Of a stretch of DNA of 60,399 nt, positions 1 to 60,399 are shown piece after piece (within the stretch, counting starts at the first letter, position 1; every line of letters starts with the position of its first letter). Origin of the DNA: Bacteroidales bacterium. GTDB lineage: Bacteria; Bacteroidota; Bacteroidia; Bacteroidales; F082. The stretch lies in contig JAZKYG010000020.1 of NCBI GenBank assembly GCA_045612025.1, positions 1-60,399 on the forward strand, in the 5' to 3' direction. The notes under the pieces are model-generated. The model searched no databases. It was given only the letters and a program-made list of their open reading frames with translations, and was not told the origin of the DNA. A program made the position numbers and the translations under genes.

Positions 1-1
1 C

Positions 2-1411
2 AAAGCAGAACAAGAACGTCTTGCAAAAGAGAAAGAACTACAAGAACAACTGGCACTTCTCGGCAACGACAGAATAGCAGATCCTAATATGTCGAGCCCA
101 ATGTCGCCAGGCGCAACAGCATCGTGGTATTTCTACAACCAGACATCTCTCACCCGCGGTGCAGCAGAATTTAGAAACAAATGGGGCAACAGAAATCTTG
201 AAGACTTCTGGTTCATCAGCAACAAAAGAAGCATGATGACAGAAGAGGAATCTCTTGAAGAAGACCTCCTTGAATATTTCTCAGAAGAAGAATTATCGAC
301 ACTTTCAGAAGAAGAAATCGAGAAACTTTTGGAAGAACGCAAAAACCAACCTGCCGATACAGCACAATACCAACCAACAGAAATTGGTTACTATCTGCAG
401 CAGTTGCCATTCTCAGAAAAACAAAAGAAAGAAGCTAACACACAGATTCTCAAAGCGTTAAACAACATTGGCTTCATCTATTACGACAATCTGAAAGACT
501 ATAACAACTCAATAGAGTCGTTCACAGAACTTAACGAACGTTATCCAGGAAACGAATATGAATTGTCGTCATGGTATTACCTCTATAAGATGCATAGCGC
601 ACAGAAGAATAACAGCGACGCCAATATTTACAAAGACAAGATACTTGCTAAATATCCAGATTCAAATCAGGCGAAGATCATCATCGACCCAGAATATTTC
701 GTAAAGGAAAAAGAAAAAGGACAAGAGTCATCGAATCTTTATGCCGAGACTTACGAAGCATATGAAAAAGGTCAGTATCAGAAAGTAAGATCCAATGTCA
801 TCAAGGCACGCACCATATGTCCTGAAGATACATTGCTGATGCCACGTTTTGAATTCCTCAACTCTATAGCTGTCGGCAAGATATATGTCGTTGACTCAAT
901 GGCATATTCATTATACCGTCTCGTACAAAAATATCCAACAAGCAGCATCAAGCCACATGCTTTGGATATTCTCTTGAAAGCAAACGAAATGTACAATCTC
1001 GGTCTTCCTATCGAAAGTGCACGTCAGAAAGAAAAAGAACCAGAAAAAGAATATCCATACACATATGACCCTAACGACAAATATTACGTGATGATCATAT
1101 GTAACACCAAGAATGTGAGAGTCAATCCATTGAAGGTTCGTCTCAACGACTTCAACAAGGATAGTTTCAGAATGATGCAACTTAACGTCAAGAACGTGAT
1201 GTTAGGCAAGCAAGAGGCTGTCATAACCATCGAAGAGTTTGACAATGAAGCAAAAGCAAACGACTATAAGACAGCGATGTTCTTGACAGATTATCTTTTC
1301 GGTGGAATGAAACAAGAACATTACAAGGTGCTTCTGATTTCGAAGAGCAATTATCCGATATTCTTCAACCACAAGAATGTCGATGAGTATATAGAATTCT
1401 TAAATAAATAA
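2..1411 (+). CDS. TPR-repeat protein, C-terminal part. The frame is open to the window edge, so it is 5' partial. Possibly a PorW/SprE-like T9SS lipoprotein.
   Basis: The frame of ORF 89..1411 has no stop back to nt 2 (KAEQERLAKEKELQEQ...). It has an acidic EEE-rich linker and TPR-like helices (YYDNLKDYNNSIESFTELNERYPGNEYELSSWYYLYKM). The PorW/SprE assignment is only a guess. Confidence 0.7.
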   Translation, partial: KAEQERLAKEKELQEQLALLGNDRIADPNMSSPMSPGATASWYFYNQTSLTRGAAEFRNKWGNRNLEDFWFISNKRSMMTEEESLEEDLLEYFSEEELSTLSEEEIEKLLEERKNQPADTAQYQPTEIGYYLQQLPFSEKQKKEANTQILKALNNIGFIYYDNLKDYNNSIESFTELNERYPGNEYELSSWYYLYKMHSAQKNNSDANIYKDKILAKYPDSNQAKIIIDPEYFVKEKEKGQESSNLYAETYEAYEKGQYQKVRSNVIKARTICPEDTLLMPRFEFLNSIAVGKIYVVDSMAYSLYRLVQKYPTSSIKPHALDILLKANEMYNLGLPIESARQKEKEPEKEYPYTYDPNDKYYVMIICNTKNVRVNPLKVRLNDFNKDSFRMMQLNVKNVMLGKQEAVITIEEFDNEAKANDYKTAMFLTDYLFGGMKQEHYKVLLISKSNYPIFFNHKNVDEYIEFLNK

Positions 1412-1413
1412 CA

Positions 1414-1791
1414 ATGATAAAAAACAATAGTATGAATAATGAAAGTCCAGCCAGAAACATTATAGGCAACGGAACTATAATAAAAGGTGAGATAGAATCC
1501 AATGGCGACATCAGAATTGATGGAAAAGTTTTAGGCATTTTAAAATCTACAGGCAAGATTGTCTTGGGACAAAATGGCATCATAGAAGGCGACATCTTCT
1601 GCAAACAAGCAGATTTGTCAGGCCAAGTGAAAGGAAAACTTATCGTCGACGAGTTAACATCTATGAAATCTACAGCACATTTCGAAGGTGAACTTAGCAC
1701 AAAACAACTTTACATTGAAATCGGCGCTAAGTTTATCGGCAGATGTGAAATGGGCAGCAACGAAGCTCCAAAAGTTGAGAACAAGAAATAA
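1414..1791 (+). CDS. Bactofilin (polymer-forming cytoskeletal protein)
   Basis: Typical bactofilin beta-helix repeats are present: IIGNGTIIKGEIESNGDIRIDGKVLGILKSTGKIVLGQNGIIEGDIFC. The start lies 2 nt after the upstream stop. Confidence 0.85.
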   Translation: MIKNNSMNNESPARNIIGNGTIIKGEIESNGDIRIDGKVLGILKSTGKIVLGQNGIIEGDIFCKQADLSGQVKGKLIVDELTSMKSTAHFEGELSTKQLYIEIGAKFIGRCEMGSNEAPKVENKK

Positions 1792-2168
1792 TGAAATCCA
1801 GACATACGATATTCTTTATTTCATTATTCAGTATTGTTGTTTTTACAATAGCACTGTCATTTGCTCTTAAAAATATCGCACCACAGATGATTTCGTCCTT
1901 GTGGCCATTTATGATACTGTTTTTCACTATAGAAAACATCTTAATATATTTTATGACTATCAAAGTGAAAAACAAAAATGACATCAACAAGACGACTAAT
2001 TTTCACATGATTACAACAATAGCCAAATTGTTTGTATGCCTCGCCATCATTGCGACTTATGCAATTATGTTTTCAGAAGATGCCAAGGCTTTTATTGTGT
2101 CATTCTTAGTATATTATCTGTGTTTTACATTTTTCGAAACCTTTGTGAAGATAAAAATTAATAATTAG
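1791..2168 (+). CDS. Small multi-pass membrane protein, function unknown
   Basis: 125 aa with 3-4 hydrophobic helices. Its ATG overlaps the bactofilin stop (TAATG). Confidence 0.6.
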
Positions 2169-2170
2169 TG

Positions 2171-2782
2171 ATGAATAACGAGATTATTGGTTATGAAAGG
2201 ATTGACAAATTCAATCCTGAGAAGTTAGAGAAGTTACAAGAACATTATGCAGCGATTTTAGAATTGCTTGGCGAAGACATTACAAGAGAAGGTCTTGAGA
2301 AGACACCTTTGCGCGTCGCCAAATCGATGCAGTTTTTGACACAAGGCTATACGATGGATCCAAAGGAGATTTTGCTTTCTGCAAAATTCAAGGAAGACTA
2401 TCGTCAGATGGTTGTGGTGAAGGACATTGAATTGTTTTCTTTGTGCGAGCATCACATGATACCATTCATCGGCAAGGCTCACGTCGCTTATATACCAAAC
2501 GGTTACATCACAGGATTAAGCAAGATTGCACGTGTTGTCGAAGCTTACTCACGTCGTCTTCAAGTACAGGAGCGTCTCACCACACAGATCAAGGAAGCCA
2601 TCAACGATGCCTTGCATCCATTGGGAGTGGCAGTCGTTATTGAGGCACGCCATTTGTGTATGAGCATGCGCGGCGTACAGAAACAAAGCTCTGTCACCAC
2701 TACATCAGACTTCACCGGCGCTTTCGAGAGAAGCGAGACAAGAGCCGAGTTCTTGCAGCTTATCGGATCGAACTTGCATTGA
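2171..2782 (+). CDS. folE: GTP cyclohydrolase I
   Basis: Carries [22 protein letters not shown] and the SMRGV motif. I prefer ATG 2171 to GTG 2168, which overlaps the upstream stop. Confidence 0.95.
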
Positions 2783-2824
2783 TGACCCTTGAACTTTAAA
2801 CTTTAAACTATAAACTTTAAAAAT

Positions 2825-3556
2825 ATGTATCAATTCAACAACGACTACAACCAACAAGTGATGTCACAAGAGATGACAAAATCATTTGTTTCTAATGTAT
2901 TTTTATGGATGTTTGCAGCGCTCGGTTTGACAGCAGCTACTGCATTTTTATTCGGCACAAGCGAAAACCTGATGAGCATGCTGATTACAGTATCACCTGA
3001 AGGTTACGCTAAGACATCAATATTAGGCTGGATCGTGACATTCGCTCCTTTAATCATAGTGTTCACTATGTCAGCTGGCATCAATAGAATGTCAGTACAA
3101 AAGACAGTGTTATTATATGTCATCTATTCCATCTTGATGGGCATGAGCCTCAGCTTCATCTTCTGGGCTTACACAACAGCATCTATCTTCAAGACATTCA
3201 TCATTGCAGCTGGCATGTTCGGCGTGATGGCAGTATTAGGATACACAACAAGCACCGATTTGACAAAATTCGGTTCATTCCTTTTCATGGCTTTGATAGG
3301 CGTCATCATCGCTACATTAGTCAACTTCTTCATGCACAGCGCAAGATTAGACTATATCATCAGCATCGCTGGCGTGCTCATCTTCACAGGATTGACAGCC
3401 TTCGACGTACAGAAGATTAAACAAATAGGAAACGCAGGTATCAACGACGGCGATGTCATGGCAAAAATCACTATTCATGCAGCCTTGACACTCTACCTCG
3501 ACTTCTTGAACCTCTTCTTATATTTATTAAGATTCTTCGGCAACTCAAGAGATTGA
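2825..3556 (+). CDS. Bax inhibitor-1/YccA family membrane protein
   Basis: Seven hydrophobic helices and a C-terminal YLDFLNLFLYLLRFFG, which is typical of the BI-1/YccA family. Confidence 0.85.
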   Translation: MYQFNNDYNQQVMSQEMTKSFVSNVFLWMFAALGLTAATAFLFGTSENLMSMLITVSPEGYAKTSILGWIVTFAPLIIVFTMSAGINRMSVQKTVLLYVIYSILMGMSLSFIFWAYTTASIFKTFIIAAGMFGVMAVLGYTTSTDLTKFGSFLFMALIGVIIATLVNFFMHSARLDYIISIAGVLIFTGLTAFDVQKIKQIGNAGINDGDVMAKITIHAALTLYLDFLNLFLYLLRFFGNSRD

Positions 3557-3638
3557 TTCAATTCATAATTCATAATGCATAATTCATAATCAATTATACA
3601 TTGTGCATTGAATAAATATTAACTAAATTAAACTATAA

Positions 3639-4526
3639 ATGAAAGCTTACGTTTTTCCGGGACAAGGTGCCCAATTTGTTGGAATGGGAAAAGATCTTTA
3701 TGACAAATTCCCTAAGGCTAAGGATATGTTTAAAAAGGCTAACGACATCCTCGGATTCTCTATCACTGACATCATGTTCGAAGGAACAGCAGAGGACTTG
3801 AAACAGACAAAAGTCACACAGCCTGCTATCTTCCTTCATTCAGTTATTTTAGCCAAGATGTTAGGCGACACATTCAAACCTGACATGGTTGCTGGTCATT
3901 CTTTAGGTGAATTCTCAGCATTGGTTGCTAATAACACACTTCAGTTTGAAGACGGTTTGCGTCTTGTTGCAGCACGCGCCAACGCAATGCAGGCAGCTTG
4001 CGAAGAAAACCCTGGCACGATGGCAGCAGTTCTCGGTCTGGATAATGAGATAATAGAATCAATATGCGCTTCAATAAAAGACGAAGTAGTCATCGCTGCA
4101 AACTACAACTGTAACGGGCAAGTCGTTGTTTCAGGCAGCCTCAAAGGCGTTGAAAAAGCATGCGAACTGCTCAAAGAAGCAGGCGCAAAACGCGCACTTC
4201 CACTTCAAGTAGGCGGCGCATTCCACAGCCCTCTCATGGAACCAGCACGCGTCAAACTCGCAGAAGCAATCCAAAACACAAAATTCAGCCAAGGCATCTG
4301 CCCTATCTACCAAAACGTCACCGGTCAGGCTGTGACATCACCTGACATCATTAAAGCAAATCTCATCTCTCAGCTGACAGCTCCAGTACGCTGGACTCAG
4401 ACCATGGGTAATATGATTGCCAATGGCTTGACAGAGGTAGTTGAAGTAGGTCCTGGCACTGTATTACAAGGCTTATTCAAAAAAGCTGGTGTCGAACTTC
4501 AATTGTCAAGTGCAAATGTGGAATAA
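3639..4526 (+). CDS. fabD: Malonyl-CoA:ACP transacylase
   Basis: FPGQGAQ at the N-terminus, the GHSLGEFSAL active-site motif and GAFHSPLM. Confidence 0.95.
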   Translation: MKAYVFPGQGAQFVGMGKDLYDKFPKAKDMFKKANDILGFSITDIMFEGTAEDLKQTKVTQPAIFLHSVILAKMLGDTFKPDMVAGHSLGEFSALVANNTLQFEDGLRLVAARANAMQAACEENPGTMAAVLGLDNEIIESICASIKDEVVIAANYNCNGQVVVSGSLKGVEKACELLKEAGAKRALPLQVGGAFHSPLMEPARVKLAEAIQNTKFSQGICPIYQNVTGQAVTSPDIIKANLISQLTAPVRWTQTMGNMIANGLTEVVEVGPGTVLQGLFKKAGVELQLSSANVE

Positions 4527-4560
4527 AGAATGAACAATTGATAATGTTCAATCATTATAT

Positions 4561-4616
4561 AGAGGCGTATCCGTGATACATAACATAAACAAGCATCATT
4601 GATACGTCTCTTTTTT
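4561..4616 (+). terminator. Long-loop hairpin plus T-run downstream of fabD
   Basis: AGAGGCGTATCCGTGAT pairs with ATCATTGATACGTCTCT and is followed by TTTTTT. The right arm recurs at 43297..43313. Confidence 0.5.
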
Positions 4617-4639
4617 ATATCAACTACAAACTATAAGCT

Positions 4640-6232
4640 ATGAAAAAACAACCTCTGATGCCGTTAATATTTTCCATTATACTTGCTGTAGGCGTGATGT
4701 TCGGCATATATATAGCAAAATCTAATGGAATAGCCACTGCACCCAAAAACAGTGACGATCTTTCATATATCAACGATGTATTTTCTTTGATAGACAAAGA
4801 ATATGTCGATACTATAAACATCAAAGACCTTCAGATAAAAGCCGTCACTCATGTCCTTGAGTCGATGGATCCTCATAGCGAATATATCAAGCCTGAGGTA
4901 CTTGAAGAAGTCAACGACAACCTTCATGGCAGTTTCCACGGCATCGGAGTTTCATTCAGAATAGAGAAAGACACAATCACTATCATCAATACCATCAAAG
5001 GCGGTCCTTCTGAAAAAGTGGGAATACTCGCCGGCGACAGAATAGTGTATGTTGGTGACACCCTCGTCGCAGGAACGAAAGTCACAAACAAAGATGCGAT
5101 GCGTCTCCTCAAAGGTCCTAAGAAGACAAAGGTTGACGTCAAGATAAAACGTCGTGGCATTGATGAGCTGCTCGACTTCACCATCATCAGAGACGTGATA
5201 CCGACTCACAGCGTCGACGTGGCTTATATGATTGACGATAACATCGGTTTCATCAAGATGACAAAATTCTCTGCCACCACGCATAAGGAATTCGTCGAGG
5301 CAGTGAGAAAGCTTAAGTCGGAAGGCATGACACAGCTCATCCTAGACCTGAGAGACAACACCGGAGGTTATCTGGGAGAAGCAGTAGGCGTCGTTGATGA
5401 GATACTCACCGACAACAACTTAATCGTATATACCGAAGGTGAACATCGTGAGAGATCATATCTATTCTCACGTCACAGAGGCTTATGGGAAGACAAAGAT
5501 GTAGTCGTCCTCATCAATGAAGGTTCAGCCAGCGCAAGCGAGATCGTGGCAGGTGCTCTCCAAGATAACGACAGAGGCACCATCATCGGACGCCGTTCCT
5601 TCGGCAAAGGCCTAGTCCAAGAACAATTCGACCTTGGAGAAAACGGAGCATTACGTCTGACAGTAGCGCGCTACTACACCCCAACAGGTCGCTGCATACA
5701 AAAACCTTTCTCAGGTAATAAAGAAGAATATATGCTTGAAGAATACACACGTTATGCGACTGGTGAGATGTTTAATATCGACAGCATACACTTCGCCGAT
5801 TCGTTGAAATATATAACTCCTAAAGGTAAAGTAGTCTATGGCGGCGGTGGCATCATGCCTGACATTTATGTGCCTCTGGAAAACGACAGCACTCATTATT
5901 TCTTCAATAAGATGGCAAACAGCGGAATCTTGTTCCAATATGCTTTCGACTATGCCGACTCACACCGCAAGGAGATATTAAGTTATGGCAATGTTGAAAC
6001 ATTCAACGACAATTTCATCTTCACAGATGCTATGTTCAATGAATTGATGCGTCGTACAGAAGAAAAGAAAATCATCGGAAATGATGCCGATAAGGCTAAA
6101 GCCAGAGAACTCTCAGAACCATTGTTCAAGACATACGTGGCAAGAGACGTCTTCGGCGATGAAGCGTTTTATGTTCTTTACGAACCAATGGATGAGATAC
6201 TTCAGAAAGCCATTGAGGTGTTACAAGATTAA
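4640..6232 (+). CDS. Carboxy-terminal processing peptidase, family S41, with a PDZ domain
   Basis: N-terminal membrane anchor, a PDZ-like segment (GGPSEKVGILAGDRIVYVGD), and LDLRDNTGGY and GSASASEI motifs. Confidence 0.9.
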   Translation: MKKQPLMPLIFSIILAVGVMFGIYIAKSNGIATAPKNSDDLSYINDVFSLIDKEYVDTINIKDLQIKAVTHVLESMDPHSEYIKPEVLEEVNDNLHGSFHGIGVSFRIEKDTITIINTIKGGPSEKVGILAGDRIVYVGDTLVAGTKVTNKDAMRLLKGPKKTKVDVKIKRRGIDELLDFTIIRDVIPTHSVDVAYMIDDNIGFIKMTKFSATTHKEFVEAVRKLKSEGMTQLILDLRDNTGGYLGEAVGVVDEILTDNNLIVYTEGEHRERSYLFSRHRGLWEDKDVVVLINEGSASASEIVAGALQDNDRGTIIGRRSFGKGLVQEQFDLGENGALRLTVARYYTPTGRCIQKPFSGNKEEYMLEEYTRYATGEMFNIDSIHFADSLKYITPKGKVVYGGGGIMPDIYVPLENDSTHYFFNKMANSGILFQYAFDYADSHRKEILSYGNVETFNDNFIFTDAMFNELMRRTEEKKIIGNDADKAKARELSEPLFKTYVARDVFGDEAFYVLYEPMDEILQKAIEVLQD

Positions 6233-6315
6233 AATCTCAGAATCTCAGAACCTCAAAATCTCAGAAACTAGAATTTTGAGATTTTGAGGTTCTGAATTTT
6301 TGAATTCTAAAAAAA
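6233..6315. repeat. 8-nt period tandem array (AATCTCAG / AACCTCAA) followed by its inverted copy
   Basis: AATCTCAGAATCTCAGAACCTCAAAATCTCAGAAA is followed by the complementary array. The element fills the gap between the convergent protease and atpG genes. Confidence 0.9.
6245..6295. terminator. Bidirectional hairpin between convergent genes
   Basis: A perfect 19-bp stem (6245..6263 pairs with 6277..6295) with a 13-nt loop and A/T-rich flanks on both sides. Confidence 0.6.
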
Positions 6316-7197
6316 CTAAGATTCTTTCAAAGCATTCGCTCCGCTGATAATCTCAACGAGTTCGTTGGTGATAGCAGACTGACGTGCTTTGTTATACGAT
6401 ATATTAAGCTCTTTCAAGAGTTCTGTCGCATTGTCTGTCGCCTGTGTCATTGAAATCATACGAGCGCCTTGTTCTGAAGCGAAGCTATCCAACAATATCT
6501 TATAAACCTGTAGTTTAAGCGACTTCGGAATCATAACACTCAACAGTTCTTCCTTATTCGGTTGGTAAATATAATCAACCTCAGACTCGGACTGTTGTCT
6601 GTTGTCTGTTATCTGTTGACCAACAATTGGCAAAAACTGCTCCTTCACCAGCACCTGTGTCGCGGCGTTTTTAAACTGATTATATACAAATACTATCTTA
6701 TCGTATTTATTCTCATCGAAGTCTTTCATCAGACGCTCAGCAAAAGCAGCAGCGTTCTCGTATGTCAAGTCATCCAGCAAGACATTCTCGTTGCCGATGA
6801 CAGGATATTTCCTAAACTTAAGAGCATCTTCAACCTTAGAGCCGACACATAAAATGTCAACGCAATTATTATCAAATAATGTCTGATATTCGTCTTTGAT
6901 AAGGCTTATCGTCTCACGGATGACATTGGCGTTGAACGTACCACACAATCCCTTATTAGAAGATATCGAGACAATGAGAACCTTATTGGCCTTTGTCTGT
7001 TGTCTGTTGTCTGTTGTCTGTTGACCGTTTATCCTTTCAAGAATCTCGCTGAACTTCTCGGCATACGGGCGTAATGCCATGATGGCATTCTGCGACTTAC
7101 GCAGTTTGGATGCTGCCACCATCTTCATGGCACTCGTAATCTGCTTCGTCGAGTTGACAGATTCTATCCTCGTCCTGACTTCTTTTAAGTTGGCCAT
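6316..7197 (-). CDS. atpG: F-type ATP synthase gamma subunit
   Basis: MANLKEVRTRIESVNSTKQITSAMKMVAASKLRK, and NKARQSAITNELVEIISGA at the C-terminus. Confidence 0.95.
   Translation of the reverse strand: MANLKEVRTRIESVNSTKQITSAMKMVAASKLRKSQNAIMALRPYAEKFSEILERINGQQTTDNRQQTKANKVLIVSISSNKGLCGTFNANVIRETISLIKDEYQTLFDNNCVDILCVGSKVEDALKFRKYPVIGNENVLLDDLTYENAAAFAERLMKDFDENKYDKIVFVYNQFKNAATQVLVKEQFLPIVGQQITDNRQQSESEVDYIYQPNKEELLSVMIPKSLKLQVYKILLDSFASEQGARMISMTQATDNATELLKELNISYNKARQSAITNELVEIISGANALKES
6591..6620 (-). repeat. Heptamer tandem repeat (CAACAGA x4, degenerate) in frame inside atpG
   Basis: The coding strand GTCAACAGATAACAGACAACAGACAACAGT encodes GQQITDNRQQS. Confidence 0.9.
6994..7025 (-). 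repeat. Heptamer tandem repeat (CAACAGA x4.5) in frame inside atpG
   Basis: The coding strand GGTCAACAGACAACAGACAACAGACAACAGACA encodes GQQTTDNRQQT. Confidence 0.9.
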
Positions 7198-7202
7198 AAC
7201 TC

Positions 7203-8789
7203 TTAATTCTTCATTACGCTATCACATACTTCAGCAGCTACTTTTTTCAAGACCGCTACTATATCATCATCGAGCTGACCTTGTTTTATCCTGTTCATCA
7301 GGTCGGCATGACTGCTGTTGAGCGCTGAGATATAACTCTTTTCGAAATCTGCTATCTTATCTAAAGGCAGGCTTCTCATGAGGTTATTGACGCCACAGAA
7401 TATCATCGCCACTTCTTCTTCCACCTTCATCGGTGATGACTGAGGCTGGATGAGCATCTGTACGTTACGGCGGCCTTTATCCAATATCGCCTGTGTAGCA
7501 GCATCAAGGTCAGAACCGAATTTCGAGAAGGCCTCGAGTTCGCGGAACTGAGCCTGGTCTATCTTGAGAGTACCTGACACCTTCTTCATAGATTTTATCT
7601 GAGCCTTGCCGCCGACACGTGACACTGAGATACCCACGTTGATAGCAGGGCGTATACCAGCATTGAAGAGGTTAGTCTCAAGGAATATCTGACCGTCGGT
7701 GATAGAAATCACATTGGTTGGGATATATGCCGAGACGTCGCCAGCCTGTGTCTCGATGATAGGAAGAGCGGTGAGTGATCCGCCGCCTTTCACCTTGTCT
7801 TTAAGACATTCTGGAAGGTCGTTCATATTCTTAGCGATGTCGTCGTTAGCGACTATCTTCGCTGCGCGTTCAAGCAATCTTGAGTGGAGATAGAAGACGT
7901 CGCCAGGATAAGCCTCGCGTCCAGGTGGACGACGGAGAAGCAATGACACTTCGCGATATGCCACAGCCTGTTTGGAGAGGTCATCGTAGACCACCAAGGC
8001 AGGACGGCCGGTGTCGCGGAAGTATTCGCCTATGGCAGCTCCAGCGAAAGGTGCGTAATACTGCATAGCGGCAGTGTCGGATGCTGTAGCGGCGACAACG
8101 ACAGTATATGGGAGCGCGCCCTTGTCTTCCAAGGTCTGCACTATGTTAGCAATGGTTGAGCCTTTCTGTCCTACAGCGACATATATACAATAGACAGGTT
8201 CTCCCCTGTCGTAAAATTCTTTCTGATTTAAGATGGCATCGATGGCAATGGCAGTCTTGCCTGTCTGACGGTCTCCGATGATAAGCTCACGCTGACCACG
8301 TCCGATTGGAATCATGGCGTCGACAGCTTTGATACCTGTCTGAAGAGGTTCGCTCACAGGCTGACGGAAGATGACACCAGGAGCCTTACGTTCCAAAGGC
8401 ATCTCCAGAGTCTCGCCTTTGATGGCGCCCTTGCCGTCGATAGGATGACCAAGAGTGTTGACAACGCGACCTAACATACCTTCACCGACTTGTATAGAAG
8501 CGATACGATGTGTACATTTCACCACATCACCTTCCTTTATATCTGAAGCGTCATTCAAAAGAACGACACCGACATTATCTTGCTCAAGGTTCAAGACGAT
8601 GCCCATGGCACCTGTCTTCTCGAACTCGACCAACTCGCCTGACTCGGCATCGTTCATGCCATAAACACGAGCAACACCGTCGCCAATCTGAAGGACAGAG
8701 CCTTTAGTATCCAACTCGCCCTTGGTGTCGAAACCTGTCAGTTCCTGAAGCAAAATAGCTGATATCTCAGCAGGTTTTATATTTTCCAT
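7203..8789 (-). CDS. atpA: F-type ATP synthase alpha subunit
   Basis: Walker A motif GDRQTGKT, then [29 protein letters not shown]. Confidence 0.97.
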
Positions 8790-8812
8790 CGTATGTAGTT
8801 TTATTTCTTTTC

Positions 8813-9376
8813 TTAAAATCCTTTAACAAATAAATTCTCCTCAAAGACAGAATGCAGACGTTTCAAAGTACTTACCACACTAGCATCATATTCATAATCC
8901 ATATAATTGACTTTAAAACCTCCAATGATATTCTTGTCTATGACCTTCTCGACCTGAATAGCATCCTTATTGACAATCTTATGTCTCATGATATTGACGA
9001 TTCTGCCGATAGTATTCTCATCAAGATCAATGGCGGAAGTCACTGTCACGACAGCGATTTTCTTATATTCAAGATACATCTCATGATATTCATCATAGAT
9101 GTCATCGATGATCTCTTCGCGATTTTTTTCTATCAGAAGATTAACGAGATTCAATGTTATTACATCGACTCTGTCTTTGAATATCTTAGTTATGATATTA
9201 GTCTTATGAACCTTTGAGACAAAAGGCTGATGCACTAACAGATCCAGTTCCTTATTCTCTTTTAAGGTAGTCTTAACGAGAAGAAGGTCATCAAGGACCT
9301 TGTCGACGACATCATTCTGTATCGCCAACTCAAGGAAAGCCTTTGTATATCTATGTACTAAGATGTTAGGTTTCAT
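8813..9376 (-). CDS. atpH: F-type ATP synthase delta (OSCP) subunit
   Basis: Its position between atpF and atpA, its 187 aa size, and the N-terminal [10 protein letters not shown] and C-terminal GGFKV...YDASV pattern. Confidence 0.85.
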
Positions 9377-9379
9377 AGC

Positions 9380-9886
9380 TTAATGTTTTTGGTCTCTATC
9401 TTCTATTTCCTGAAGCAGACGGTTGATATAATCCAACTGTTCTTTGTCGGACTCCAGAGCCTTGCCGATTATCTTCTCTGCCACTTTGATAGAGATGTCT
9501 GCTATCTGGTTTTTGATTTCCGTTGTAGCAGCCATTCTCTCATTTTCTATTATCTCTTTGGCATTTTCTATGATACGGTCTTTCTCTTCGTCGGCCTTAA
9601 TCTTAGCTTCTTCTATAAACTTATCTGATATCTGTTTAGCTTCATTAAGTATTTTATCACGTTCTTCGCGAGCCTGTTGAAGGAGAGCCTCGTTATCAAC
9701 TTGAAGCTGTTCCATCTCTTTATGAGTACGCTCTGCCAGTTCAAGGGCATTGGTGATTTCCTCTTCGCGTTTCTTCAACATTCCGTTTATGACAGGGAAC
9801 GCGAACTTCGCCAAGATAAAAAACACTATTCCGAATGCCAACGTCATCCAGAACAACAGACCAAAATCAGGAGTGATGAGTTCCAT
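9380..9886 (-). CDS. atpF: F-type ATP synthase subunit b
   Basis: A single N-terminal transmembrane helix (LLFWMTLAFGIVFFILAKFAF) followed by a long charged coiled coil. Confidence 0.9.
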   Translation of the reverse strand: MELITPDFGLLFWMTLAFGIVFFILAKFAFPVINGMLKKREEEITNALELAERTHKEMEQLQVDNEALLQQAREERDKILNEAKQISDKFIEEAKIKADEEKDRIIENAKEIIENERMAATTEIKNQIADISIKVAEKIIGKALESDKEQLDYINRLLQEIEDRDQKH

Positions 9887-10008
9887 ATTCTAAAGTTTAA
9901 AGTGTAGTGTTTAAAGTTTAAAGTAGTTTAAAGTGTATAAGTTTAGAGTCGAGAGTGTAGATTTTTAAATCCAACAACTCTACACTCTAAACCTTCCACT
10001 ATAAACTC
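9887..10008. repeat. Repeat-laden 122-nt spacer inside the atp operon (AGTTTAA-type heptamers plus a hairpin)
   Basis: TAAAGTTTAAAGTGTAGTGTTTAAAGTTTAAAGTAGTTTAAAGTG... is followed by a hairpin in which AGAGTGTAG pairs with CTACACTCT. Confidence 0.85.
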
Positions 10009-10275
10009 TTAAAGAGCTATCAGCAAGCAGACAACTAATGCGAAGAATGAAACACCTTCAACCAAAGCTGCAGAGATGATCATGCTTGTCTGTGCGTTAC
10101 CTGCTATCTCAGGCTGACGAGCTGTGGCTTCCAAAGCAGAACTACCGATTCTGCTGATACCTAAAGCTGCACCAATTGTAACGATACTTGCTGCTAAAGC
10201 TGCACCTAACTGTGCTAATGGAGCCAAGTCAACAACTGCCTGAACTACTTCTTGTAATAAAACCAATAATGTCAT
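10009..10275 (-). CDS. atpE: F-type ATP synthase subunit c
   Basis: A two-helix proteolipid with GAALGISRIGSSALEATARQPE and the conserved acidic residue in SAALVEGVSFFALVV. Confidence 0.9.
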   Translation of the reverse strand: MTLLVLLQEVVQAVVDLAPLAQLGAALAASIVTIGAALGISRIGSSALEATARQPEIAGNAQTSMIISAALVEGVSFFALVVCLLIAL

Positions 10276-10308
10276 AACTTATAATTTTATAAAGTTTATA
10301 TTTCTTAT

Positions 10309-10340
10309 GTCAACGGACTACAGACCACAGTCAACAGTCC
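10309..10340. repeat. Intergenic copy of the TCAACRG/ACAACAG heptamer family
   Basis: GTCAACGGACTACAGACCACAGTCAACAGTCC, located between atpE and atpB. Confidence 0.8.
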
Positions 10341-10343
10341 TAA

Positions 10344-11459
10344 TTAACCATGTTTCGCTGCCATTCCAAAATATATTGAAGACAACAGAGTAAACACGTA
10401 TGCCTGTATGAATGCCACCAGCACCTCAAGGCAGTCGGCAAAGACCGCGAGCAACAATGACAGCACCGACATTCCCGCACCTGCCATAGCGCTCATCTCT
10501 CCCAAGATAAATATCATACAGATGAAACCTAGCACCACGATATGACCAGCTGTGATATTAGCAAAGAGACGTACCGCCAAGACGAACGGCTTGATAAAAC
10601 AACCGACGACTTCAATGATAGGCATCAATGGCAAAGGGAACTTCAACCACCAAGGCACGCCAGGTGTGTTGAATATATCTTCATAATAATGTTTCGAACC
10701 AGTGAAATTAGTAATGAGGAAGGTAAACAAGGCAAGCACTGCTGTCACCGCTATGTTTCCTGTGATGTTTGTTCCAAAAGGGAAGAACGGTATCAATCCC
10801 AAGAGGTTATTAAAAAATATAAAGAAAAATACAGTTAACAGATAAGGGAAATATCGTTCATAATGTTCGCCGATATTAGGTTTGGCGATGTCATCGCGCA
10901 CATAGAGTATGATTGGTTCCACGAGAGCCTGTATTCCTTTCGGGGCCTTCTCGCCTCTCTCACGATAGCCTTTAGCGACAAGAAGGAAAATCACGACAAG
11001 AAGAGTGCATGAGATAAACAATCCGCATACGGTCTTAGTTATAGAGATATCCAATGGCTTTATATGCGTTCCATCATCCATCACTCTCACCACCTTGCCT
11101 TTATGGCTTCCTTCTTCAGGGATTTCAAAGACGACATCATCGCCGTGCTTGTCTTTGGTATGATACTGATGTTCATGATGTAAATGCTTAGATGAAAAAG
11201 TATAAAACTCGCCTTCGCTATAAACTATTATCGGCAGATAGACACTGATATGCTTTCCTTTCCAAGTACATATATGCCAGTCATAAGAATCCAAAATATG
11301 GTCGAAGATAAGTTCTCCAGCATCAAATTTCTCTTCTGCCTCATATTCACTATCGTTTGCAAAAACCCTAACAGGTGTTAAGATTGTAAAACTTATTACG
11401 AACAAACAAGTTATAAGATTGAATATATATTTTCTAACAAACGATACGTTGTTTTTCAT
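10344..11459 (-). CDS. atpB: F-type ATP synthase subunit a, with an N-terminal extension
   Basis: C-terminal LAVRLFANITAGH with the essential Arg. I chose ATG 11459 (MKNNVSFVRKY...), a signal/anchor-like start, over the longer ORF-track start at 11513. Confidence 0.9.
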   Translation of the reverse strand: MKNNVSFVRKYIFNLITCLFVISFTILTPVRVFANDSEYEAEEKFDAGELIFDHILDSYDWHICTWKGKHISVYLPIIVYSEGEFYTFSSKHLHHEHQYHTKDKHGDDVVFEIPEEGSHKGKVVRVMDDGTHIKPLDISITKTVCGLFISCTLLVVIFLLVAKGYRERGEKAPKGIQALVEPIILYVRDDIAKPNIGEHYERYFPYLLTVFFFIFFNNLLGLIPFFPFGTNITGNIAVTAVLALFTFLITNFTGSKHYYEDIFNTPGVPWWLKFPLPLMPIIEVVGCFIKPFVLAVRLFANITAGHIVVLGFICMIFILGEMSAMAGAGMSVLSLLLAVFADCLEVLVAFIQAYVFTLLSSIYFGMAAKHG

Positions 11460-11561
11460 TATATCTTTTACCAAATTAATTAAATGCAATTCTACAAAAA
11501 AAAACGATATCATTAAGTTTTTTTTATTTCATTTTTCAAAAAAAGATATGCTTTTCTTTGT

Positions 11562-11569
11562 TACTTTTG
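11562..11569 (+). promoter_or_regulatory. Bacteroidota -7 box TACTTTTG upstream of rnhA
   Basis: It matches TAnnTTTG and ends only 4 nt before ATG 11574, which implies a leaderless or near-leaderless mRNA. Confidence 0.45.
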
Positions 11570-11573
11570 CATT

Positions 11574-12218
11574 ATGGCAAAGAACAAATATTATGTGGTC
11601 TGGAACGGCAGACAGATAGGGATTTACAGCAATTGGGACTCTTGCAGAATGCAGATCGAGGGTTTCAAAGGCGCGCAATATAAATCATTCCCGGACAGGG
11701 CAAGTGCAGAGCAGGCCTTCAAAGACGGTTACGCCGCTTCATGTCAGCAGTCAACAGACAACGGACAGCAGACAACGGCTAAGTCTTATGAAAGTCTTCC
11801 AGAAAATCAGAGACCTATAGGTCAAAGCATCGCCGTCGATGCTGCTTGTTCCGGCAATCCAGGCAAGATGGAGTTTCAAGGTGTTTTTGTAGAGACAAGC
11901 ACTCACCTCTTCAAGAGTCCTGTCTACGAACAAGGCACCAACAATATCGGAGAGTTCCTCGCCATAGTTTATTGCCTGGCATGGCAGAAGAAAAACAAGC
12001 TCAACTATCCCATCTACTCCGACTCCGTCAATGCGCAGAAATGGGTAAGAGAAGGTGCGTGCAAGACAAAGATTACAGAAAACGAACACAACAAAGCTCT
12101 CTTTGAAGTCATACGATGGGCAGAGAAATGGCTGCATACAAACAGCTTCAGAGTTCCTATCTACAAATGGAGGACAGAGATTTGGGGAGAAATACCTGCT
12201 GACTTCGGAAGAAAATAA
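11574..12218 (+). CDS. rnhA: Ribonuclease H1-type enzyme with an N-terminal hybrid-binding (viroplasmin-like) domain
   Basis: N-terminal KYYVVWNGRQIGIYSNWDSCRMQIEGFKGAQYKSF. The RNase H core has AVDAACSGNPG, GTNNIGEFLAI and IYSDSVNA. Confidence 0.9.
   Translation: MAKNKYYVVWNGRQIGIYSNWDSCRMQIEGFKGAQYKSFPDRASAEQAFKDGYAASCQQSTDNGQQTTAKSYESLPENQRPIGQSIAVDAACSGNPGKMEFQGVFVETSTHLFKSPVYEQGTNNIGEFLAIVYCLAWQKKNKLNYPIYSDSVNAQKWVREGACKTKITENEHNKALFEVIRWAEKWLHTNSFRVPIYKWRTEIWGEIPADFGRK
11745..11780 (+). repeat. Heptamer-family repeat in frame in the rnhA inter-domain linker
   Basis: CAGCAGTCAACAGACAACGGACAGCAGACAACGGCT encodes QQSTDNGQQTTA. Confidence 0.85.
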
Positions 12219-12226
12219 TATATTTG
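12219..12226 (+). promoter_or_regulatory. -7 box TATATTTG
   Basis: It matches TAnnTTTG and lies 15 nt upstream of ATG 12242. Confidence 0.45.
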
Positions 12227-12241
12227 CAAAAAATAACACCC

Positions 12242-13000
12242 ATGATAAAATTCGACACTTTTTATATACAATGTCCTAGATGCAAAAGCTGGATGGAAGG
12301 TCATCTCCTCATCTCATCGATGGTCAACCAGTCGATTTTATATTCTGACGGAAAGATTCTGAACGACGGATATATGACTGAAAACCAGAAGATGATAGTA
12401 TGCCCAGCCTGCAGTCACTGGTCATGGGTAGAGAAATACGAAGAACCATATATCATCAAGAAGAAACCTAAGGACACCTCCTACACATGGAACAGCTGGC
12501 GTTTCTACGGCGCACATTCCACGAGCAACAAAGGCAAGATGGCTCTAGTGAACCATTACAGAAGTTTTTTGAACAACGGCAATTATAATATCGACCAAGA
12601 GATTTACTTCCGTCGTCTTATGTGGTGGGCCTTCAATGACTTCGTAAGAAACAGACACCAGATTAACATTGAAACGTTCACATCTAAAGAGATGAGTTTC
12701 AAGGTATGGTACAGAAACAGAAAGAAAATCCTGGAAGGCATTGAGTTATTCCAAAAATGCCGTGAGCATTTCAACGAAAACCTCAGAGCTTTAATAGAAT
12801 TATACAAGCTACGCTACACTCCTGATGACGAGGAATATGAATCAGTGAATCTGGAAATAATAGAGATATATCGTCAGCTCGGCGATTTCGAAAACGCGCA
12901 GATTCTGCTCGACCAGAACACCCGACGCACACACTTCATCTCGACCATCGAGAAAAAAGTAGAAGAAAGAGACGATCTGGTGTTTGTGGTTTCAGGGTGA
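12242..13000 (+). CDS. Hypothetical protein with a CxxC...CxxC zinc-ribbon-like N-terminus
   Basis: CPRCKSW and CPACSHW pairs are followed by a helical C-terminal half. The ORF-track start 12224 is a TTG that overlaps the -7 box, so I prefer ATG 12242. Confidence 0.6.
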   Translation: MIKFDTFYIQCPRCKSWMEGHLLISSMVNQSILYSDGKILNDGYMTENQKMIVCPACSHWSWVEKYEEPYIIKKKPKDTSYTWNSWRFYGAHSTSNKGKMALVNHYRSFLNNGNYNIDQEIYFRRLMWWAFNDFVRNRHQINIETFTSKEMSFKVWYRNRKKILEGIELFQKCREHFNENLRALIELYKLRYTPDDEEYESVNLEIIEIYRQLGDFENAQILLDQNTRRTHFISTIEKKVEERDDLVFVVSG

Positions 13001-13081
13001 GGTTGAGCTGTTGAGTTACTAAGTTACTGAGTTGCTAAGTTGGTGAGATAGGTCATAGAAACTTAGTAACTCAGCAACTTA
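13001..13081. repeat. 8-nt period array (GTTACTAA/GTTACTGA/GTTGCTAA) with an inverted copy
   Basis: Hairpin arms 13020..13041 and 13060..13081 match at about 20 of 22 positions. The right arm overlaps the tcdA stop codon. Confidence 0.85.
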
Positions 13082-13792
13082 GTGTCTTAATATAGAATTT
13101 ATCACATGTGATGCACAGAAGCATCCGAATATTGCTGGCATATATGATATTGTGCCGACAGTCGCAATCTTGTTTTCTGTGGCTTCTTCTATCGATACTG
13201 CACTTTCCGCGACTTTCTCAGGCGAGAATACTACAGTGATGCCTTCGCGTATTCCAAGTCGGTGCAATCGTTTTCTTATATAAAATGCCAGACGACAGTT
13301 ATGTGATTTTGAGATGTCGTCAATCTCTATCTTTGTAGGGTCGAACTTACCGCCCGCGCCCATGCAGCTGATGATGTTCTGTTTGTTTTGGACTGCATAA
13401 TATAAAAGGAACACCTTAGGCGCCAGTGTGTCGATAGCATCGACGACGAAGTCGAATTTCTGCTCCATCAAGTCGATGATTGGCTGATCTTTAAGATATT
13501 GGTTTATGGCAACGACTTCGACGTCAGGGTTGATGTCGCGTATACGTTCTGCCATCACCTCTACTTTAGGACGACCGAGTGTGCTGTCAAGAGCCAGCAG
13601 CTGTCTGTTTTTGTTAGTCACATTAACTATGTCGCAGTCGACGATGGTGAGTTTTCCTATTCCAGCACGCGCAAGCTGTTCAGCAGCATACGCGCCAACG
13701 CCACCAAGTCCCACGACGAGGACATGGCTATTCGCTAACTTCTTAACGCCTTCTTCTCCAACTAACAACTGTGTTCTTGAATTCCAATTCAT
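13079..13792 (-). CDS. tcdA: tRNA threonylcarbamoyladenosine dehydratase (ThiF/E1-like family)
   Basis: Rossmann motif VLVVGLGGVGAYAAEQLARAGIGKLTIVDCD. Confidence 0.85.
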   Translation of the reverse strand: MNWNSRTQLLVGEEGVKKLANSHVLVVGLGGVGAYAAEQLARAGIGKLTIVDCDIVNVTNKNRQLLALDSTLGRPKVEVMAERIRDINPDVEVVAINQYLKDQPIIDLMEQKFDFVVDAIDTLAPKVFLLYYAVQNKQNIISCMGAGGKFDPTKIEIDDISKSHNCRLAFYIRKRLHRLGIREGITVVFSPEKVAESAVSIEEATENKIATVGTISYMPAIFGCFCASHVINSILRH

Positions 13793-14472
13793 ATCTGTCC
13801 AAAAATTTTTACAAAGTTATTAAAAATATCGTTGCGCAGTTTATCCATTTCGATGCCGGATAAAAGGGCTGCTTTCTCATAGACGTCGGTAATCTTTCTC
13901 TCCGCGACATCGGTCTCAAGGAACAGTTTATCTGTCGGGATGAGTTTCAGCAGCTGTTTCGCTCTAGCCTCATTCTTAAACAAGATATCGCCTAAGGAAA
14001 GGCAGATATCATATTTCAGCAGCTGCCCTGCCGACTGCTCATTGCCTTGGAAACCATGGATTATCCAGGCCTGCTTCGCCTTTGTTTCCTTCCTTATAGA
14101 GATGATATCAGGATACGTTCTCACCGCATGAATTATCAGAGGTTTCGCAGTTTGTTCTGACAACTCTATCTGTTTTATGAAAACCTCCTTCTGGATTTCA
14201 AAGTCAACGCCACAAACCCTGTCAAGTCCGCATTCACCTATAGCGAGAAAATTCAAATCACCAAGACACCGAGACACCAAATCTCCAAGTTCCTCAATTC
14301 CTGAGTTCCTCAATTCCTCAGATCCGACTTTCCACGGATGTACTCCAATGCTATAAAAATGAGAAACATCGACATTGACGATATTGTCAACATCGATGTT
14401 TTGTATCTCAACAAACTCATTATTATCAATATGATTGTTAAAATGAGTATGAATATTTACGAAAGGACTCAT
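13789..14472 (-). CDS. TatD-family metal-dependent hydrolase
   Basis: NIHTH at the N-terminus, AIGECGLD, IIHAVR and ETD. It overlaps tcdA by 4 nt. Confidence 0.85.
   Translation of the reverse strand: MSPFVNIHTHFNNHIDNNEFVEIQNIDVDNIVNVDVSHFYSIGVHPWKVGSEELRNSGIEELGDLVSRCLGDLNFLAIGECGLDRVCGVDFEIQKEVFIKQIELSEQTAKPLIIHAVRTYPDIISIRKETKAKQAWIIHGFQGNEQSAGQLLKYDICLSLGDILFKNEARAKQLLKLIPTDKLFLETDVAERKITDVYEKAALLSGIEMDKLRNDIFNNFVKIFGQI
14285..14322 (-). repeat. GAGGAAYT-type short tandem repeat inside the TatD-family CDS
   Basis: The coding strand GAGGAATTGAGGAACTCAGGAATTGAGGAACTTGG encodes EELRNSGIEELG. It resembles the GGAGTTAGGAATTAGG array at 48889..48918. Confidence 0.7.
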
Positions 14473-14483
14473 TCCTGATCAAG

Positions 14484-15182
14484 TTAGAAATCGATATTAT
14501 GCTGAGCGACTATCTCTTTAGTATCGATATTATAAGCCAGCAAGTTACCGAATCCGTCTTTGTTTTTGTAATATATGCCATTGTCGAGTGACAAGAAGTC
14601 GTAGTCATTATTTTTGAACAGATCTATCATTGACATCTCGACAGGGACGTGACCATGTATCACTTTCTTTCCGCCAGTCTTATTTTTGTCGACTTTAAAA
14701 TCTCTGGACCACATCATGCTGAAGACATCCTCAAAAGGATTATCTATTTTGAAGTTAAGTCCAGCGTGGACGAGTATGCAGTCATCAAGTTCAATAAAGT
14801 ATTTGGTGCTTTTCATCCAGTCGATATAGAACTTGTTTATCTCGCGAGGACGTTTAGCGCCGAAGCTCAACAATGTTCTAGTAGCGCCGTTTTTTCTCCA
14901 GTCCTTTTCTATTTTGCTGCGGAACAAAAACCTTTTCTGGTCAGCCTCCCAGGCCCTTATACAATAATCCTCATGGTTGCCTCTAATGCAATGAACGTCA
15001 TAACCTGCTTCTTGCAGACTTATGATAAAATCGATGACTCCTTTGCTGTCATTTCCGCGATCGATATAATCACCGAGGAAATATACCGAGTCTTCTTTTG
15101 ACAGATTTATAACATTCTCTATCAAAGACTTCAAGGTATTAAAATGACCATGAATATCAGGTATGACCCAGCGGTTTTTCAT
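14484..15182 (-). CDS. Metallophosphoesterase (PrpE/ApaH-like Ser/Thr phosphatase family)
   Basis: DIHGH, GDYIDRG and GNHE motifs in the canonical order. Confidence 0.85.
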   Translation of the reverse strand: MKNRWVIPDIHGHFNTLKSLIENVINLSKEDSVYFLGDYIDRGNDSKGVIDFIISLQEAGYDVHCIRGNHEDYCIRAWEADQKRFLFRSKIEKDWRKNGATRTLLSFGAKRPREINKFYIDWMKSTKYFIELDDCILVHAGLNFKIDNPFEDVFSMMWSRDFKVDKNKTGGKKVIHGHVPVEMSMIDLFKNNDYDFLSLDNGIYYKNKDGFGNLLAYNIDTKEIVAQHNIDF

Positions 15183-15929
15183 TTATTTAGCTTTACCTTG
15201 GTTAGCTACGCTTTCCATTTTACGTTTGATTTCTTCTTGGTCGCCGAGGAAGAAATGATTTTGTAAATTCATATTGTCATCGAATTCGAATACGTAAGGA
15301 ACAGCTGTTGGGATATTGAACTTGATGATTTCTTCGTTTGTCATGCCGCGAAGTTCCTTAACGATACCTCTCAATGAGTTGCCGTGAGCAACAACCATAA
15401 CTTGATCGTGATTTTCGAAAGCCTTGAGGATAACGTCGTTATAGTAAGGCATAAGACGTTCGATAGTATCTTTCAATGACTCTGTCAAAGGAATTTGTTC
15501 GTCTGTAAGTTCAGCGTAACGAGCATCCATTCTTGGGCTCTTTGGATCGTTCATTTCCAATGCAGGTGGTTGAACGTCAAAAGAACGACGCCATACTAAA
15601 ACTTGCTCATCGCCATATTTAGCAGCTGTGTCAGCTTTGTTCAAACCTTGGATTGCGCCGTAGCTCTTTTCATTCAATCTCCAGCTCTTTTGAACAGGAA
15701 GCCAGTCCATATCCATAGCATCGAGAACATTATTTAAAGTCTTGACAGCTCTTTTAAGATATGAGGTGAAACACAATTCTGGTTTATAGTTTTCTTGTTT
15801 CAAAAGTTTACCAGCTTCAAAAGCTTCTTCCAAGCCTTTAGGGCTTAAATCAACGTCTGTCCAACCTGTGAAGAGGTTCAATTTATTCCATTCACTTTCT
15901 CCGTGACGAATTAAAATAAGTTTTTTCAT
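15183..15929 (-). CDS. gpmA: 2,3-bisphosphoglycerate-dependent phosphoglycerate mutase
   Basis: LIRHGESEWN, the FTGWTDVDLS motif and HGNSLR. Confidence 0.95.
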   Translation of the reverse strand: MKKLILIRHGESEWNKLNLFTGWTDVDLSPKGLEEAFEAGKLLKQENYKPELCFTSYLKRAVKTLNNVLDAMDMDWLPVQKSWRLNEKSYGAIQGLNKADTAAKYGDEQVLVWRRSFDVQPPALEMNDPKSPRMDARYAELTDEQIPLTESLKDTIERLMPYYNDVILKAFENHDQVMVVAHGNSLRGIVKELRGMTNEEIIKFNIPTAVPYVFEFDDNMNLQNHFFLGDQEEIKRKMESVANQGKAK

Positions 15930-16052
15930 CTTAGTATTTATTTATGATTTTAAATTTTTCGCATTGCAAAAATAATGCTTTTTATTCTTATTACCTAGTG
16001 ATTTTTTGTTAACAATTATTCACATATCTTAATTTTTTTTAACAATTCTTTT

Positions 16053-16060
16053 TAACTTTG
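16053..16060 (+). promoter_or_regulatory. -7 box TAACTTTG
   Basis: It matches TAnnTTTG and lies 12 nt upstream of ATG 16073. Confidence 0.45.
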
Positions 16061-16072
16061 TAAAAAAAAGTC

Positions 16073-16852
16073 ATGAAGAGAATATCCTTAATTTTATCCT
16101 ACCTTTCAATAGGTCTTTTATTGTGTCTATCATCATGTTTGGCTCAGAATATCAATTTAGAAAACATTGAAATTCCAACCATCACTGAAGAAAGAAGCGA
16201 CAGAGTCATAACTCATAAAGGATATACTGTTTCATATAATTACGACTGGAAAATACCTAATTGGGTCGCTTATGAACTCACCCGTCATGAAGTCCAAGGC
16301 GAGGTGCCTCGTTACGACAAATTCAAGCCAGACCCAATGGTGCCTCAAGGTGAGACTGCAACAACTGACGACTATAAATATTCAGGCTACGACAGAGGCC
16401 ACATGGCGCCGGCAGCCGACATGAAATGGGACGAACAAGTGATGAGAGAGTCGTTCTATCTTTCAAACATCTGTCCTCAAAATCCTAATCTCAACGGCGG
16501 CGTATGGAAAGCGCTGGAGGAACAAGTCCGCGACTTGGCATTGCAGAAAGGAAAGATTTTCGTAGTATGCGGACCTATAGTCAACGACACATCAACAACC
16601 ATAGGAGAAAATAAAGTCGTTGTTCCTCAAGCCTTTTATAAAGTATTATTACAAGAAGACAACGGAGTGTTTCATACTATAGGATTCGTTTACGAAAACA
16701 AAAGCGGCAAGAGACCAATGTCAACATACGCAATGACAGTCGATGAGGTAGAAGAATTAACCAAGATTGACTTCTTCCCTTCTCTGCCAGACCAGGTCGA
16801 AAATACAGTCGAGTCGGAAGTGGATTTTTCCCAATGGACTATCTCATACTGA
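16073..16852 (+). CDS. Secreted DNA/RNA non-specific endonuclease (NucA/EndoG family)
   Basis: A signal peptide, the DRGHMAP active-site motif and SNICPQ. Confidence 0.9.
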   Translation: MKRISLILSYLSIGLLLCLSSCLAQNINLENIEIPTITEERSDRVITHKGYTVSYNYDWKIPNWVAYELTRHEVQGEVPRYDKFKPDPMVPQGETATTDDYKYSGYDRGHMAPAADMKWDEQVMRESFYLSNICPQNPNLNGGVWKALEEQVRDLALQKGKIFVVCGPIVNDTSTTIGENKVVVPQAFYKVLLQEDNGVFHTIGFVYENKSGKRPMSTYAMTVDEVEELTKIDFFPSLPDQVENTVESEVDFSQWTISY

Positions 16853-16912
16853 AATATAGGCATCCAATAAAATAAAACGAGTTTATATCAGTTATACATT
16901 AAAATTAAAACT

Positions 16913-19210
16913 ATGAATATCAAGAAATATATAACTCTATTTTGCTTAATATTTTTTAGCATTATATCATACGCACAAAAAACCATTCATGAATGGACTA
17001 CTCACGTCCCTGGTTCTAAAGTCATTAACGTTGAGAAAGTCAATGATATAATATATGCCGCAACGCCATACGAGATTTTCTATTACAACACTGGCGACAA
17101 CTCCATAAACAAACTCACTAAAGTCAACGGCTTATCCGATTTCGGCATCAACGTGATGCGCTATAATCCTCATACTGATATGATTTTCATTGGATATTCC
17201 AACGCAAACATCGACATCATCGATAAAGACGGAAACATCATTAACATCAGTGATATCAAAAATAAAAATATCTTAGTTGACAAAAACATCAATGACGTCT
17301 ATTTCATTGAAGACAAAGCCTATCTCAGCTGCGGCTTCGGCATCGTACTTGTCGACCTTAACAGAATGGAGATAAAAGAGACTTACATTATCGGCGGGAA
17401 CGGTTCTTATCTAAATATCAACGACATAACTTTATATAACGGCAAATTATATGCTGCAACAAGCAATGGCATCTATTATGCCGACTACGACAATGACAAC
17501 CTCGTAGATTTTTCTCAATGGACACACGACAAGACCGTCATCCATAAAAACTTAAATTATTCTGAAATTGAGACCTTTAACAATCTATTGATTACAAACT
17601 ACTCAAGAAACGAATACAACACCGACACATTATTCGTATATGATGGAGAGAAATGGGATTATCACCAATACTCACCGCCTTCTATAAAAAGAAGCATCAG
17701 AGCATATGATGACAGACTTGTGCTTTCCAACAACTACTCAATCGTCGCGTTGGATGTAAACAACGATTTAATTGCACAATCATATAACAGCAACATCGAG
17801 CCTTTCGACTGTATCTATGATGAAAGCGACGATGCATATTGGATTGCAAACAAAACCAACAGCATATACAAACTAATCCCTACAGTTTCTTGCAATCCTA
17901 TAATTTTCAACGGACCATACAGCAATTACGTCTTTGAATTAAAGGCAAGCGGCGATCAGTTGTGGGTTGCACCTGGAGGATATTCCAGCGTATGGGCTAA
18001 GAACTGGATGAAAGATGGCGTGTTTTATTATGTAAATAACAAATGGCATAATATAAATCGCACTAATACAGAAGCCTTTGACACTATATCAGATATCGTT
18101 TCCATCGCCATAGATCCTATAAACAACTCAAAAGTATATGTCGGTTCATTCCACAAAGGCATACTTGAATTCGAGGATTTTGAGTTAAAAAACATTTACG
18201 ATACAAAGAACAGCAGCCTTGGAGAATTGAGCGGCTACGGTTACGTATATATCACCGGCATGGACTTCGACAGCAAGAACAACTTATGGATTGCAAACAG
18301 CAGCACCGAAAACATGCTGTCGGTCAAGACAACCAAAAACGAATGGTACTCATTTAACATAGGTTCTACCAACGTCAGCAAGATATTGGTTGACAACAAC
18401 AATTACAAATGGATTTTAAATCGTGATGGAAATCTGATCGTTTACAACGACAAAAACACTATTTCTAATTCCTACGATGACGAATACAAAATCATCAGCA
18501 CTACAAAAGGACAAGGCGGACTTCCAGAAGCTGCAAACTGCATGGCAATAGATAAAGACGGAACCGTATGGATTGGCACTAACGATGGTCTGGCACAGTT
18601 CTACTCAACATCAAAGATATTCAGACAAGGCACAAACTACGACGCATCAAGAATACTAGTTCCAAGAAACGATGGCTCCGGACAAGCCGACTATCTTCTC
18701 TCAGGAGAATCTGTACTTTCAATTTGCGTTGATGACGCCAATAACTTATGGGTTGGAACAAGAAACGGCGCTTTCTATATCTCCAACAACGGACTCACTG
18801 AATATCACCATTTCACACAAGACAACAGCCCTTTGCTCTCAAATACCATCAACGACATTGCTATCAACAAAGACGGCGACATTTTCTTTGGCACCGACAA
18901 AGGCATCATCTCGTTAAGAGGCAGAGCCACAGAGGGCAAGACAACGAACTCCGATGTGATAGTATATCCAAATCCTGTAAGACAAAATTATTCTGGTCTT
19001 GTCGGTATCAAGAACCTTGTCGCCAACTCATTGGTAAAGATTACTACCGTTGACGGTTCTTTCGTGACGCACCTCCGCTCTGAAGGAGGACAGGCCGTTT
19101 GGGATTGCACTACCATCAATGGCGATAAAGTCGCACCTGGCATATATCTCATCTTCGTCACTGACGAAAACGGCAAAGAGACATTCGCTACAAAAATACT
19201 TATAATGTAA
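16913..19210 (+). CDS. Double beta-propeller protein with a T9SS C-terminal domain; PorZ-like
   Basis: A signal peptide, repeated Reg_prop-like blades (NGLSD..., WIGT.DGL, WVGTRNG), and the C-terminal sorting domain VYPNPV...GIYLIFV. The PorZ identification is tentative. Confidence 0.75.
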   Translation: MNIKKYITLFCLIFFSIISYAQKTIHEWTTHVPGSKVINVEKVNDIIYAATPYEIFYYNTGDNSINKLTKVNGLSDFGINVMRYNPHTDMIFIGYSNANIDIIDKDGNIINISDIKNKNILVDKNINDVYFIEDKAYLSCGFGIVLVDLNRMEIKETYIIGGNGSYLNINDITLYNGKLYAATSNGIYYADYDNDNLVDFSQWTHDKTVIHKNLNYSEIETFNNLLITNYSRNEYNTDTLFVYDGEKWDYHQYSPPSIKRSIRAYDDRLVLSNNYSIVALDVNNDLIAQSYNSNIEPFDCIYDESDDAYWIANKTNSIYKLIPTVSCNPIIFNGPYSNYVFELKASGDQLWVAPGGYSSVWAKNWMKDGVFYYVNNKWHNINRTNTEAFDTISDIVSIAIDPINNSKVYVGSFHKGILEFEDFELKNIYDTKNSSLGELSGYGYVYITGMDFDSKNNLWIANSSTENMLSVKTTKNEWYSFNIGSTNVSKILVDNNNYKWILNRDGNLIVYNDKNTISNSYDDEYKIISTTKGQGGLPEAANCMAIDKDGTVWIGTNDGLAQFYSTSKIFRQGTNYDASRILVPRNDGSGQADYLLSGESVLSICVDDANNLWVGTRNGAFYISNNGLTEYHHFTQDNSPLLSNTINDIAINKDGDIFFGTDKGIISLRGRATEGKTTNSDVIVYPNPVRQNYSGLVGIKNLVANSLVKITTVDGSFVTHLRSEGGQAVWDCTTINGDKVAPGIYLIFVTDENGKETFATKILIM

Positions 19211-19944
19211 TGGCGAAAACAACAAGCAAAACGAGAGCCATTGTACTTCAATCCATAAAATATGGAGATAGCAGCCTTGTTGTCAAGATGTTGACAGAAG
19301 AGCTAGGCATTCAGTCGTATATGGTGAAAGGAGTCTTCGGCAAGAAGTCGAAGATGAAAGCTGCTCTTTTTCAGAATATGACATTACTTGAGATTGTGGC
19401 TGACACCAGCAGTAACAGCCTCGGTTTTATCAGAGAGATATCCTTATCACATTATTACCAAAGCATCGCCACCGACATAAAGAAGTCGACCATCATAATA
19501 TTCGTCAGCGAGTTATTATCCAAAGCCATCAGCGAAAGTGAGAGTGATACGGAACTCTTCAATTTCATTTACGACTCTATGTTATGGCTCGATGAAGCCA
19601 CTTCTGATTACGCAAACTTTCCTATAGCCTTCGCACTGAGGTTAAGCAGATACTTAGGATTCTTTCCTAACATCAACACTTATACAGATGGTTCCTGTTT
19701 TGATTTGTTAGACGGAAATTTCAAGATGACGCAGAACGACATCCATCAGATCGATGAAGAAATAAGCAGACATTTCTATGAACTCTGCAAAGCGTCAATG
19801 AAATCCCACCAACAGAATTTGGCAATCAACAATAACATCCGACGTAAATTATTGGACGCTATTGTAACGTATTACAAGTTCCATGCTGACAACGTTAAAG
19901 ATATCAAATCGTATGAGATTTTAAGGACACTCCTTGATGCATAG
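19210..19944 (+). CDS. recO: DNA repair protein RecO
   Basis: The N-terminal OB fold TRAIVLQSIKYGDSSLVVKMLTEELGIQSYMVKG. Its ATG overlaps the upstream stop (TAATG). Confidence 0.85.
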   Translation: MAKTTSKTRAIVLQSIKYGDSSLVVKMLTEELGIQSYMVKGVFGKKSKMKAALFQNMTLLEIVADTSSNSLGFIREISLSHYYQSIATDIKKSTIIIFVSELLSKAISESESDTELFNFIYDSMLWLDEATSDYANFPIAFALRLSRYLGFFPNINTYTDGSCFDLLDGNFKMTQNDIHQIDEEISRHFYELCKASMKSHQQNLAINNNIRRKLLDAIVTYYKFHADNVKDIKSYEILRTLLDA

Positions 19945-19955
19945 TTTTTTAGGGA

Positions 19956-19988
19956 CTCAGAAATTCAGAATCTCAGAATCTCAAAAAT
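19956..19988. repeat. 8-nt period TCAGAAWT/TCTCAGAA array
   Basis: CTCAGAAATTCAGAATCTCAGAATCTCAAAAAT belongs to the same family as 6233..6315 and 41397..41466. Confidence 0.8.
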
Positions 19989-20048
19989 AATTCGTGGACA
20001 AAAAACACTAAAAATTTAGTGTCTATTAGCATTCATTCGTGGATAAAA

Positions 20049-20078
20049 AAAGACGCCATTTTAAAATGACGTCTTTTT
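20049..20078. terminator. Bidirectional hairpin between recO and rluB
   Basis: AAAGACGCCATTTTAAAATGACGTCTTTTT. The stem sequence is shared with 35306..35327. Confidence 0.55.
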
Positions 20079-20087
20079 CATAAGATT

Positions 20088-21338
20088 TTATTTTATTCTT
20101 TTAAGGATACTGATTTCTGATGGTGTGAGGAATCTCCAGTGACCACGTGGGAGGTTTTGTTTTGTGAGTCCAGCGAACATCACTCTATCAAGTTTCACCA
20201 CTTCGTATCCGAGGCTTTCGAAGATACGACGGACGATATGGTTACGACCTGAGTGGATTTCAATACCTACTTCACGTTTTGTTGGATCATCAACAACCCA
20301 GTCAATAGCATCTACTTCAATAGGGCCATCTTCAAGGACAAGACCTTCTCTGATCTTCATCAAGTCGTTTTTAGTGAGAGGCTTATCGAGTGTTGCATGA
20401 TAAAGTTTCTTCACTTCGTGACTTGGATGTGTGAGAGTCTTAGCGAGGTCACCATCATTTGTAAGGAGAAGGAGACCTATTGTATTTCTATCTAAACGAC
20501 CGACAGGATAGATGCGTTCTTGGCAAGCGCCTTCTACGAGTTCCATAACAGTGTGACGTTCGTATGGATCGTCAGATGTTGTGATAACGCCTTTAGGTTT
20601 GTTAAGGAGCACATAGCGAAGTTTTTCGCGGTTAAGAGTTTCGCCACCGTAAACAACCTTGTCGGTAGTATTGACTTTTGTACCCAATTCTGTTACGACT
20701 ACACCGTTTACTGATACTGCGCCAGCGAGGATGAGGTCATCAGCTTCACGACGTGAGCAGATGCCAGAGTCGGCGAGGTATTTGTTAAGACGGATCTGTC
20801 CAGTTGCTCTTGGTCTGTCGTAGAGTGGATCTTTTTCTCTTCTTTTGAAGCCACCGCCACCACGACGTTCTGTACCTTTTTGTTCAAATCCTTTACGTTC
20901 TGGTCTGTCATCGCGACGACCTTTGTTTTCGAAGCTGCGCTCGTTACGAGCTGCGCCTCTAGCGTTACGGCGGTTGCCGTATTGATTGTCATTGTCACGA
21001 CCTTCGCCGAATCCTCTCTTAGGACGGTCTTCACCAAATCCTCTCTTAGGACGACGTTCGTCTTGACCTCTGAAGCTGCGATTCTCATCGCGTTCATCTC
21101 TTCTTTCTCTAACAGGTCTGTCGCCAAATTTCTTGCCTCTGCCACCGAAGCCTGACTCTTTTCTGTCGTCATCTCTTCTTGGTCTGAAACTCTTTCTTGG
21201 TCTTTCATTATCGCCATCGCGGCGAGAAGCCTGTTCTCTTTCGAACTGCTCTAATCTTTCTTCACTGAATCTGCGTACACCGGCAGTCTTTCTTGTGGCA
21301 ATGCGAGTGCGTTTGCCCTTGTTACCTTCGTTGTTCAT
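20088..21338 (-). CDS. rluB: Pseudouridine synthase (RluB/RsuA family) with a long Arg/Gly/Asp-rich N-terminal tail
   Basis: S4 domain IRLNKYLADSGICSRREADDLI and catalytic PVGRLDRNTIGLLLLTNDG. I chose ATG 21338 (MNNEGNKGKRTR) because a TATCTTTG box lies upstream of it. Confidence 0.9.
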   Translation of the reverse strand: MNNEGNKGKRTRIATRKTAGVRRFSEERLEQFEREQASRRDGDNERPRKSFRPRRDDDRKESGFGGRGKKFGDRPVRERRDERDENRSFRGQDERRPKRGFGEDRPKRGFGEGRDNDNQYGNRRNARGAARNERSFENKGRRDDRPERKGFEQKGTERRGGGGFKRREKDPLYDRPRATGQIRLNKYLADSGICSRREADDLILAGAVSVNGVVVTELGTKVNTTDKVVYGGETLNREKLRYVLLNKPKGVITTSDDPYERHTVMELVEGACQERIYPVGRLDRNTIGLLLLTNDGDLAKTLTHPSHEVKKLYHATLDKPLTKNDLMKIREGLVLEDGPIEVDAIDWVVDDPTKREVGIEIHSGRNHIVRRIFESLGYEVVKLDRVMFAGLTKQNLPRGHWRFLTPSEISILKRIK

Positions 21339-21497
21339 GTTAATGTGAAAAATTGTATTTTTTGAGTCGGCAAAGATACGAATTATTTTTGAACCTTTAA
21401 CGATGAAACCTTGACTACAAAAGTTTTTTTTAAACCCACATAATTTCCTCATCAATGGTCAATAACCAAAGTATGGTCAATAGTCAGAATCAAAGAA

Positions 21498-23444
21498 TCA
21501 CTTTGCTATAACTATACCTAATTCTTGATTGATTTTAATTCTCAAATCGTCAAGTTTTTTCTTCTTGATCAGAAGAGCGAATTGATCTTCAACATTCTGA
21601 GTCTCCATGATTTGTCGCGTCAGTTCGTTTCTCTTTTCATCAAGCACCATATCTTTAAATCTCAACACAGATGTCACAACCAATTTTGACAAGACATCTT
21701 CTTCTGTCTTTACCTTTATTTCTTTTCTATTCCAGTCATCGAGTTTATATGGAGAACTTAACAATGTCGCTGCGAGTTCTGATATCTTTGAGTTTTCATG
21801 CGACACAAAATACTGATCTTTAGGAAGAACATCTTCATCCAAGGCTCTGTCAAAAATATCGAAAATCATTCTATGTGTCTCATCCTTAAACAACAGATCA
21901 TCATTTTTCAAGTCATCGACAATCAATGATGCCACACTGACCTTATATACCATTGGGTTATTGTTCTCATCAAAACCATCTATGTCGACTACTGTATCTC
22001 CATACATCAGCAGAAGTTTCACTAGTTCCTGTTCCTGATAGAATCCGACTGGAGTAGTGTTGACATTCAGGATTTGAGGTTCAGCTTTTACCTCTTCTAT
22101 AATTACATCTTGTTCTCCCTGTATAGGATTATTCTTTCTTATCTTCGCACGAAGCTGTTTGTTAAGCTCGTTCATCAAAGATTGCTCCGACATATCCATC
22201 AGACGACTACACTCTTTGATATATGTAGCACGATAGATAGCGTCAGGAATCACAGATATAGTATTGACAATATCTTTTACAACCTCCGCCTTTTTTATAG
22301 GATTATTTACAGCATCTTTAAGCAGAAGCTGTGTCTTGAAACTTATAAAGTCTTTCGCATTATTCTCTATATAAGTTCTAACCTCTTCAATAGGATGATG
22401 TTGTACGAATGAATCAGGATCTTCATCAGGTGGCAGCAACACTATTCTGACATTCATTCCCTCTTCAAGAATCATGTCTGTTCCACGTAAGGCAGCATGA
22501 ATGCCAGCATTGTCACCATCATATAGTATTGTGATATTCTTAGTATAACGACTGATAAGGCGTATCTGTTCAACTGTCAGTGATGTTCCTGAACTTGCCA
22601 CAGTATTCTCAATACCCGCTTGGTGCATACTCAAAACATCGGCATAACCCTCTACTAATATACACTCATCAAGACGACTTATCTCATTCTTGGCAAAGTA
22701 GATACCATAAAGAGTTTGACTCTTGTTATAAATTTCAGATTCTGGTGAGTTAAGATACTTTGCCTTTGTCTTATCGCCACTGAGAATACGAGCTCCGAAA
22801 CCAATTACTTTTCCTGTAAGGTTATGTATTGGGAATATGACACGACCTTGATATTTGTCATACATCCTTTCCTCATTGCCAGAAGCAAGACCTATCTTTA
22901 GAAGCAGATCTTTAGAATAACCATTTTTTATGGCATATTGTATAAAGGCATCGCGCTGATTGAGGCAGTAACCAAGTTGAAACTTCTCTATAATCGCATC
23001 ACGGAATCCACGTTCTCTGAAGTATGACATACCAACGGCTTGGCCTTCATCATCATTTTTCATTGTATTCGAGAAATACTGCTGAGCGAATGTATTGATA
23101 TTAAACATCTTCTCTCGCTCATTCTGGGCCATCAGTTCTTCTGGAGTCTGTTCTTTTTCTTCTATTACGATACCATATTTATTAGCCAGATAGCGCAATG
23201 CTTCCGGATATGAGTAATGCTCATGCTCCATGATAAAGCGGACGGAATCACCGGCTTTACCGCAGCCGAAACATTTGAAGATTCCTTTAGCCGGCGACAC
23301 AATAAACGATGGCGTCTTCTCCTTATGAAAAGGGCAAACACCAATAAGGTTAGCGCCTCTTTTTTTAAGGCTGACAAAATCAGAGACAACTTCTTCTATA
23401 CGAACCGTGTCTATGATGCTCATTATTGTATCTTGTGGTATCAT
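21498..23444 (-). CDS. dnaG: DNA primase
   Basis: Zinc finger CPFHKEKTPSF...CFGCG and the TOPRIM motif LVEGYADV...YDGDNAG. Confidence 0.95.
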   Translation of the reverse strand: MIPQDTIMSIIDTVRIEEVVSDFVSLKKRGANLIGVCPFHKEKTPSFIVSPAKGIFKCFGCGKAGDSVRFIMEHEHYSYPEALRYLANKYGIVIEEKEQTPEELMAQNEREKMFNINTFAQQYFSNTMKNDDEGQAVGMSYFRERGFRDAIIEKFQLGYCLNQRDAFIQYAIKNGYSKDLLLKIGLASGNEERMYDKYQGRVIFPIHNLTGKVIGFGARILSGDKTKAKYLNSPESEIYNKSQTLYGIYFAKNEISRLDECILVEGYADVLSMHQAGIENTVASSGTSLTVEQIRLISRYTKNITILYDGDNAGIHAALRGTDMILEEGMNVRIVLLPPDEDPDSFVQHHPIEEVRTYIENNAKDFISFKTQLLLKDAVNNPIKKAEVVKDIVNTISVIPDAIYRATYIKECSRLMDMSEQSLMNELNKQLRAKIRKNNPIQGEQDVIIEEVKAEPQILNVNTTPVGFYQEQELVKLLLMYGDTVVDIDGFDENNNPMVYKVSVASLIVDDLKNDDLLFKDETHRMIFDIFDRALDEDVLPKDQYFVSHENSKISELAATLLSSPYKLDDWNRKEIKVKTEEDVLSKLVVTSVLRFKDMVLDEKRNELTRQIMETQNVEDQFALLIKKKKLDDLRIKINQELGIVIAK

Positions 23445-23467
23445 CGAAAACTATTTAATTATAAAAA

Positions 23468-24061
23468 TCAGAAACAGATGCCTAAACGAATACTGAAGCT
23501 CAAAGCTATGTTAGCATTCTCTGTATTGAAATAATGCCACAGTTCAAAACCATGGTGGTAATATGTCTCAGCAGGAGTACCCGCAGCATAACCGCCGCCT
23601 ACCCAAAAATCAGCCAAGAAACGCTTATGTACATACTGATAACCGAATGTTCCAAGAAAAGCGGTGTTATTAGCAAGAGTTCGAGCTCCGTCTATACTGC
23701 TATTGTAATAGTAATGTGAATACACTATTTCAGGTCTCATATAAAATCCCATCAAAGATTGTTTTTGGTTGTCTTTAAGGAAGAACTTATGACCATAACG
23801 CATCGTATAGCCTTTAGGATCATTTTGATATTTATCACGACCTGCGCCTATGACACTGGCACACCACTCGCCACTCTGACGTATATTAGGAAAGGATCTT
23901 TCATACGAAAGTTTAGTACTGCCCGAAATCCATGACAAAAATGTTATCTTAAATGAGTTGCGATAATCCTTTTGAGAATACGGAACAGGAGGCTGATTGG
24001 CCTGTAACATATTGCTTGTCATAAACAACAATAACATAATGAAACACACTTTCCTTTTCAT
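23468..24061 (-). CDS. Hypothetical outer-membrane beta-barrel-like protein
   Basis: A signal peptide (MKRKVCFIMLLLFMTSNMLQA), an alternating aromatic/Gly-rich composition, and a C-terminal Phe. Confidence 0.6.
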   Translation of the reverse strand: MKRKVCFIMLLLFMTSNMLQANQPPVPYSQKDYRNSFKITFLSWISGSTKLSYERSFPNIRQSGEWCASVIGAGRDKYQNDPKGYTMRYGHKFFLKDNQKQSLMGFYMRPEIVYSHYYYNSSIDGARTLANNTAFLGTFGYQYVHKRFLADFWVGGGYAAGTPAETYYHHGFELWHYFNTENANIALSFSIRLGICF

Positions 24062-24521
24062 ACTAAACACATTATTTTGTTATACATCACTAAACGAAAC
24101 GAATAGGCAATAGTATAAATTTTAAACAAAAGACAAAATTAACATTTTTTACAATTGTTTAAAAAACATCGGCAGATAATTCTAGAATAAAGAATATGTA
24201 GAAATATTAGATATGTTGTAAAAAACCCCTCACTTGAATCGAGTCAAGTGATGACCTTATATTTTTTTCCTCGTTTTTAATATGAAAATACCACTTTTCG
24301 CTCAAGGAGAAGTAAATCCTACTTCTAAAAAGATACTCAAGCATCTATTTCGAAGCAACTCCAATATAAAATCATTCGGGGTGTTTTATAGTTGCAAAAA
24401 TACAATTAGTTTTAGATAATCAAATAAAAAAATTACATTTCTTAAAAATTATATCACATTCACATTTCCTCTTTCTTCTTTTATATCAATATACTACGAG
24501 ATTTATCTACAATAACACATC

Positions 24522-25442
24522 TTATTTATCCAACAAATATTTCTCTACATTTCTGACAACGATGCCGAGTCTCAAATCAAATGCCTCTTCTGTCGCGAAG
24601 CCGATATGTGGCAAAAGCATTGTGTTTGGCGCCGACAACAAAGGGTTGTCTTCTGCAATAGGATGTTCCGTATCATACACGTCTATGGCTGCACCCGCCA
24701 CCTTTCCCTTTTTCAAAGCATCTGCAAGATCATCTGCATTCACTACAGGACCTCTTGCTGCATTTATGATTATCGCTGATTCCTTCATCAGACCTATTTC
24801 CTTGGCAGTAACGAAATCACGAGTTTCGTTGTTAAGCGCTATATGCAATGTCACTATATCTGATTCTTTAAACAACGTTTCTTTATCAACCAAAGTAACG
24901 CCCTCTACATCTTTAGATGTCCTATTCCATGCAATCACCTTGCATCCAAATGCCTGCGCCAATTTCGCCGTTCTCTGGCCTATCGCACCAAGACCGACTA
25001 CACCCACTGTTTTACCAGCGATTTCTCTACCTGGAGACATTGGTATTCCTTTACGACTTCTTGTTATCTTATCATTCTCTATAACGTGACGATATAATCC
25101 TATCATCATACATATCGCTTCTTCCGCTACAGCTTCTGTAGAATATCCCGCCGCATTATTAACTAATATTCCCCTCCTTTCACATTCTTCCAAATCAATA
25201 TGGTCCAAACCAGTAAATGCTATAGACAACATTTTAACATTAGGACACGCGTCAAAGAAGTCCTTGCGTAATGGCATATTGCTTTCAACAACGATGTCTG
25301 CATCCTTTGCTCTTTCTATATTTTTCTCAGGACATCTGTCGCCATATATCACAACTTCATGACCTTGTCTTCTTAAATTATCGCATTCGCATTCTATCTT
25401 TTCAACAGAAAGTCCTAATGGTTCCAAAAACACTATCTTCAT
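24522..25442 (-). CDS. D-isomer-specific 2-hydroxyacid dehydrogenase family protein
   Basis: NAD fold GKTVGVVGLGAIGQRTAKLA, followed by INAARG and PH(I/V)G motifs. Confidence 0.85.
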   Translation of the reverse strand: MKIVFLEPLGLSVEKIECECDNLRRQGHEVVIYGDRCPEKNIERAKDADIVVESNMPLRKDFFDACPNVKMLSIAFTGLDHIDLEECERRGILVNNAAGYSTEAVAEEAICMMIGLYRHVIENDKITRSRKGIPMSPGREIAGKTVGVVGLGAIGQRTAKLAQAFGCKVIAWNRTSKDVEGVTLVDKETLFKESDIVTLHIALNNETRDFVTAKEIGLMKESAIIINAARGPVVNADDLADALKKGKVAGAAIDVYDTEHPIAEDNPLLSAPNTMLLPHIGFATEEAFDLRLGIVVRNVEKYLLDK

Positions 25443-25612
25443 AACTATAAATTTTAACCTTTAAGTTTACAAAGGTAATGTTTTTTTACCATCGGCATAA
25501 GATGCCTCTTTAAAAATAAGCACTCAAAAAAAACACTCACAATAAAGAGGCCTTACACCTACAAAAAACCAAATTTTATGAATATAACTTAATAGAAGTT
25601 CTTTCTGAAAAA

Positions 25613-25975
25613 CTACGAGTCAACAGATTGATCTTGCTCATCATTACTTGAATGATCTATCAACAAGAACTCATTCATAGTAATCTCTGTAAAGTAATTC
25701 TTTTTGCCATCTTTCTCATAGACTCTTGTCTTCAGCCGACCTTCGAGCGCGATTCGCCTGCCTTTCTTGATATACTTCTCAGCCTGCTCAGCAGTCTTTC
25801 CCCACGCCACTATGTTATGCCAAGACGTAGTTCGTTCCAACTCATGATTCTCATTATATGTATAATCATTCGTCGCTAAAGAAAATCTGACATTCTTGCG
25901 ATTTCCTACATTCTTCACCTCAGGATCCATCCCTGGACGTCCTATCAGTTGAACTGAATTTTCCAAAGTTCCCAT
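25613..25975 (-). CDS. ssb: Single-stranded DNA-binding protein
   Basis: OB fold NSVQLIGRPGMDPEV...RFSLATN...TSWHNIVAWGKTAE...GRRIALEGRL. I chose ATG 25975, which lies downstream of a TATCTTTG box. Confidence 0.8.
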   Translation of the reverse strand: MGTLENSVQLIGRPGMDPEVKNVGNRKNVRFSLATNDYTYNENHELERTTSWHNIVAWGKTAEQAEKYIKKGRRIALEGRLKTRVYEKDGKKNYFTEITMNEFLLIDHSSNDEQDQSVDS

Positions 25976-26161
25976 ATCTTTTAATTTATCGGTTTTACAA
26001 TGCAAAGATATTATGGGAGCTAATGATTAGTCGTATGAAAAACGGATAACTTTTTTATCGCTCGCAACTAACTGTAAATTAAAAATTTACATACATACGA
26101 TGTCAAATCGAAATCTTATATTTTATTAACATTTGAATTCAAATGCGTGACCTACAGGCAT

Positions 26162-26728
26162 TTAGTTAACGAATGACACGGAAAGCCATATATCACCTAT
26201 TTTATACGAATCCACTGTTACATTATTATTGAGAACATTCTTGATGTCTTTCGTTATCCCGCTGCCAAGCATCTTAAACGCTGCTTCTTTACGAGTCCAC
26301 AACTTGTAAAAGTCATCCGCTTGATTATCACTATTATGCAACAGCGTCAACTCTTCCTCATTGCAGACATAAGCAGCCAGACTTTCTTTATATTCTCTTA
26401 TTTCTTCAACATCGACACCAACTTCCTTACGCGAAAGGACACAGCATACTGCATTCTTACAATGACTGAAATTAAAATGCCAGTCGGGATAATTCTTCAA
26501 ATATGGTTTATTATGTTCGCCATAACAAAACTCTGGCATCTCTTTAAAAACGCCCTCCTCACGCAGGGCATGTATCAATAACAAATATGCCAATGCACAT
26601 TGTATCTTTCCTTTTAAAAATTTATAATTCAACATCTTATCCTTTCTCCATTTTGGAAAGAATGACAAGCATGTCTCGACAAGACTTTCATCGAAAGCAT
26701 CAATTCCGTTGATAAAATAAATTTTCAT
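26162..26728 (-). CDS. 4'-phosphopantetheinyl transferase (Sfp type)
   Basis: FNFSH, GVDVEEI and WTRKEAAFK motifs. Confidence 0.85.
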   Translation of the reverse strand: MKIYFINGIDAFDESLVETCLSFFPKWRKDKMLNYKFLKGKIQCALAYLLLIHALREEGVFKEMPEFCYGEHNKPYLKNYPDWHFNFSHCKNAVCCVLSRKEVGVDVEEIREYKESLAAYVCNEEELTLLHNSDNQADDFYKLWTRKEAAFKMLGSGITKDIKNVLNNNVTVDSYKIGDIWLSVSFVN

Positions 26729-26732
26729 ATTG

Positions 26733-26740
26733 CAAAGATA
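26733..26740 (-). promoter_or_regulatory. -7 box TATCTTTG (minus strand)
   Basis: It ends 4 nt before ATG 26728, which implies a leaderless or near-leaderless transcript. Confidence 0.45.
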
Positions 26741-26819
26741 TGCTTTTTTGATTGTCAACAAAACAACTGCTCTCGAACAATTATTAACATTTTTTTGTTA
26801 GGTCAAAAAAACAACAACT

Positions 26820-27395
26820 ATGATAAAATTACCTCAATTACCGTACAAAAGAGATGCCTTAGAGCCACACATCTCACAGAAAACCATCGACTTTCACTAC
26901 GGACAACATCATGCTGGCTATGTAAAAAACCTCAACAACCTAATAGAAGGTTCACAGTTTGAGGACATGAATCTCGAAGAAATCATCAAGAACAGTCAGG
27001 GTTCCATTTTCAATAATGCAGCACAAGTCTGGAATCACACATTCTACTGGCATTGCATGACACCCGAGGCCAATACAACTCCGCCAGTACGACTCCTCAA
27101 TGCCATCGAACGCGATTTCGGCAGTTTCGAAAACTTCAAGCAACTATTCATCAAACAAGCTGCTACCTTGTTCGGCTCCGGCTGGCTTTGGCTAGTAGAA
27201 GACAAAGAAGGCAGACTATCATTACTGCAGACAAGCAACGCAGAAACGCCTCTCACTCATGAAGGTCTGAAACCACTTCTCACCTGCGACGTCTGGGAAC
27301 ACGCTTATTATCTCGACCAACAAAATCTGAGATTAGCGTACCTAAACGAATTCTGGCAGCTTATCAACTGGCAGTTCGTAGAGAAAAATATGTAA
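26820..27395 (+). CDS. sodB: Fe/Mn superoxide dismutase
   Basis: LPYKRDALEPHIS, FNNAAQVWNHTFYW and DVWEHAYYLD. Confidence 0.95.
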   Translation: MIKLPQLPYKRDALEPHISQKTIDFHYGQHHAGYVKNLNNLIEGSQFEDMNLEEIIKNSQGSIFNNAAQVWNHTFYWHCMTPEANTTPPVRLLNAIERDFGSFENFKQLFIKQAATLFGSGWLWLVEDKEGRLSLLQTSNAETPLTHEGLKPLLTCDVWEHAYYLDQQNLRLAYLNEFWQLINWQFVEKNM

Positions 27396-27481
27396 ACGAT
27401 AAAGAATGTTTAAAATAATTGCCGTTTCAAATTATTTTCATTTCAACGCAAAAAATATCTCTTTTCTTTAGAAAAAAATAT

Positions 27482-27489
27482 TACCTTTG
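27482..27489 (+). promoter_or_regulatory. -7 box TACCTTTG
   Basis: It matches TAnnTTTG and lies about 90 nt upstream of ATG 27580. Confidence 0.4.
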
Positions 27490-27579
27490 CCATTCGTATT
27501 GAATTATCGTTCAACAATTTGTAAACGAGCAAAAATGATTCAATAATCATTTAATTATTTTTAAACATTCTTTATTATT

Positions 27580-29520
27580 ATGAGAAAATCTTTACAATTA
27601 GTGCTATTTTCTGCACTATTATTCTGCGGCCTCAATTTAAGAGCTCAAAACACAACTACACCTGAGGTAAAAGTTGACAGAAGCGAGAACTTTACACTTG
27701 TCAAAGTCCTCAACAGTTACAACTGGCCTTATGACATTTCAAATAACAAAAAACACGTTGTCATCCAAGGTTTCGGCGCCGTTGACGGTTACTACTGGTC
27801 AGAAGAAACAGGCGTCATTTCATTGACAGGATATCCTTATGCAGTATCTGACGACGGTATCGTTGCGGGTTCTTATATGAATGGCATCGGTATGAACGTT
27901 GCAGGTTTATGGACTGCCGAAACAAAACAATGGGAATTCTTAGGCATGAACCCAGCTTTGCCTGAATTTTCAACTGTTGAAGGTGACACAGACTACAATG
28001 GCGCATGGTCAATGACAAACGACGGCAGCATTGTCGGTGTTATGCAGGTATATCCAGACTGGAGCACAACATCATACCTTTGGTCAAGAGAAAAAGGTTA
28101 CACAGTGATCGAAAACGGCGTTTCTGCACAAACAAGACCTAACGCAATCAGTGATGATGGAAAAGTTGTAGCAGGTTTAGCAGCACACGAAACAAAAGGC
28201 GAATGGACTCCTTGCTATTGGGTTGACGGAAAAATCAACAGATTCCCTCACCTCTTCGGTGAAGCATTAAACGTTTCACATAATGGCAATTACATCTGTG
28301 GTTATTTATTAAACGGACAAGGTTTCGTTTACGATATCGCAAATGACAAAATGGTTACAATTGACAACACTCTCGAAGAAGGATTCCAATTATCAGCAAC
28401 ATGTGTAACAGACAACGGCATTATCTTCGGTCATTCTGACGGCGGTTCACCTCAAGACAGAGACGGCATCGTTTATATTGGCGGCGACTTGATGTACTTC
28501 AAAGAATATTTAACAATAAAAGGCGTTGAAGAAGCTGCAAACTGGACTATTTACAGCATAACAAATGTTACACCTGATGGCAACACATTCATCGGCGGCG
28601 GCGTTATCGACGGCAATGAATGTTCTTTCATTTTAACATTAGAACCTACATGTGAAGCTCCTAAAAACTTAACCTACGAAATAGGACCTAACCATAACGA
28701 CATTACACTCAATTGGGAAGCTCCAGAAAATGCAGAAAACGTCACATACAACATTTACCTCAACTATAAAGGTGCTCCATTTGCAGAAAGCATCACAGAA
28801 ACAACATTCTCTTTTGACGGCATGGAACCAGGTGAATATCAATTCTTGGTAAGAGCCAACTACAATAATGGAGAATGCCTCTCTGACATATCAAATACGG
28901 TAAGACCTACTATCTATCCTTGCCCAGAAAACCACAAATGCGAACTCACAATCGTTGCAAACGACATGTATGGTGACGGTTGGGACTTCGGTTACATCAG
29001 CATCAAAGGCGCATTGAGCGATTTGGAATATAAAGTTGAATTGACAGACGGCGGCGGTGAAGAAAACCCTGAAATCATAACTCTTGATTTATGCCCAGAC
29101 ACTTACCAATTCACATGGGTTCCTGGCAACTGGGACGAAGAAAACGGATTCATCATCAATTTCCAAGATGAAGAAATCTATAGAGCAAACATCGGTGACA
29201 TCGATTCAACATTCAAGAAAAAACCTATGTTCTTAGAATATGAATTGGCTTGCGAACCAAGCGATGGAATTGACAATCCAACAATTTCAGAATCATCACT
29301 CAACATCTATCCTAACCCTGTAAACAACAGACTCTTCATCACAGCAGACGAAAAAATCGAGTCTGTAAGCATCTACACAATCACAGGCGTGATGATTTGC
29401 AACGAACAATGCTCAATGAACAATGTACAATTGGATGTTACAAGCCTCAACAGCGGCATTTATTTCGTAAAAATCAATACAAAAGAAGGCGAAATAACAG
29501 AACGCTTCGTTAAAGAATAA
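27580..29520 (+). CDS. Secreted repeat protein with an FN3-like domain and a T9SS C-terminal sorting domain
   Basis: A signal peptide, HAF-like repeats (SDDGIVAG, TNDGSIVGV, SDDGKVVAG, TDNGIIFGH), and the C-terminal LNIYPNPVNNRLFI...GIYFVKI. Confidence 0.85.
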   Translation: MRKSLQLVLFSALLFCGLNLRAQNTTTPEVKVDRSENFTLVKVLNSYNWPYDISNNKKHVVIQGFGAVDGYYWSEETGVISLTGYPYAVSDDGIVAGSYMNGIGMNVAGLWTAETKQWEFLGMNPALPEFSTVEGDTDYNGAWSMTNDGSIVGVMQVYPDWSTTSYLWSREKGYTVIENGVSAQTRPNAISDDGKVVAGLAAHETKGEWTPCYWVDGKINRFPHLFGEALNVSHNGNYICGYLLNGQGFVYDIANDKMVTIDNTLEEGFQLSATCVTDNGIIFGHSDGGSPQDRDGIVYIGGDLMYFKEYLTIKGVEEAANWTIYSITNVTPDGNTFIGGGVIDGNECSFILTLEPTCEAPKNLTYEIGPNHNDITLNWEAPENAENVTYNIYLNYKGAPFAESITETTFSFDGMEPGEYQFLVRANYNNGECLSDISNTVRPTIYPCPENHKCELTIVANDMYGDGWDFGYISIKGALSDLEYKVELTDGGGEENPEIITLDLCPDTYQFTWVPGNWDEENGFIINFQDEEIYRANIGDIDSTFKKKPMFLEYELACEPSDGIDNPTISESSLNIYPNPVNNRLFITADEKIESVSIYTITGVMICNEQCSMNNVQLDVTSLNSGIYFVKINTKEGEITERFVKE

Positions 29521-29550
29521 TGCACAATGCATAATTCATAATGCATAATT
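29521..29550. repeat. CATAATK heptamer array
   Basis: TGCACAATGCATAATTCATAATGCATAATT. Confidence 0.85.
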
Positions 29551-29556
29551 GAGAAG

Positions 29557-29588
29557 GTCGCTGCGAGAAAAATCGTAGCGACTTTTTT
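29557..29588 (+). terminator. Rho-independent terminator
   Basis: GTCGCTGCGAgaaaaaTCGTAGCGAC followed by TTTTTT. Confidence 0.7.
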
Positions 29589-29636
29589 ATAATAAAAAGT
29601 CTTACGACATAAGCACATGACTCCAAATAAAATCAC

Positions 29637-29644
29637 TATCTTTG
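29637..29644 (+). promoter_or_regulatory. -7 box TATCTTTG, probably for the 29669..35301 operon
   Basis: It matches TAnnTTTG and lies 24 nt upstream of ATG 29669. Confidence 0.45.
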
Positions 29645-29668
29645 CATATTATCAATATCTTCATTCAA

Positions 29669-30406
29669 ATGCGAAAATTCATATTAACAATAATATCCAT
29701 CATCTGCATCATTTGCGTCTCGTGCCAAAAACAAACTAACGATTTTCAAAGAGATTATAAGAAAATCTGGTTACATCGCGCCAACACTATCGAAAAAGCC
29801 CAATATTTTCAAGACAAATATGCAGGTCTGGAAATCGACATAACATACTTGGATTCTTTACATACATTTATTGTTTTTCATGGCGGAGGATTATCCGAAC
29901 CAGAACCTGTCACTTTAGAACAGTGGTTTGATGAAGTGGGAAATGCAAATAAACTAAAGCTTTGGCTTGATTTCAAAAATCTCAGCAACGACAACCAAAT
30001 GCCAGCGCTTAAAGAACTTAACCGCCTGTGTGAAAAATACAATATCCGCAAAAACAATATTATCGTTGAAAACTGGAATGCAAAATATCTGTCATCATTT
30101 CAAGAAAACGACTATCAAACAAGTTATTATATTCCAGATTTCAACCCGCAGAAAGCATCAAACTATGACATACAAAAACATACATATAAAATTCGTAAAG
30201 CAATATCTTCCTACAATATAACAACTATTTCAGGCTATCATTACCAATATCAATTCATGAGAGATTCTTTCCCAGAGCAGAACGTTTTGATTTGGTATAT
30301 CAATAACGACAAGAAAGTTCAAGAGGAATATATTCAATTGGTCAACCAAGATGACAAGGTAAAGGTTCTGCTCATCGCAGATGAAATTCCAGAAAACAAA
30401 AAATAA
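29669..30406 (+). CDS. Lipoprotein, PLC-like/glycerophosphodiester-phosphodiesterase-like (tentative); paralog of 35334..36065
   Basis: Lipobox IICVSC, then WLHRAN...GLEIDITY (the H-R ... E-x-D pattern of PLC-like phosphodiesterases). It shares WLDFKNLS.DN and DSFPEQN with the paralog. Confidence 0.75.
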   Translation: MRKFILTIISIICIICVSCQKQTNDFQRDYKKIWLHRANTIEKAQYFQDKYAGLEIDITYLDSLHTFIVFHGGGLSEPEPVTLEQWFDEVGNANKLKLWLDFKNLSNDNQMPALKELNRLCEKYNIRKNNIIVENWNAKYLSSFQENDYQTSYYIPDFNPQKASNYDIQKHTYKIRKAISSYNITTISGYHYQYQFMRDSFPEQNVLIWYINNDKKVQEEYIQLVNQDDKVKVLLIADEIPENKK

Positions 30407-30422
30407 TCATAACAATAACGAT

Positions 30423-32876
30423 ATGATAAATAATATCAAAGACAGCATAAAACAATGGATTCATCTCAACATTTTATTGTTGATGATGATGTTTGTTATC
30501 AGAATCATATTTTTCATTGAAGTAACGACACGTATCAACATTGATGCATCTCAATTTTCAAACATCATTCTAGGCATAAAATATGATCTGCTTCTTGCAG
30601 GCCACCTTATCGCATGGCTTGCTCCTATCTTCTTGTTTTTCCATCATTTCTTTCCAAAAACAACAAATAATATTTACAAAGCCTTAATTTTCATTTACGC
30701 AATAATATCTACATCTTTAACAGAATATTTCTGCAATTTGATGATGCCTTTAGACCACGTCATCTTTGCATATTCCGTTGAAGGACTGAAAGGCGCAGTC
30801 GAGTCATCGACATCATTTTCAATAGTTCCAATATTATATTTCGCAATTTCTTTAGCACTTTGCATTTTAATTTCCAGACTATGGAAAAGAGTAAAGGTTG
30901 GAAATATTTTCTCATACGTCATTCTTATAGCGTCTTTAGGCGTCGCTATTGCATTCAACTACAGCAACATTATAAGAAAAGAACGTTATTGCAACAATCA
31001 CCAGGACTTTATATTAGCGACAAATCAACCTTCATATTCACTAATTAAGATAAGTGATTACCTGAGAAAGGACGATACACAAGACGAAAGCGAAATTGAG
31101 ATAATTTACAAAACATGCGAAAGCTATCATAAGTCAAACAATCAGTTTTCATATCCTTACAAAGATTATCCATTTTACAGAAAAGCTGATTATCAGGATG
31201 TCTTAGGTTCTTTATTGAAAAAGACCTCAAACGGAGAAAAACCTAATTTCGTCTTTGTCATTATTGAAGGCTTCGGACAATGTCTGACTGGCGCTGAAAC
31301 ACCTACGATTTCATTCACCCCTCTCATCGACAGTATGAAAAACGAAAGCCTTTATTGGAAAAACTGCCTGTCGGCAACAGAAAGGACATTCGGCGTACTT
31401 CCAACAATTTTTGCATCCACGCCTCATGGCAAAAAAGGATTCGGGCATCGTTACGAATTAATGCCGCTGCATAACTCTTTGTTAAAAGACTTTAAGAAAA
31501 ACGATTACGACATATCATATTATTATGGCTGTTACCGCGACATTGACAGATATGACAATTTCCTTAAAGCCAACGACATAGAAAATATATTCATTCCTAC
31601 ACAAGGTTCCGTTGATGATGAAGCATACAAGTTGATGCAAGAAAACAACAGATGGGGCATCGATGATGAAGAATTATTTAACATCGTCATAAACGATAAA
31701 AAATCAAACGATAGCGACAAACCTTTCGTTGATATCATAATGACACTTAGCACACATGAGCCTTTTATCATTCTTGAAGGACAGGAAAAATACGAGCAAA
31801 AAGTAATGCAGATTCTTGAAAGCAACGAGGGCGTAAGTGCAAAAGAAAAGAATATCATCACCAAGAATCCAAATGTCTTTGCATGCTATCTATATATGGA
31901 TGAATGCGTCAAGAACCTCATCGATTCTTATAAGGAAATAGGCAAATACGATAACACCATTTTCGTCATCACTGGCGACCATAGAATTGGAATGATGACA
32001 ACAGGCAATGTTCTACGCTCCTTCAATGTGCCTCTTCTCATCCATTCGCCTTTACTTAAAGAAAACAGACAGATGGACGCTGTCGTCTCTCACTACGACA
32101 TAACTCCAACAATAAACGCTTATCTATCAAACAACTTTGATTATCAAGTTGACAACTACTGCCATTGGCTCGGAACTTCTTTAGATACCGTTAAGGAATT
32201 CAGAAGCAATATAAAACAAGCATTCATGCTCAACAACAGAGATGTCATCGACTATCTGCATGACGAATATTTCTTGTGCAGGAGCAAACTTTACAAGATT
32301 GACAGCAATTTAAAATTGATATCTATAGACGACCCTGGATTATATCAAGAACTTAAAAAAGAACTTGACGATTACAACCTCTTAAGCGCCTATGCACTGG
32401 GGTCCAATTTCTTAAGCAGAGACATCGACGAGAATTTTATAGATATAGGCGAATATCATTTCGACATCGACAACACAACAAACAAGATTTTCAACAATTT
32501 AACAGTCGACTCTCTTGAAAATAAATTCGTCTATTTTGATGAAAACAAGGAATATATATCGTTGTATCCTTATCTGGAAGTCGAAGATGATTTCACCAAG
32601 TTCATTGTTTCTGTTTCTTTTGATTTACAATCATATACAGAAAACAAACTTCCTCTTTTGATATATACAATAGGTGATTTTTATCAAGCCGTGCCATTGG
32701 TTTCATTGCAAAATGAAAGTCTTAACACTGGAGATGTGGAGCATTTTGTCAATAGAATCATGATTTCAAAAAACAAGAGTTATAAAGGTGAAAAGTTAAA
32801 AATATATTTAAGAAACTCATCAAAAGACAGGATGATGATCGACAATATCAAGGTTCTTATAAAAGCAAGCAAATAA
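30423..32876 (+). CDS. LtaS-like membrane phosphotransferase (sulfatase/alkaline-phosphatase superfamily) with an extra C-terminal domain of about 200 aa
   Basis: About 5 N-terminal transmembrane helices, then FVFVIIEGFGQ, CLSATERTFGVLP and VITGDHRIG. I prefer ATG 30423 because it does not overlap the upstream gene. Confidence 0.85.
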   Translation: MINNIKDSIKQWIHLNILLLMMMFVIRIIFFIEVTTRINIDASQFSNIILGIKYDLLLAGHLIAWLAPIFLFFHHFFPKTTNNIYKALIFIYAIISTSLTEYFCNLMMPLDHVIFAYSVEGLKGAVESSTSFSIVPILYFAISLALCILISRLWKRVKVGNIFSYVILIASLGVAIAFNYSNIIRKERYCNNHQDFILATNQPSYSLIKISDYLRKDDTQDESEIEIIYKTCESYHKSNNQFSYPYKDYPFYRKADYQDVLGSLLKKTSNGEKPNFVFVIIEGFGQCLTGAETPTISFTPLIDSMKNESLYWKNCLSATERTFGVLPTIFASTPHGKKGFGHRYELMPLHNSLLKDFKKNDYDISYYYGCYRDIDRYDNFLKANDIENIFIPTQGSVDDEAYKLMQENNRWGIDDEELFNIVINDKKSNDSDKPFVDIIMTLSTHEPFIILEGQEKYEQKVMQILESNEGVSAKEKNIITKNPNVFACYLYMDECVKNLIDSYKEIGKYDNTIFVITGDHRIGMMTTGNVLRSFNVPLLIHSPLLKENRQMDAVVSHYDITPTINAYLSNNFDYQVDNYCHWLGTSLDTVKEFRSNIKQAFMLNNRDVIDYLHDEYFLCRSKLYKIDSNLKLISIDDPGLYQELKKELDDYNLLSAYALGSNFLSRDIDENFIDIGEYHFDIDNTTNKIFNNLTVDSLENKFVYFDENKEYISLYPYLEVEDDFTKFIVSVSFDLQSYTENKLPLLIYTIGDFYQAVPLVSLQNESLNTGDVEHFVNRIMISKNKSYKGEKLKIYLRNSSKDRMMIDNIKVLIKASK

Positions 32877-32883
32877 TAATATC

Positions 32884-35301
32884 ATGAGAAAATATATAGA
32901 ATATATAAAACCATTTTTCACTTTAACAATCTGTTTTACAATTGTTTTACTCTGCATTAAAAGTCTTGAGATATTTTCATCAGACTCTGTAAAACTAGAT
33001 TTTATCGCAGAAATGATTTATAGTAATCTCATCGCTTCTTTGTTAATGAGTTTTTGCGTCTTTATTATTTTTAACATATTTTCCCTCTTTTCAAAAAAAG
33101 CAGCATTCTATATCGGTTCTATTCTATTTTCCATAATCATCATTTCAGAAACAGGTCTGATTTTTTATTATAGAACGACTGGACTTATGATGGGTAATGA
33201 ATTGATAGAACGACCTTTATGGGAAACTATCGCTACTGTAAAAAGCACCTTGAATTTCTGGATGATTGCAGCTGCAATACTATTCATTATCGCATTTGCT
33301 TTCGTTAATTATAAAATTGTCAAAAGACAAAGCCTAACAAAAGTTAACAGTCAACAAGCAACAGCCAAGGTGACATTATTTCTAATGCTGATTTCCATTC
33401 CGTTATTTTTCGTCATAAAACCAAATCAAAATGATAATGCTGTAAACAAAATATGGTATTGTTTCCATTCCTGTTTTATGGATAAAGAAACACAAAATGC
33501 TGATATTGTTTTATCTAGATTAGCATTTGACGAAGAAAAAATCGAGAAATATAAGTCGATATTTCCAGAAAGAGAAATACTTGATGACACATATCCTTTA
33601 GAAAGAACCGACAATATTAATAATGTATTAGGGCCATATTTTAAAAAGTCAGAAGAAAAGCCGAATATTGTTTTTATTATCGTTGAATCCTTGGGCTCAG
33701 ATTTGTTTGGCGTGAACAAATACGGTTACATTTTCACTCCGTTTTTAGACTCATTATCAAGACATTCATTATTATGGACTAACTGTTTATCAACGACTCC
33801 ACGCAGTTTCGGTGCTGTTCCTGCCATCACAGGTTCCGTTCCTCACGGACTAAAAGGATTTCAGTTCGGTGATATTCCAGAATATAATTCTTTGTTTAGC
33901 GTATTGAAAGATAATGATTATGAGACAAATGCATTTTATGCTGGAGAATATTCCTTCGATAAAGTCTATGATTATTTGGTATCTCAAAAGATAGATTTCA
34001 TGGCTCCGCTTTTTGAGGATCATAAAAAGAAAGAAAACAAACATCTAGATTTTACGTATTGGGGATACCAAGACATGCCAATGTTTGACAAAAGCATAGA
34101 TATCATCAAGAAACGTAAGGAAAACAAACCATACTTTGACTTATTCATAACGATATCCCAACACGATAACAGATTAAAACTCAACGACAAAGACAAAACA
34201 GACAAATATTATGAAAAGGTTTCTGAAATCATAGCGACATTGCCAGAAAGCGAGCATAGCAATATGAATGACATTTCAGGATACCTCGCTGCGACTTTAT
34301 ATGGCGACGATGCAATAAAACATTTTGTTAAAAAATATTCAGAATATTACAAAGAAGGAAATTATATCTTCGTCATCACTGGAGACCATAGTCTTAACAT
34401 AAATTCAGAAAATCCATTAAACGGATTTCATGTGCCTTTGATTATCTGGTCGCCGATGTTGGAAAAGACAGACCGTTTTAATTCTGTCGTTTCGCATAAT
34501 GACATTATTCCTACTTTAAATGCTTTATTAAGAGATAACTACAATTTCAAAACACCTGAAAAAATACACTGGGTCGGAGGAGAACTCGATACAATAAAAG
34601 ATTTCCATTGCGACTTGAAAACATGTTTCTTGAGATACACTAGAACTATCTTTGACGGTATCTATGAAAACTATTATTATGATTTCTCAAAATCGAAAAA
34701 GGCATATCTTATCGGTGAAAATCTTGAACTTACAGAGGTCGACGATGATGATGTAATTAACAATATTGACGAAAATTTCAAAGCATTGATATACGCCGAC
34801 AATTATTCATACACAAATAATAAAGTCTGCAAAGACCCTATATTCCCTCAAAATAAATTCAAAGTTATTGACGAATATCACATTGATTCTGTATATTGTT
34901 CATCATTGGCAAAAAAACCTAGCGTTAAAAAGCCTAAAGAAGTTGATATAATTTCTGATGAGATCAAGTCTATTTATAGCGAAATAAAGATTGTTATGAC
35001 TGCCGATGTCATATACACTGGCGAAGTTTGGCAGGATCAATTTATCAATCTAGGTGTAGATTTAAGTTATGACAAAGGCCAGAAGATAAATGCTTCCGAT
35101 AATATATCCAAGAGTTTTGTCAAAAGAGAATATCATCCAAACGAAATGACAAAATTGGAATTCACTAAAGTCTTCAATGTCAAAAATTTCAAGGATATTG
35201 GTTTTGAGATATATCTGAAATCTACGGAAAAAGACTATCTATGGAATCCTGAACACAGCGTTATGTTAAAAAATGTTAACATTAAGATATTAGGATCATA
35301 A
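32884..35301 (+). CDS. LtaS-like membrane phosphotransferase, paralog of 30423..32876
   Basis: It has the same architecture: IVFIIVESLGSD, CLSTTPRSFGAVPAI and VITGDHSLN. The gap to the upstream gene is 7 nt. Confidence 0.85.
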   Translation: MRKYIEYIKPFFTLTICFTIVLLCIKSLEIFSSDSVKLDFIAEMIYSNLIASLLMSFCVFIIFNIFSLFSKKAAFYIGSILFSIIIISETGLIFYYRTTGLMMGNELIERPLWETIATVKSTLNFWMIAAAILFIIAFAFVNYKIVKRQSLTKVNSQQATAKVTLFLMLISIPLFFVIKPNQNDNAVNKIWYCFHSCFMDKETQNADIVLSRLAFDEEKIEKYKSIFPEREILDDTYPLERTDNINNVLGPYFKKSEEKPNIVFIIVESLGSDLFGVNKYGYIFTPFLDSLSRHSLLWTNCLSTTPRSFGAVPAITGSVPHGLKGFQFGDIPEYNSLFSVLKDNDYETNAFYAGEYSFDKVYDYLVSQKIDFMAPLFEDHKKKENKHLDFTYWGYQDMPMFDKSIDIIKKRKENKPYFDLFITISQHDNRLKLNDKDKTDKYYEKVSEIIATLPESEHSNMNDISGYLAATLYGDDAIKHFVKKYSEYYKEGNYIFVITGDHSLNINSENPLNGFHVPLIIWSPMLEKTDRFNSVVSHNDIIPTLNALLRDNYNFKTPEKIHWVGGELDTIKDFHCDLKTCFLRYTRTIFDGIYENYYYDFSKSKKAYLIGENLELTEVDDDDVINNIDENFKALIYADNYSYTNNKVCKDPIFPQNKFKVIDEYHIDSVYCSSLAKKPSVKKPKEVDIISDEIKSIYSEIKIVMTADVIYTGEVWQDQFINLGVDLSYDKGQKINASDNISKSFVKREYHPNEMTKLEFTKVFNVKNFKDIGFEIYLKSTEKDYLWNPEHSVMLKNVNIKILGS

Positions 35302-35305
35302 AAAT

Positions 35306-35327
35306 AAGACGCCACAAGTGACGTCTT
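35306..35327. terminator. Bidirectional hairpin between convergent genes
   Basis: AAGACGCCACAAGTGACGTCTT, with A/T runs on both sides. Confidence 0.55.
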
Positions 35328-35333
35328 TATTTA

Positions 35334-36065
35334 TCAATCAAAAATATCTGGTGTCGGATAATCTACCAGCACCACTTTCACGCTTTCTTCACGGCAGAGT
35401 CTTTTGGTAAACTCAACATTCTCTGGCGTATAATCCTTTGGCGTATCCCAGAAGTGAATATTCTGTTCCGGGAAGCTGTCACATAAAAGAGGATACATTC
35501 TATATTCACAGCTTATCGCATCAGGATGAAGGTCTTCAATCTGAGAACGTATTTTATTTACTACAGAAGCCGTATCCTTCTTATTCCAATAATAAAGATT
35601 ATCAACCCAAAGCATAATATGATAATCTTTTTTTCTTGCAACTTTAAGAGCCTTTATATCTTGACTTTCAATAAAGAACCTATCTTCAATATTATATTTC
35701 TCAACAAGTTCATCGAATACAGCCAAGGCATTTTCCGCATTATCTGCAGAAAGATTTTTGAAATCAATCCAATAACATATCTTGTTTGGTTCTTTCAACA
35801 TTGCCAACCATTCATCCAAAGGCAAGTTTTTCGATGTGTCGGCAACAACTCTTCCAACATAAATATCATTTTTCTCTGGAGAATAAATCACATCGACCTC
35901 AAGGCCATCAAACACATCTTCCAGATTTTGAGCGTCATATTTAGAATAAACTCCGTGCTTCCAGACTTTTGAATCCGGATAGTTGAAAGATTTAAGTATC
36001 ACTGGATTTTTATCACATGAGATAAACAATGATATTACAAAGATAGATAGGATGATTTTTTTCAT
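35334..36065 (-). CDS. Lipoprotein, PLC-like/GDPD-like (tentative); paralog of 29669..30406
   Basis: Lipobox LFISC, plus WKHG...GLEVDVIY, WIDFKNLSADN and DSFPEQN. Confidence 0.75.
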   Translation of the reverse strand: MKKIILSIFVISLFISCDKNPVILKSFNYPDSKVWKHGVYSKYDAQNLEDVFDGLEVDVIYSPEKNDIYVGRVVADTSKNLPLDEWLAMLKEPNKICYWIDFKNLSADNAENALAVFDELVEKYNIEDRFFIESQDIKALKVARKKDYHIMLWVDNLYYWNKKDTASVVNKIRSQIEDLHPDAISCEYRMYPLLCDSFPEQNIHFWDTPKDYTPENVEFTKRLCREESVKVVLVDYPTPDIFD

Positions 36066-36087
36066 TTAGAATAAAACTTGAACGTTG

Positions 36088-36095
36088 CAAAGATA
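36088..36095 (-). promoter_or_regulatory. -7 box TATCTTTG (minus strand) for 35334..36065
   Basis: It is the divergent partner of the TACCTTTG box at 36116..36123. Confidence 0.45.
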
Positions 36096-36115
36096 ATTTT
36101 TTCCAATAAAAAACA

Positions 36116-36123
36116 TACCTTTG
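36116..36123 (+). promoter_or_regulatory. -7 box TACCTTTG for the prolyl oligopeptidase gene
   Basis: It matches TAnnTTTG and lies 21 nt upstream of ATG 36145. Confidence 0.45.
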
Positions 36124-36144
36124 CAAAAAGAAAAAAATCTCACT

Positions 36145-38283
36145 ATGAATACAAAAGCTAAATTCATCGTCATGGGAAGCATGATCACATTATTCGGTTG
36201 CAGCCAGCCTGCTAAATATTCTGTAAAAGAATATCCTGAAACAAGAAAAGACCTCACTGTCGTTGACGAATATTTTGGAACAAAAGTCGCCGACCCTTAT
36301 CGTTGGCTAGAAAACGACACCACAGCTGAAACAGCACAATGGGTTGATGCTCAACGTGCAGTTACAGAAGATTATCTCTCACATATTCCTTTCCGTGAAA
36401 ATATCAAAAACCGTCTCACCGACTTAGTCAACTACGAGCGTTACAGTCTTCCTTCAAAACGCTTCGGTCGTTATATCTTCTCAAAGAACGACGGCCTCCA
36501 AAACCAGAATGTCATTTACATCCAAAACGCCTTAGATGAAGAGCCATCTGTCCTCCTCGACCCTAACACCTTGTCAGACGACGGCACTGTTGCTTTGAGC
36601 GGAACATTCCAATCCAACGACGGCAAGTATCTCGCCTACAGCATCCAACGCAGCGGTTCCGACTGGGTAGAAATTTACGTCATGGACATCGCTACTCGCG
36701 AACTTCTCACAGACCACATCCAATGGGCTAAGTTCACAGGCGCTTCTTGGTATAAAGACGGTTTCTTCTATGGAGCATACGACCGTCCTGAAGAAGGCAA
36801 GGAATTCAGCAACGTAAATGAAAACCATAAGATTTATTATCATAAGCTCGGCACTCCTCAAGAAGAAGACGTCTTGTTCTACGAAAACCCAGAACAGCCA
36901 CGCTACTTCCATACAGTGTCACTCACCGATGATGAGAAATATATGTTTATGTTCGAAAGCGGTCAAGGCGCAGGACATACTTTGTGGATAAGAGACATGC
37001 AAAATCCTAAAGGCAAATTCGAACAGATCGGATTCGACATGAATTATGGTTATAGCCCAATCGATGTCATTGACGGAACATTATACATCTCAACAAATTA
37101 CAACGCACCTAAAGGCAAGATATGTAAGGTCGATGTGAATAACCCTAAGATGGAAAACTGGGTTGAGATTATTCCTGAAAATGAAAACGTCATCGCCGGC
37201 ATCAACCTCGCTGACGGCAAGATGATTGTCACCTACGACCAAGACGCCTCACATCATTCTTACGTCTACACTATGGACGGCGAGATGTTACACGAGATTG
37301 CATTGCCAACATACGGCGCTATCGGCATCAGCAGCGACTATAAGGAAAAAGAAATATTCTACGCATTCACCTCTTTCGCTTTCCCAACAACAATCTACAG
37401 CTATAACATCGACGACAACACTTCGGAAGTATTCCGCGCTCCTGCCATCGACTTCAAATCAGAAGATTACGTCACAGAACAAGTCTTCGTCACCTCAAAA
37501 GACGGCACTAAGGTTCCTATGTTCTTGACATACAGAAAAGACCTTAAGAAAGACGGCAACAACCCAGCATTGCTTTACGGTTACGGCGGTTTCAACATTA
37601 CCTTAAACCCAAGTTTCTCAACATCACGTCTTCCATTCATTGAAAACGGCGGCATCTACGCACAGATGAACCTTCGTGGCGGCAATGAATACGGAGAAGA
37701 ATGGCATATCGCAGGAACTAAGTTACAGAAACAAAATGTCTTCGACGACTGTATAGCATGTGCTGAATATCTCATCGACAACGGATACAGCTCACCGAAA
37801 TATCTAGCAGTCAACGGCGGTTCTAACGGCGGTCTGTTAGTCGGAGCTGTGGTTAACCAACGTCCTGACTTATTCGCAGCAGCAGTGCCACAAGTAGGCG
37901 TGATGGATATGTTACGTTATCATTTGTTCACAATCGGCTGGAACTGGGCCAGCGACTACGGCACCAGCGACGAAAGCAAGGAGATGTTTGAAGCACTTTA
38001 TGCATATTCACCATTACATACAATCCAAAACGGAGAGGATGTCAACTACCCTGCTATTATGGTGACTACAGCAGATCACGACGACCGCGTTGTTCCTGCT
38101 CACTCATTCAAATACGCAGCTGCATTACAAGACGCACAGACAGGCGACAATGTCAAAATCATCAGAATCGACAGCAAAGCAGGTCACGGTGCAGGCAAAC
38201 CAATATCTAAGGTCATTGAAGAACAAGCCGATATCTACTCATTTATTTTATATAACATGGGATTGGAATATAATGTAAAATGA
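36145..38283 (+). CDS. Prolyl oligopeptidase (S9A) lipoprotein
   Basis: Lipobox TLFGCS, DPYRWLEN, the catalytic GGSNGGLL motif, and DDRV...H near the C-terminus. Confidence 0.92.
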   Translation: MNTKAKFIVMGSMITLFGCSQPAKYSVKEYPETRKDLTVVDEYFGTKVADPYRWLENDTTAETAQWVDAQRAVTEDYLSHIPFRENIKNRLTDLVNYERYSLPSKRFGRYIFSKNDGLQNQNVIYIQNALDEEPSVLLDPNTLSDDGTVALSGTFQSNDGKYLAYSIQRSGSDWVEIYVMDIATRELLTDHIQWAKFTGASWYKDGFFYGAYDRPEEGKEFSNVNENHKIYYHKLGTPQEEDVLFYENPEQPRYFHTVSLTDDEKYMFMFESGQGAGHTLWIRDMQNPKGKFEQIGFDMNYGYSPIDVIDGTLYISTNYNAPKGKICKVDVNNPKMENWVEIIPENENVIAGINLADGKMIVTYDQDASHHSYVYTMDGEMLHEIALPTYGAIGISSDYKEKEIFYAFTSFAFPTTIYSYNIDDNTSEVFRAPAIDFKSEDYVTEQVFVTSKDGTKVPMFLTYRKDLKKDGNNPALLYGYGGFNITLNPSFSTSRLPFIENGGIYAQMNLRGGNEYGEEWHIAGTKLQKQNVFDDCIACAEYLIDNGYSSPKYLAVNGGSNGGLLVGAVVNQRPDLFAAAVPQVGVMDMLRYHLFTIGWNWASDYGTSDESKEMFEALYAYSPLHTIQNGEDVNYPAIMVTTADHDDRVVPAHSFKYAAALQDAQTGDNVKIIRIDSKAGHGAGKPISKVIEEQADIYSFILYNMGLEYNVK

Positions 38284-38287
38284 ACTT

Positions 38288-39127
38288 ATGATAAAAATAA
38301 CAGATAAATCTGGATTGATACTCGAAGGTGGAGGCATGAGAGGTGTCTTCACCTCCGGAGTATTGGACTGTTTCATGGACAATGGGATACGTTTCCCTTA
38401 CACAATAGGCGTCAGCGCCGGCGCATGCAACGGTCTGTCTTACATCTCAAACCAAAGAGGCAGAGCCAAGTTCAGCAACATCGATTTGCTGGAACAATAT
38501 AATTACATCGGAATAAAACACCTCTTGAAGAAAGGCAATATCATGGATTTTGACTTGCTGTTCCACACCTTCCCTAACGAAATCATTCCATACGACTACG
38601 AACGATTGGCAAATTATGAAGGTCATTACGAGATGGTTACAACGAGTTGTAAGACCGGCAAAGCCTGTTATTTTGAAGAAAAGAAAAATCCTGAGAGAGT
38701 CATTGACATTGTGAAGGCCTCAAGCAGCCTTCCTTTCGTATGCCCTATATCATACGTCGACGGCGAACCAATGTTAGACGGCGGCATCGCCAGTTCCATT
38801 CCAATCATGCGGGCAAGAGAGTTGGGCTACGACAACAACGTCGTGGTTCTCACTCGCAACAGAGGATATCGCAAGACAGAGAAAGACATGAAGTACGTTT
38901 CTCTGTTCTACAAGAAATATCCTGCGATGCAAGAAGCTATCAGAAATCGCAACAGAATATACAATGAAGAAATAAGTCTAATTGAAAGGCTGGAAGACGC
39001 TGGAGAAATCATCGTCATCCGCCCTCAGAAACCAATAGAAGTCGACAGAATGGAACGCGACAGCAAGAAACTGATCGCACTATACGAAGAAGGATATAAT
39101 CTGGCAATGAGAACTTTAGAATTTTAG
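38288..39127 (+). CDS. Patatin-like phospholipase
   Basis: GGGMRG oxyanion motif, GVSAGA nucleophile elbow, and DGG. Confidence 0.88.
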   Translation: MIKITDKSGLILEGGGMRGVFTSGVLDCFMDNGIRFPYTIGVSAGACNGLSYISNQRGRAKFSNIDLLEQYNYIGIKHLLKKGNIMDFDLLFHTFPNEIIPYDYERLANYEGHYEMVTTSCKTGKACYFEEKKNPERVIDIVKASSSLPFVCPISYVDGEPMLDGGIASSIPIMRARELGYDNNVVVLTRNRGYRKTEKDMKYVSLFYKKYPAMQEAIRNRNRIYNEEISLIERLEDAGEIIVIRPQKPIEVDRMERDSKKLIALYEEGYNLAMRTLEF

Positions 39128-39185
39128 AACTTTAGAACTTTAAAACTTTAGAATTCTAGAGTTTTAGAGTTTTAGAGTTCTAAAA
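39110..39185. repeat. 8-nt period AGAACTTT/AGAGTTTT arrays in inverted orientation around GAATTC
   Basis: The left array begins inside the patatin CDS and encodes its last residues, RTLEF*. The two arms match at about 28 of 33 positions and could form a long hairpin spanning 39124..39185. Confidence 0.9.
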
Positions 39186-39674
39186 TCAAACTGTCACCAA
39201 CAGCATCGCCTCGATATCTTTTTCAAGACGACTCGGTTTGACAGTAGGCGCATAACGTTTTATCTTTCTGCCATCTGGAGAGATGAGAAACTTGGTAAAG
39301 TTCCATTTGATGTCATCGCCCAAGATGTTTTTCGTCTTTTCTTTTAAAAACGTATATATAGGCGAAGCATTCTCGCCATTCACGTCAATCTTCTTCATCA
39401 TCTGAAATGTCACGCCATAGTTGACCTGGCAGAAATTACTTATCTCCTCATCGCTCCATGGATCCTGTTGTGCAAACTGATTGCAAGGAAATCCCAAGAT
39501 GACGAGACCTTTATCTCTATACTTTTTATTCAACTCTTCGAGACCAGCGAACTGAGGTGTGAAGCCACACTTGCTTGCGGTATTAACAATCAACAAAACC
39601 TTGCCTCTGAATTGATTGAAATCCAACTCTTTTCCGTTTGAAGTCAGGGCCTTAAAGTCATATATCGTACTCAT
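39186..39674 (-). CDS. Glutathione peroxidase (Cys type)
   Basis: NTASKCGFTPQ and LGFPCNQF motifs. Confidence 0.92.
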   Translation of the reverse strand: MSTIYDFKALTSNGKELDFNQFRGKVLLIVNTASKCGFTPQFAGLEELNKKYRDKGLVILGFPCNQFAQQDPWSDEEISNFCQVNYGVTFQMMKKIDVNGENASPIYTFLKEKTKNILGDDIKWNFTKFLISPDGRKIKRYAPTVKPSRLEKDIEAMLLVTV

Positions 39675-39761
39675 AGCTAGCAAAATTTATTTTTATTAAT
39701 AAACCATTGTTTATTTGAAATGTTCAGGTTTAAATAGTAAATTTGCTCATAATTTTCAAAT

Positions 39762-41396
39762 ATGGATAAGTCAGTATTTCAAGTAAGCGGACAAATCGTC
39801 GATGTGATAAATTCCCGTATTTTCAAAGGAACTGTATTTGTTGAAAACGGTAAGATTGTCGATATTATAGAAAAAGATAATGACAGCAATCAGATCATAA
39901 TGCCAGGTCTTGTCGATTCTCATATCCACATCGAAAGCTCGTTACTTGTACCAACCGAGTTTGCCCGACTCGCCTCCGTCCATGGCACTGTCGCTACTGT
40001 CAGCGACCCTCACGAGATAGCCAATGTCTTAGGAATCGAAGGCGTGAAATACATGATAGAGACAGGAAAGAAATCCCCTATGAAATTCTACTTCGGAGCT
40101 CCGAGCTGCGTGCCTGCCACATCATTCGAGACATCAGGCGCTGTCTTGGATTCCAAGGCTGTCGACGAACTTCTTTCCATAGACGACATAAAATATCTCG
40201 GCGAGATGATGAATTATCCTGGCGTCATCTTCGAGGATGAAGAAGTCATCAAAAAGATAGAGTCAGCGAAACGACATAACAAACCTATCGACGGACACGC
40301 TCCGCTTCTAAGCGGCAACGATTTGATAAAATATTGCAGCACAGGAATAACGACAGACCACGAATGCTCTAACATTCAAGAAGCTCGTGAGAAAATAGCT
40401 CTAGGAATGAGAATACAGATTCGTGAGGGCAGCGCTGCAAAAAACTTCAACGCTCTCATTCCTTTAATAAAAGAACGTCCTGATAAGATTATGTTCTGTT
40501 CTGATGATATGCATCCTCACGAATTTATCAACGGTCATATCGACAGACTCATAACAAAAGCCATATCATTAGGTTATGACACCTTAGATGTCATAAAAGC
40601 CGCTACATTGAATCCAGTAAGGCATTATAATCTCGAAGTCGGACTATTACAGAAAAACGATCCAGCCGACTTTATCATTATCGACAACTTCAAAGATTTC
40701 AATGTCTTAAAGACTTATATCGACGGAAATTTAGTGGCTGAAAATTACAAGTCGCTGATACCAGTTCACGAAGTTGAGAACACAAATAACTTCGCTGCAG
40801 AGAAAGTCCTGATTAAAGATTTCAGAATTGCTGACGAAGGAAAAGACATCAAGATCATCAATGCTATAAGCGGAGAGATTCTGACAGAAAGACTCATCGG
40901 CAGAGCAAAAAGCGTCAATAACAACCTGGTGAGCGATGTTGATAACGACATACTTAAGATAGCCGTCATAAACCGTTATGAGAAAAAGAAAATCGCTTTA
41001 GGCTTCATCAAGAATTTTGGTTTGAAGAAAGGAGCGATTGCTTCAAGTGTAGCACACGACAGCCATAACATCGTTGTTATCGGATGCAGCGATGAGGAAT
41101 TGACAAGAGCTGCTAATATGATTATCAAATCGAAAGGAGGACTGGTAACATGGAGCTACGATCAACACAAATGCATTCCGCTTCCTATCGCAGGTCTTAT
41201 GACAAATCAAAACGGATATAAGATTGCCGGCGACTACCGTATGCTCGTCGCCTTGGCACATGAGTTCGGTTCGACACTCAACGACCCATTCATGACGATG
41301 GGATTCATGTCATTGCTCGTGATACCAAAACTGAAACTCAGCGACAAAGGACTCTTCGACTGCGAGAAATTCGAACTCACAACACTATTTGAATAA
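39762..41396 (+). CDS. ade: Adenine deaminase
   Basis: PGLVDSHIHIESS, an amidohydrolase fold, and a size of 544 aa. Confidence 0.88.
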   Translation: MDKSVFQVSGQIVDVINSRIFKGTVFVENGKIVDIIEKDNDSNQIIMPGLVDSHIHIESSLLVPTEFARLASVHGTVATVSDPHEIANVLGIEGVKYMIETGKKSPMKFYFGAPSCVPATSFETSGAVLDSKAVDELLSIDDIKYLGEMMNYPGVIFEDEEVIKKIESAKRHNKPIDGHAPLLSGNDLIKYCSTGITTDHECSNIQEAREKIALGMRIQIREGSAAKNFNALIPLIKERPDKIMFCSDDMHPHEFINGHIDRLITKAISLGYDTLDVIKAATLNPVRHYNLEVGLLQKNDPADFIIIDNFKDFNVLKTYIDGNLVAENYKSLIPVHEVENTNNFAAEKVLIKDFRIADEGKDIKIINAISGEILTERLIGRAKSVNNNLVSDVDNDILKIAVINRYEKKKIALGFIKNFGLKKGAIASSVAHDSHNIVVIGCSDEELTRAANMIIKSKGGLVTWSYDQHKCIPLPIAGLMTNQNGYKIAGDYRMLVALAHEFGSTLNDPFMTMGFMSLLVIPKLKLSDKGLFDCEKFELTTLFE

Positions 41397-41466
41397 AATT
41401 CAAAACCTCAGAAATTCAAAACCTCAGAATATTTTGAGTTTTTGAATTTTTGAATTTCTAAAATAA
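41397..41466. repeat. AATTCAAAACCTCAGA arrays with an inverted copy
   Basis: AAATTCAAAACCTCAGAAATTCAAAACCTCAGAAT is followed by ATTTTGAGTTTTTGAATTTTTGAATTTCT. The element lies between convergent genes. Confidence 0.85.
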
Positions 41467-41467
41467 C

Positions 41468-43192
41468 TCAAAACTTCCAGCTCTCTTCCAAATCGATGTC
41501 CCAGTTTGCCTTGACATCGAAGACATCTTTATGGAAATATACAGGCTCCGGCAAGAGTTTCTTTCCGTAGTCTCCTGATGACCATCTGCCGTTACCGTCT
41601 TTATCAAGTATAGCCTTAAGCTTATATTTCTTTGGGGAGAGATATCTGAATTCAATCTTCTTTGTTTCGTCAACTATCTGTCTCGCAACAAATTTATCCT
41701 TGTCGTCAAGAAGCTCCACTATGATCTGAGGCACGTTTTCTGGAACTTCCACCGTGACGAAAATATTTCCATATTGAGCAAGTTCAGGGACCTTGAAAGC
41801 AAACTCCGTCGTGTCGTTAGTCACGCCTTTAAAACTATAAAACACCGAATCAGGAACGATTATCTTATACGATTTTTCAGGAATAAAAGTCTTGTCAAGT
41901 TTATATTTCAGTCCGAAAGAATCAAGTCTAACAAAATTCAAGTCATTGATTATTGTATCTTTATCAACGATATACCAAGTAGTGTCACGCATCATGACAT
42001 CAGTGACAGGTTCTTTGAAAGTCAAGATCAAATCTTGTTCAGGATTCAACCTGCCAGATATTATATTTGTCCTTATCTCCAACGATTTTGCGACTGTCTC
42101 TGTCTTGGTCTTTCTTCCTCCGGATTTACGAGGTTTCAGACTTAAAAGAGTAGTGTCGTTGATTAAAGTATCGTAATTGACGGCAAATAAAAGACTATCT
42201 TTATTTGGAGTGAAATACCAGTTGATAGTATCGTAATTTGCTGAATATGTTTTTAATATATTGAAGGTATCAGGCAATGATTCCAAGACTTCCATCTTGA
42301 CATCCTGCGCTGGGCGATTGAAGACAAAACGAAGAAGTCCTTCTTCCACGATTTCTTTCTTAAGCAGTTTTTGAATAGTGTCTTCTTCTAAGAATGAATA
42401 TAAAACAAGAGGTTCTATTTTATTAACTTCCTGTTTAACAGAATCATTTGACAAAGAGTCATTATGAATTATGAATTGTGCATTCTGAACTGGTCTTACA
42501 AGACTATCCAAAAATGCGATACCTTCGTTCGGCAAATCGAATCTCATATTTGAGTTTTCATCCTTCAAGGCAAAGATGAGATAATCACCTTCTTTCAAGC
42601 CAGAGAATTTGAAATTACCCTCTTTATCACTTTTTGCTGCATAATAAGGTTTAATGAAATAAGGAAGAGAGTCAATGCTAAGTGTGTCATTAACATCAGA
42701 ATAAAGCATCACAAAATAATCGGCTGAAGGCTTATGATCGACAGCCTGGAGCAGCTTTCCTTCTAATGTTAGAGTGTCGATATTATCGCCTGTAGAAAAG
42801 ACAAAGGAATAATTTTTAAACACATTGCCCTCATGAAGATCTTTGATGGCTTCTCCAAAATTTATTGAATAGGTAACATCAGACTTCAACGCTTCCTTAA
42901 ATCTAATTATCAACGACTTGCCGCTAAGCTTATATTCCGGATTATTCTCCAAGGGAGGCGAGATAAAAATATTGCTGTTTGGATTATTGAGAGTCACATA
43001 TTCATCAAATGTGATATGTATTTCCTTATCGTGAAAGTTAACCGACTGGTTTTCAGGAAGAGAATGTAATACTACAGGTGGTATTTTATCTTTCGGACCG
43101 CCCGATGGCGAAACGACATTAGCGCATCGCATGAAACTCAACATCAAAATGAATGCGAGACAGCTAAATATATATTGAGAGATTTTTTTCAT
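41468..43192 (-). CDS. Ig-like-domain lipoprotein
   Basis: Lipobox LSFMRC, followed by the SPSGGPKDKIPPVV motif common in Bacteroidota Ig-like lipoproteins. Confidence 0.75.
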   Translation of the reverse strand: MKKISQYIFSCLAFILMLSFMRCANVVSPSGGPKDKIPPVVLHSLPENQSVNFHDKEIHITFDEYVTLNNPNSNIFISPPLENNPEYKLSGKSLIIRFKEALKSDVTYSINFGEAIKDLHEGNVFKNYSFVFSTGDNIDTLTLEGKLLQAVDHKPSADYFVMLYSDVNDTLSIDSLPYFIKPYYAAKSDKEGNFKFSGLKEGDYLIFALKDENSNMRFDLPNEGIAFLDSLVRPVQNAQFIIHNDSLSNDSVKQEVNKIEPLVLYSFLEEDTIQKLLKKEIVEEGLLRFVFNRPAQDVKMEVLESLPDTFNILKTYSANYDTINWYFTPNKDSLLFAVNYDTLINDTTLLSLKPRKSGGRKTKTETVAKSLEIRTNIISGRLNPEQDLILTFKEPVTDVMMRDTTWYIVDKDTIINDLNFVRLDSFGLKYKLDKTFIPEKSYKIIVPDSVFYSFKGVTNDTTEFAFKVPELAQYGNIFVTVEVPENVPQIIVELLDDKDKFVARQIVDETKKIEFRYLSPKKYKLKAILDKDGNGRWSSGDYGKKLLPEPVYFHKDVFDVKANWDIDLEESWKF

Positions 43193-43205
43193 AATTGCAA
43201 AGATA

Positions 43206-43239
43206 GAAAAAGGCAAAAGGCAAAAGGCAAAAGACAAAA
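43206..43239. repeat. AGGCAAA heptamer array
   Basis: AAAAAGGCAAAAGGCAAAAGGCAAAAGACAAAAG. A related tract lies at 46476..46505. Confidence 0.85.
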
Positions 43240-43312
43240 GATTTTTTTGCCAACGCCTAATTAATGAGACGCATCAATGTTTGTTTATTTTTATCGTATC
43301 ATTGATACGTCT

Positions 43313-44026
43313 CTACAAATCATTCCTTACTCCTAATTTATCAAAAGTAAATCCTCTTTCCACATAATATTCAAGGACTTTTGTAAGTGCTGGAATCATA
43401 TTGTTTACTGCTTTTTCGCTGTCGTGAAAGACGATGATACTTCCGTCGTCGGCATTTTTTATCACATTATTAAAACAATCCTCCTGACTTAAAGACTTAT
43501 CCCAATCGTAAGATATCACAGTCCAAGCCACTATTTTAAATTCTGGAATTCTAGAACTCTCGAACTTTAGAAGTTCAGATTTATCTTTAATTTCTAAACT
43601 TCTGAGGTTCTGAGATTTTGAATTTCTGAGCTTTTTAATCAATCTGATTTGTGATGATTTGATCCTTCCATGAGGCGGACGGAAAAGAGGCGATTGTATC
43701 AAAGCGTCGGCTTGTTCTACGGAATTTATGTAATCTTTGGTTTTTGTCTTCCATCCTCTTTCGTGATTGAAAGTATGATTTCCGACGGCATGACCTTCAT
43801 TCTTAATCAGTTCGAAAGTATCTTTATATTTATTAACATTATTGCCGATGCAGAAGAAAGTCGCTTTAGCGTTAAATTTCTTTAAGATTTCAAGAACCTG
43901 CGGAGTTATAGTTGGATGCGGACCGTCATCGAAAGTGAGGTAAAGTTTTTTCTCACCCTTAGGCATTTCCCAAAGAAATGAAGGATAGAACAGTCTTAAT
44001 ATTTTCGGAGTCGTGATGAGGCGCAT
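43313..44026 (-). CDS. Polysaccharide deacetylase (NodB/CE4 family) carrying an in-frame repeat insertion
   Basis: TFDDGP, HAVGNHTFNH and LFRPPHG motifs. Its ATG lies 2 nt after the stop of the upstream kinase gene. Confidence 0.88.
   Translation of the reverse strand: MRLITTPKILRLFYPSFLWEMPKGEKKLYLTFDDGPHPTITPQVLEILKKFNAKATFFCIGNNVNKYKDTFELIKNEGHAVGNHTFNHERGWKTKTKDYINSVEQADALIQSPLFRPPHGRIKSSQIRLIKKLRNSKSQNLRSLEIKDKSELLKFESSRIPEFKIVAWTVISYDWDKSLSQEDCFNNVIKNADDGSIIVFHDSEKAVNNMIPALTKVLEYYVERGFTFDKLGVRNDL
43538..43627 (-). repeat. Intergenic-type repeat (TTCTGAG/GAACTTTAG/TCTAGAAC families) embedded in frame in the NodB CDS
   Basis: The plus strand reads ...TTCTAGAACTCTCGAACTTTAGAAGTTCAG...TTCTGAGGTTCTGAGATTTTGAATTTCTGAG. 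It encodes RNSKSQNLRSLEIKDKSELLKFESSRIPEF, between the RPPHG motif and the VAW..DW motif. Confidence 0.85.
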
Positions 44027-44028
44027 AA

Positions 44029-44967
44029 TCAGTTCAATAAATTTAACCTATTTGTGATAATGTCTTTATATGCAATTTTCATTTCATCTGGTAAGAAAGA
44101 AATATCTATAAAGTCGAACCATTTATCTTTTACTTTCAAGAATTTATTAAAAATATTTCCAATAACTTTTTCTTCTAATTCCGACGCCCGCATTGAAATT
44201 TCAAAATCCGATTTTCTAATTTTACGCTTCTTTCCATTCAATGTAAGAGCAAGTTCCTCAATGTCTTCAGGCATAACCAAAGCCGTTGACAACATATCAT
44301 AAGCCGGTGTAAGATTATATAGATGATCGACTTTACTATACAAAGAAAAATTTTTCAGATGCATATCTGCATTACCTGTTATCCATGAAAAAACAACTTG
44401 TTCCCAATAGTTTACTAAATCCAATTTGGGAACAGATGAATATTTTTGTATGACTTTTGCAATTTGTTCATACGAGCCTTTGTACTTATGTTCCGTCAAA
44501 CGTTCTGTAAGCTGACACATATCTTCCATTGCCAATTTTTCACCATTTTCAGTACGATCTATACGTCGTGTTATATAACAAAGTTCACCATCTGAAAACC
44601 GAATCAAACTATGAGGAACAACTTGGATTTTCGCTATTTCAGCTAAATGCATAGTTAAATCCTCTAATTCAGGAAGATTTGCAAAACGTTCCGTCTGAGG
44701 TTTTAGAATATACCTTCCCCACAAACCAACAATTGTGAATCTCTCTGCCTCATTACGACCGCTTTTTTTTATATCCAAAGACAATTTTGCTTGTACGCCT
44801 GTTAATGTCGTTTGGCTACGCACAACCTGTCTTGCAAGTTCGGTAAGATTGTCTCGAGTATAAGGCAACTCTGGAGCTGTTGTTGCACCGAATATTTTTC
44901 TCGAACAAGAACTATGAAAATCTATCTCATTATCAGCAAGCTCTTTATAACAAAACAAACATTTCAT
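44029..44967 (-). CDS. HipA-family Ser/Thr kinase core (HipT-like toxin) with an N-terminal CxxC zinc-ribbon-like segment
   Basis: CLFCYKELADNEIDFHSSC, the Gly-rich loop TLTGVQAKLSL, the catalytic motif GNADMHLKNFS, and TPAYDMLS. Confidence 0.85.
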   Translation of the reverse strand: MKCLFCYKELADNEIDFHSSCSRKIFGATTAPELPYTRDNLTELARQVVRSQTTLTGVQAKLSLDIKKSGRNEAERFTIVGLWGRYILKPQTERFANLPELEDLTMHLAEIAKIQVVPHSLIRFSDGELCYITRRIDRTENGEKLAMEDMCQLTERLTEHKYKGSYEQIAKVIQKYSSVPKLDLVNYWEQVVFSWITGNADMHLKNFSLYSKVDHLYNLTPAYDMLSTALVMPEDIEELALTLNGKKRKIRKSDFEISMRASELEEKVIGNIFNKFLKVKDKWFDFIDISFLPDEMKIAYKDIITNRLNLLN

Positions 44968-44968
44968 A

Positions 44969-45298
44969 CTACTTCTCCTCATTATTTATAAGTTCAACAC
45001 CAACAGCACCAATACAATCTTTACAACATGCCACTAACAACGACATTCTATCACGAGCATCTATTTTCCAATTATTTTCAGCTATATCCAACAACCAGCC
45101 TTCTGGAATAAGTCCGTCAAAAAAGGGGAAAAGAACTTTTTCATTATACGGTTTTTCCGTCAATGGCAATGTTAAACTTATAGCTTCAGCTTTAGTTGAA
45201 TAAAGAAAATTCAAATCATACTGAAATGTATACCCATTCTCATCCTCGGTAAGAATTCCAGCTTTTTCACCTCGTAAAAAAACGGTAGCTTGTTTCAT
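44969..45298 (-). CDS. HipA N-terminal-subdomain-like protein (HipS-like)
   Basis: 109 aa, with VFLRGEKAGILTEDENGYTFQYD...PFFDGLIPEGW, which resembles the N-terminal subdomain of full-length HipA. Its stop lies 1 nt from the kinase ATG. Confidence 0.75.
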   Translation of the reverse strand: MKQATVFLRGEKAGILTEDENGYTFQYDLNFLYSTKAEAISLTLPLTEKPYNEKVLFPFFDGLIPEGWLLDIAENNWKIDARDRMSLLVACCKDCIGAVGVELINNEEK

Positions 45299-45513
45299 AA
45301 TTCAATATCTTTTTCAATCTTAACAACACCCACTTCACATCCGAATAAATTCAAAATCTGATTGACTTTATCTAAACGAAGAGTCTGTTTGCCTTGTTCA
45401 AGTTCTCTAACAAAACGAAGACCGACACCTGATTTCTCAGACAAGTCAATTTGCGTGAGATTATACTGCTTACGCATTATTTTTACATATTTTGATAAAC
45501 TGCTTTGTTCCAT
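45295..45513 (-). CDS. XRE-family helix-turn-helix regulator (HipB-like)
   Basis: MRKQYNLTQIDLSEKSGVGLRFVRELEQGKQTLRLDKVNQIL. It overlaps the next ORF by 4 nt. I chose ATG 45513, which lies downstream of a TATATTTG box. Confidence 0.8.
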   Translation of the reverse strand: MEQSSLSKYVKIMRKQYNLTQIDLSEKSGVGLRFVRELEQGKQTLRLDKVNQILNLFGCEVGVVKIEKDIEL

Positions 45514-45516
45514 AAT

Positions 45517-45532
45517 TATACCCTTTAGGGTG
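45517..45532. promoter_or_regulatory. Operator-like palindrome 1 (TATACCCTTTAGGGTG)
   Basis: ACCCT-N2-AGGGT inverted repeat between the -7 box and ATG 45513. Confidence 0.5.
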
Positions 45533-45540
45533 CAAATATA
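45533..45540 (-). promoter_or_regulatory. -7 box TATATTTG (minus strand) for the three-gene Hip-like operon
   Basis: It matches TAnnTTTG and lies 19 nt upstream of ATG 45513. Confidence 0.5.
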
Positions 45541-45560
45541 ATTAAAATATTTTATTTTAC

Positions 45561-45575
45561 ACCTTTTCGGGTATA
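45561..45575. promoter_or_regulatory. Operator-like half-site (ACCTTTTCGGGTATA)
   Basis: It contains the GGGTATA half-site shared with the two palindromes. Confidence 0.35.
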
Positions 45576-45598
45576 AAAACACAAGCAAAAGATAATAT

Positions 45599-45616
45599 TA
45601 TACCTTAAAGGGTATA
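45599..45616. promoter_or_regulatory. Operator-like palindrome 2 (TATACCTTAAAGGGTATA)
   Basis: TATACC-N6-GGTATA with perfect 6-bp arms. Confidence 0.5.
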
Positions 45617-45892
45617 ATCAACCAAAGACAAAAGACAAATGGTTAAAGTAGTGAAGTTTAAGTTTAGAGACTATTGTGATATTTTTTGTTAAAATTTTAT
45701 TGTAAATAACGAATGTTTTATATGAAAACAATCATACTATAGGTACAGATATGATTATAATAATTTAACAATCAATGTATTACCCCCCCGATTTTTATTA
45801 AAAAAACTCCATTAACACTTGTTTTTATAAAAAATAAATACAATATTTGTGGTGGAAAATTAATTAAAAGTATAACTTAAAAACTTACAGCC

Positions 45893-46312
45893 ATGAAAAG
45901 ATTATTAGTCATTTTATTTTTAGCATTCTCTTATATAGGAATCGCTCAAAACGATTATGTTATTGTTGACAAGCAAAATTCAGGTGAGACAAGCGAACTA
46001 CAAAGCACTCCAAAATTAGGCTACGACAAATTAGCGGCTGAATACGAAGCCACGAGCATGCAATTAGCAAAGACAAACTATTATCTAGACAAATATGCAC
46101 GTCAAGCATTGTCGGGTGATATTTTGATTATAGCTGGCAGTGTTTTTACAAGTATGGCTGCATTTTGCGGATCTGTTGACACAGCACTTTTATGCACAGT
46201 AGTAGGACTTGGAGCTGGCATCACAGGATATGTCATGAAACTTTCAGCGTACAATCACATACAATCCAACAGATTAAAATACGACGGATTCAAAGTGAGT
46301 TATAAGTTATAA
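45893..46312 (+). CDS. Hypothetical small secreted/membrane protein
   Basis: A signal peptide (MKRLLVILFLAFSYIGIAQ) and two Gly/Ala-rich hydrophobic helices near the C-terminus. Confidence 0.6.
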   Translation: MKRLLVILFLAFSYIGIAQNDYVIVDKQNSGETSELQSTPKLGYDKLAAEYEATSMQLAKTNYYLDKYARQALSGDILIIAGSVFTSMAAFCGSVDTALLCTVVGLGAGITGYVMKLSAYNHIQSNRLKYDGFKVSYKL

Positions 46313-46320
46313 CGGAAAAA

Positions 46321-46344
46321 GGCTGCTAATCAGCAGCCTTTTTT
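46321..46344. terminator. Bidirectional Rho-independent terminator
   Basis: GGCTGCTaatcAGCAGCC is flanked by AAAAA on one side and TTTTTT on the other. It can serve both the + strand gene and the - strand tRNA. Confidence 0.7.
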
Positions 46345-46351
46345 GTTTTTG

Positions 46352-46423
46352 TACCCCCACCGGGAATCGAACCCAGATTTAAAGTTTAGGAAACTTTCGT
46401 TCTATCCGTTGAACTATAGGGGC
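46352..46423 (-). tRNA. tRNA-Arg (anticodon CCU)
   Basis: I folded the reverse complement GCCCCTATAGTTCAACGGATAGAACGAAAGTTTCCTAAACTTTAAATCTGGGTTCGATTCCCGGTGGGGGTA by hand into a cloverleaf. The anticodon stem is AAAGT/ACTTT, the loop is TTCCTAA, the T-loop is TTCGATT, and no CCA is encoded. Confidence 0.85.
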
Positions 46424-46430
46424 ATTTTTA

Positions 46431-46505
46431 ATTCATAATTCATAATGCATAATGCATAATTGAAATGAATAATTACCTTTAGACTTTGGACTTTTGCCTT
46501 TAGCC
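46431..46505. repeat. CATAATK heptamer array followed by an AGGCAAA-family tract
   Basis: ATTCATAATTCATAATGCATAATGCATAATTG, then CCTTTAGACTTTGGACTTTTGCCTTTAGCC. Confidence 0.8.
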
Positions 46506-46582
46506 AATTCTGTGTGCAAAAATAGTGATTTTTTGTCAATAATTAATTTTTCATTTTACATTTATTATTTTGCCAAAATAAT

Positions 46583-46590
46583 TACCTTTG
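46583..46590 (+). promoter_or_regulatory. -7 box TACCTTTG for panCD
   Basis: It matches TAnnTTTG and lies 38 nt upstream of ATG 46629. Confidence 0.45.
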
Positions 46591-46628
46591 TGTGATTTTT
46601 GTAATTTACAATAAAGAATTTTCACAAG

Positions 46629-47471
46629 ATGAAGGTTTTTAATTTTATCGTTGATATTCAACGTTTTGTAGAAGAAAAACATAATTCAGGACTTAAAGTC
46701 GGTTTCGTTCCTACAATGGGAGCGCTTCACGAAGGTCATATTTCTTTGATAAATCGTGCTAAAAAAGAAAACGACATTGTTGTCAGCAGCGTTTTTGTCA
46801 ACCCAATTCAATTCAACAATCCTACAGATTTGGAGAAATATCCTCGCACTCCAGAACTCGACATCGAGAAACTTCAAAACGCAGGATGCGATGCAGTCTT
46901 CATGCCTTCTGTCGAGGAGATGTATCCTGAAAAAGTTGAAGAACATTACGACTTCGGCGATTTAGAACGCGTCATGGAAGGTGCTTGCCGCCCTGGCCAC
47001 TTCAACGGCGTCGCCATCGTTGTTCGTAAATTGTTCGAGATAGTAAATCCTGACAGAGCTTATTTCGGAGAAAAAGACTTCCAACAACTCGCAATCATAA
47101 AGAAAATGGTCAACAATCTCAATATGAACCTCGAGATTGTCCCATGTCCTATCATAAGAGAAAACGACGGCCTCGCAATGAGTTCACGCAACGTACGTCT
47201 CAACGAGACAGAACGCGCTATAGCACCAAAAATCTTCGCTACACTCAATGACGCCGTTTCTAAAAAAGATTCAATGTCACCTGCAGAGATGAGAGAATAC
47301 GCTCTCGCTAAATACGCAGAAATAAAAGAGTTTGACGTGGAATACGTCGAAATCACAGACGAAATAAATCTTAAATCCATTGAAAACTGGAACGAATGCG
47401 AACACGCTCGTATCTTCGTGGCTCTTCAACTCGGTCCAGTCCGTTTAATTGATAACGTTAGAATATTTTAA
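46629..47471 (+). CDS. panC: Pantoate--beta-alanine ligase
   Basis: [16 protein letters not shown] and GEKDFQQ motifs. Confidence 0.95.
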
Positions 47472-47472
47472 T

Positions 47473-47817
47473 ATGAATATCGAAGTTCTTAAATCAAAAA
47501 TCCACCGCGCTACAGTAACTCAAGCCGACCTTAACTATATCGGCAGCATTACTATTGACGAAGACTTGTTAGATGCAGCTAACATCATTGAAAACGAACG
47601 TGTTGACATCTACAACATCACTAATGGAGAACGTCTCTGCACATACGCTATCAAAGGCGAACGCGGATCAGGCGTCATCGGAATCAACGGAGCAGCAGCT
47701 CATAAAGTAAACGTCGGCGACCTCGTCATCATCGTTTCTTACTGCTCAATGGATTTCGAAGAAGCTAAGAAACACAAGCCTTCTATCGTATTCCCTAACG
47801 AAAATAATAAGATATAA
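47473..47817 (+). CDS. panD: Aspartate 1-decarboxylase
   Basis: [23 protein letters not shown], including the G-S self-cleavage site. I prefer ATG 47473. Confidence 0.93.
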
Positions 47818-47820
47818 ATA

Positions 47821-47838
47821 GTCAACGGACAACAGACT
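47821..47838. repeat. Intergenic copy of the heptamer family
   Basis: GTCAACGGACAACAGACT. Confidence 0.7.
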
Positions 47839-48912
47839 TTGTGCATAGCGCATAAGTTAAAATATAGAAAAACAAAAGCATTGAAAAAGAAGATTTCCAA
47901 TATTTTAACATATATTGTTTTCCTCTTATTGGGAATACTTCTTCTATGGCTTTGCTTTAGAAAAATAAATTTCTCAGAAGTCTTGGATTATGTCAAGACT
48001 GCAAAATATTCCTGGATGTTGCTAAGTCTGGCATGTCTGGGAATATCTTTATTTTTCAGGGCCTTACGCTGGAATATCTTGATAGAATCTCTTGGATATA
48101 AAACAAGAGTGTCAACAACTTACGAATCAGTTCTGATAGCATATTTCGCCAACACGGTCTTCCCACGACTAGGCGAAGTGACACGCTGCGGAACACTCAC
48201 AAAAAAAGAAAACATACCTTTCGACAAGTCATTCGGAACCGTCATCTCCGAACGCGTCCTCGACCTGGCCATTTTATTTGCAATGGCGATATTAGTCGTT
48301 GTATGTCAATGGAATCTGCTTGGAAGTCTCATCACCTCTTGGCTTAATCCTTTGATAGAAACCTTAAAAAACAATATCGTCTTAGGCGTGATATCAATTT
48401 CCGCAATAGTTGCAGTTTTTGCTGCTATCGTATTCATCTTCAGAAAGAAAAAAGATATTATAGCAGAAAATAAGATATACAGAAAAATAGCTTCTATCTG
48501 CAATGGTTTCCTCGATGGCATCAAGACAATCTTCACCATGGAGAAGAAAGGTTTGTTCATACTTTACACCTTGTTAATCTGGGGATTTTATGTCGTAATG
48601 ACTTGGTTGCCATTCTATATGCTTCCTGAGACATCACATCTAGGATTAACAGAAGCCATCACTTTATTAGGGCTAGCGACCTTAGGCGTAGTAGCACCAG
48701 TACCAGGAGGGATGGGCGTTTATCACTTCATCGGCATACTTTTATTAAACGGATTCTACGGCATCTCAGAAGCAGCAGCCGTGTCATTCGTTACGATAAA
48801 CCATACAAGTCAGATGATTTTCTATCTCGTAACAGGCGTTATTTCTTACGTCACTATGTTCTTTATTGACAGACGGAAACCGATTAATGAGGAGTTAGGA
48901 GTTAGGAATTAG
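47839..48912 (+). CDS. UPF0104 / MprF-type flippase-like transmembrane domain protein
   Basis: Eight or more transmembrane helices, with a [28 protein letters not shown] start region. There is no ATG near the 5' end, so the start is either TTG 47839 or TTG 47881. Confidence 0.75.
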
Positions 48913-48918
48913 GAATTG
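48889..48918. repeat. GGAGTTA/GGAATTA heptamer array overlapping the CDS end
   Basis: GAGGAGTTAGGAGTTAGGAATTAGGAATTG encodes the last residues, EELGVRN*. Confidence 0.85.
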
Positions 48919-48943
48919 TATTATCTTATTAAAGATTGTCAAT

Positions 48944-49432
48944 ATGAAACATTTAGAAAAGATTTACGATAAGATTTTAAACAAGGAATCTATTGAAGAG
49001 AAGTTGAATTTGTGGCGTAAGGAAGGAAAAACGATAGTCTTTTCAAACGGATGCTTCGATATTTTGCATCGCGGTCATGTTGAATATCTTTCTAAAGCAG
49101 CAGACCTTGGCGATGTGTTGATAATCGGTTTAAACACAGATGCTTCAGTAAAAAGAATCAAAGGTCCATCACGACCAGTCAATGATGAAAAAGCACGCGC
49201 TGTAGTGCTGGCAGCACTTGAATTTGTCGATGCAATAATGTTTTTTGAGGAAGACACTCCTTATGATTTAATCAAATACGTACAACCTGACATACTTGTC
49301 AAAGGCAAAGATTACAAAGCAGAAGACATCGTCGGTTACGACATCGTTACTAACAAAGGTGGAAAAGTAGAGACAATAGAATTAGTTGAAGGGTTTTCTA
49401 CGACGAAAACGATTGAGAAAATGAAATGGTAA
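48944..49432 (+). CDS. D-glycero-beta-D-manno-heptose-1-phosphate adenylyltransferase-like cytidylyltransferase (RfaE domain II type)
   Basis: [32 protein letters not shown] and ILVKGKDY. Confidence 0.85.
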
Positions 49433-49497
49433 TGTTGACAAAAATAGTTGGTAATTGAGAAACAAAAAGACCTCATTTTTAAAGATTACAACAGTAT

Positions 49498-49717
49498 TAG
49501 TCCCGTTAGGGACGATAGTTTCCAGGCAGGTATGAAGAGCGTAGCTCGGAATGCCTGCATAAAGATCGGATTTGATAAGAGTGCCGAAGGTACGACAGAA
49601 AAATCAAACTCAATTCTGTCGCACCTTCGGCGCTTTGATTAATTTTTAAACCTGTTTGCAGGGATTTCGCGCTTTGCGCTTCATCACCTGCCTATGAACT
49701 GCCGCTCCTACGGAGCT
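49498..49717 (+). ncRNA. Candidate structured RNA or long imperfect palindrome with 6S-like architecture; identity unproven
   Basis: A GC-richer tract. The terminal stem (49580..49597 with 49615..49632) has 16 Watson-Crick pairs and 1 G.U. An internal A/U-rich bubble follows, and then outer arms at 49524..49558 and 49656..49691, and 49498..49513 and 49700..49717. The G.U asymmetry favours the + strand. Confidence 0.3.
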
Positions 49718-49757
49718 GATTTGAGTATTCCTTTATCTCCTTATTTTTTGACATAAA

Positions 49758-49793
49758 AAATAACTTTGACGAAAACATTTTCATCAAAGTTAT
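49758..49793 (+). terminator. Hairpin followed by a T-rich tract
   Basis: AATAACTTTGA pairs with TCAAAGTTATT (11-bp stem), followed by ATATTGTTTT. Confidence 0.4.
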
Positions 49794-49861
49794 TATATTG
49801 TTTTATATATTAGTTAGTTACAGAGGTTTTACCAAGCATTTTGGGCAATTGCCCCCAAAAT

Positions 49862-49889
49862 TAAGGTGACTTCTATTTAGAAATCACCT
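49862..49889 (-). terminator. Hairpin immediately downstream of the beta-helix gene stop
   Basis: AAGGTGACTTCTATTTAGAAATCACCTT, followed by AATTTTGGGGG on the minus strand. Confidence 0.45.
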
Positions 49890-49896
49890 TTTATTA

Positions 49897-50463
49897 TTAT
49901 ACTAATATTCCTTGCATGCTTCCCGAGCCCTGGACTTGCAGCCCTTTTGCTGAAACGCCTCTTAGCATGGCGGAGCCGCCAATTCGGCAGTCTTCCAGGT
50001 CCGAGTCCATAATTTTGGCCCAGTCCGATATTATAGACTCTCCGTGTACGTCCGTTTGGCCTTCTATCTCCGGCCGTCCGAATGCTTTAGAGTGCTCGCG
50101 CACTTTCGCGAAGCCCTTTATCTGAGCTACGCCACCTATTGTCGCGTTATCCATGACCTGGGCGTTTCCGAATATCGTCGCTTCGCAAGCTATTGTCGCC
50201 TTCCCGCGTACTATCGCGTTCCCGTATACCGCCGCAGAGTCGTACACCGTCGCGTTATCCAGGACCCTCGCGTTATCCAGGACCCTCGCGTTCCCATATA
50301 CCGCAGCTTCTCCGCCTACCCAGCAGCCGCCTTCGTGGGACAGATTGCTCTCGTTCTCAATGTAGCCGCCAAGTTCATTTGTTGACGTGCTTTTTATTCT
50401 GTAGACCTTAGTCTTGAATAGTCCCACCTCTTTAAAGTCTTCTTTTATTATCTCGTATTTCAT
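49897..50463 (-). CDS. Beta-helix (hexapeptide-like) repeat protein of unknown function; probably acquired horizontally
   Basis: Repeats VYGNARVLDNARVLDNATVYDSAAVYGNAIVRGKATI...FGNAQVMDNATIGGVAQI. A strong AGGAGG site (50474..50479) lies 10 nt before ATG 50463. The gene is visibly GC-richer than its neighbours. Confidence 0.65.
   Translation of the reverse strand: MKYEIIKEDFKEVGLFKTKVYRIKSTSTNELGGYIENESNLSHEGGCWVGGEAAVYGNARVLDNARVLDNATVYDSAAVYGNAIVRGKATIACEATIFGNAQVMDNATIGGVAQIKGFAKVREHSKAFGRPEIEGQTDVHGESIISDWAKIMDSDLEDCRIGGSAMLRGVSAKGLQVQGSGSMQGILV
50251..50286 (-). repeat. Perfect 18-bp tandem duplication inside the beta-helix CDS
   Basis: CGCGTTATCCAGGACCCT occurs twice, duplicating one NARVLD hexapeptide turn. 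Confidence 0.95.
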
Positions 50464-50485
50464 TGTGCTATTTCCTCCTTTTATT

Positions 50486-51685
50486 TTAATCAATCTTCAG
50501 CACCAATCCTTTAAGGTATGCGCCTTCTGGATGATATATGTTTACAGGATGATCATCTGGCTGGTCAAGTTGGAATATTATCTGAGCCTTGCGTCCTGCT
50601 TCGATAGCGGCTGCCATCACGATGCTTTGGAACTGAGCCTTATCGACGGCTTGGGAACAACTGAAAGTGAATAAGAGACCGCCTTCTTTTATCTTCTTCA
50701 TCGCTTCAAGATTGATGAATTTGTAACCTTGCAATCCTCTGTGTAATGACTTATGATTCTTAGCGAATGCTGGAGGGTCAAGGATGATAAGGTCGAACTC
50801 GCCTTTTTTCATATTTTGAAGGAAGAGCTTTGCATCTTCAGCGACGCTAGGATTTTCCTTGATATCGAAACCGTTGAGAGCGATGTTCTTTTCACAAGCG
50901 GCGATAGCTTTCTTTGAGCAGTCGACAGAAACGACTTTATTTGCACCGCCTTTAAGAGCTGTTACAGAGAAACCGCCAGTGTAGCAGAATGTATTGAGGA
51001 CATTCTTTCCCTTAGCGAGCTGACGGACTAAATCGCGATTGAATCTTTGGTCGAGGAAGAAACCTGTCTTCTGACCGCCTTCCCAATCGACAAAGAACTT
51101 GGAATCATTTTCCAGTACAAACTCATCAGAATTTTCACCTATGAGATAACCGTCTTCAACAGCATCCTTACCCATTCTTTGCATCGCCTCAGAACTCTTG
51201 TTATAAACCGAAGTGATATTGAGACCTTCTATTGTCATCAGCGCGTCAGCGATAGCTTTCACGTTGAGAGCCATGCCTTCGGTCTGAGCCTGAACGACAG
51301 CAGTTTTATTATAAATATCGATTATCAAACCTGGGAGGTTATCACCTTCAGAATGAACGAGACGATAACAGTTAGTATGTTCATTATCTGTCAATCCCAT
51401 CAATTGGCGAAGTTCGAAAGCTTTAGCAAGACGTTCTTTCCAGAAGAACTTGTCGATTTTTCTGTTCTCGAAAGCCAATATCTTAACTGCGATGTTACCA
51501 GCTTCAGCGAAACCCGTACCGAGGATATTATTTTTAGAATCCACGACAGTGACGATGTCGCCTGCCTGAAGATCAGGAGCTGCTGTTTCGATAGCGCCTG
51601 AGAAAATCCATGGATGGTAACGTTTTACAGCTTCGTCTTTACCTCTGCGAAGTTTTATTATTGGGTATAAAGGTGATGAGTTCAT
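50486..51685 (-). CDS. rlmI: Class I SAM-dependent 23S rRNA (cytosine-C5) methyltransferase
   Basis: A PUA-like N-terminus (KRYHPWIFSGAI), the SAM fold VLNTFCYTGGFSV and ILDPPAF. Confidence 0.88.
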   Translation of the reverse strand: MNSSPLYPIIKLRRGKDEAVKRYHPWIFSGAIETAAPDLQAGDIVTVVDSKNNILGTGFAEAGNIAVKILAFENRKIDKFFWKERLAKAFELRQLMGLTDNEHTNCYRLVHSEGDNLPGLIIDIYNKTAVVQAQTEGMALNVKAIADALMTIEGLNITSVYNKSSEAMQRMGKDAVEDGYLIGENSDEFVLENDSKFFVDWEGGQKTGFFLDQRFNRDLVRQLAKGKNVLNTFCYTGGFSVTALKGGANKVVSVDCSKKAIAACEKNIALNGFDIKENPSVAEDAKLFLQNMKKGEFDLIILDPPAFAKNHKSLHRGLQGYKFINLEAMKKIKEGGLLFTFSCSQAVDKAQFQSIVMAAAIEAGRKAQIIFQLDQPDDHPVNIYHPEGAYLKGLVLKID

Positions 51686-51701
51686 AAGGTTTTATTTGTC
51701 G

Positions 51702-51709
51702 CAAAGATA
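51702..51709 (-). promoter_or_regulatory. -7 box TATCTTTG (minus strand) for rlmI
   Basis: It lies 16 nt upstream of ATG 51685 and is back-to-back with the box at 51723..51730. Confidence 0.45.
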
Positions 51710-51722
51710 AAAAGTTTTTTCC

Positions 51723-51730
51723 TACCTTTG
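51723..51730 (+). promoter_or_regulatory. -7 box TACCTTTG for licD-like gene
   Basis: It matches TAnnTTTG and lies 31 nt upstream of ATG 51762. Confidence 0.45.
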
Positions 51731-51761
51731 TACCCATATTTTCGCAATTAGACAATAATTC

Positions 51762-52562
51762 ATGGAAGACTATTCAAGATATAACGGAGAAGGCACCATG
51801 CTTAGAAAAGCACAGATGCGTGAAGTAGAGATACTTGTTGAAGTTGACAAGATTTGTCGCAAACACGATATAAAATATTGGATCGATTTCGGTTCTTTAC
51901 TTGGTGCGGTGCGTCACAAAGGATTCATTCCATGGGACGACGACCTCGACATCTCCATGCTCAGCGAAGACTATAAAAGATTTCTTGAAATAGCACCTAA
52001 AGAATTGCCAGAATGGCTTTTCTTACAGGACCAAAACACAGACCCTACCTACAGACGTTCTATCTGCAAAATAAGAGACCTTAATTCTTTCTTTGTCGAA
52101 CAATATGACGACTTCTCTGCTCCATATAAAAAAGGCATCTTCATCGACATTTTCGAGATAATAGAATATCCTAAAGTATCTCTAAAGACGTTACGATTTT
52201 TATCAAAATGGTCTATCAAAACAAGCCAATTCTTTGATATAAAACAATATATAAATCTTAAAAACATCGTAGCCGGAATAACATTTCCTTTCATAAAATT
52301 ATTCTTAAAGATATTCTGGAAATGTCTGTATATCAGAAAATCTGACAACATAATAGGTTGTCATCTTATACACAATCATCCTTACAAATCATTGATAAGC
52401 AAAGATTATATCTTTCCTCTTTCTGAAATAGAATTTGAAGGCAAGAAATTCATGGCACCAAATAACACTGACGCTTGTTTGAAAGCTCTATATAACGACT
52501 ATATGAGCATTCCGAAAGAAGAAGACAGATGGATTCACTCTAAGTTTATATCTGTCAATTAG
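51762..52562 (+). CDS. licD: LicD-family phosphotransferase (phosphocholine/phospho-alditol transferase family)
   Basis: LRKAQMREVEIL...ICRKHDIKYWIDFGSLLGAVRHKGFIPWDDDLDISM. Confidence 0.88.
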   Translation: MEDYSRYNGEGTMLRKAQMREVEILVEVDKICRKHDIKYWIDFGSLLGAVRHKGFIPWDDDLDISMLSEDYKRFLEIAPKELPEWLFLQDQNTDPTYRRSICKIRDLNSFFVEQYDDFSAPYKKGIFIDIFEIIEYPKVSLKTLRFLSKWSIKTSQFFDIKQYINLKNIVAGITFPFIKLFLKIFWKCLYIRKSDNIIGCHLIHNHPYKSLISKDYIFPLSEIEFEGKKFMAPNNTDACLKALYNDYMSIPKEEDRWIHSKFISVN

Positions 52563-53697
52563 TTCCTTTTAATACCTTATCGTATTGTCTTATTATCTCT
52601 TTTGCAATGCTTTGAGGAGAAAATCTCTCGTGACATTCCTGGCTTATTTTTGCTGATTGATATTTATCAATATTTAAGCGCATACGTGTCAATGCATCTG
52701 CTAAGAAATCAATGTCATTTACAGGAATCAGGATACCATTATCATCATTAACGAAATCTTCCGGACCGCCACAACGTGTTGCAATGACAGGCTTGCCACT
52801 TGCCATCGCTTCTATATACACGACGCCAAAAGTCTCACTCGTAGAAGCCAAAACAAAAGCATCAGCATCAGTCATCAAAGCTGACAGCTCATGACGTGGC
52901 TTTTGTCCTAACAACTTTATATTTTCACCAATATCATATTGATTTATAACACCTTGTAGATTATCCCTTTCTAAACCTTCTCCTACTATATACAAAAAGA
53001 CATCTTTCTCATTTGAGAAAGCTTTATGAAAAGCCTTTATCAAAACATCAAAGCCTTTAAGCGGTATCAGGTTTCCTACCGATAAAAAAACAAAACCTTG
53101 GTTATTAGCATGTTCCACATACTGATAAGTTGTCACATCAACAATATCATGCACTATAGAACTATCGAATCCAAAATTATTTTTAATGTTTTGTGATAAA
53201 GACTTTGAAACTGCAATAATAGAATCAGCATCAGAATACGCTTTGACAGCCAAGCGTCTATCCAACTCACTAATAAGGCTAGCGTCCTTATTTAATTTAC
53301 TGCTATGTTCTGTGATGAAGAATGGCACTTTAGCTTTTTTCTTAATTATCGAAGCGATTGCAGCTATTGAATAGAAATGTGCGTGTACTACATCAGGTTT
53401 CCCGACTTTCTTAACGGCTTTTTTATATAAAAACCAAAGCAGTCTTTGCAATATTGGCAAGGCTCTTCGATAGACACCTAATGGCAAAGAAAGTTCAAAT
53501 ACTTTCACACCATCTCTTTCGTATGAGAAGAACCCATATTTTCTTTTATAAGCCATTGATCTGAAATCCATTACAAGCATTGAAGCATCGACTCCACTTT
53601 CAGCCAAGGCTTTAGCTTGGTCGAATTCAAATATCCCATATAAAGGATACTCCTTAGAAGGGATTCCTCTTGATATTATAAAAGATTTCATAATCAA
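52555..53697 (-). CDS. Glycosyltransferase, GT4-like (GT-B fold)
   Basis: SETFGVVYIEAMASGKPVIATRCGGPEDFV (an E-x7-E type motif). Its 3' end overlaps licD by 8 nt in convergent orientation. Confidence 0.88.
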   Translation of the reverse strand: MIMKSFIISRGIPSKEYPLYGIFEFDQAKALAESGVDASMLVMDFRSMAYKRKYGFFSYERDGVKVFELSLPLGVYRRALPILQRLLWFLYKKAVKKVGKPDVVHAHFYSIAAIASIIKKKAKVPFFITEHSSKLNKDASLISELDRRLAVKAYSDADSIIAVSKSLSQNIKNNFGFDSSIVHDIVDVTTYQYVEHANNQGFVFLSVGNLIPLKGFDVLIKAFHKAFSNEKDVFLYIVGEGLERDNLQGVINQYDIGENIKLLGQKPRHELSALMTDADAFVLASTSETFGVVYIEAMASGKPVIATRCGGPEDFVNDDNGILIPVNDIDFLADALTRMRLNIDKYQSAKISQECHERFSPQSIAKEIIRQYDKVLKGTN

Positions 53698-53701
53698 TAA
53701 T

Positions 53702-55000
53702 TTATAGAGAGTTTAACAAAGTCACATAATCAGCTGCCAGATTCTTTCTAGAATATCTTTCCACATTTTTCTGACAGGTCGCTGACGATTCTTTATTGCG
53801 ATATTTAAGGAACAATCGTTTTAATTCTGTCTTCATTTGCTCTTTATCATCAAAATCGACATTAACACCTGTTTCGGTCTCACGCAATATCATAGCCGTA
53901 TCGCCATCAGAAGGTCCGATTGACAATATCGGACGACCTGAAGCCATATATTCGAATAACTTTCCTGTCAGAATACCTTTTGCATTAGGAGTGTTATTAA
54001 CGAAAAGCAAAAGCACATGTGACTCAGTCTGTTTTTCAAGTACTTCTGAATGTGGGATATATGGAATTATCTCGACATATTTTTCTATGCCATTAGCTTT
54101 AATGGAATCTATTACACTTTTGTCGACCTGACCTATCAGTCTAATGTCAAGAGCATTAGCGAATTCATCATCTTTAACAAGATCCGCTATAGATTCCCAC
54201 AACATGACAGGATTTCTATTTGCGCCAATGATGCCGATATGAGAAAGGGTAAATTTTTCTGTCAGTTTGTTATCATTTTTTAACATATTGATGTCAAAAT
54301 CATAACCATTACAGATTACTTTAACATCCCTTCCGCAGATATTTTTCAACCCTTGCGCGCAGTTATTTCCTACAGTAACTATTTCATTAGCAGACATCAG
54401 CACCGATTTTTCCAATCTATGATGTTTTCTGTCGGCCCATTTTGTCAATCTTAAATCCTTATAGAAATCTATGTCAGTCCAAGGATCGCGGAAGTCGGCA
54501 ATCCAAGGAATGTTAAATTTCTTATGCAATTCTTTTGCTATGAGATGCATAGAATGCGGAGGACCCGTTGAGATAATTGCATCTACAGGATGATTTTTCA
54601 AATATCTTTTAAGAAATCTCACAGAAGGTCTTATCCACCAGCAACGAGCGTCTGGAATAAAGAAATTACCTCTTATCCATACACTTATATTCTCTTTCCA
54701 AGTAGATTTCTTTTTTCCTTCATTGATAAAACCGGCCTTAATCTTCTCATCTTTCTTTATTCCCAATACCTTCTTGTAAAAAGAATAAGGTTCAAAGATT
54801 CTACGTTTTATCACCTCTGCTTCTGGAGCGACATCCTTTTCCAACGACAAATCTTCGACTGGATATTCCGCATCATCGGCAGTATAAATCACAGGTTGCC
54901 AGCCATTTTCAGGAAGATATTTAGACATCTTCAACCAACGCTGAACACCAGAACCGCCTGATGGAGGCCAATAATACGTTATAATTAGGACGCGTTTCAT
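53702..55000 (-). CDS. Glycosyltransferase (GT-B fold, GT4-like)
   Basis: MKRVLIITYYWPPSGGSGVQRW at the N-terminus, and GKLFEYMASGRPIL near the C-terminus. Confidence 0.8.
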   Translation of the reverse strand: MKRVLIITYYWPPSGGSGVQRWLKMSKYLPENGWQPVIYTADDAEYPVEDLSLEKDVAPEAEVIKRRIFEPYSFYKKVLGIKKDEKIKAGFINEGKKKSTWKENISVWIRGNFFIPDARCWWIRPSVRFLKRYLKNHPVDAIISTGPPHSMHLIAKELHKKFNIPWIADFRDPWTDIDFYKDLRLTKWADRKHHRLEKSVLMSANEIVTVGNNCAQGLKNICGRDVKVICNGYDFDINMLKNDNKLTEKFTLSHIGIIGANRNPVMLWESIADLVKDDEFANALDIRLIGQVDKSVIDSIKANGIEKYVEIIPYIPHSEVLEKQTESHVLLLFVNNTPNAKGILTGKLFEYMASGRPILSIGPSDGDTAMILRETETGVNVDFDDKEQMKTELKRLFLKYRNKESSATCQKNVERYSRKNLAADYVTLLNSL

Positions 55001-55001
55001 T

Positions 55002-55031
55002 TTAATTCATAATGCACAATGCATAATTATT
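55002..55031. repeat. CATAATK-family repeat between co-oriented genes
   Basis: TTAATTCATAATGCACAATGCATAATTATT. Confidence 0.8.
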
Positions 55032-57480
55032 GTTCTGTTGATTTTCTATATGTTACGAAGATTGCAGCAAATAATCCCAAGATTAAAATCAATGATGAAG
55101 TGAATTGAATTATGTTACCGACCTTCCAAATCTTAGGTTCGTAACGCATCATAATCTGATGATTGCCAGCTGGGATAACGGCTGCTCTCAAGATATAGTC
55201 TGCTCTGATCAAAGGACTTTCTTCTCCGTCAATCCACATGGTCCATCCTTTGCTTGTCCATATTTCAGAGAAGACAACCAATTCATCTTTTGAAGAACTA
55301 AAGCTGTAAATCAATTCGTTAGGTTTATATGAATCTAACTTTATCATTCCATTTCCTGAAGCAGGATTAAAGTCACCGATAACATTTTTAAATTCATCAT
55401 TAACGATAGCTGTGGTTCTGACGTCAGTATTTTCAATAGCGTCAATCTCTTCATTAGGCGTTGAAATCCAATCTATATTCGATACAATCCAAGCATTGCC
55501 AAAAGCATTAGGATTTCTCATCACACCTGCTCTATTATCACTTTGTGTATGAATAATGTATTTAGTGTTCAACATATTAAGCACATTCCAGAACGAATCG
55601 CTGCCAATCTTATTACCGCTCATATAATGATTTATAATATCTTGATAACGACGTAATTTCGCTCCATGATAACCACCTATGGATTTATGGTAATACGAGG
55701 TACTTGCATCGTTGAAAGTATTTTTAGTCAAATCCATAACTCTATAATTCAAGCTGTTATCCTGTAAAATCTGCTTATCTATTGCAGACATTGCAAAAGG
55801 CTTATCAAAGCGAGCCTTATCGATAAAGTCGCCATTATTGAGATAACGTTTGTTGATAGGGAACATATCTGCAACGACTAAGACAGCAAGTAATGCAAAC
55901 ATTACATTGTTTTTCAATTTTCCGTTAACATTTATTAACAAAATTATAGCTGCAGCTGTGATAAACAAGAAACTTCTGATTGCGTCTTTCTGGAATATTG
56001 CAATACGGACTTTTTCGAGTTCAGACATAAACATTTGATAAATGGCACCGTCTTTTCCAGCAGTTAACTGAGCGAATTGAGCAGCTTCGCCTTGACTGAG
56101 GAAGTTGAAGAATACATTAGGGGCGATGTAGAATAACAAACATAAACCTGCTGTCAATCCGAAAGATACATAAAGATAATACATATTTTTCTTTAAAACC
56201 TCTGGATTTCTCATCACCTCTGCGAGAGCAAGGAACGCGAGAATTGGCATACATACTTCCGCGATGACGAGTGTCATTGAGACTGCTCTGAACTTATTAT
56301 ACATTGGGAAATAATCGAGGAAGAAGTCGGTGAATCCCATGAAGTTCTTACCCCAACTCAATAATATTGAGAGTATTGTAGCAGCGAGCAACACCCACTT
56401 TATCTTTCCTTTCACGACAAACAAGCCAAGGACAAAGAGGAAACATACTATAGCGCCAACATAAACAGGACCGCTTGTTCCAGGTTGGTCGCCCCAATAA
56501 GCGTTGTTCTGAGCCACCATAGAACGCCAACGAGGTTCGGTCTTTGCCAAAGCAGGATTGTCATTTCCAATAAGATCCGTTGCACCGCCTTTCACATTTG
56601 GTATCATCAGACTCCAAGTCTCGCCAATGCCATAACTCCATTGTGTGACATAATCTCTGTCGAGTCCACGAGTCTGATTTCCACTGTTTTCAACCAAGAC
56701 AGGTTTTCCTCTCATCGTCTCTTTTCCAAATTCATAATTTGCATAAAGCGATGTCGTACTTGTCATTACAGCCAACAAACCAGCGAAGAGAAGAACACTG
56801 CTTGCTTTTACAAAATCTATATATTTCTTTGTTTTGATTACCTCAACAAATTCAGCTATGACCATAATCATCACTATCATGAAAAGATAGTAGGTTATCT
56901 GGATGTGACCTGCTCTGATTTCAAGTGCCAATGATATTGCAGTGAGGACTGCTCCCCAGAGATATTTTCCTTTGTAAGTCATTATGATACCTGCAATCAC
57001 AGGTGCCATATATGCCATTGCGACAGCCTTAGAGTTATGACCAGCACCAATTACAATAAACAGATACGAGGTAAAGCCATACGCCAGACCTGCCAGAAAA
57101 CTAATCCAAACATTAGCGCCTAACACCATCATCAAAACAAAGAACCCCAACATGCTAATAAAAACAGAACCAATAGGATGCGGCAAACCTATATTGAGCA
57201 CTTTATTGACATAATTCATCAAGTTAGAATATTGAAACACACCTATATTCCATGCGGGCATACCGCCAAACATAGAGTTGGTCCAAAGCGACTGCTCGCC
57301 GGTCTCGTTACGAAATTCTGTAATTTCCTGAGACATGCCTTTGTACATCTCAATATCGTGCTGTTTGATTCTCTTGCCTTCCAGGATTGGAGAAAAATAA
57401 ACCAATGTTATAGCCGCAAAAGCAATGATTGCGAATAATATACCTAAAAATTGTTTGTTTTTAAAGATGTTTTTTTCCAT
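55027..57480 (-). CDS. YfhO-family polytopic membrane protein (putative extracytoplasmic glycosyltransferase)
   Basis: 817 aa with about 13 or more transmembrane helices, followed by a C-terminal soluble domain and a terminal transmembrane helix. This is the architecture typical of YfhO. Confidence 0.75.
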   Translation of the reverse strand: MEKNIFKNKQFLGILFAIIAFAAITLVYFSPILEGKRIKQHDIEMYKGMSQEITEFRNETGEQSLWTNSMFGGMPAWNIGVFQYSNLMNYVNKVLNIGLPHPIGSVFISMLGFFVLMMVLGANVWISFLAGLAYGFTSYLFIVIGAGHNSKAVAMAYMAPVIAGIIMTYKGKYLWGAVLTAISLALEIRAGHIQITYYLFMIVMIMVIAEFVEVIKTKKYIDFVKASSVLLFAGLLAVMTSTTSLYANYEFGKETMRGKPVLVENSGNQTRGLDRDYVTQWSYGIGETWSLMIPNVKGGATDLIGNDNPALAKTEPRWRSMVAQNNAYWGDQPGTSGPVYVGAIVCFLFVLGLFVVKGKIKWVLLAATILSILLSWGKNFMGFTDFFLDYFPMYNKFRAVSMTLVIAEVCMPILAFLALAEVMRNPEVLKKNMYYLYVSFGLTAGLCLLFYIAPNVFFNFLSQGEAAQFAQLTAGKDGAIYQMFMSELEKVRIAIFQKDAIRSFLFITAAAIILLINVNGKLKNNVMFALLAVLVVADMFPINKRYLNNGDFIDKARFDKPFAMSAIDKQILQDNSLNYRVMDLTKNTFNDASTSYYHKSIGGYHGAKLRRYQDIINHYMSGNKIGSDSFWNVLNMLNTKYIIHTQSDNRAGVMRNPNAFGNAWIVSNIDWISTPNEEIDAIENTDVRTTAIVNDEFKNVIGDFNPASGNGMIKLDSYKPNELIYSFSSSKDELVVFSEIWTSKGWTMWIDGEESPLIRADYILRAAVIPAGNHQIMMRYEPKIWKVGNIIQFTSSLILILGLFAAIFVTYRKSTEQ

Positions 57481-57490
57481 GATTCTTAAC

Positions 57491-57525
57491 TTAATTCACA
57501 ATGCATATTTCATAATGCATAATTA
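57491..57525. repeat. CATAATK-family repeat
   Basis: TTAATTCACAATGCATATTTCATAATGCATAATTA. It overlaps the stop codon of the downstream beta-helix gene. Confidence 0.8.
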
Positions 57526-59136
57526 GTATACAAATTTAATATTTATTATTTCTTCCTTTGACTCAATGTTCAGAAAATATACATTATTTTTTTGCAGCGA
57601 TTCAATGAAATCAGACATACGAATTTCATTCATTCCAGATTCCATTTTCCCGTAATTCTTAACGAACATTAACGAAGCATTCTGATTATATATTTTAACA
57701 TTCACATCCGATGTCTCTTTCAGTTCAAACCGGCATATTGAATTATATGTCAGAGGATTAGGATAAATGTTAATATTTTTACAGTTAATTTCTTTTAAGG
57801 AAGTAGCTGTTGACTCATAGCAGCCCATATCGATTCTATTACCGACAATTCTCTGGTTGCCAGCCAAGTCTTTTTCAGGCAGTTTAAGTCCAGTAGTATC
57901 GAGGCTTCCGCTATTTATTGCCGGGCTTCCGTATTGAAGCTGGAAGTCGCGGTTTTGAACATCCACAAACATCGGATCGCTGTCGAGCATTGTAGCGGTA
58001 TCGTAAACAGCGATACTTGAATTTCCATGCACTTCTTCATAACCGCCTTGCAGTATCGAGTTATAGAACTCAGGAGAGCAGTCGCTGCCCCAGACGAAAA
58101 TCTGCGAGCCGTCCGGAATTGACGCATGCTCAGCGTACCAGTCGTTGCCCCAGATGATGCAGTTCTTGAACACAGGACGCGCCTGACTATAAAACTGCAG
58201 CGCACCTCCACCAGCAGCCATGGTATAATTGTTTGTCATAGTGACATTCTGTATCAATGGAGATGAAGTTGCCATCGCCATCGCGCCGCCGTAATGATAT
58301 GCTATATTATTATCAAACAAACAATTCGAGATTCTAACCTCATAATCGTTGCTTCTCTGGATTCCCATTCCTGCAGCATTGACGGCGTAGTTATCTTCAA
58401 ATATCGCATTGTTGACATAGACGTAACAGCTGTCGAAATTGACACCGCCACCATAGCAATTTGTGCAATAATTATCATGGAAATACATATCCTCCATCTT
58501 CACTTCGCAGTTGTTAAACTGAAAACCCGCGCCATGCATATAGACGCCCTCTTCATTGAAACCGAAGTTTGAGTCGACTTCGCAATTCGAGATATTTACA
58601 GAAGAATGCTCAGCGTAAAGAGCACCGCCTTTTGAATTGGTGAGATTATGATAAAATGTCGTGTTTGTGATATTGACGGAAGAGTTGTAGATTCTTACTG
58701 CGCCACCGTAAGACGCCACTCTACCATTGTCCGTTGACTGTTGACTGTTGTCTTCTATCGCTTTTCCAAATGAGAAATGACAGTAATCCAATAATACAGT
58801 GTCTTTTACATTTTGAAGGATAAGTCCGTTCCAAGCGCCTTTTCCTTTTTTCCAATTGAAGAATCCCGTAGTGTCGCGGGAGGTAAAATAGATGGAATCG
58901 TCTTCGCATCCGACTGCCTTAAACGAACCATTTATCATGATGCTGAAATAATCATCGAAAATCACGTGCGTTCCTTCGGCAATTGTCAGCGACTTATCTT
59001 CCGGAACGATGACGTTATCTATAACAAATACAGTGTCGCAATCCCATAATCCTTCTTGAATACCAAATACTTCCATAGTCTGGGATTTCAGCACAAAAGG
59101 TAATAACAAAAATAACGACACTAATATTTTTTTCAT
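57523..59136 (-). CDS. Right-handed parallel beta-helix (pectin-lyase-fold-like) protein with a T9SS C-terminal sorting domain
   Basis: A signal peptide, repeated GGA(L/M/V).. turns (GGALYAEHSSVNISNC, GGGVNFDSCYV, GGAMAMATSS, GGGALQFYS) and a C-terminal IYPNPL... domain. Confidence 0.85.
   Translation of the reverse strand: MKKILVSLFLLLPFVLKSQTMEVFGIQEGLWDCDTVFVIDNVIVPEDKSLTIAEGTHVIFDDYFSIMINGSFKAVGCEDDSIYFTSRDTTGFFNWKKGKGAWNGLILQNVKDTVLLDYCHFSFGKAIEDNSQQSTDNGRVASYGGAVRIYNSSVNITNTTFYHNLTNSKGGALYAEHSSVNISNCEVDSNFGFNEEGVYMHGAGFQFNNCEVKMEDMYFHDNYCTNCYGGGVNFDSCYVYVNNAIFEDNYAVNAAGMGIQRSNDYEVRISNCLFDNNIAYHYGGAMAMATSSPLIQNVTMTNNYTMAAGGGALQFYSQARPVFKNCIIWGNDWYAEHASIPDGSQIFVWGSDCSPEFYNSILQGGYEEVHGNSSIAVYDTATMLDSDPMFVDVQNRDFQLQYGSPAINSGSLDTTGLKLPEKDLAGNQRIVGNRIDMGCYESTATSLKEINCKNINIYPNPLTYNSICRFELKETSDVNVKIYNQNASLMFVKNYGKMESGMNEIRMSDFIESLQKNNVYFLNIESKEEIINIKFVY
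58726..58755 (-). repeat. Heptamer-family repeat in frame in the beta-helix CDS
   Basis: The coding strand GACAACAGTCAACAGTCAACGGACAATGG encodes DNSQQSTDNG, the same peptide as in rnhA. Confidence 0.85.
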
Positions 59137-59237
59137 CAGAAAATTCAAATTGATTTTACAAAAATAATCATTTTTCAGCAATAAAAATTCACTTTATTAT
59201 TTATTAGGTATTTTGTTTGAAATAAAGATTTTTAACT

Positions 59238-59245
59238 TATTTTTG
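59238..59245 (+). promoter_or_regulatory. -7 box TATTTTTG
   Basis: It matches TAnnTTTG and lies 19 nt upstream of ATG 59265. Confidence 0.4.
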
Positions 59246-59264
59246 TAGAGAAATTAAAACATAA

Positions 59265-60053
59265 ATGTTTATGAAAAAATTACTCTTACTTTTAATTGTT
59301 TCTTTACCATTTTTATCATTTTCACAGGTGGGAAGAGACATCGACAGTGATTTTGACAATATGTTTCAAATCCTTGAAGACGAGATGGGTATTCAAGAGC
59401 AAGGTGTATTCACATTGCGTTTCGCAGATGCTGAAACTGATGAGGCAGTCCAAAATGCCACAGTCAATATTAAAAATATCGGAACATACACTACAGACGT
59501 TGAAGGTTTGGTAAGATTTCCTCTTCAAGCTGACGGCAAATATCAGTTCTCATTCAAGAAAGACGGTTATATCCCAGCAGACATGACTTTTGAAGTCGCT
59601 GCAGGCATGATTTATTTCAACCGTTTCTCAGTTTCAAAACTGATGGAGTTAGGCCAGATACGCATCGTCCTCGATTGGGGCAACAACCCTAACGACCTCG
59701 ACCTTCATCTTGAAAAAGTAGGACAATATCACATCGCTTATCATCACAAAAGAGTAGCTGACGACCGATCAGCACGACTCGACAGAGACGACGTCGACGG
59801 CAATGGTCCAGAGACAATCACAATAACAGATGTCGACGATGACGCTTCTTACAACTGTTACGTACATGACTTCACAAACCGTAACATTACAGATTCAGAA
59901 AAACTTTCTAAATCAAAAGCCAGAATATCAGTATATAATGACAACCAATTAGAGTTCATCCTCGACATTCCTACCGGCGTAGAAGGAACACGTTGGGATG
60001 TATTCCAATTAGACAAGAGTATCTTCAACAAATTAAATAGAATTGCAAATTAA
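59265..60053 (+). CDS. Secreted protein with a CarboxypepD_reg-like N-domain and a YfaP/DUF2135-like C-domain
   Basis: A signal peptide. IRIVLDWGNNPNDLDLHL...DRDDVDGNGPETITI...YNCYVHDF resembles the DUF2135 pattern. Confidence 0.65.
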   Translation: MFMKKLLLLLIVSLPFLSFSQVGRDIDSDFDNMFQILEDEMGIQEQGVFTLRFADAETDEAVQNATVNIKNIGTYTTDVEGLVRFPLQADGKYQFSFKKDGYIPADMTFEVAAGMIYFNRFSVSKLMELGQIRIVLDWGNNPNDLDLHLEKVGQYHIAYHHKRVADDRSARLDRDDVDGNGPETITITDVDDDASYNCYVHDFTNRNITDSEKLSKSKARISVYNDNQLEFILDIPTGVEGTRWDVFQLDKSIFNKLNRIAN

Positions 60054-60084
60054 GAATCATCAATAATTTTTTAACATAAAAGAT

Positions 60085-60399
60085 ATGAGTAACACTAAAA
60101 AACTTTTTGAAGAATTCCCACAGGTAAGCACTGAACAATGGGAAGCAGTGATTCAAAAAGACCTTAAAGGAGCTGATTACGACAAGAAACTTGTCTGGAA
60201 AACAGCTGAAGGTTTTTCGGTAAGACCTTATTACCGTGCTGAAAATCTCAATTCAATAACATGGAACAACGTGGAACCTAATCAGTTCCCATACGTTCGC
60301 GGCAACAAGACAAAAGGCAACGAATGGTTAATCTGCCAAGATATCAACGTTACCGACTGCAAAGCTGCCAACGAAAAAGCATTAGACGCACTCAGCAGA
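60085..60399 (+). CDS. Methylmalonyl-CoA mutase small-subunit-like protein, N-terminal part (3' partial at the window edge)
   Basis: ATG 60085 opens a frame that stays open to the window end: MSNTKKLFEEFPQVSTEQWEAVIQKDLKGADYDKKLVWKTAEGFSVRPYYRAEN. This is typical of MutA/MutB N-termini. Confidence 0.6.
   Translation, partial: MSNTKKLFEEFPQVSTEQWEAVIQKDLKGADYDKKLVWKTAEGFSVRPYYRAENLNSITWNNVEPNQFPYVRGNKTKGNEWLICQDINVTDCKAANEKALDALSR

Follow-up and report, generated by a model that had tools for sequence, protein, structure and literature searches.

REPIN-RAYT systems have been studied mostly in Proteobacteria. Their enzymes belong with the Y1 HUH proteins, among them the TnpA of IS608 and ISDra2 and the TnpA-REP of E. 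coli, which bind small imperfect hairpins in single-stranded DNA, read a short motif beside the hairpin, and then cut and rejoin the strand there. In the classification of Quentin et al. 2018 (PMC6006769), TnpA-Y1 subclass 1.2 is recognised by the motifs DH[IV]H, WQ and Y---Q--HH, a length of about 148 aa, and hosts in the Cyanobacteria or Bacteroidetes, and it is listed without REP elements and generally without the terminal structures of IS200. Subclass 2.6 of the same study, a Bacteroidetes group with 'atypical secondary structures', has NHxH and YIH[QN]NP motifs and 179 aa, while TIRYTs fall mostly in subclass 2.1, with HTH tails and GGGG[AT][CG]A[CG] repeats. The automated REP search of that study accepted only GT[AG]G-tagged repeats with a stem of 7 bp or more. 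Di Nocera et al. 2013 (PMC3733652) describe REP elements as having roles in termination and mRNA stabilisation.

The window analysed here is the stretch of 60,399 nt at positions 1-60,399 of contig JAZKYG010000020.1 in assembly GCA_045612025.1 (Bacteroidales bacterium, F082). It contains a long hairpin in a gap between two genes, for which an earlier sequence-only reading had offered two explanations: a structured non-coding RNA, 6S-like or novel, and a non-autonomous mobile or paired REP-like element. The second is supported by our analysis. We conclude, with a probability of roughly 0.8, that the hairpin is a gene-less inverted doublet, REPIN- or MITE-like in character, of a compound repeat of about 108 nt that comes from a Y1-transposase cassette. 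The observations behind this conclusion are the homology of the arms to the flanks of Y1 genes, the doublet architecture, the multicopy intergenic spread, a deletion intermediate, and the co-variation of repeat unit and Y1 protein.

The imperfect palindrome at 49498-49717 is real and lies far beyond chance expectation. Folded as + strand RNA, positions 49490-49725 have a minimum free energy of -113.9 kcal/mol, compared with -62.5 +/- 4.4 kcal/mol for 200 dinucleotide shuffles, none of which did as well (z = -11.8); the - strand RNA reaches -99.1 kcal/mol (z = -9.5), and the hairpin region as single-stranded DNA -56 kcal/mol (z = -8.3). The GC content of the element is 0.41-0.50 against 0.25-0.32 in its flanks, and the description of a GC-richer tract folding back on itself in the gap was thus borne out. 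The stems drawn by the sequence-only reading were essentially right, except that the apical stem is slightly longer than proposed (49578-49591 with 49622-49635, then one A.C mismatch, then 49593-49600 with 49614-49621) and closes on a loop of 13 nt (49601-49613), not 17 nt. The proposed pairing of 49498-49513 with 49700-49717 was not recovered: in the fold of the exact interval the outer ends, 49500-49513 and 49704-49716, form two local 5-bp hairpins, and covariation across the family favours this local form. The mirror-image short ORFs on the two arms, MKSVARNAC on the + strand and MKRKARNPC on the - strand, are, on direct reading of the sequence, a by-product of the symmetry, as had been supposed. 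Within the 60-kb window the element is single-copy.

The very stable RNA fold is what a structured non-coding RNA gene on the + strand, whether 6S-like or a novel long hairpin, would lead one to expect, and the window copy leans the same way, its + strand fold being 11-15 kcal/mol better than that of the - strand. Its minimum-energy structures contain 9 G.U pairs on + and 6 on -, so the + strand excess counted earlier by hand is present in weaker form. Some family members (L030, L048, L062 and L103) end in a hairpin and a T-run resembling an intrinsic terminator. The strand preference, and with it the argument from G.U asymmetry to a + strand RNA, does not hold for the family: in 68 full copies ddG (+ minus -) averages -1.8 kcal/mol, with 39 copies on one side and 29 on the other (Wilcoxon p = 0.15), and the G.U pairs add up to 486 versus 439. 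Rfam, to which the sequence-only reading had looked for a 6S, 6S-Flavo or Bacteroidales-1 assignment, returned only a tRNA for the whole window at gathering score, and no match to any family, these three included, in a search of 651 nt (49300-49950) at E <= 10. Upstream of the element, a scan for sigma-70-type promoters, which does not cover those of Bacteroidetes, found none, and no TAnnTTTG box was seen there by eye. Given in addition that the element is missing from the locus in close relatives, that it belongs to a multicopy, mosaic family with no orientation bias relative to neighbouring genes, and that both of its arms are homologous to transposase flanks (all described below), we consider an RNA gene highly improbable.

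The internal organisation of the palindrome became clear from an alignment of 37 diverse left halves, which defined a unit of 108 nt consisting of (i) a 5-bp hairpin, hp1, followed by GACAG, (ii) a larger arm hairpin with a GNA-closed inner stem, (iii) a variable spacer of about 22 nt, and (iv) a second 5-bp hairpin, hp2, followed by GACAGAA. Among these 37 units, hp1 has compensatory changes at all five of its pairs, and the arm hairpin at two (GC<->AU in 9 units, and CG<->UA/AU in 20); hp2 is invariant by construction, as copies were sampled through an exact core 20-mer, GTGCCGAAGGTACGACAGAA. The left unit of the window (49494-49600, + strand) comprises hp1 (GTCCC-GTTA-GGGAC) with the tag GATAG in place of the family consensus GACAG (49500-49518, from local folds), the arm hairpin (GCAGGTAT ... 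GAGC-GTA-GCTC ... ATGCCTGC; 49526-49558, local fold), the spacer, and, at its inner end, the core 20-mer formed by hp2 (GTGCC-GAA-GGTAC) and GACAGAA (49581-49600). Beyond the apical loop or spacer, AAATCAAACTCAA (49601-49613), lies the right unit (49614-49722, - strand), an inverted copy of the left one. Read along the + strand, it begins at its inner end with TTCTGTC and hp2' (GCACC-TTC-GGCGC; 49614-49633), continues with the right arm hairpin (GCAGGGAT ... GCGC-TTT-GCGC ... ATCACCTGC; 49658-49692), and then has the tag CTGCC and hp1' (GCTCC-TAC-GGAGC; 49699-49716); these were placed, respectively, by the fold and the covariance model R1, by the local fold of the - strand unit and the R1 alignment, and by local folds.

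R1 was built from left units only. Over the 60-kb window it matched the right arm on the - strand at full model length (105.5 bits, E = 1.8e-19) and the left arm at 94.4 bits (E = 3e-17), the latter sequence being itself in the training set, with no further match. Since a model trained on left units detects the right arm on the opposite strand, the hairpin is an inward-facing doublet of the 108-nt three-hairpin unit, that is, two inward-facing copies of one unit set 13 nt apart. Applied to 699 kb of related loci, R1 identified 147 strong units. Of these, 49 stand alone, and others pair into 41 inward doublets whose units are 0-29 nt apart, with modes at 0-5 and 12-15 in these gene-less doublets, and into 8 doublets whose units are 466-583 nt apart. 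The small local hairpins are found in single units too.

Arm identity is 0.83 within copies and 0.82 between copies, such that an arm's own partner is no better a match than an arm elsewhere. As arms match those of other copies equally well, the long-range 'covariation' in the sampled clade is mostly shared sequence, and long-range pairing, being a consequence of inverted duplication, provides no independent evidence for RNA. Covariation, which the sequence-only reading had named as a check on the RNA idea, is of two kinds: compensatory changes are found in the local hairpins and between distant clades, and the long-range signal within the clade is largely shared sequence.

The full segment repeated in this lineage extends from 49470 to 49731 and includes, besides the hairpin, about 30 nt to its left and about 14 nt to its right. 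Its paralogues, in locus L102 (MAG RGIG313) and in L134 (two copies), are 90-92% identical over 261-266 nt and have unrelated outer flanks, while the left edge is fuzzy, 49448-49470 being common also to L173b and L154. Exact matches to the core 20-mer occur in 59 public metagenome stretches and in 97 stretches of species-representative genomes, the hosts of the latter being nearly all uncultured ruminant-gut Bacteroidales, Prevotellaceae and Candidatus Limimorpha. Individual MAGs carry 12 (RGIG7675), 11 (RGIG7249), 10 (RGIG7592) and, in the closest relative RGIG313, 4 core copies; given that the family was sampled only through copies with the exact core 20-mer, these copy numbers, and the impression of a single Y1 gene per genome, are incomplete. 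Copies may be tandem, as in L031 with four about 290 nt apart, and they are mosaic, occurring as full palindromes or as left or right halves fused to unrelated sequence exactly at the core. Outside long ORFs, and hence intergenic, are 153 of 166 copies, and their orientation relative to neighbouring genes is random (66 versus 53, and 57 versus 53). The many near-identical copies that the sequence-only reading would have counted against an RNA were found as regards number; they are diverged, those within a genome being only about 90-92% identical, which gives no sign of very recent bursts. A scan of viral contigs with the core 20-mer gave 0 matches, and a BLAST search with 49433-49900 brought up no meaningful match in phage or plasmid collections.

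A classical MITE whose parent is a DDE-type insertion sequence would also have long inverted arms, be small and multicopy, and lie between genes; it would carry terminal inverted repeats and a target-site duplication. Such an origin would predict a DDE transposase recurring beside the copies, whereas the sole tightly linked gene encodes a Y1 enzyme; moreover, no direct repeats flank the element ends, and the units also occur as singles and tandem arrays, which is typical of REP/BIME-type repeats. We accordingly give a DDE-type MITE next to no probability. Among 186 loci, no clean empty site for the doublet was found, and no target-site signature for it was detected. The IS110 bridge RNA, integron attC sites, retrons, and TnpB/IscB guide RNAs were also considered and dropped, as no gene of these kinds recurs beside the copies.

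The linked gene emerged from an unbiased clustering of ORFs near the copies, in which only one tightly linked gene was found, encoding a 151-aa protein at a median of 27 nt from the core. The protein matches Pfam Y1_Tnp (PF01797) with E = 8.6e-17 and 61.8 bits (cut-off 23); it scores 40.5 bits against the NCBIfam IS200 equivalog and 22.7 bits against REP_Tyr_transpos, under the respective cut-offs of 55 and 80, and matches IS608 and ISDra2 TnpA in the PDB weakly (E ~0.07). All of 11 homologues, 150-151 aa long, have the residues H55, H57, W95, Q96, Y115, Q119, H122 and H123, giving the motifs DHVH (HUH), WQ (W) and Y---Q--HH (Y). The C-terminal tail of the protein is also conserved.

In five loci (L093, L111, L135, L151 and L154) the Y1 gene lies exactly between GTGCCGAAGGTACGACAGAA and the TTCTGTC-hairpin, at the site occupied in the window by the apical loop. 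In L093, L135, L151 and L154 the core 20-mer was found 5-27 nt from the Y1 stop codon and the TTCTGTC + hairpin motif upstream of the start codon. Inward-facing units bracket the Y1 gene in 8 of 8 complete Y1 loci of related genomes, and the gap between units in gene-bearing copies is 466-583 nt. The arms of the window align with the flanks of Y1 genes: the left arm shares 86.5% identity over 141 nt with the left flank in L154, and the right unit 74-78% identity with the right flanks in L154, L093 and L151; the apical loop of the window begins AAATCAA, as does the stretch spanning the Y1 stop codon in L154. More distant Y1 homologues (60-70% identity; L179, L181 and L184) retain the same flanking architecture with arms that have changed in step, for example to GGCAGAA/TTCTGCC and CAGCCGGGGG/CCCCCGGCTG.

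The relationship between gene-bearing and gene-less copies is documented within one genome. On a single contig of RGIG7675, two paralogous segments (L115 and L135) are 96-97% identical over >1 kb, the only difference being that a clean 443-nt deletion has taken the Y1 ORF from one of them and left a gene-less doublet that folds back, so that the step from cassette to hairpin is observed directly. Neither the 60-kb window nor the four loci sampled from the closest MAG, RGIG313, yielded a Y1 gene. At most one Y1 gene per MAG was seen, and no multiple near-identical full copies of the gene-bearing cassette, in a sampling of MAGs that is incomplete in both respects.

Following from these observations, the window copy would be a Y1 cassette minus its gene: with the gene gone, only the 13-nt loop separates the two units, which are then able to pair with one another as a hairpin. 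By analogy with characterised enzymes, the Y1 enzyme would recognise the small hairpins with their tags where the DNA is single-stranded, as on the lagging-strand template, and the hp-GACAG modules are likely its recognition and cleavage sites, at which it would cut and rejoin. Gene-less doublets may then be mobilised or maintained in trans by the Y1 enzyme, as IS608 TnpA and E. coli TnpA-REP suggest. If the element affects the host at all, for instance by terminating or stabilising the upstream rfaE-like transcript, that role would probably be secondary.

The genomic setting bears on that host effect and on how this copy arrived. The gap separates two convergent genes, an rfaE-like cytidylyltransferase gene (48944-49432, + strand; Pfam CTP_transf_like) and a GC-rich beta-solenoid gene (49897-50463, - strand), and contains two further terminator-like hairpins, at 49759-49794 and ~49864-49890. 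Because the hairpin lies 68 nt past the rfaE-like stop codon between convergent genes, it could have been co-opted as a bidirectional terminator or mRNA stabiliser; this would be compatible with an origin as a gene-less Y1 doublet, in keeping with the T-runs that follow the hairpin in several family members and with the roles attributed to REP elements by Di Nocera et al. (PMC3733652). We nevertheless think it unlikely, since the gap already has two separate terminator-like hairpins, the T-tract that follows the hairpins of the window copy is only weak, and relatives manage without the hairpin.

Homologues of the rfaE-like protein led to the orthologous loci of relatives that share about 89% nucleotide identity with the window. 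The hairpin is absent from the orthologous locus in all of these (L001-L021). In L011-L019 the rfaE-like and rlmI-like genes abut and the whole of 49433-50482 is missing, and in L001-L010 an LRR gene takes its place. This inserted segment, 49433-50482, carries the hairpin together with the two terminator-like hairpins and the beta-solenoid gene. The same insertion is found in L144 (RGIG313, dairy-cattle colon), where the segment is 95-100% identical to the window, reaching about 99.5% over 49430-49900, and the flanking genes about 88%. A segment so much more similar than its flanking genes points to its recent exchange. A functional tie between the hairpin and the beta-solenoid gene was considered and rejected, the sole close homologue of that gene (P0121, in L022) being in an unrelated phage-like contig without the hairpin.

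This copy may have moved as a 262-nt unit, or it may have arrived inside the 1-kb segment. On the latter view, the hairpin would be what remains of a Y1 cassette after deletion of its ORF, and would have reached the locus within the segment by homologous recombination or horizontal transfer. Some 30-50 nt on the left side of the hairpin and a downstream hairpin (49755-49799) also accompany the gene-bearing cassette in L154, the loop retains the AAATCAA that spans the Y1 stop codon there, ORF deletions of this type are exemplified by L115 and L135, and the near-identity of 49433-49900 to L144 (about 99.5%, against about 88% in the flanking genes) would be expected. On the other hand, copies with the ends of 49470-49731 lie in unrelated flanks in L102 and L134, which fits movement of a defined unit, and the loop class of 12-15 nt is common to many doublets of different genomes, which suggests one old deletion followed by spread in place of repeated local deletions. 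We therefore regard an in-place remnant as a possible, though somewhat doubtful, account. With its position inside a larger 1-kb insertion, the element may have come by recombination.

If the doublet reading is taken one step further, the chances seem to us evenly balanced that the orphan, IS200-like subclass 1.2 owns a REPIN-type population, in which 108-nt GACAG-tagged three-hairpin units flank the gene in inverted orientation, shed it by deletion, and disperse as foldback doublets in ruminant-gut Bacteroidales. Should this be the case, subclass 1.2 would gain both a substrate and a life-style, and might be connected with the TGTC/CGTC-tagged REPs, for which a transposase is not known. A limited literature search found no published description of the repeat family in Bacteroidales. 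For annotation, a striking 6S-like hairpin in a Bacteroidales gap of this type is to be read as repeat DNA and not as an RNA gene, and the R1 covariance model and the core 20-mer can be used to flag the family in genomes. The finding does not open a new category of system; it supplies a defined candidate substrate, small hairpins followed by GACAG, for a Y1 subclass hitherto lacking a known DNA partner, and a structurally different REPIN-RAYT counterpart in abundant uncultured gut Bacteroidales would widen the picture of such systems.

Several known systems share part of this design. 6S RNA (RF00013; 6S-Flavo, RF01685) resembles the hairpin in its size of about 200 nt and its long irregular hairpin with a weakly paired middle, and differs in that the element here has no covariance-model match, is neither single-copy across related MAGs nor syntenic, is absent from close relatives, and has arms that are both copies of a transposase-flanking repeat. 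IS200/IS605 elements and their gene-less derivatives, PATEs, share the Pfam Y1_Tnp enzyme and small subterminal hairpins by a short conserved motif, and PATEs likewise keep both ends; however, the ends of IS200/IS605 are asymmetric and not inverted repeats, whereas those described here are inverted copies of one unit, and no tnpB is present. As described by Di Nocera et al. 2013 (PMC3733652), TIRYTs/TIRtrons also have Y1 genes with terminal inverted repeats that form repeat families, and the CGTC-type REPs occur in Bacteroidetes, often as head-to-head dimers, with a tag that is often TGTC, as in the CTGTC found here. The CGTC-type REPs have stems of 8-9 bp with AT at the base, loops of 4-5 nt, and no associated transposase, in contrast to the 5-bp stems and associated transposase of this family, and we treat the resemblance to TGTC/CGTC-tagged REPs as a lead only.

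Among Y1 enzymes, the motifs of subclass 2.6 differ from those of the protein described here. The enzyme carries the motifs of subclass 1.2 (DHVH, WQ and Y---Q--HH), a putative membership judged from motifs and not with the authors' HMMs, and it resembles that subclass further in its length (151 aa, compared with a mean of 148), its Bacteroidetes host and its apparently low copy number (Quentin et al. 2018, PMC6006769). It departs from the subclass in being bracketed by conserved compound inverted repeats with dispersed gene-less copies; these units would have been missed by the search of that study given its tag and stem-length requirements.

The closest known system is REPIN-RAYT, or REPtrons, of Pseudomonas and E. 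coli (Bertels & Rainey 2011, PMC3116915; Nunvar 2010, PMC2817692). In both cases, short palindromic repeats are intergenic and multicopy, many are arranged as inverted pairs and fold into one long hairpin, a HUH/Y1 gene of low copy number is bracketed by the same repeats in inverted orientation, and repeat and enzyme change together. The differences lie in the parts: the unit here is 108 nt with three hairpins, whereas a REP is a single hairpin of 20-40 nt; the stems of the hp modules are, unlike those of REPIN-RAYT, 5 bp; the tag is GACAG(AA) 3' of the hairpin (CTGTC on the other strand), compared with GT[AG]G at the 5' foot of a REP; the enzyme is class 1 (IS200-like) with Y---Q--HH, compared with the class 2 RAYT with YIxxNP; and copies, as sampled by the exact 20-mer, so far number in the tens and not the hundreds.

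Comparison with related genomes places the hairpin within a larger inserted segment of about 1 kb (49433-50482), in which it is accompanied by a beta-solenoid gene (49897-50463, - strand; 55-60% GC) and an AT-rich spacer. This segment is missing in relatives that are ~89% identical, and it is 95-100% identical to its counterpart in L144, a locus from a metagenome-assembled genome, whereas the flanking genes of that locus reach only ~88%; taken together, these sequence comparisons suggest recent lateral exchange of the segment. The sole close homologue of the beta-solenoid protein (88% amino acid identity) is encoded on L022, a tightly packed, phage-like contig of 1.2 kb. The rfaE-like gene ends in 22 nt (49413-49434) that recur imperfectly (73%) directly after it, at 49435-49456, where the insertion has its left edge. 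On this side the repeated segment has a fuzzy boundary, because window positions 49448-49499 are also found in the left flanks of the family copies in L173 and L154.

The gap that holds the hairpin also contains two terminator-like hairpins. The first (49759-49794; 17-nt arms, 94% complementary) is present too downstream of the transposase (Y1) cassettes in L154 and L093, and the second (~49864-49890) is similar to a terminator adjoining the rlmI-like gene in L001. Further short stretches of the window (3553-3632, 6230-6267, 6987-7031, 10301-10346, 29524-29550, 39122-39185, 43197-43317 and 46427-46466) share 78-100% identity with intergenic parts of the fetched loci, and these eight stretches probably belong to additional families of small repeats dispersed in these genomes. 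One of them adjoins a tRNA at 46352-46423.

Many copies in related genomes (L155, L125, L160, L102, L134 and L173) are surrounded by degenerate short tandem repeats (GTTCAGA/GTTCAAA, TTGACyTT and CTCTAGTCC), and since the repeats on the two sides are mutually inverted, the predicted foldbacks exceed 300 nt. L134 (JAZQUH010000024.1; 1334 nt), which carries two copies with 90-92% identity to the window element, is assigned to an 'Alphaproteobacteria' MAG, most likely through mis-binning of a contig from Bacteroidales.

Four of the Y1 cassettes (L093, L135, L151 and L154), in which two inward-facing units bracket the transposase gene, have in common a stretch of ~90 nt past the right unit (TTATCCCA...AAGAAATAA), within which lies a TAnnTTTG-type box (TATTTTTG) reading towards the gene. 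This stretch may be the Y1 promoter, in which case the right unit would lie within the 5' UTR. Cassettes with and without the gene can be compared on a single contig, JAFZDU010000046.1, on which at least five more units form a local cluster within a few kb. Its paralogous segments L115 (1842-2088) and L135 (4436-5126) are 96-97% identical over more than 1 kb, and the difference between them is a clean 443-nt loss of the Y1 transposase ORF.
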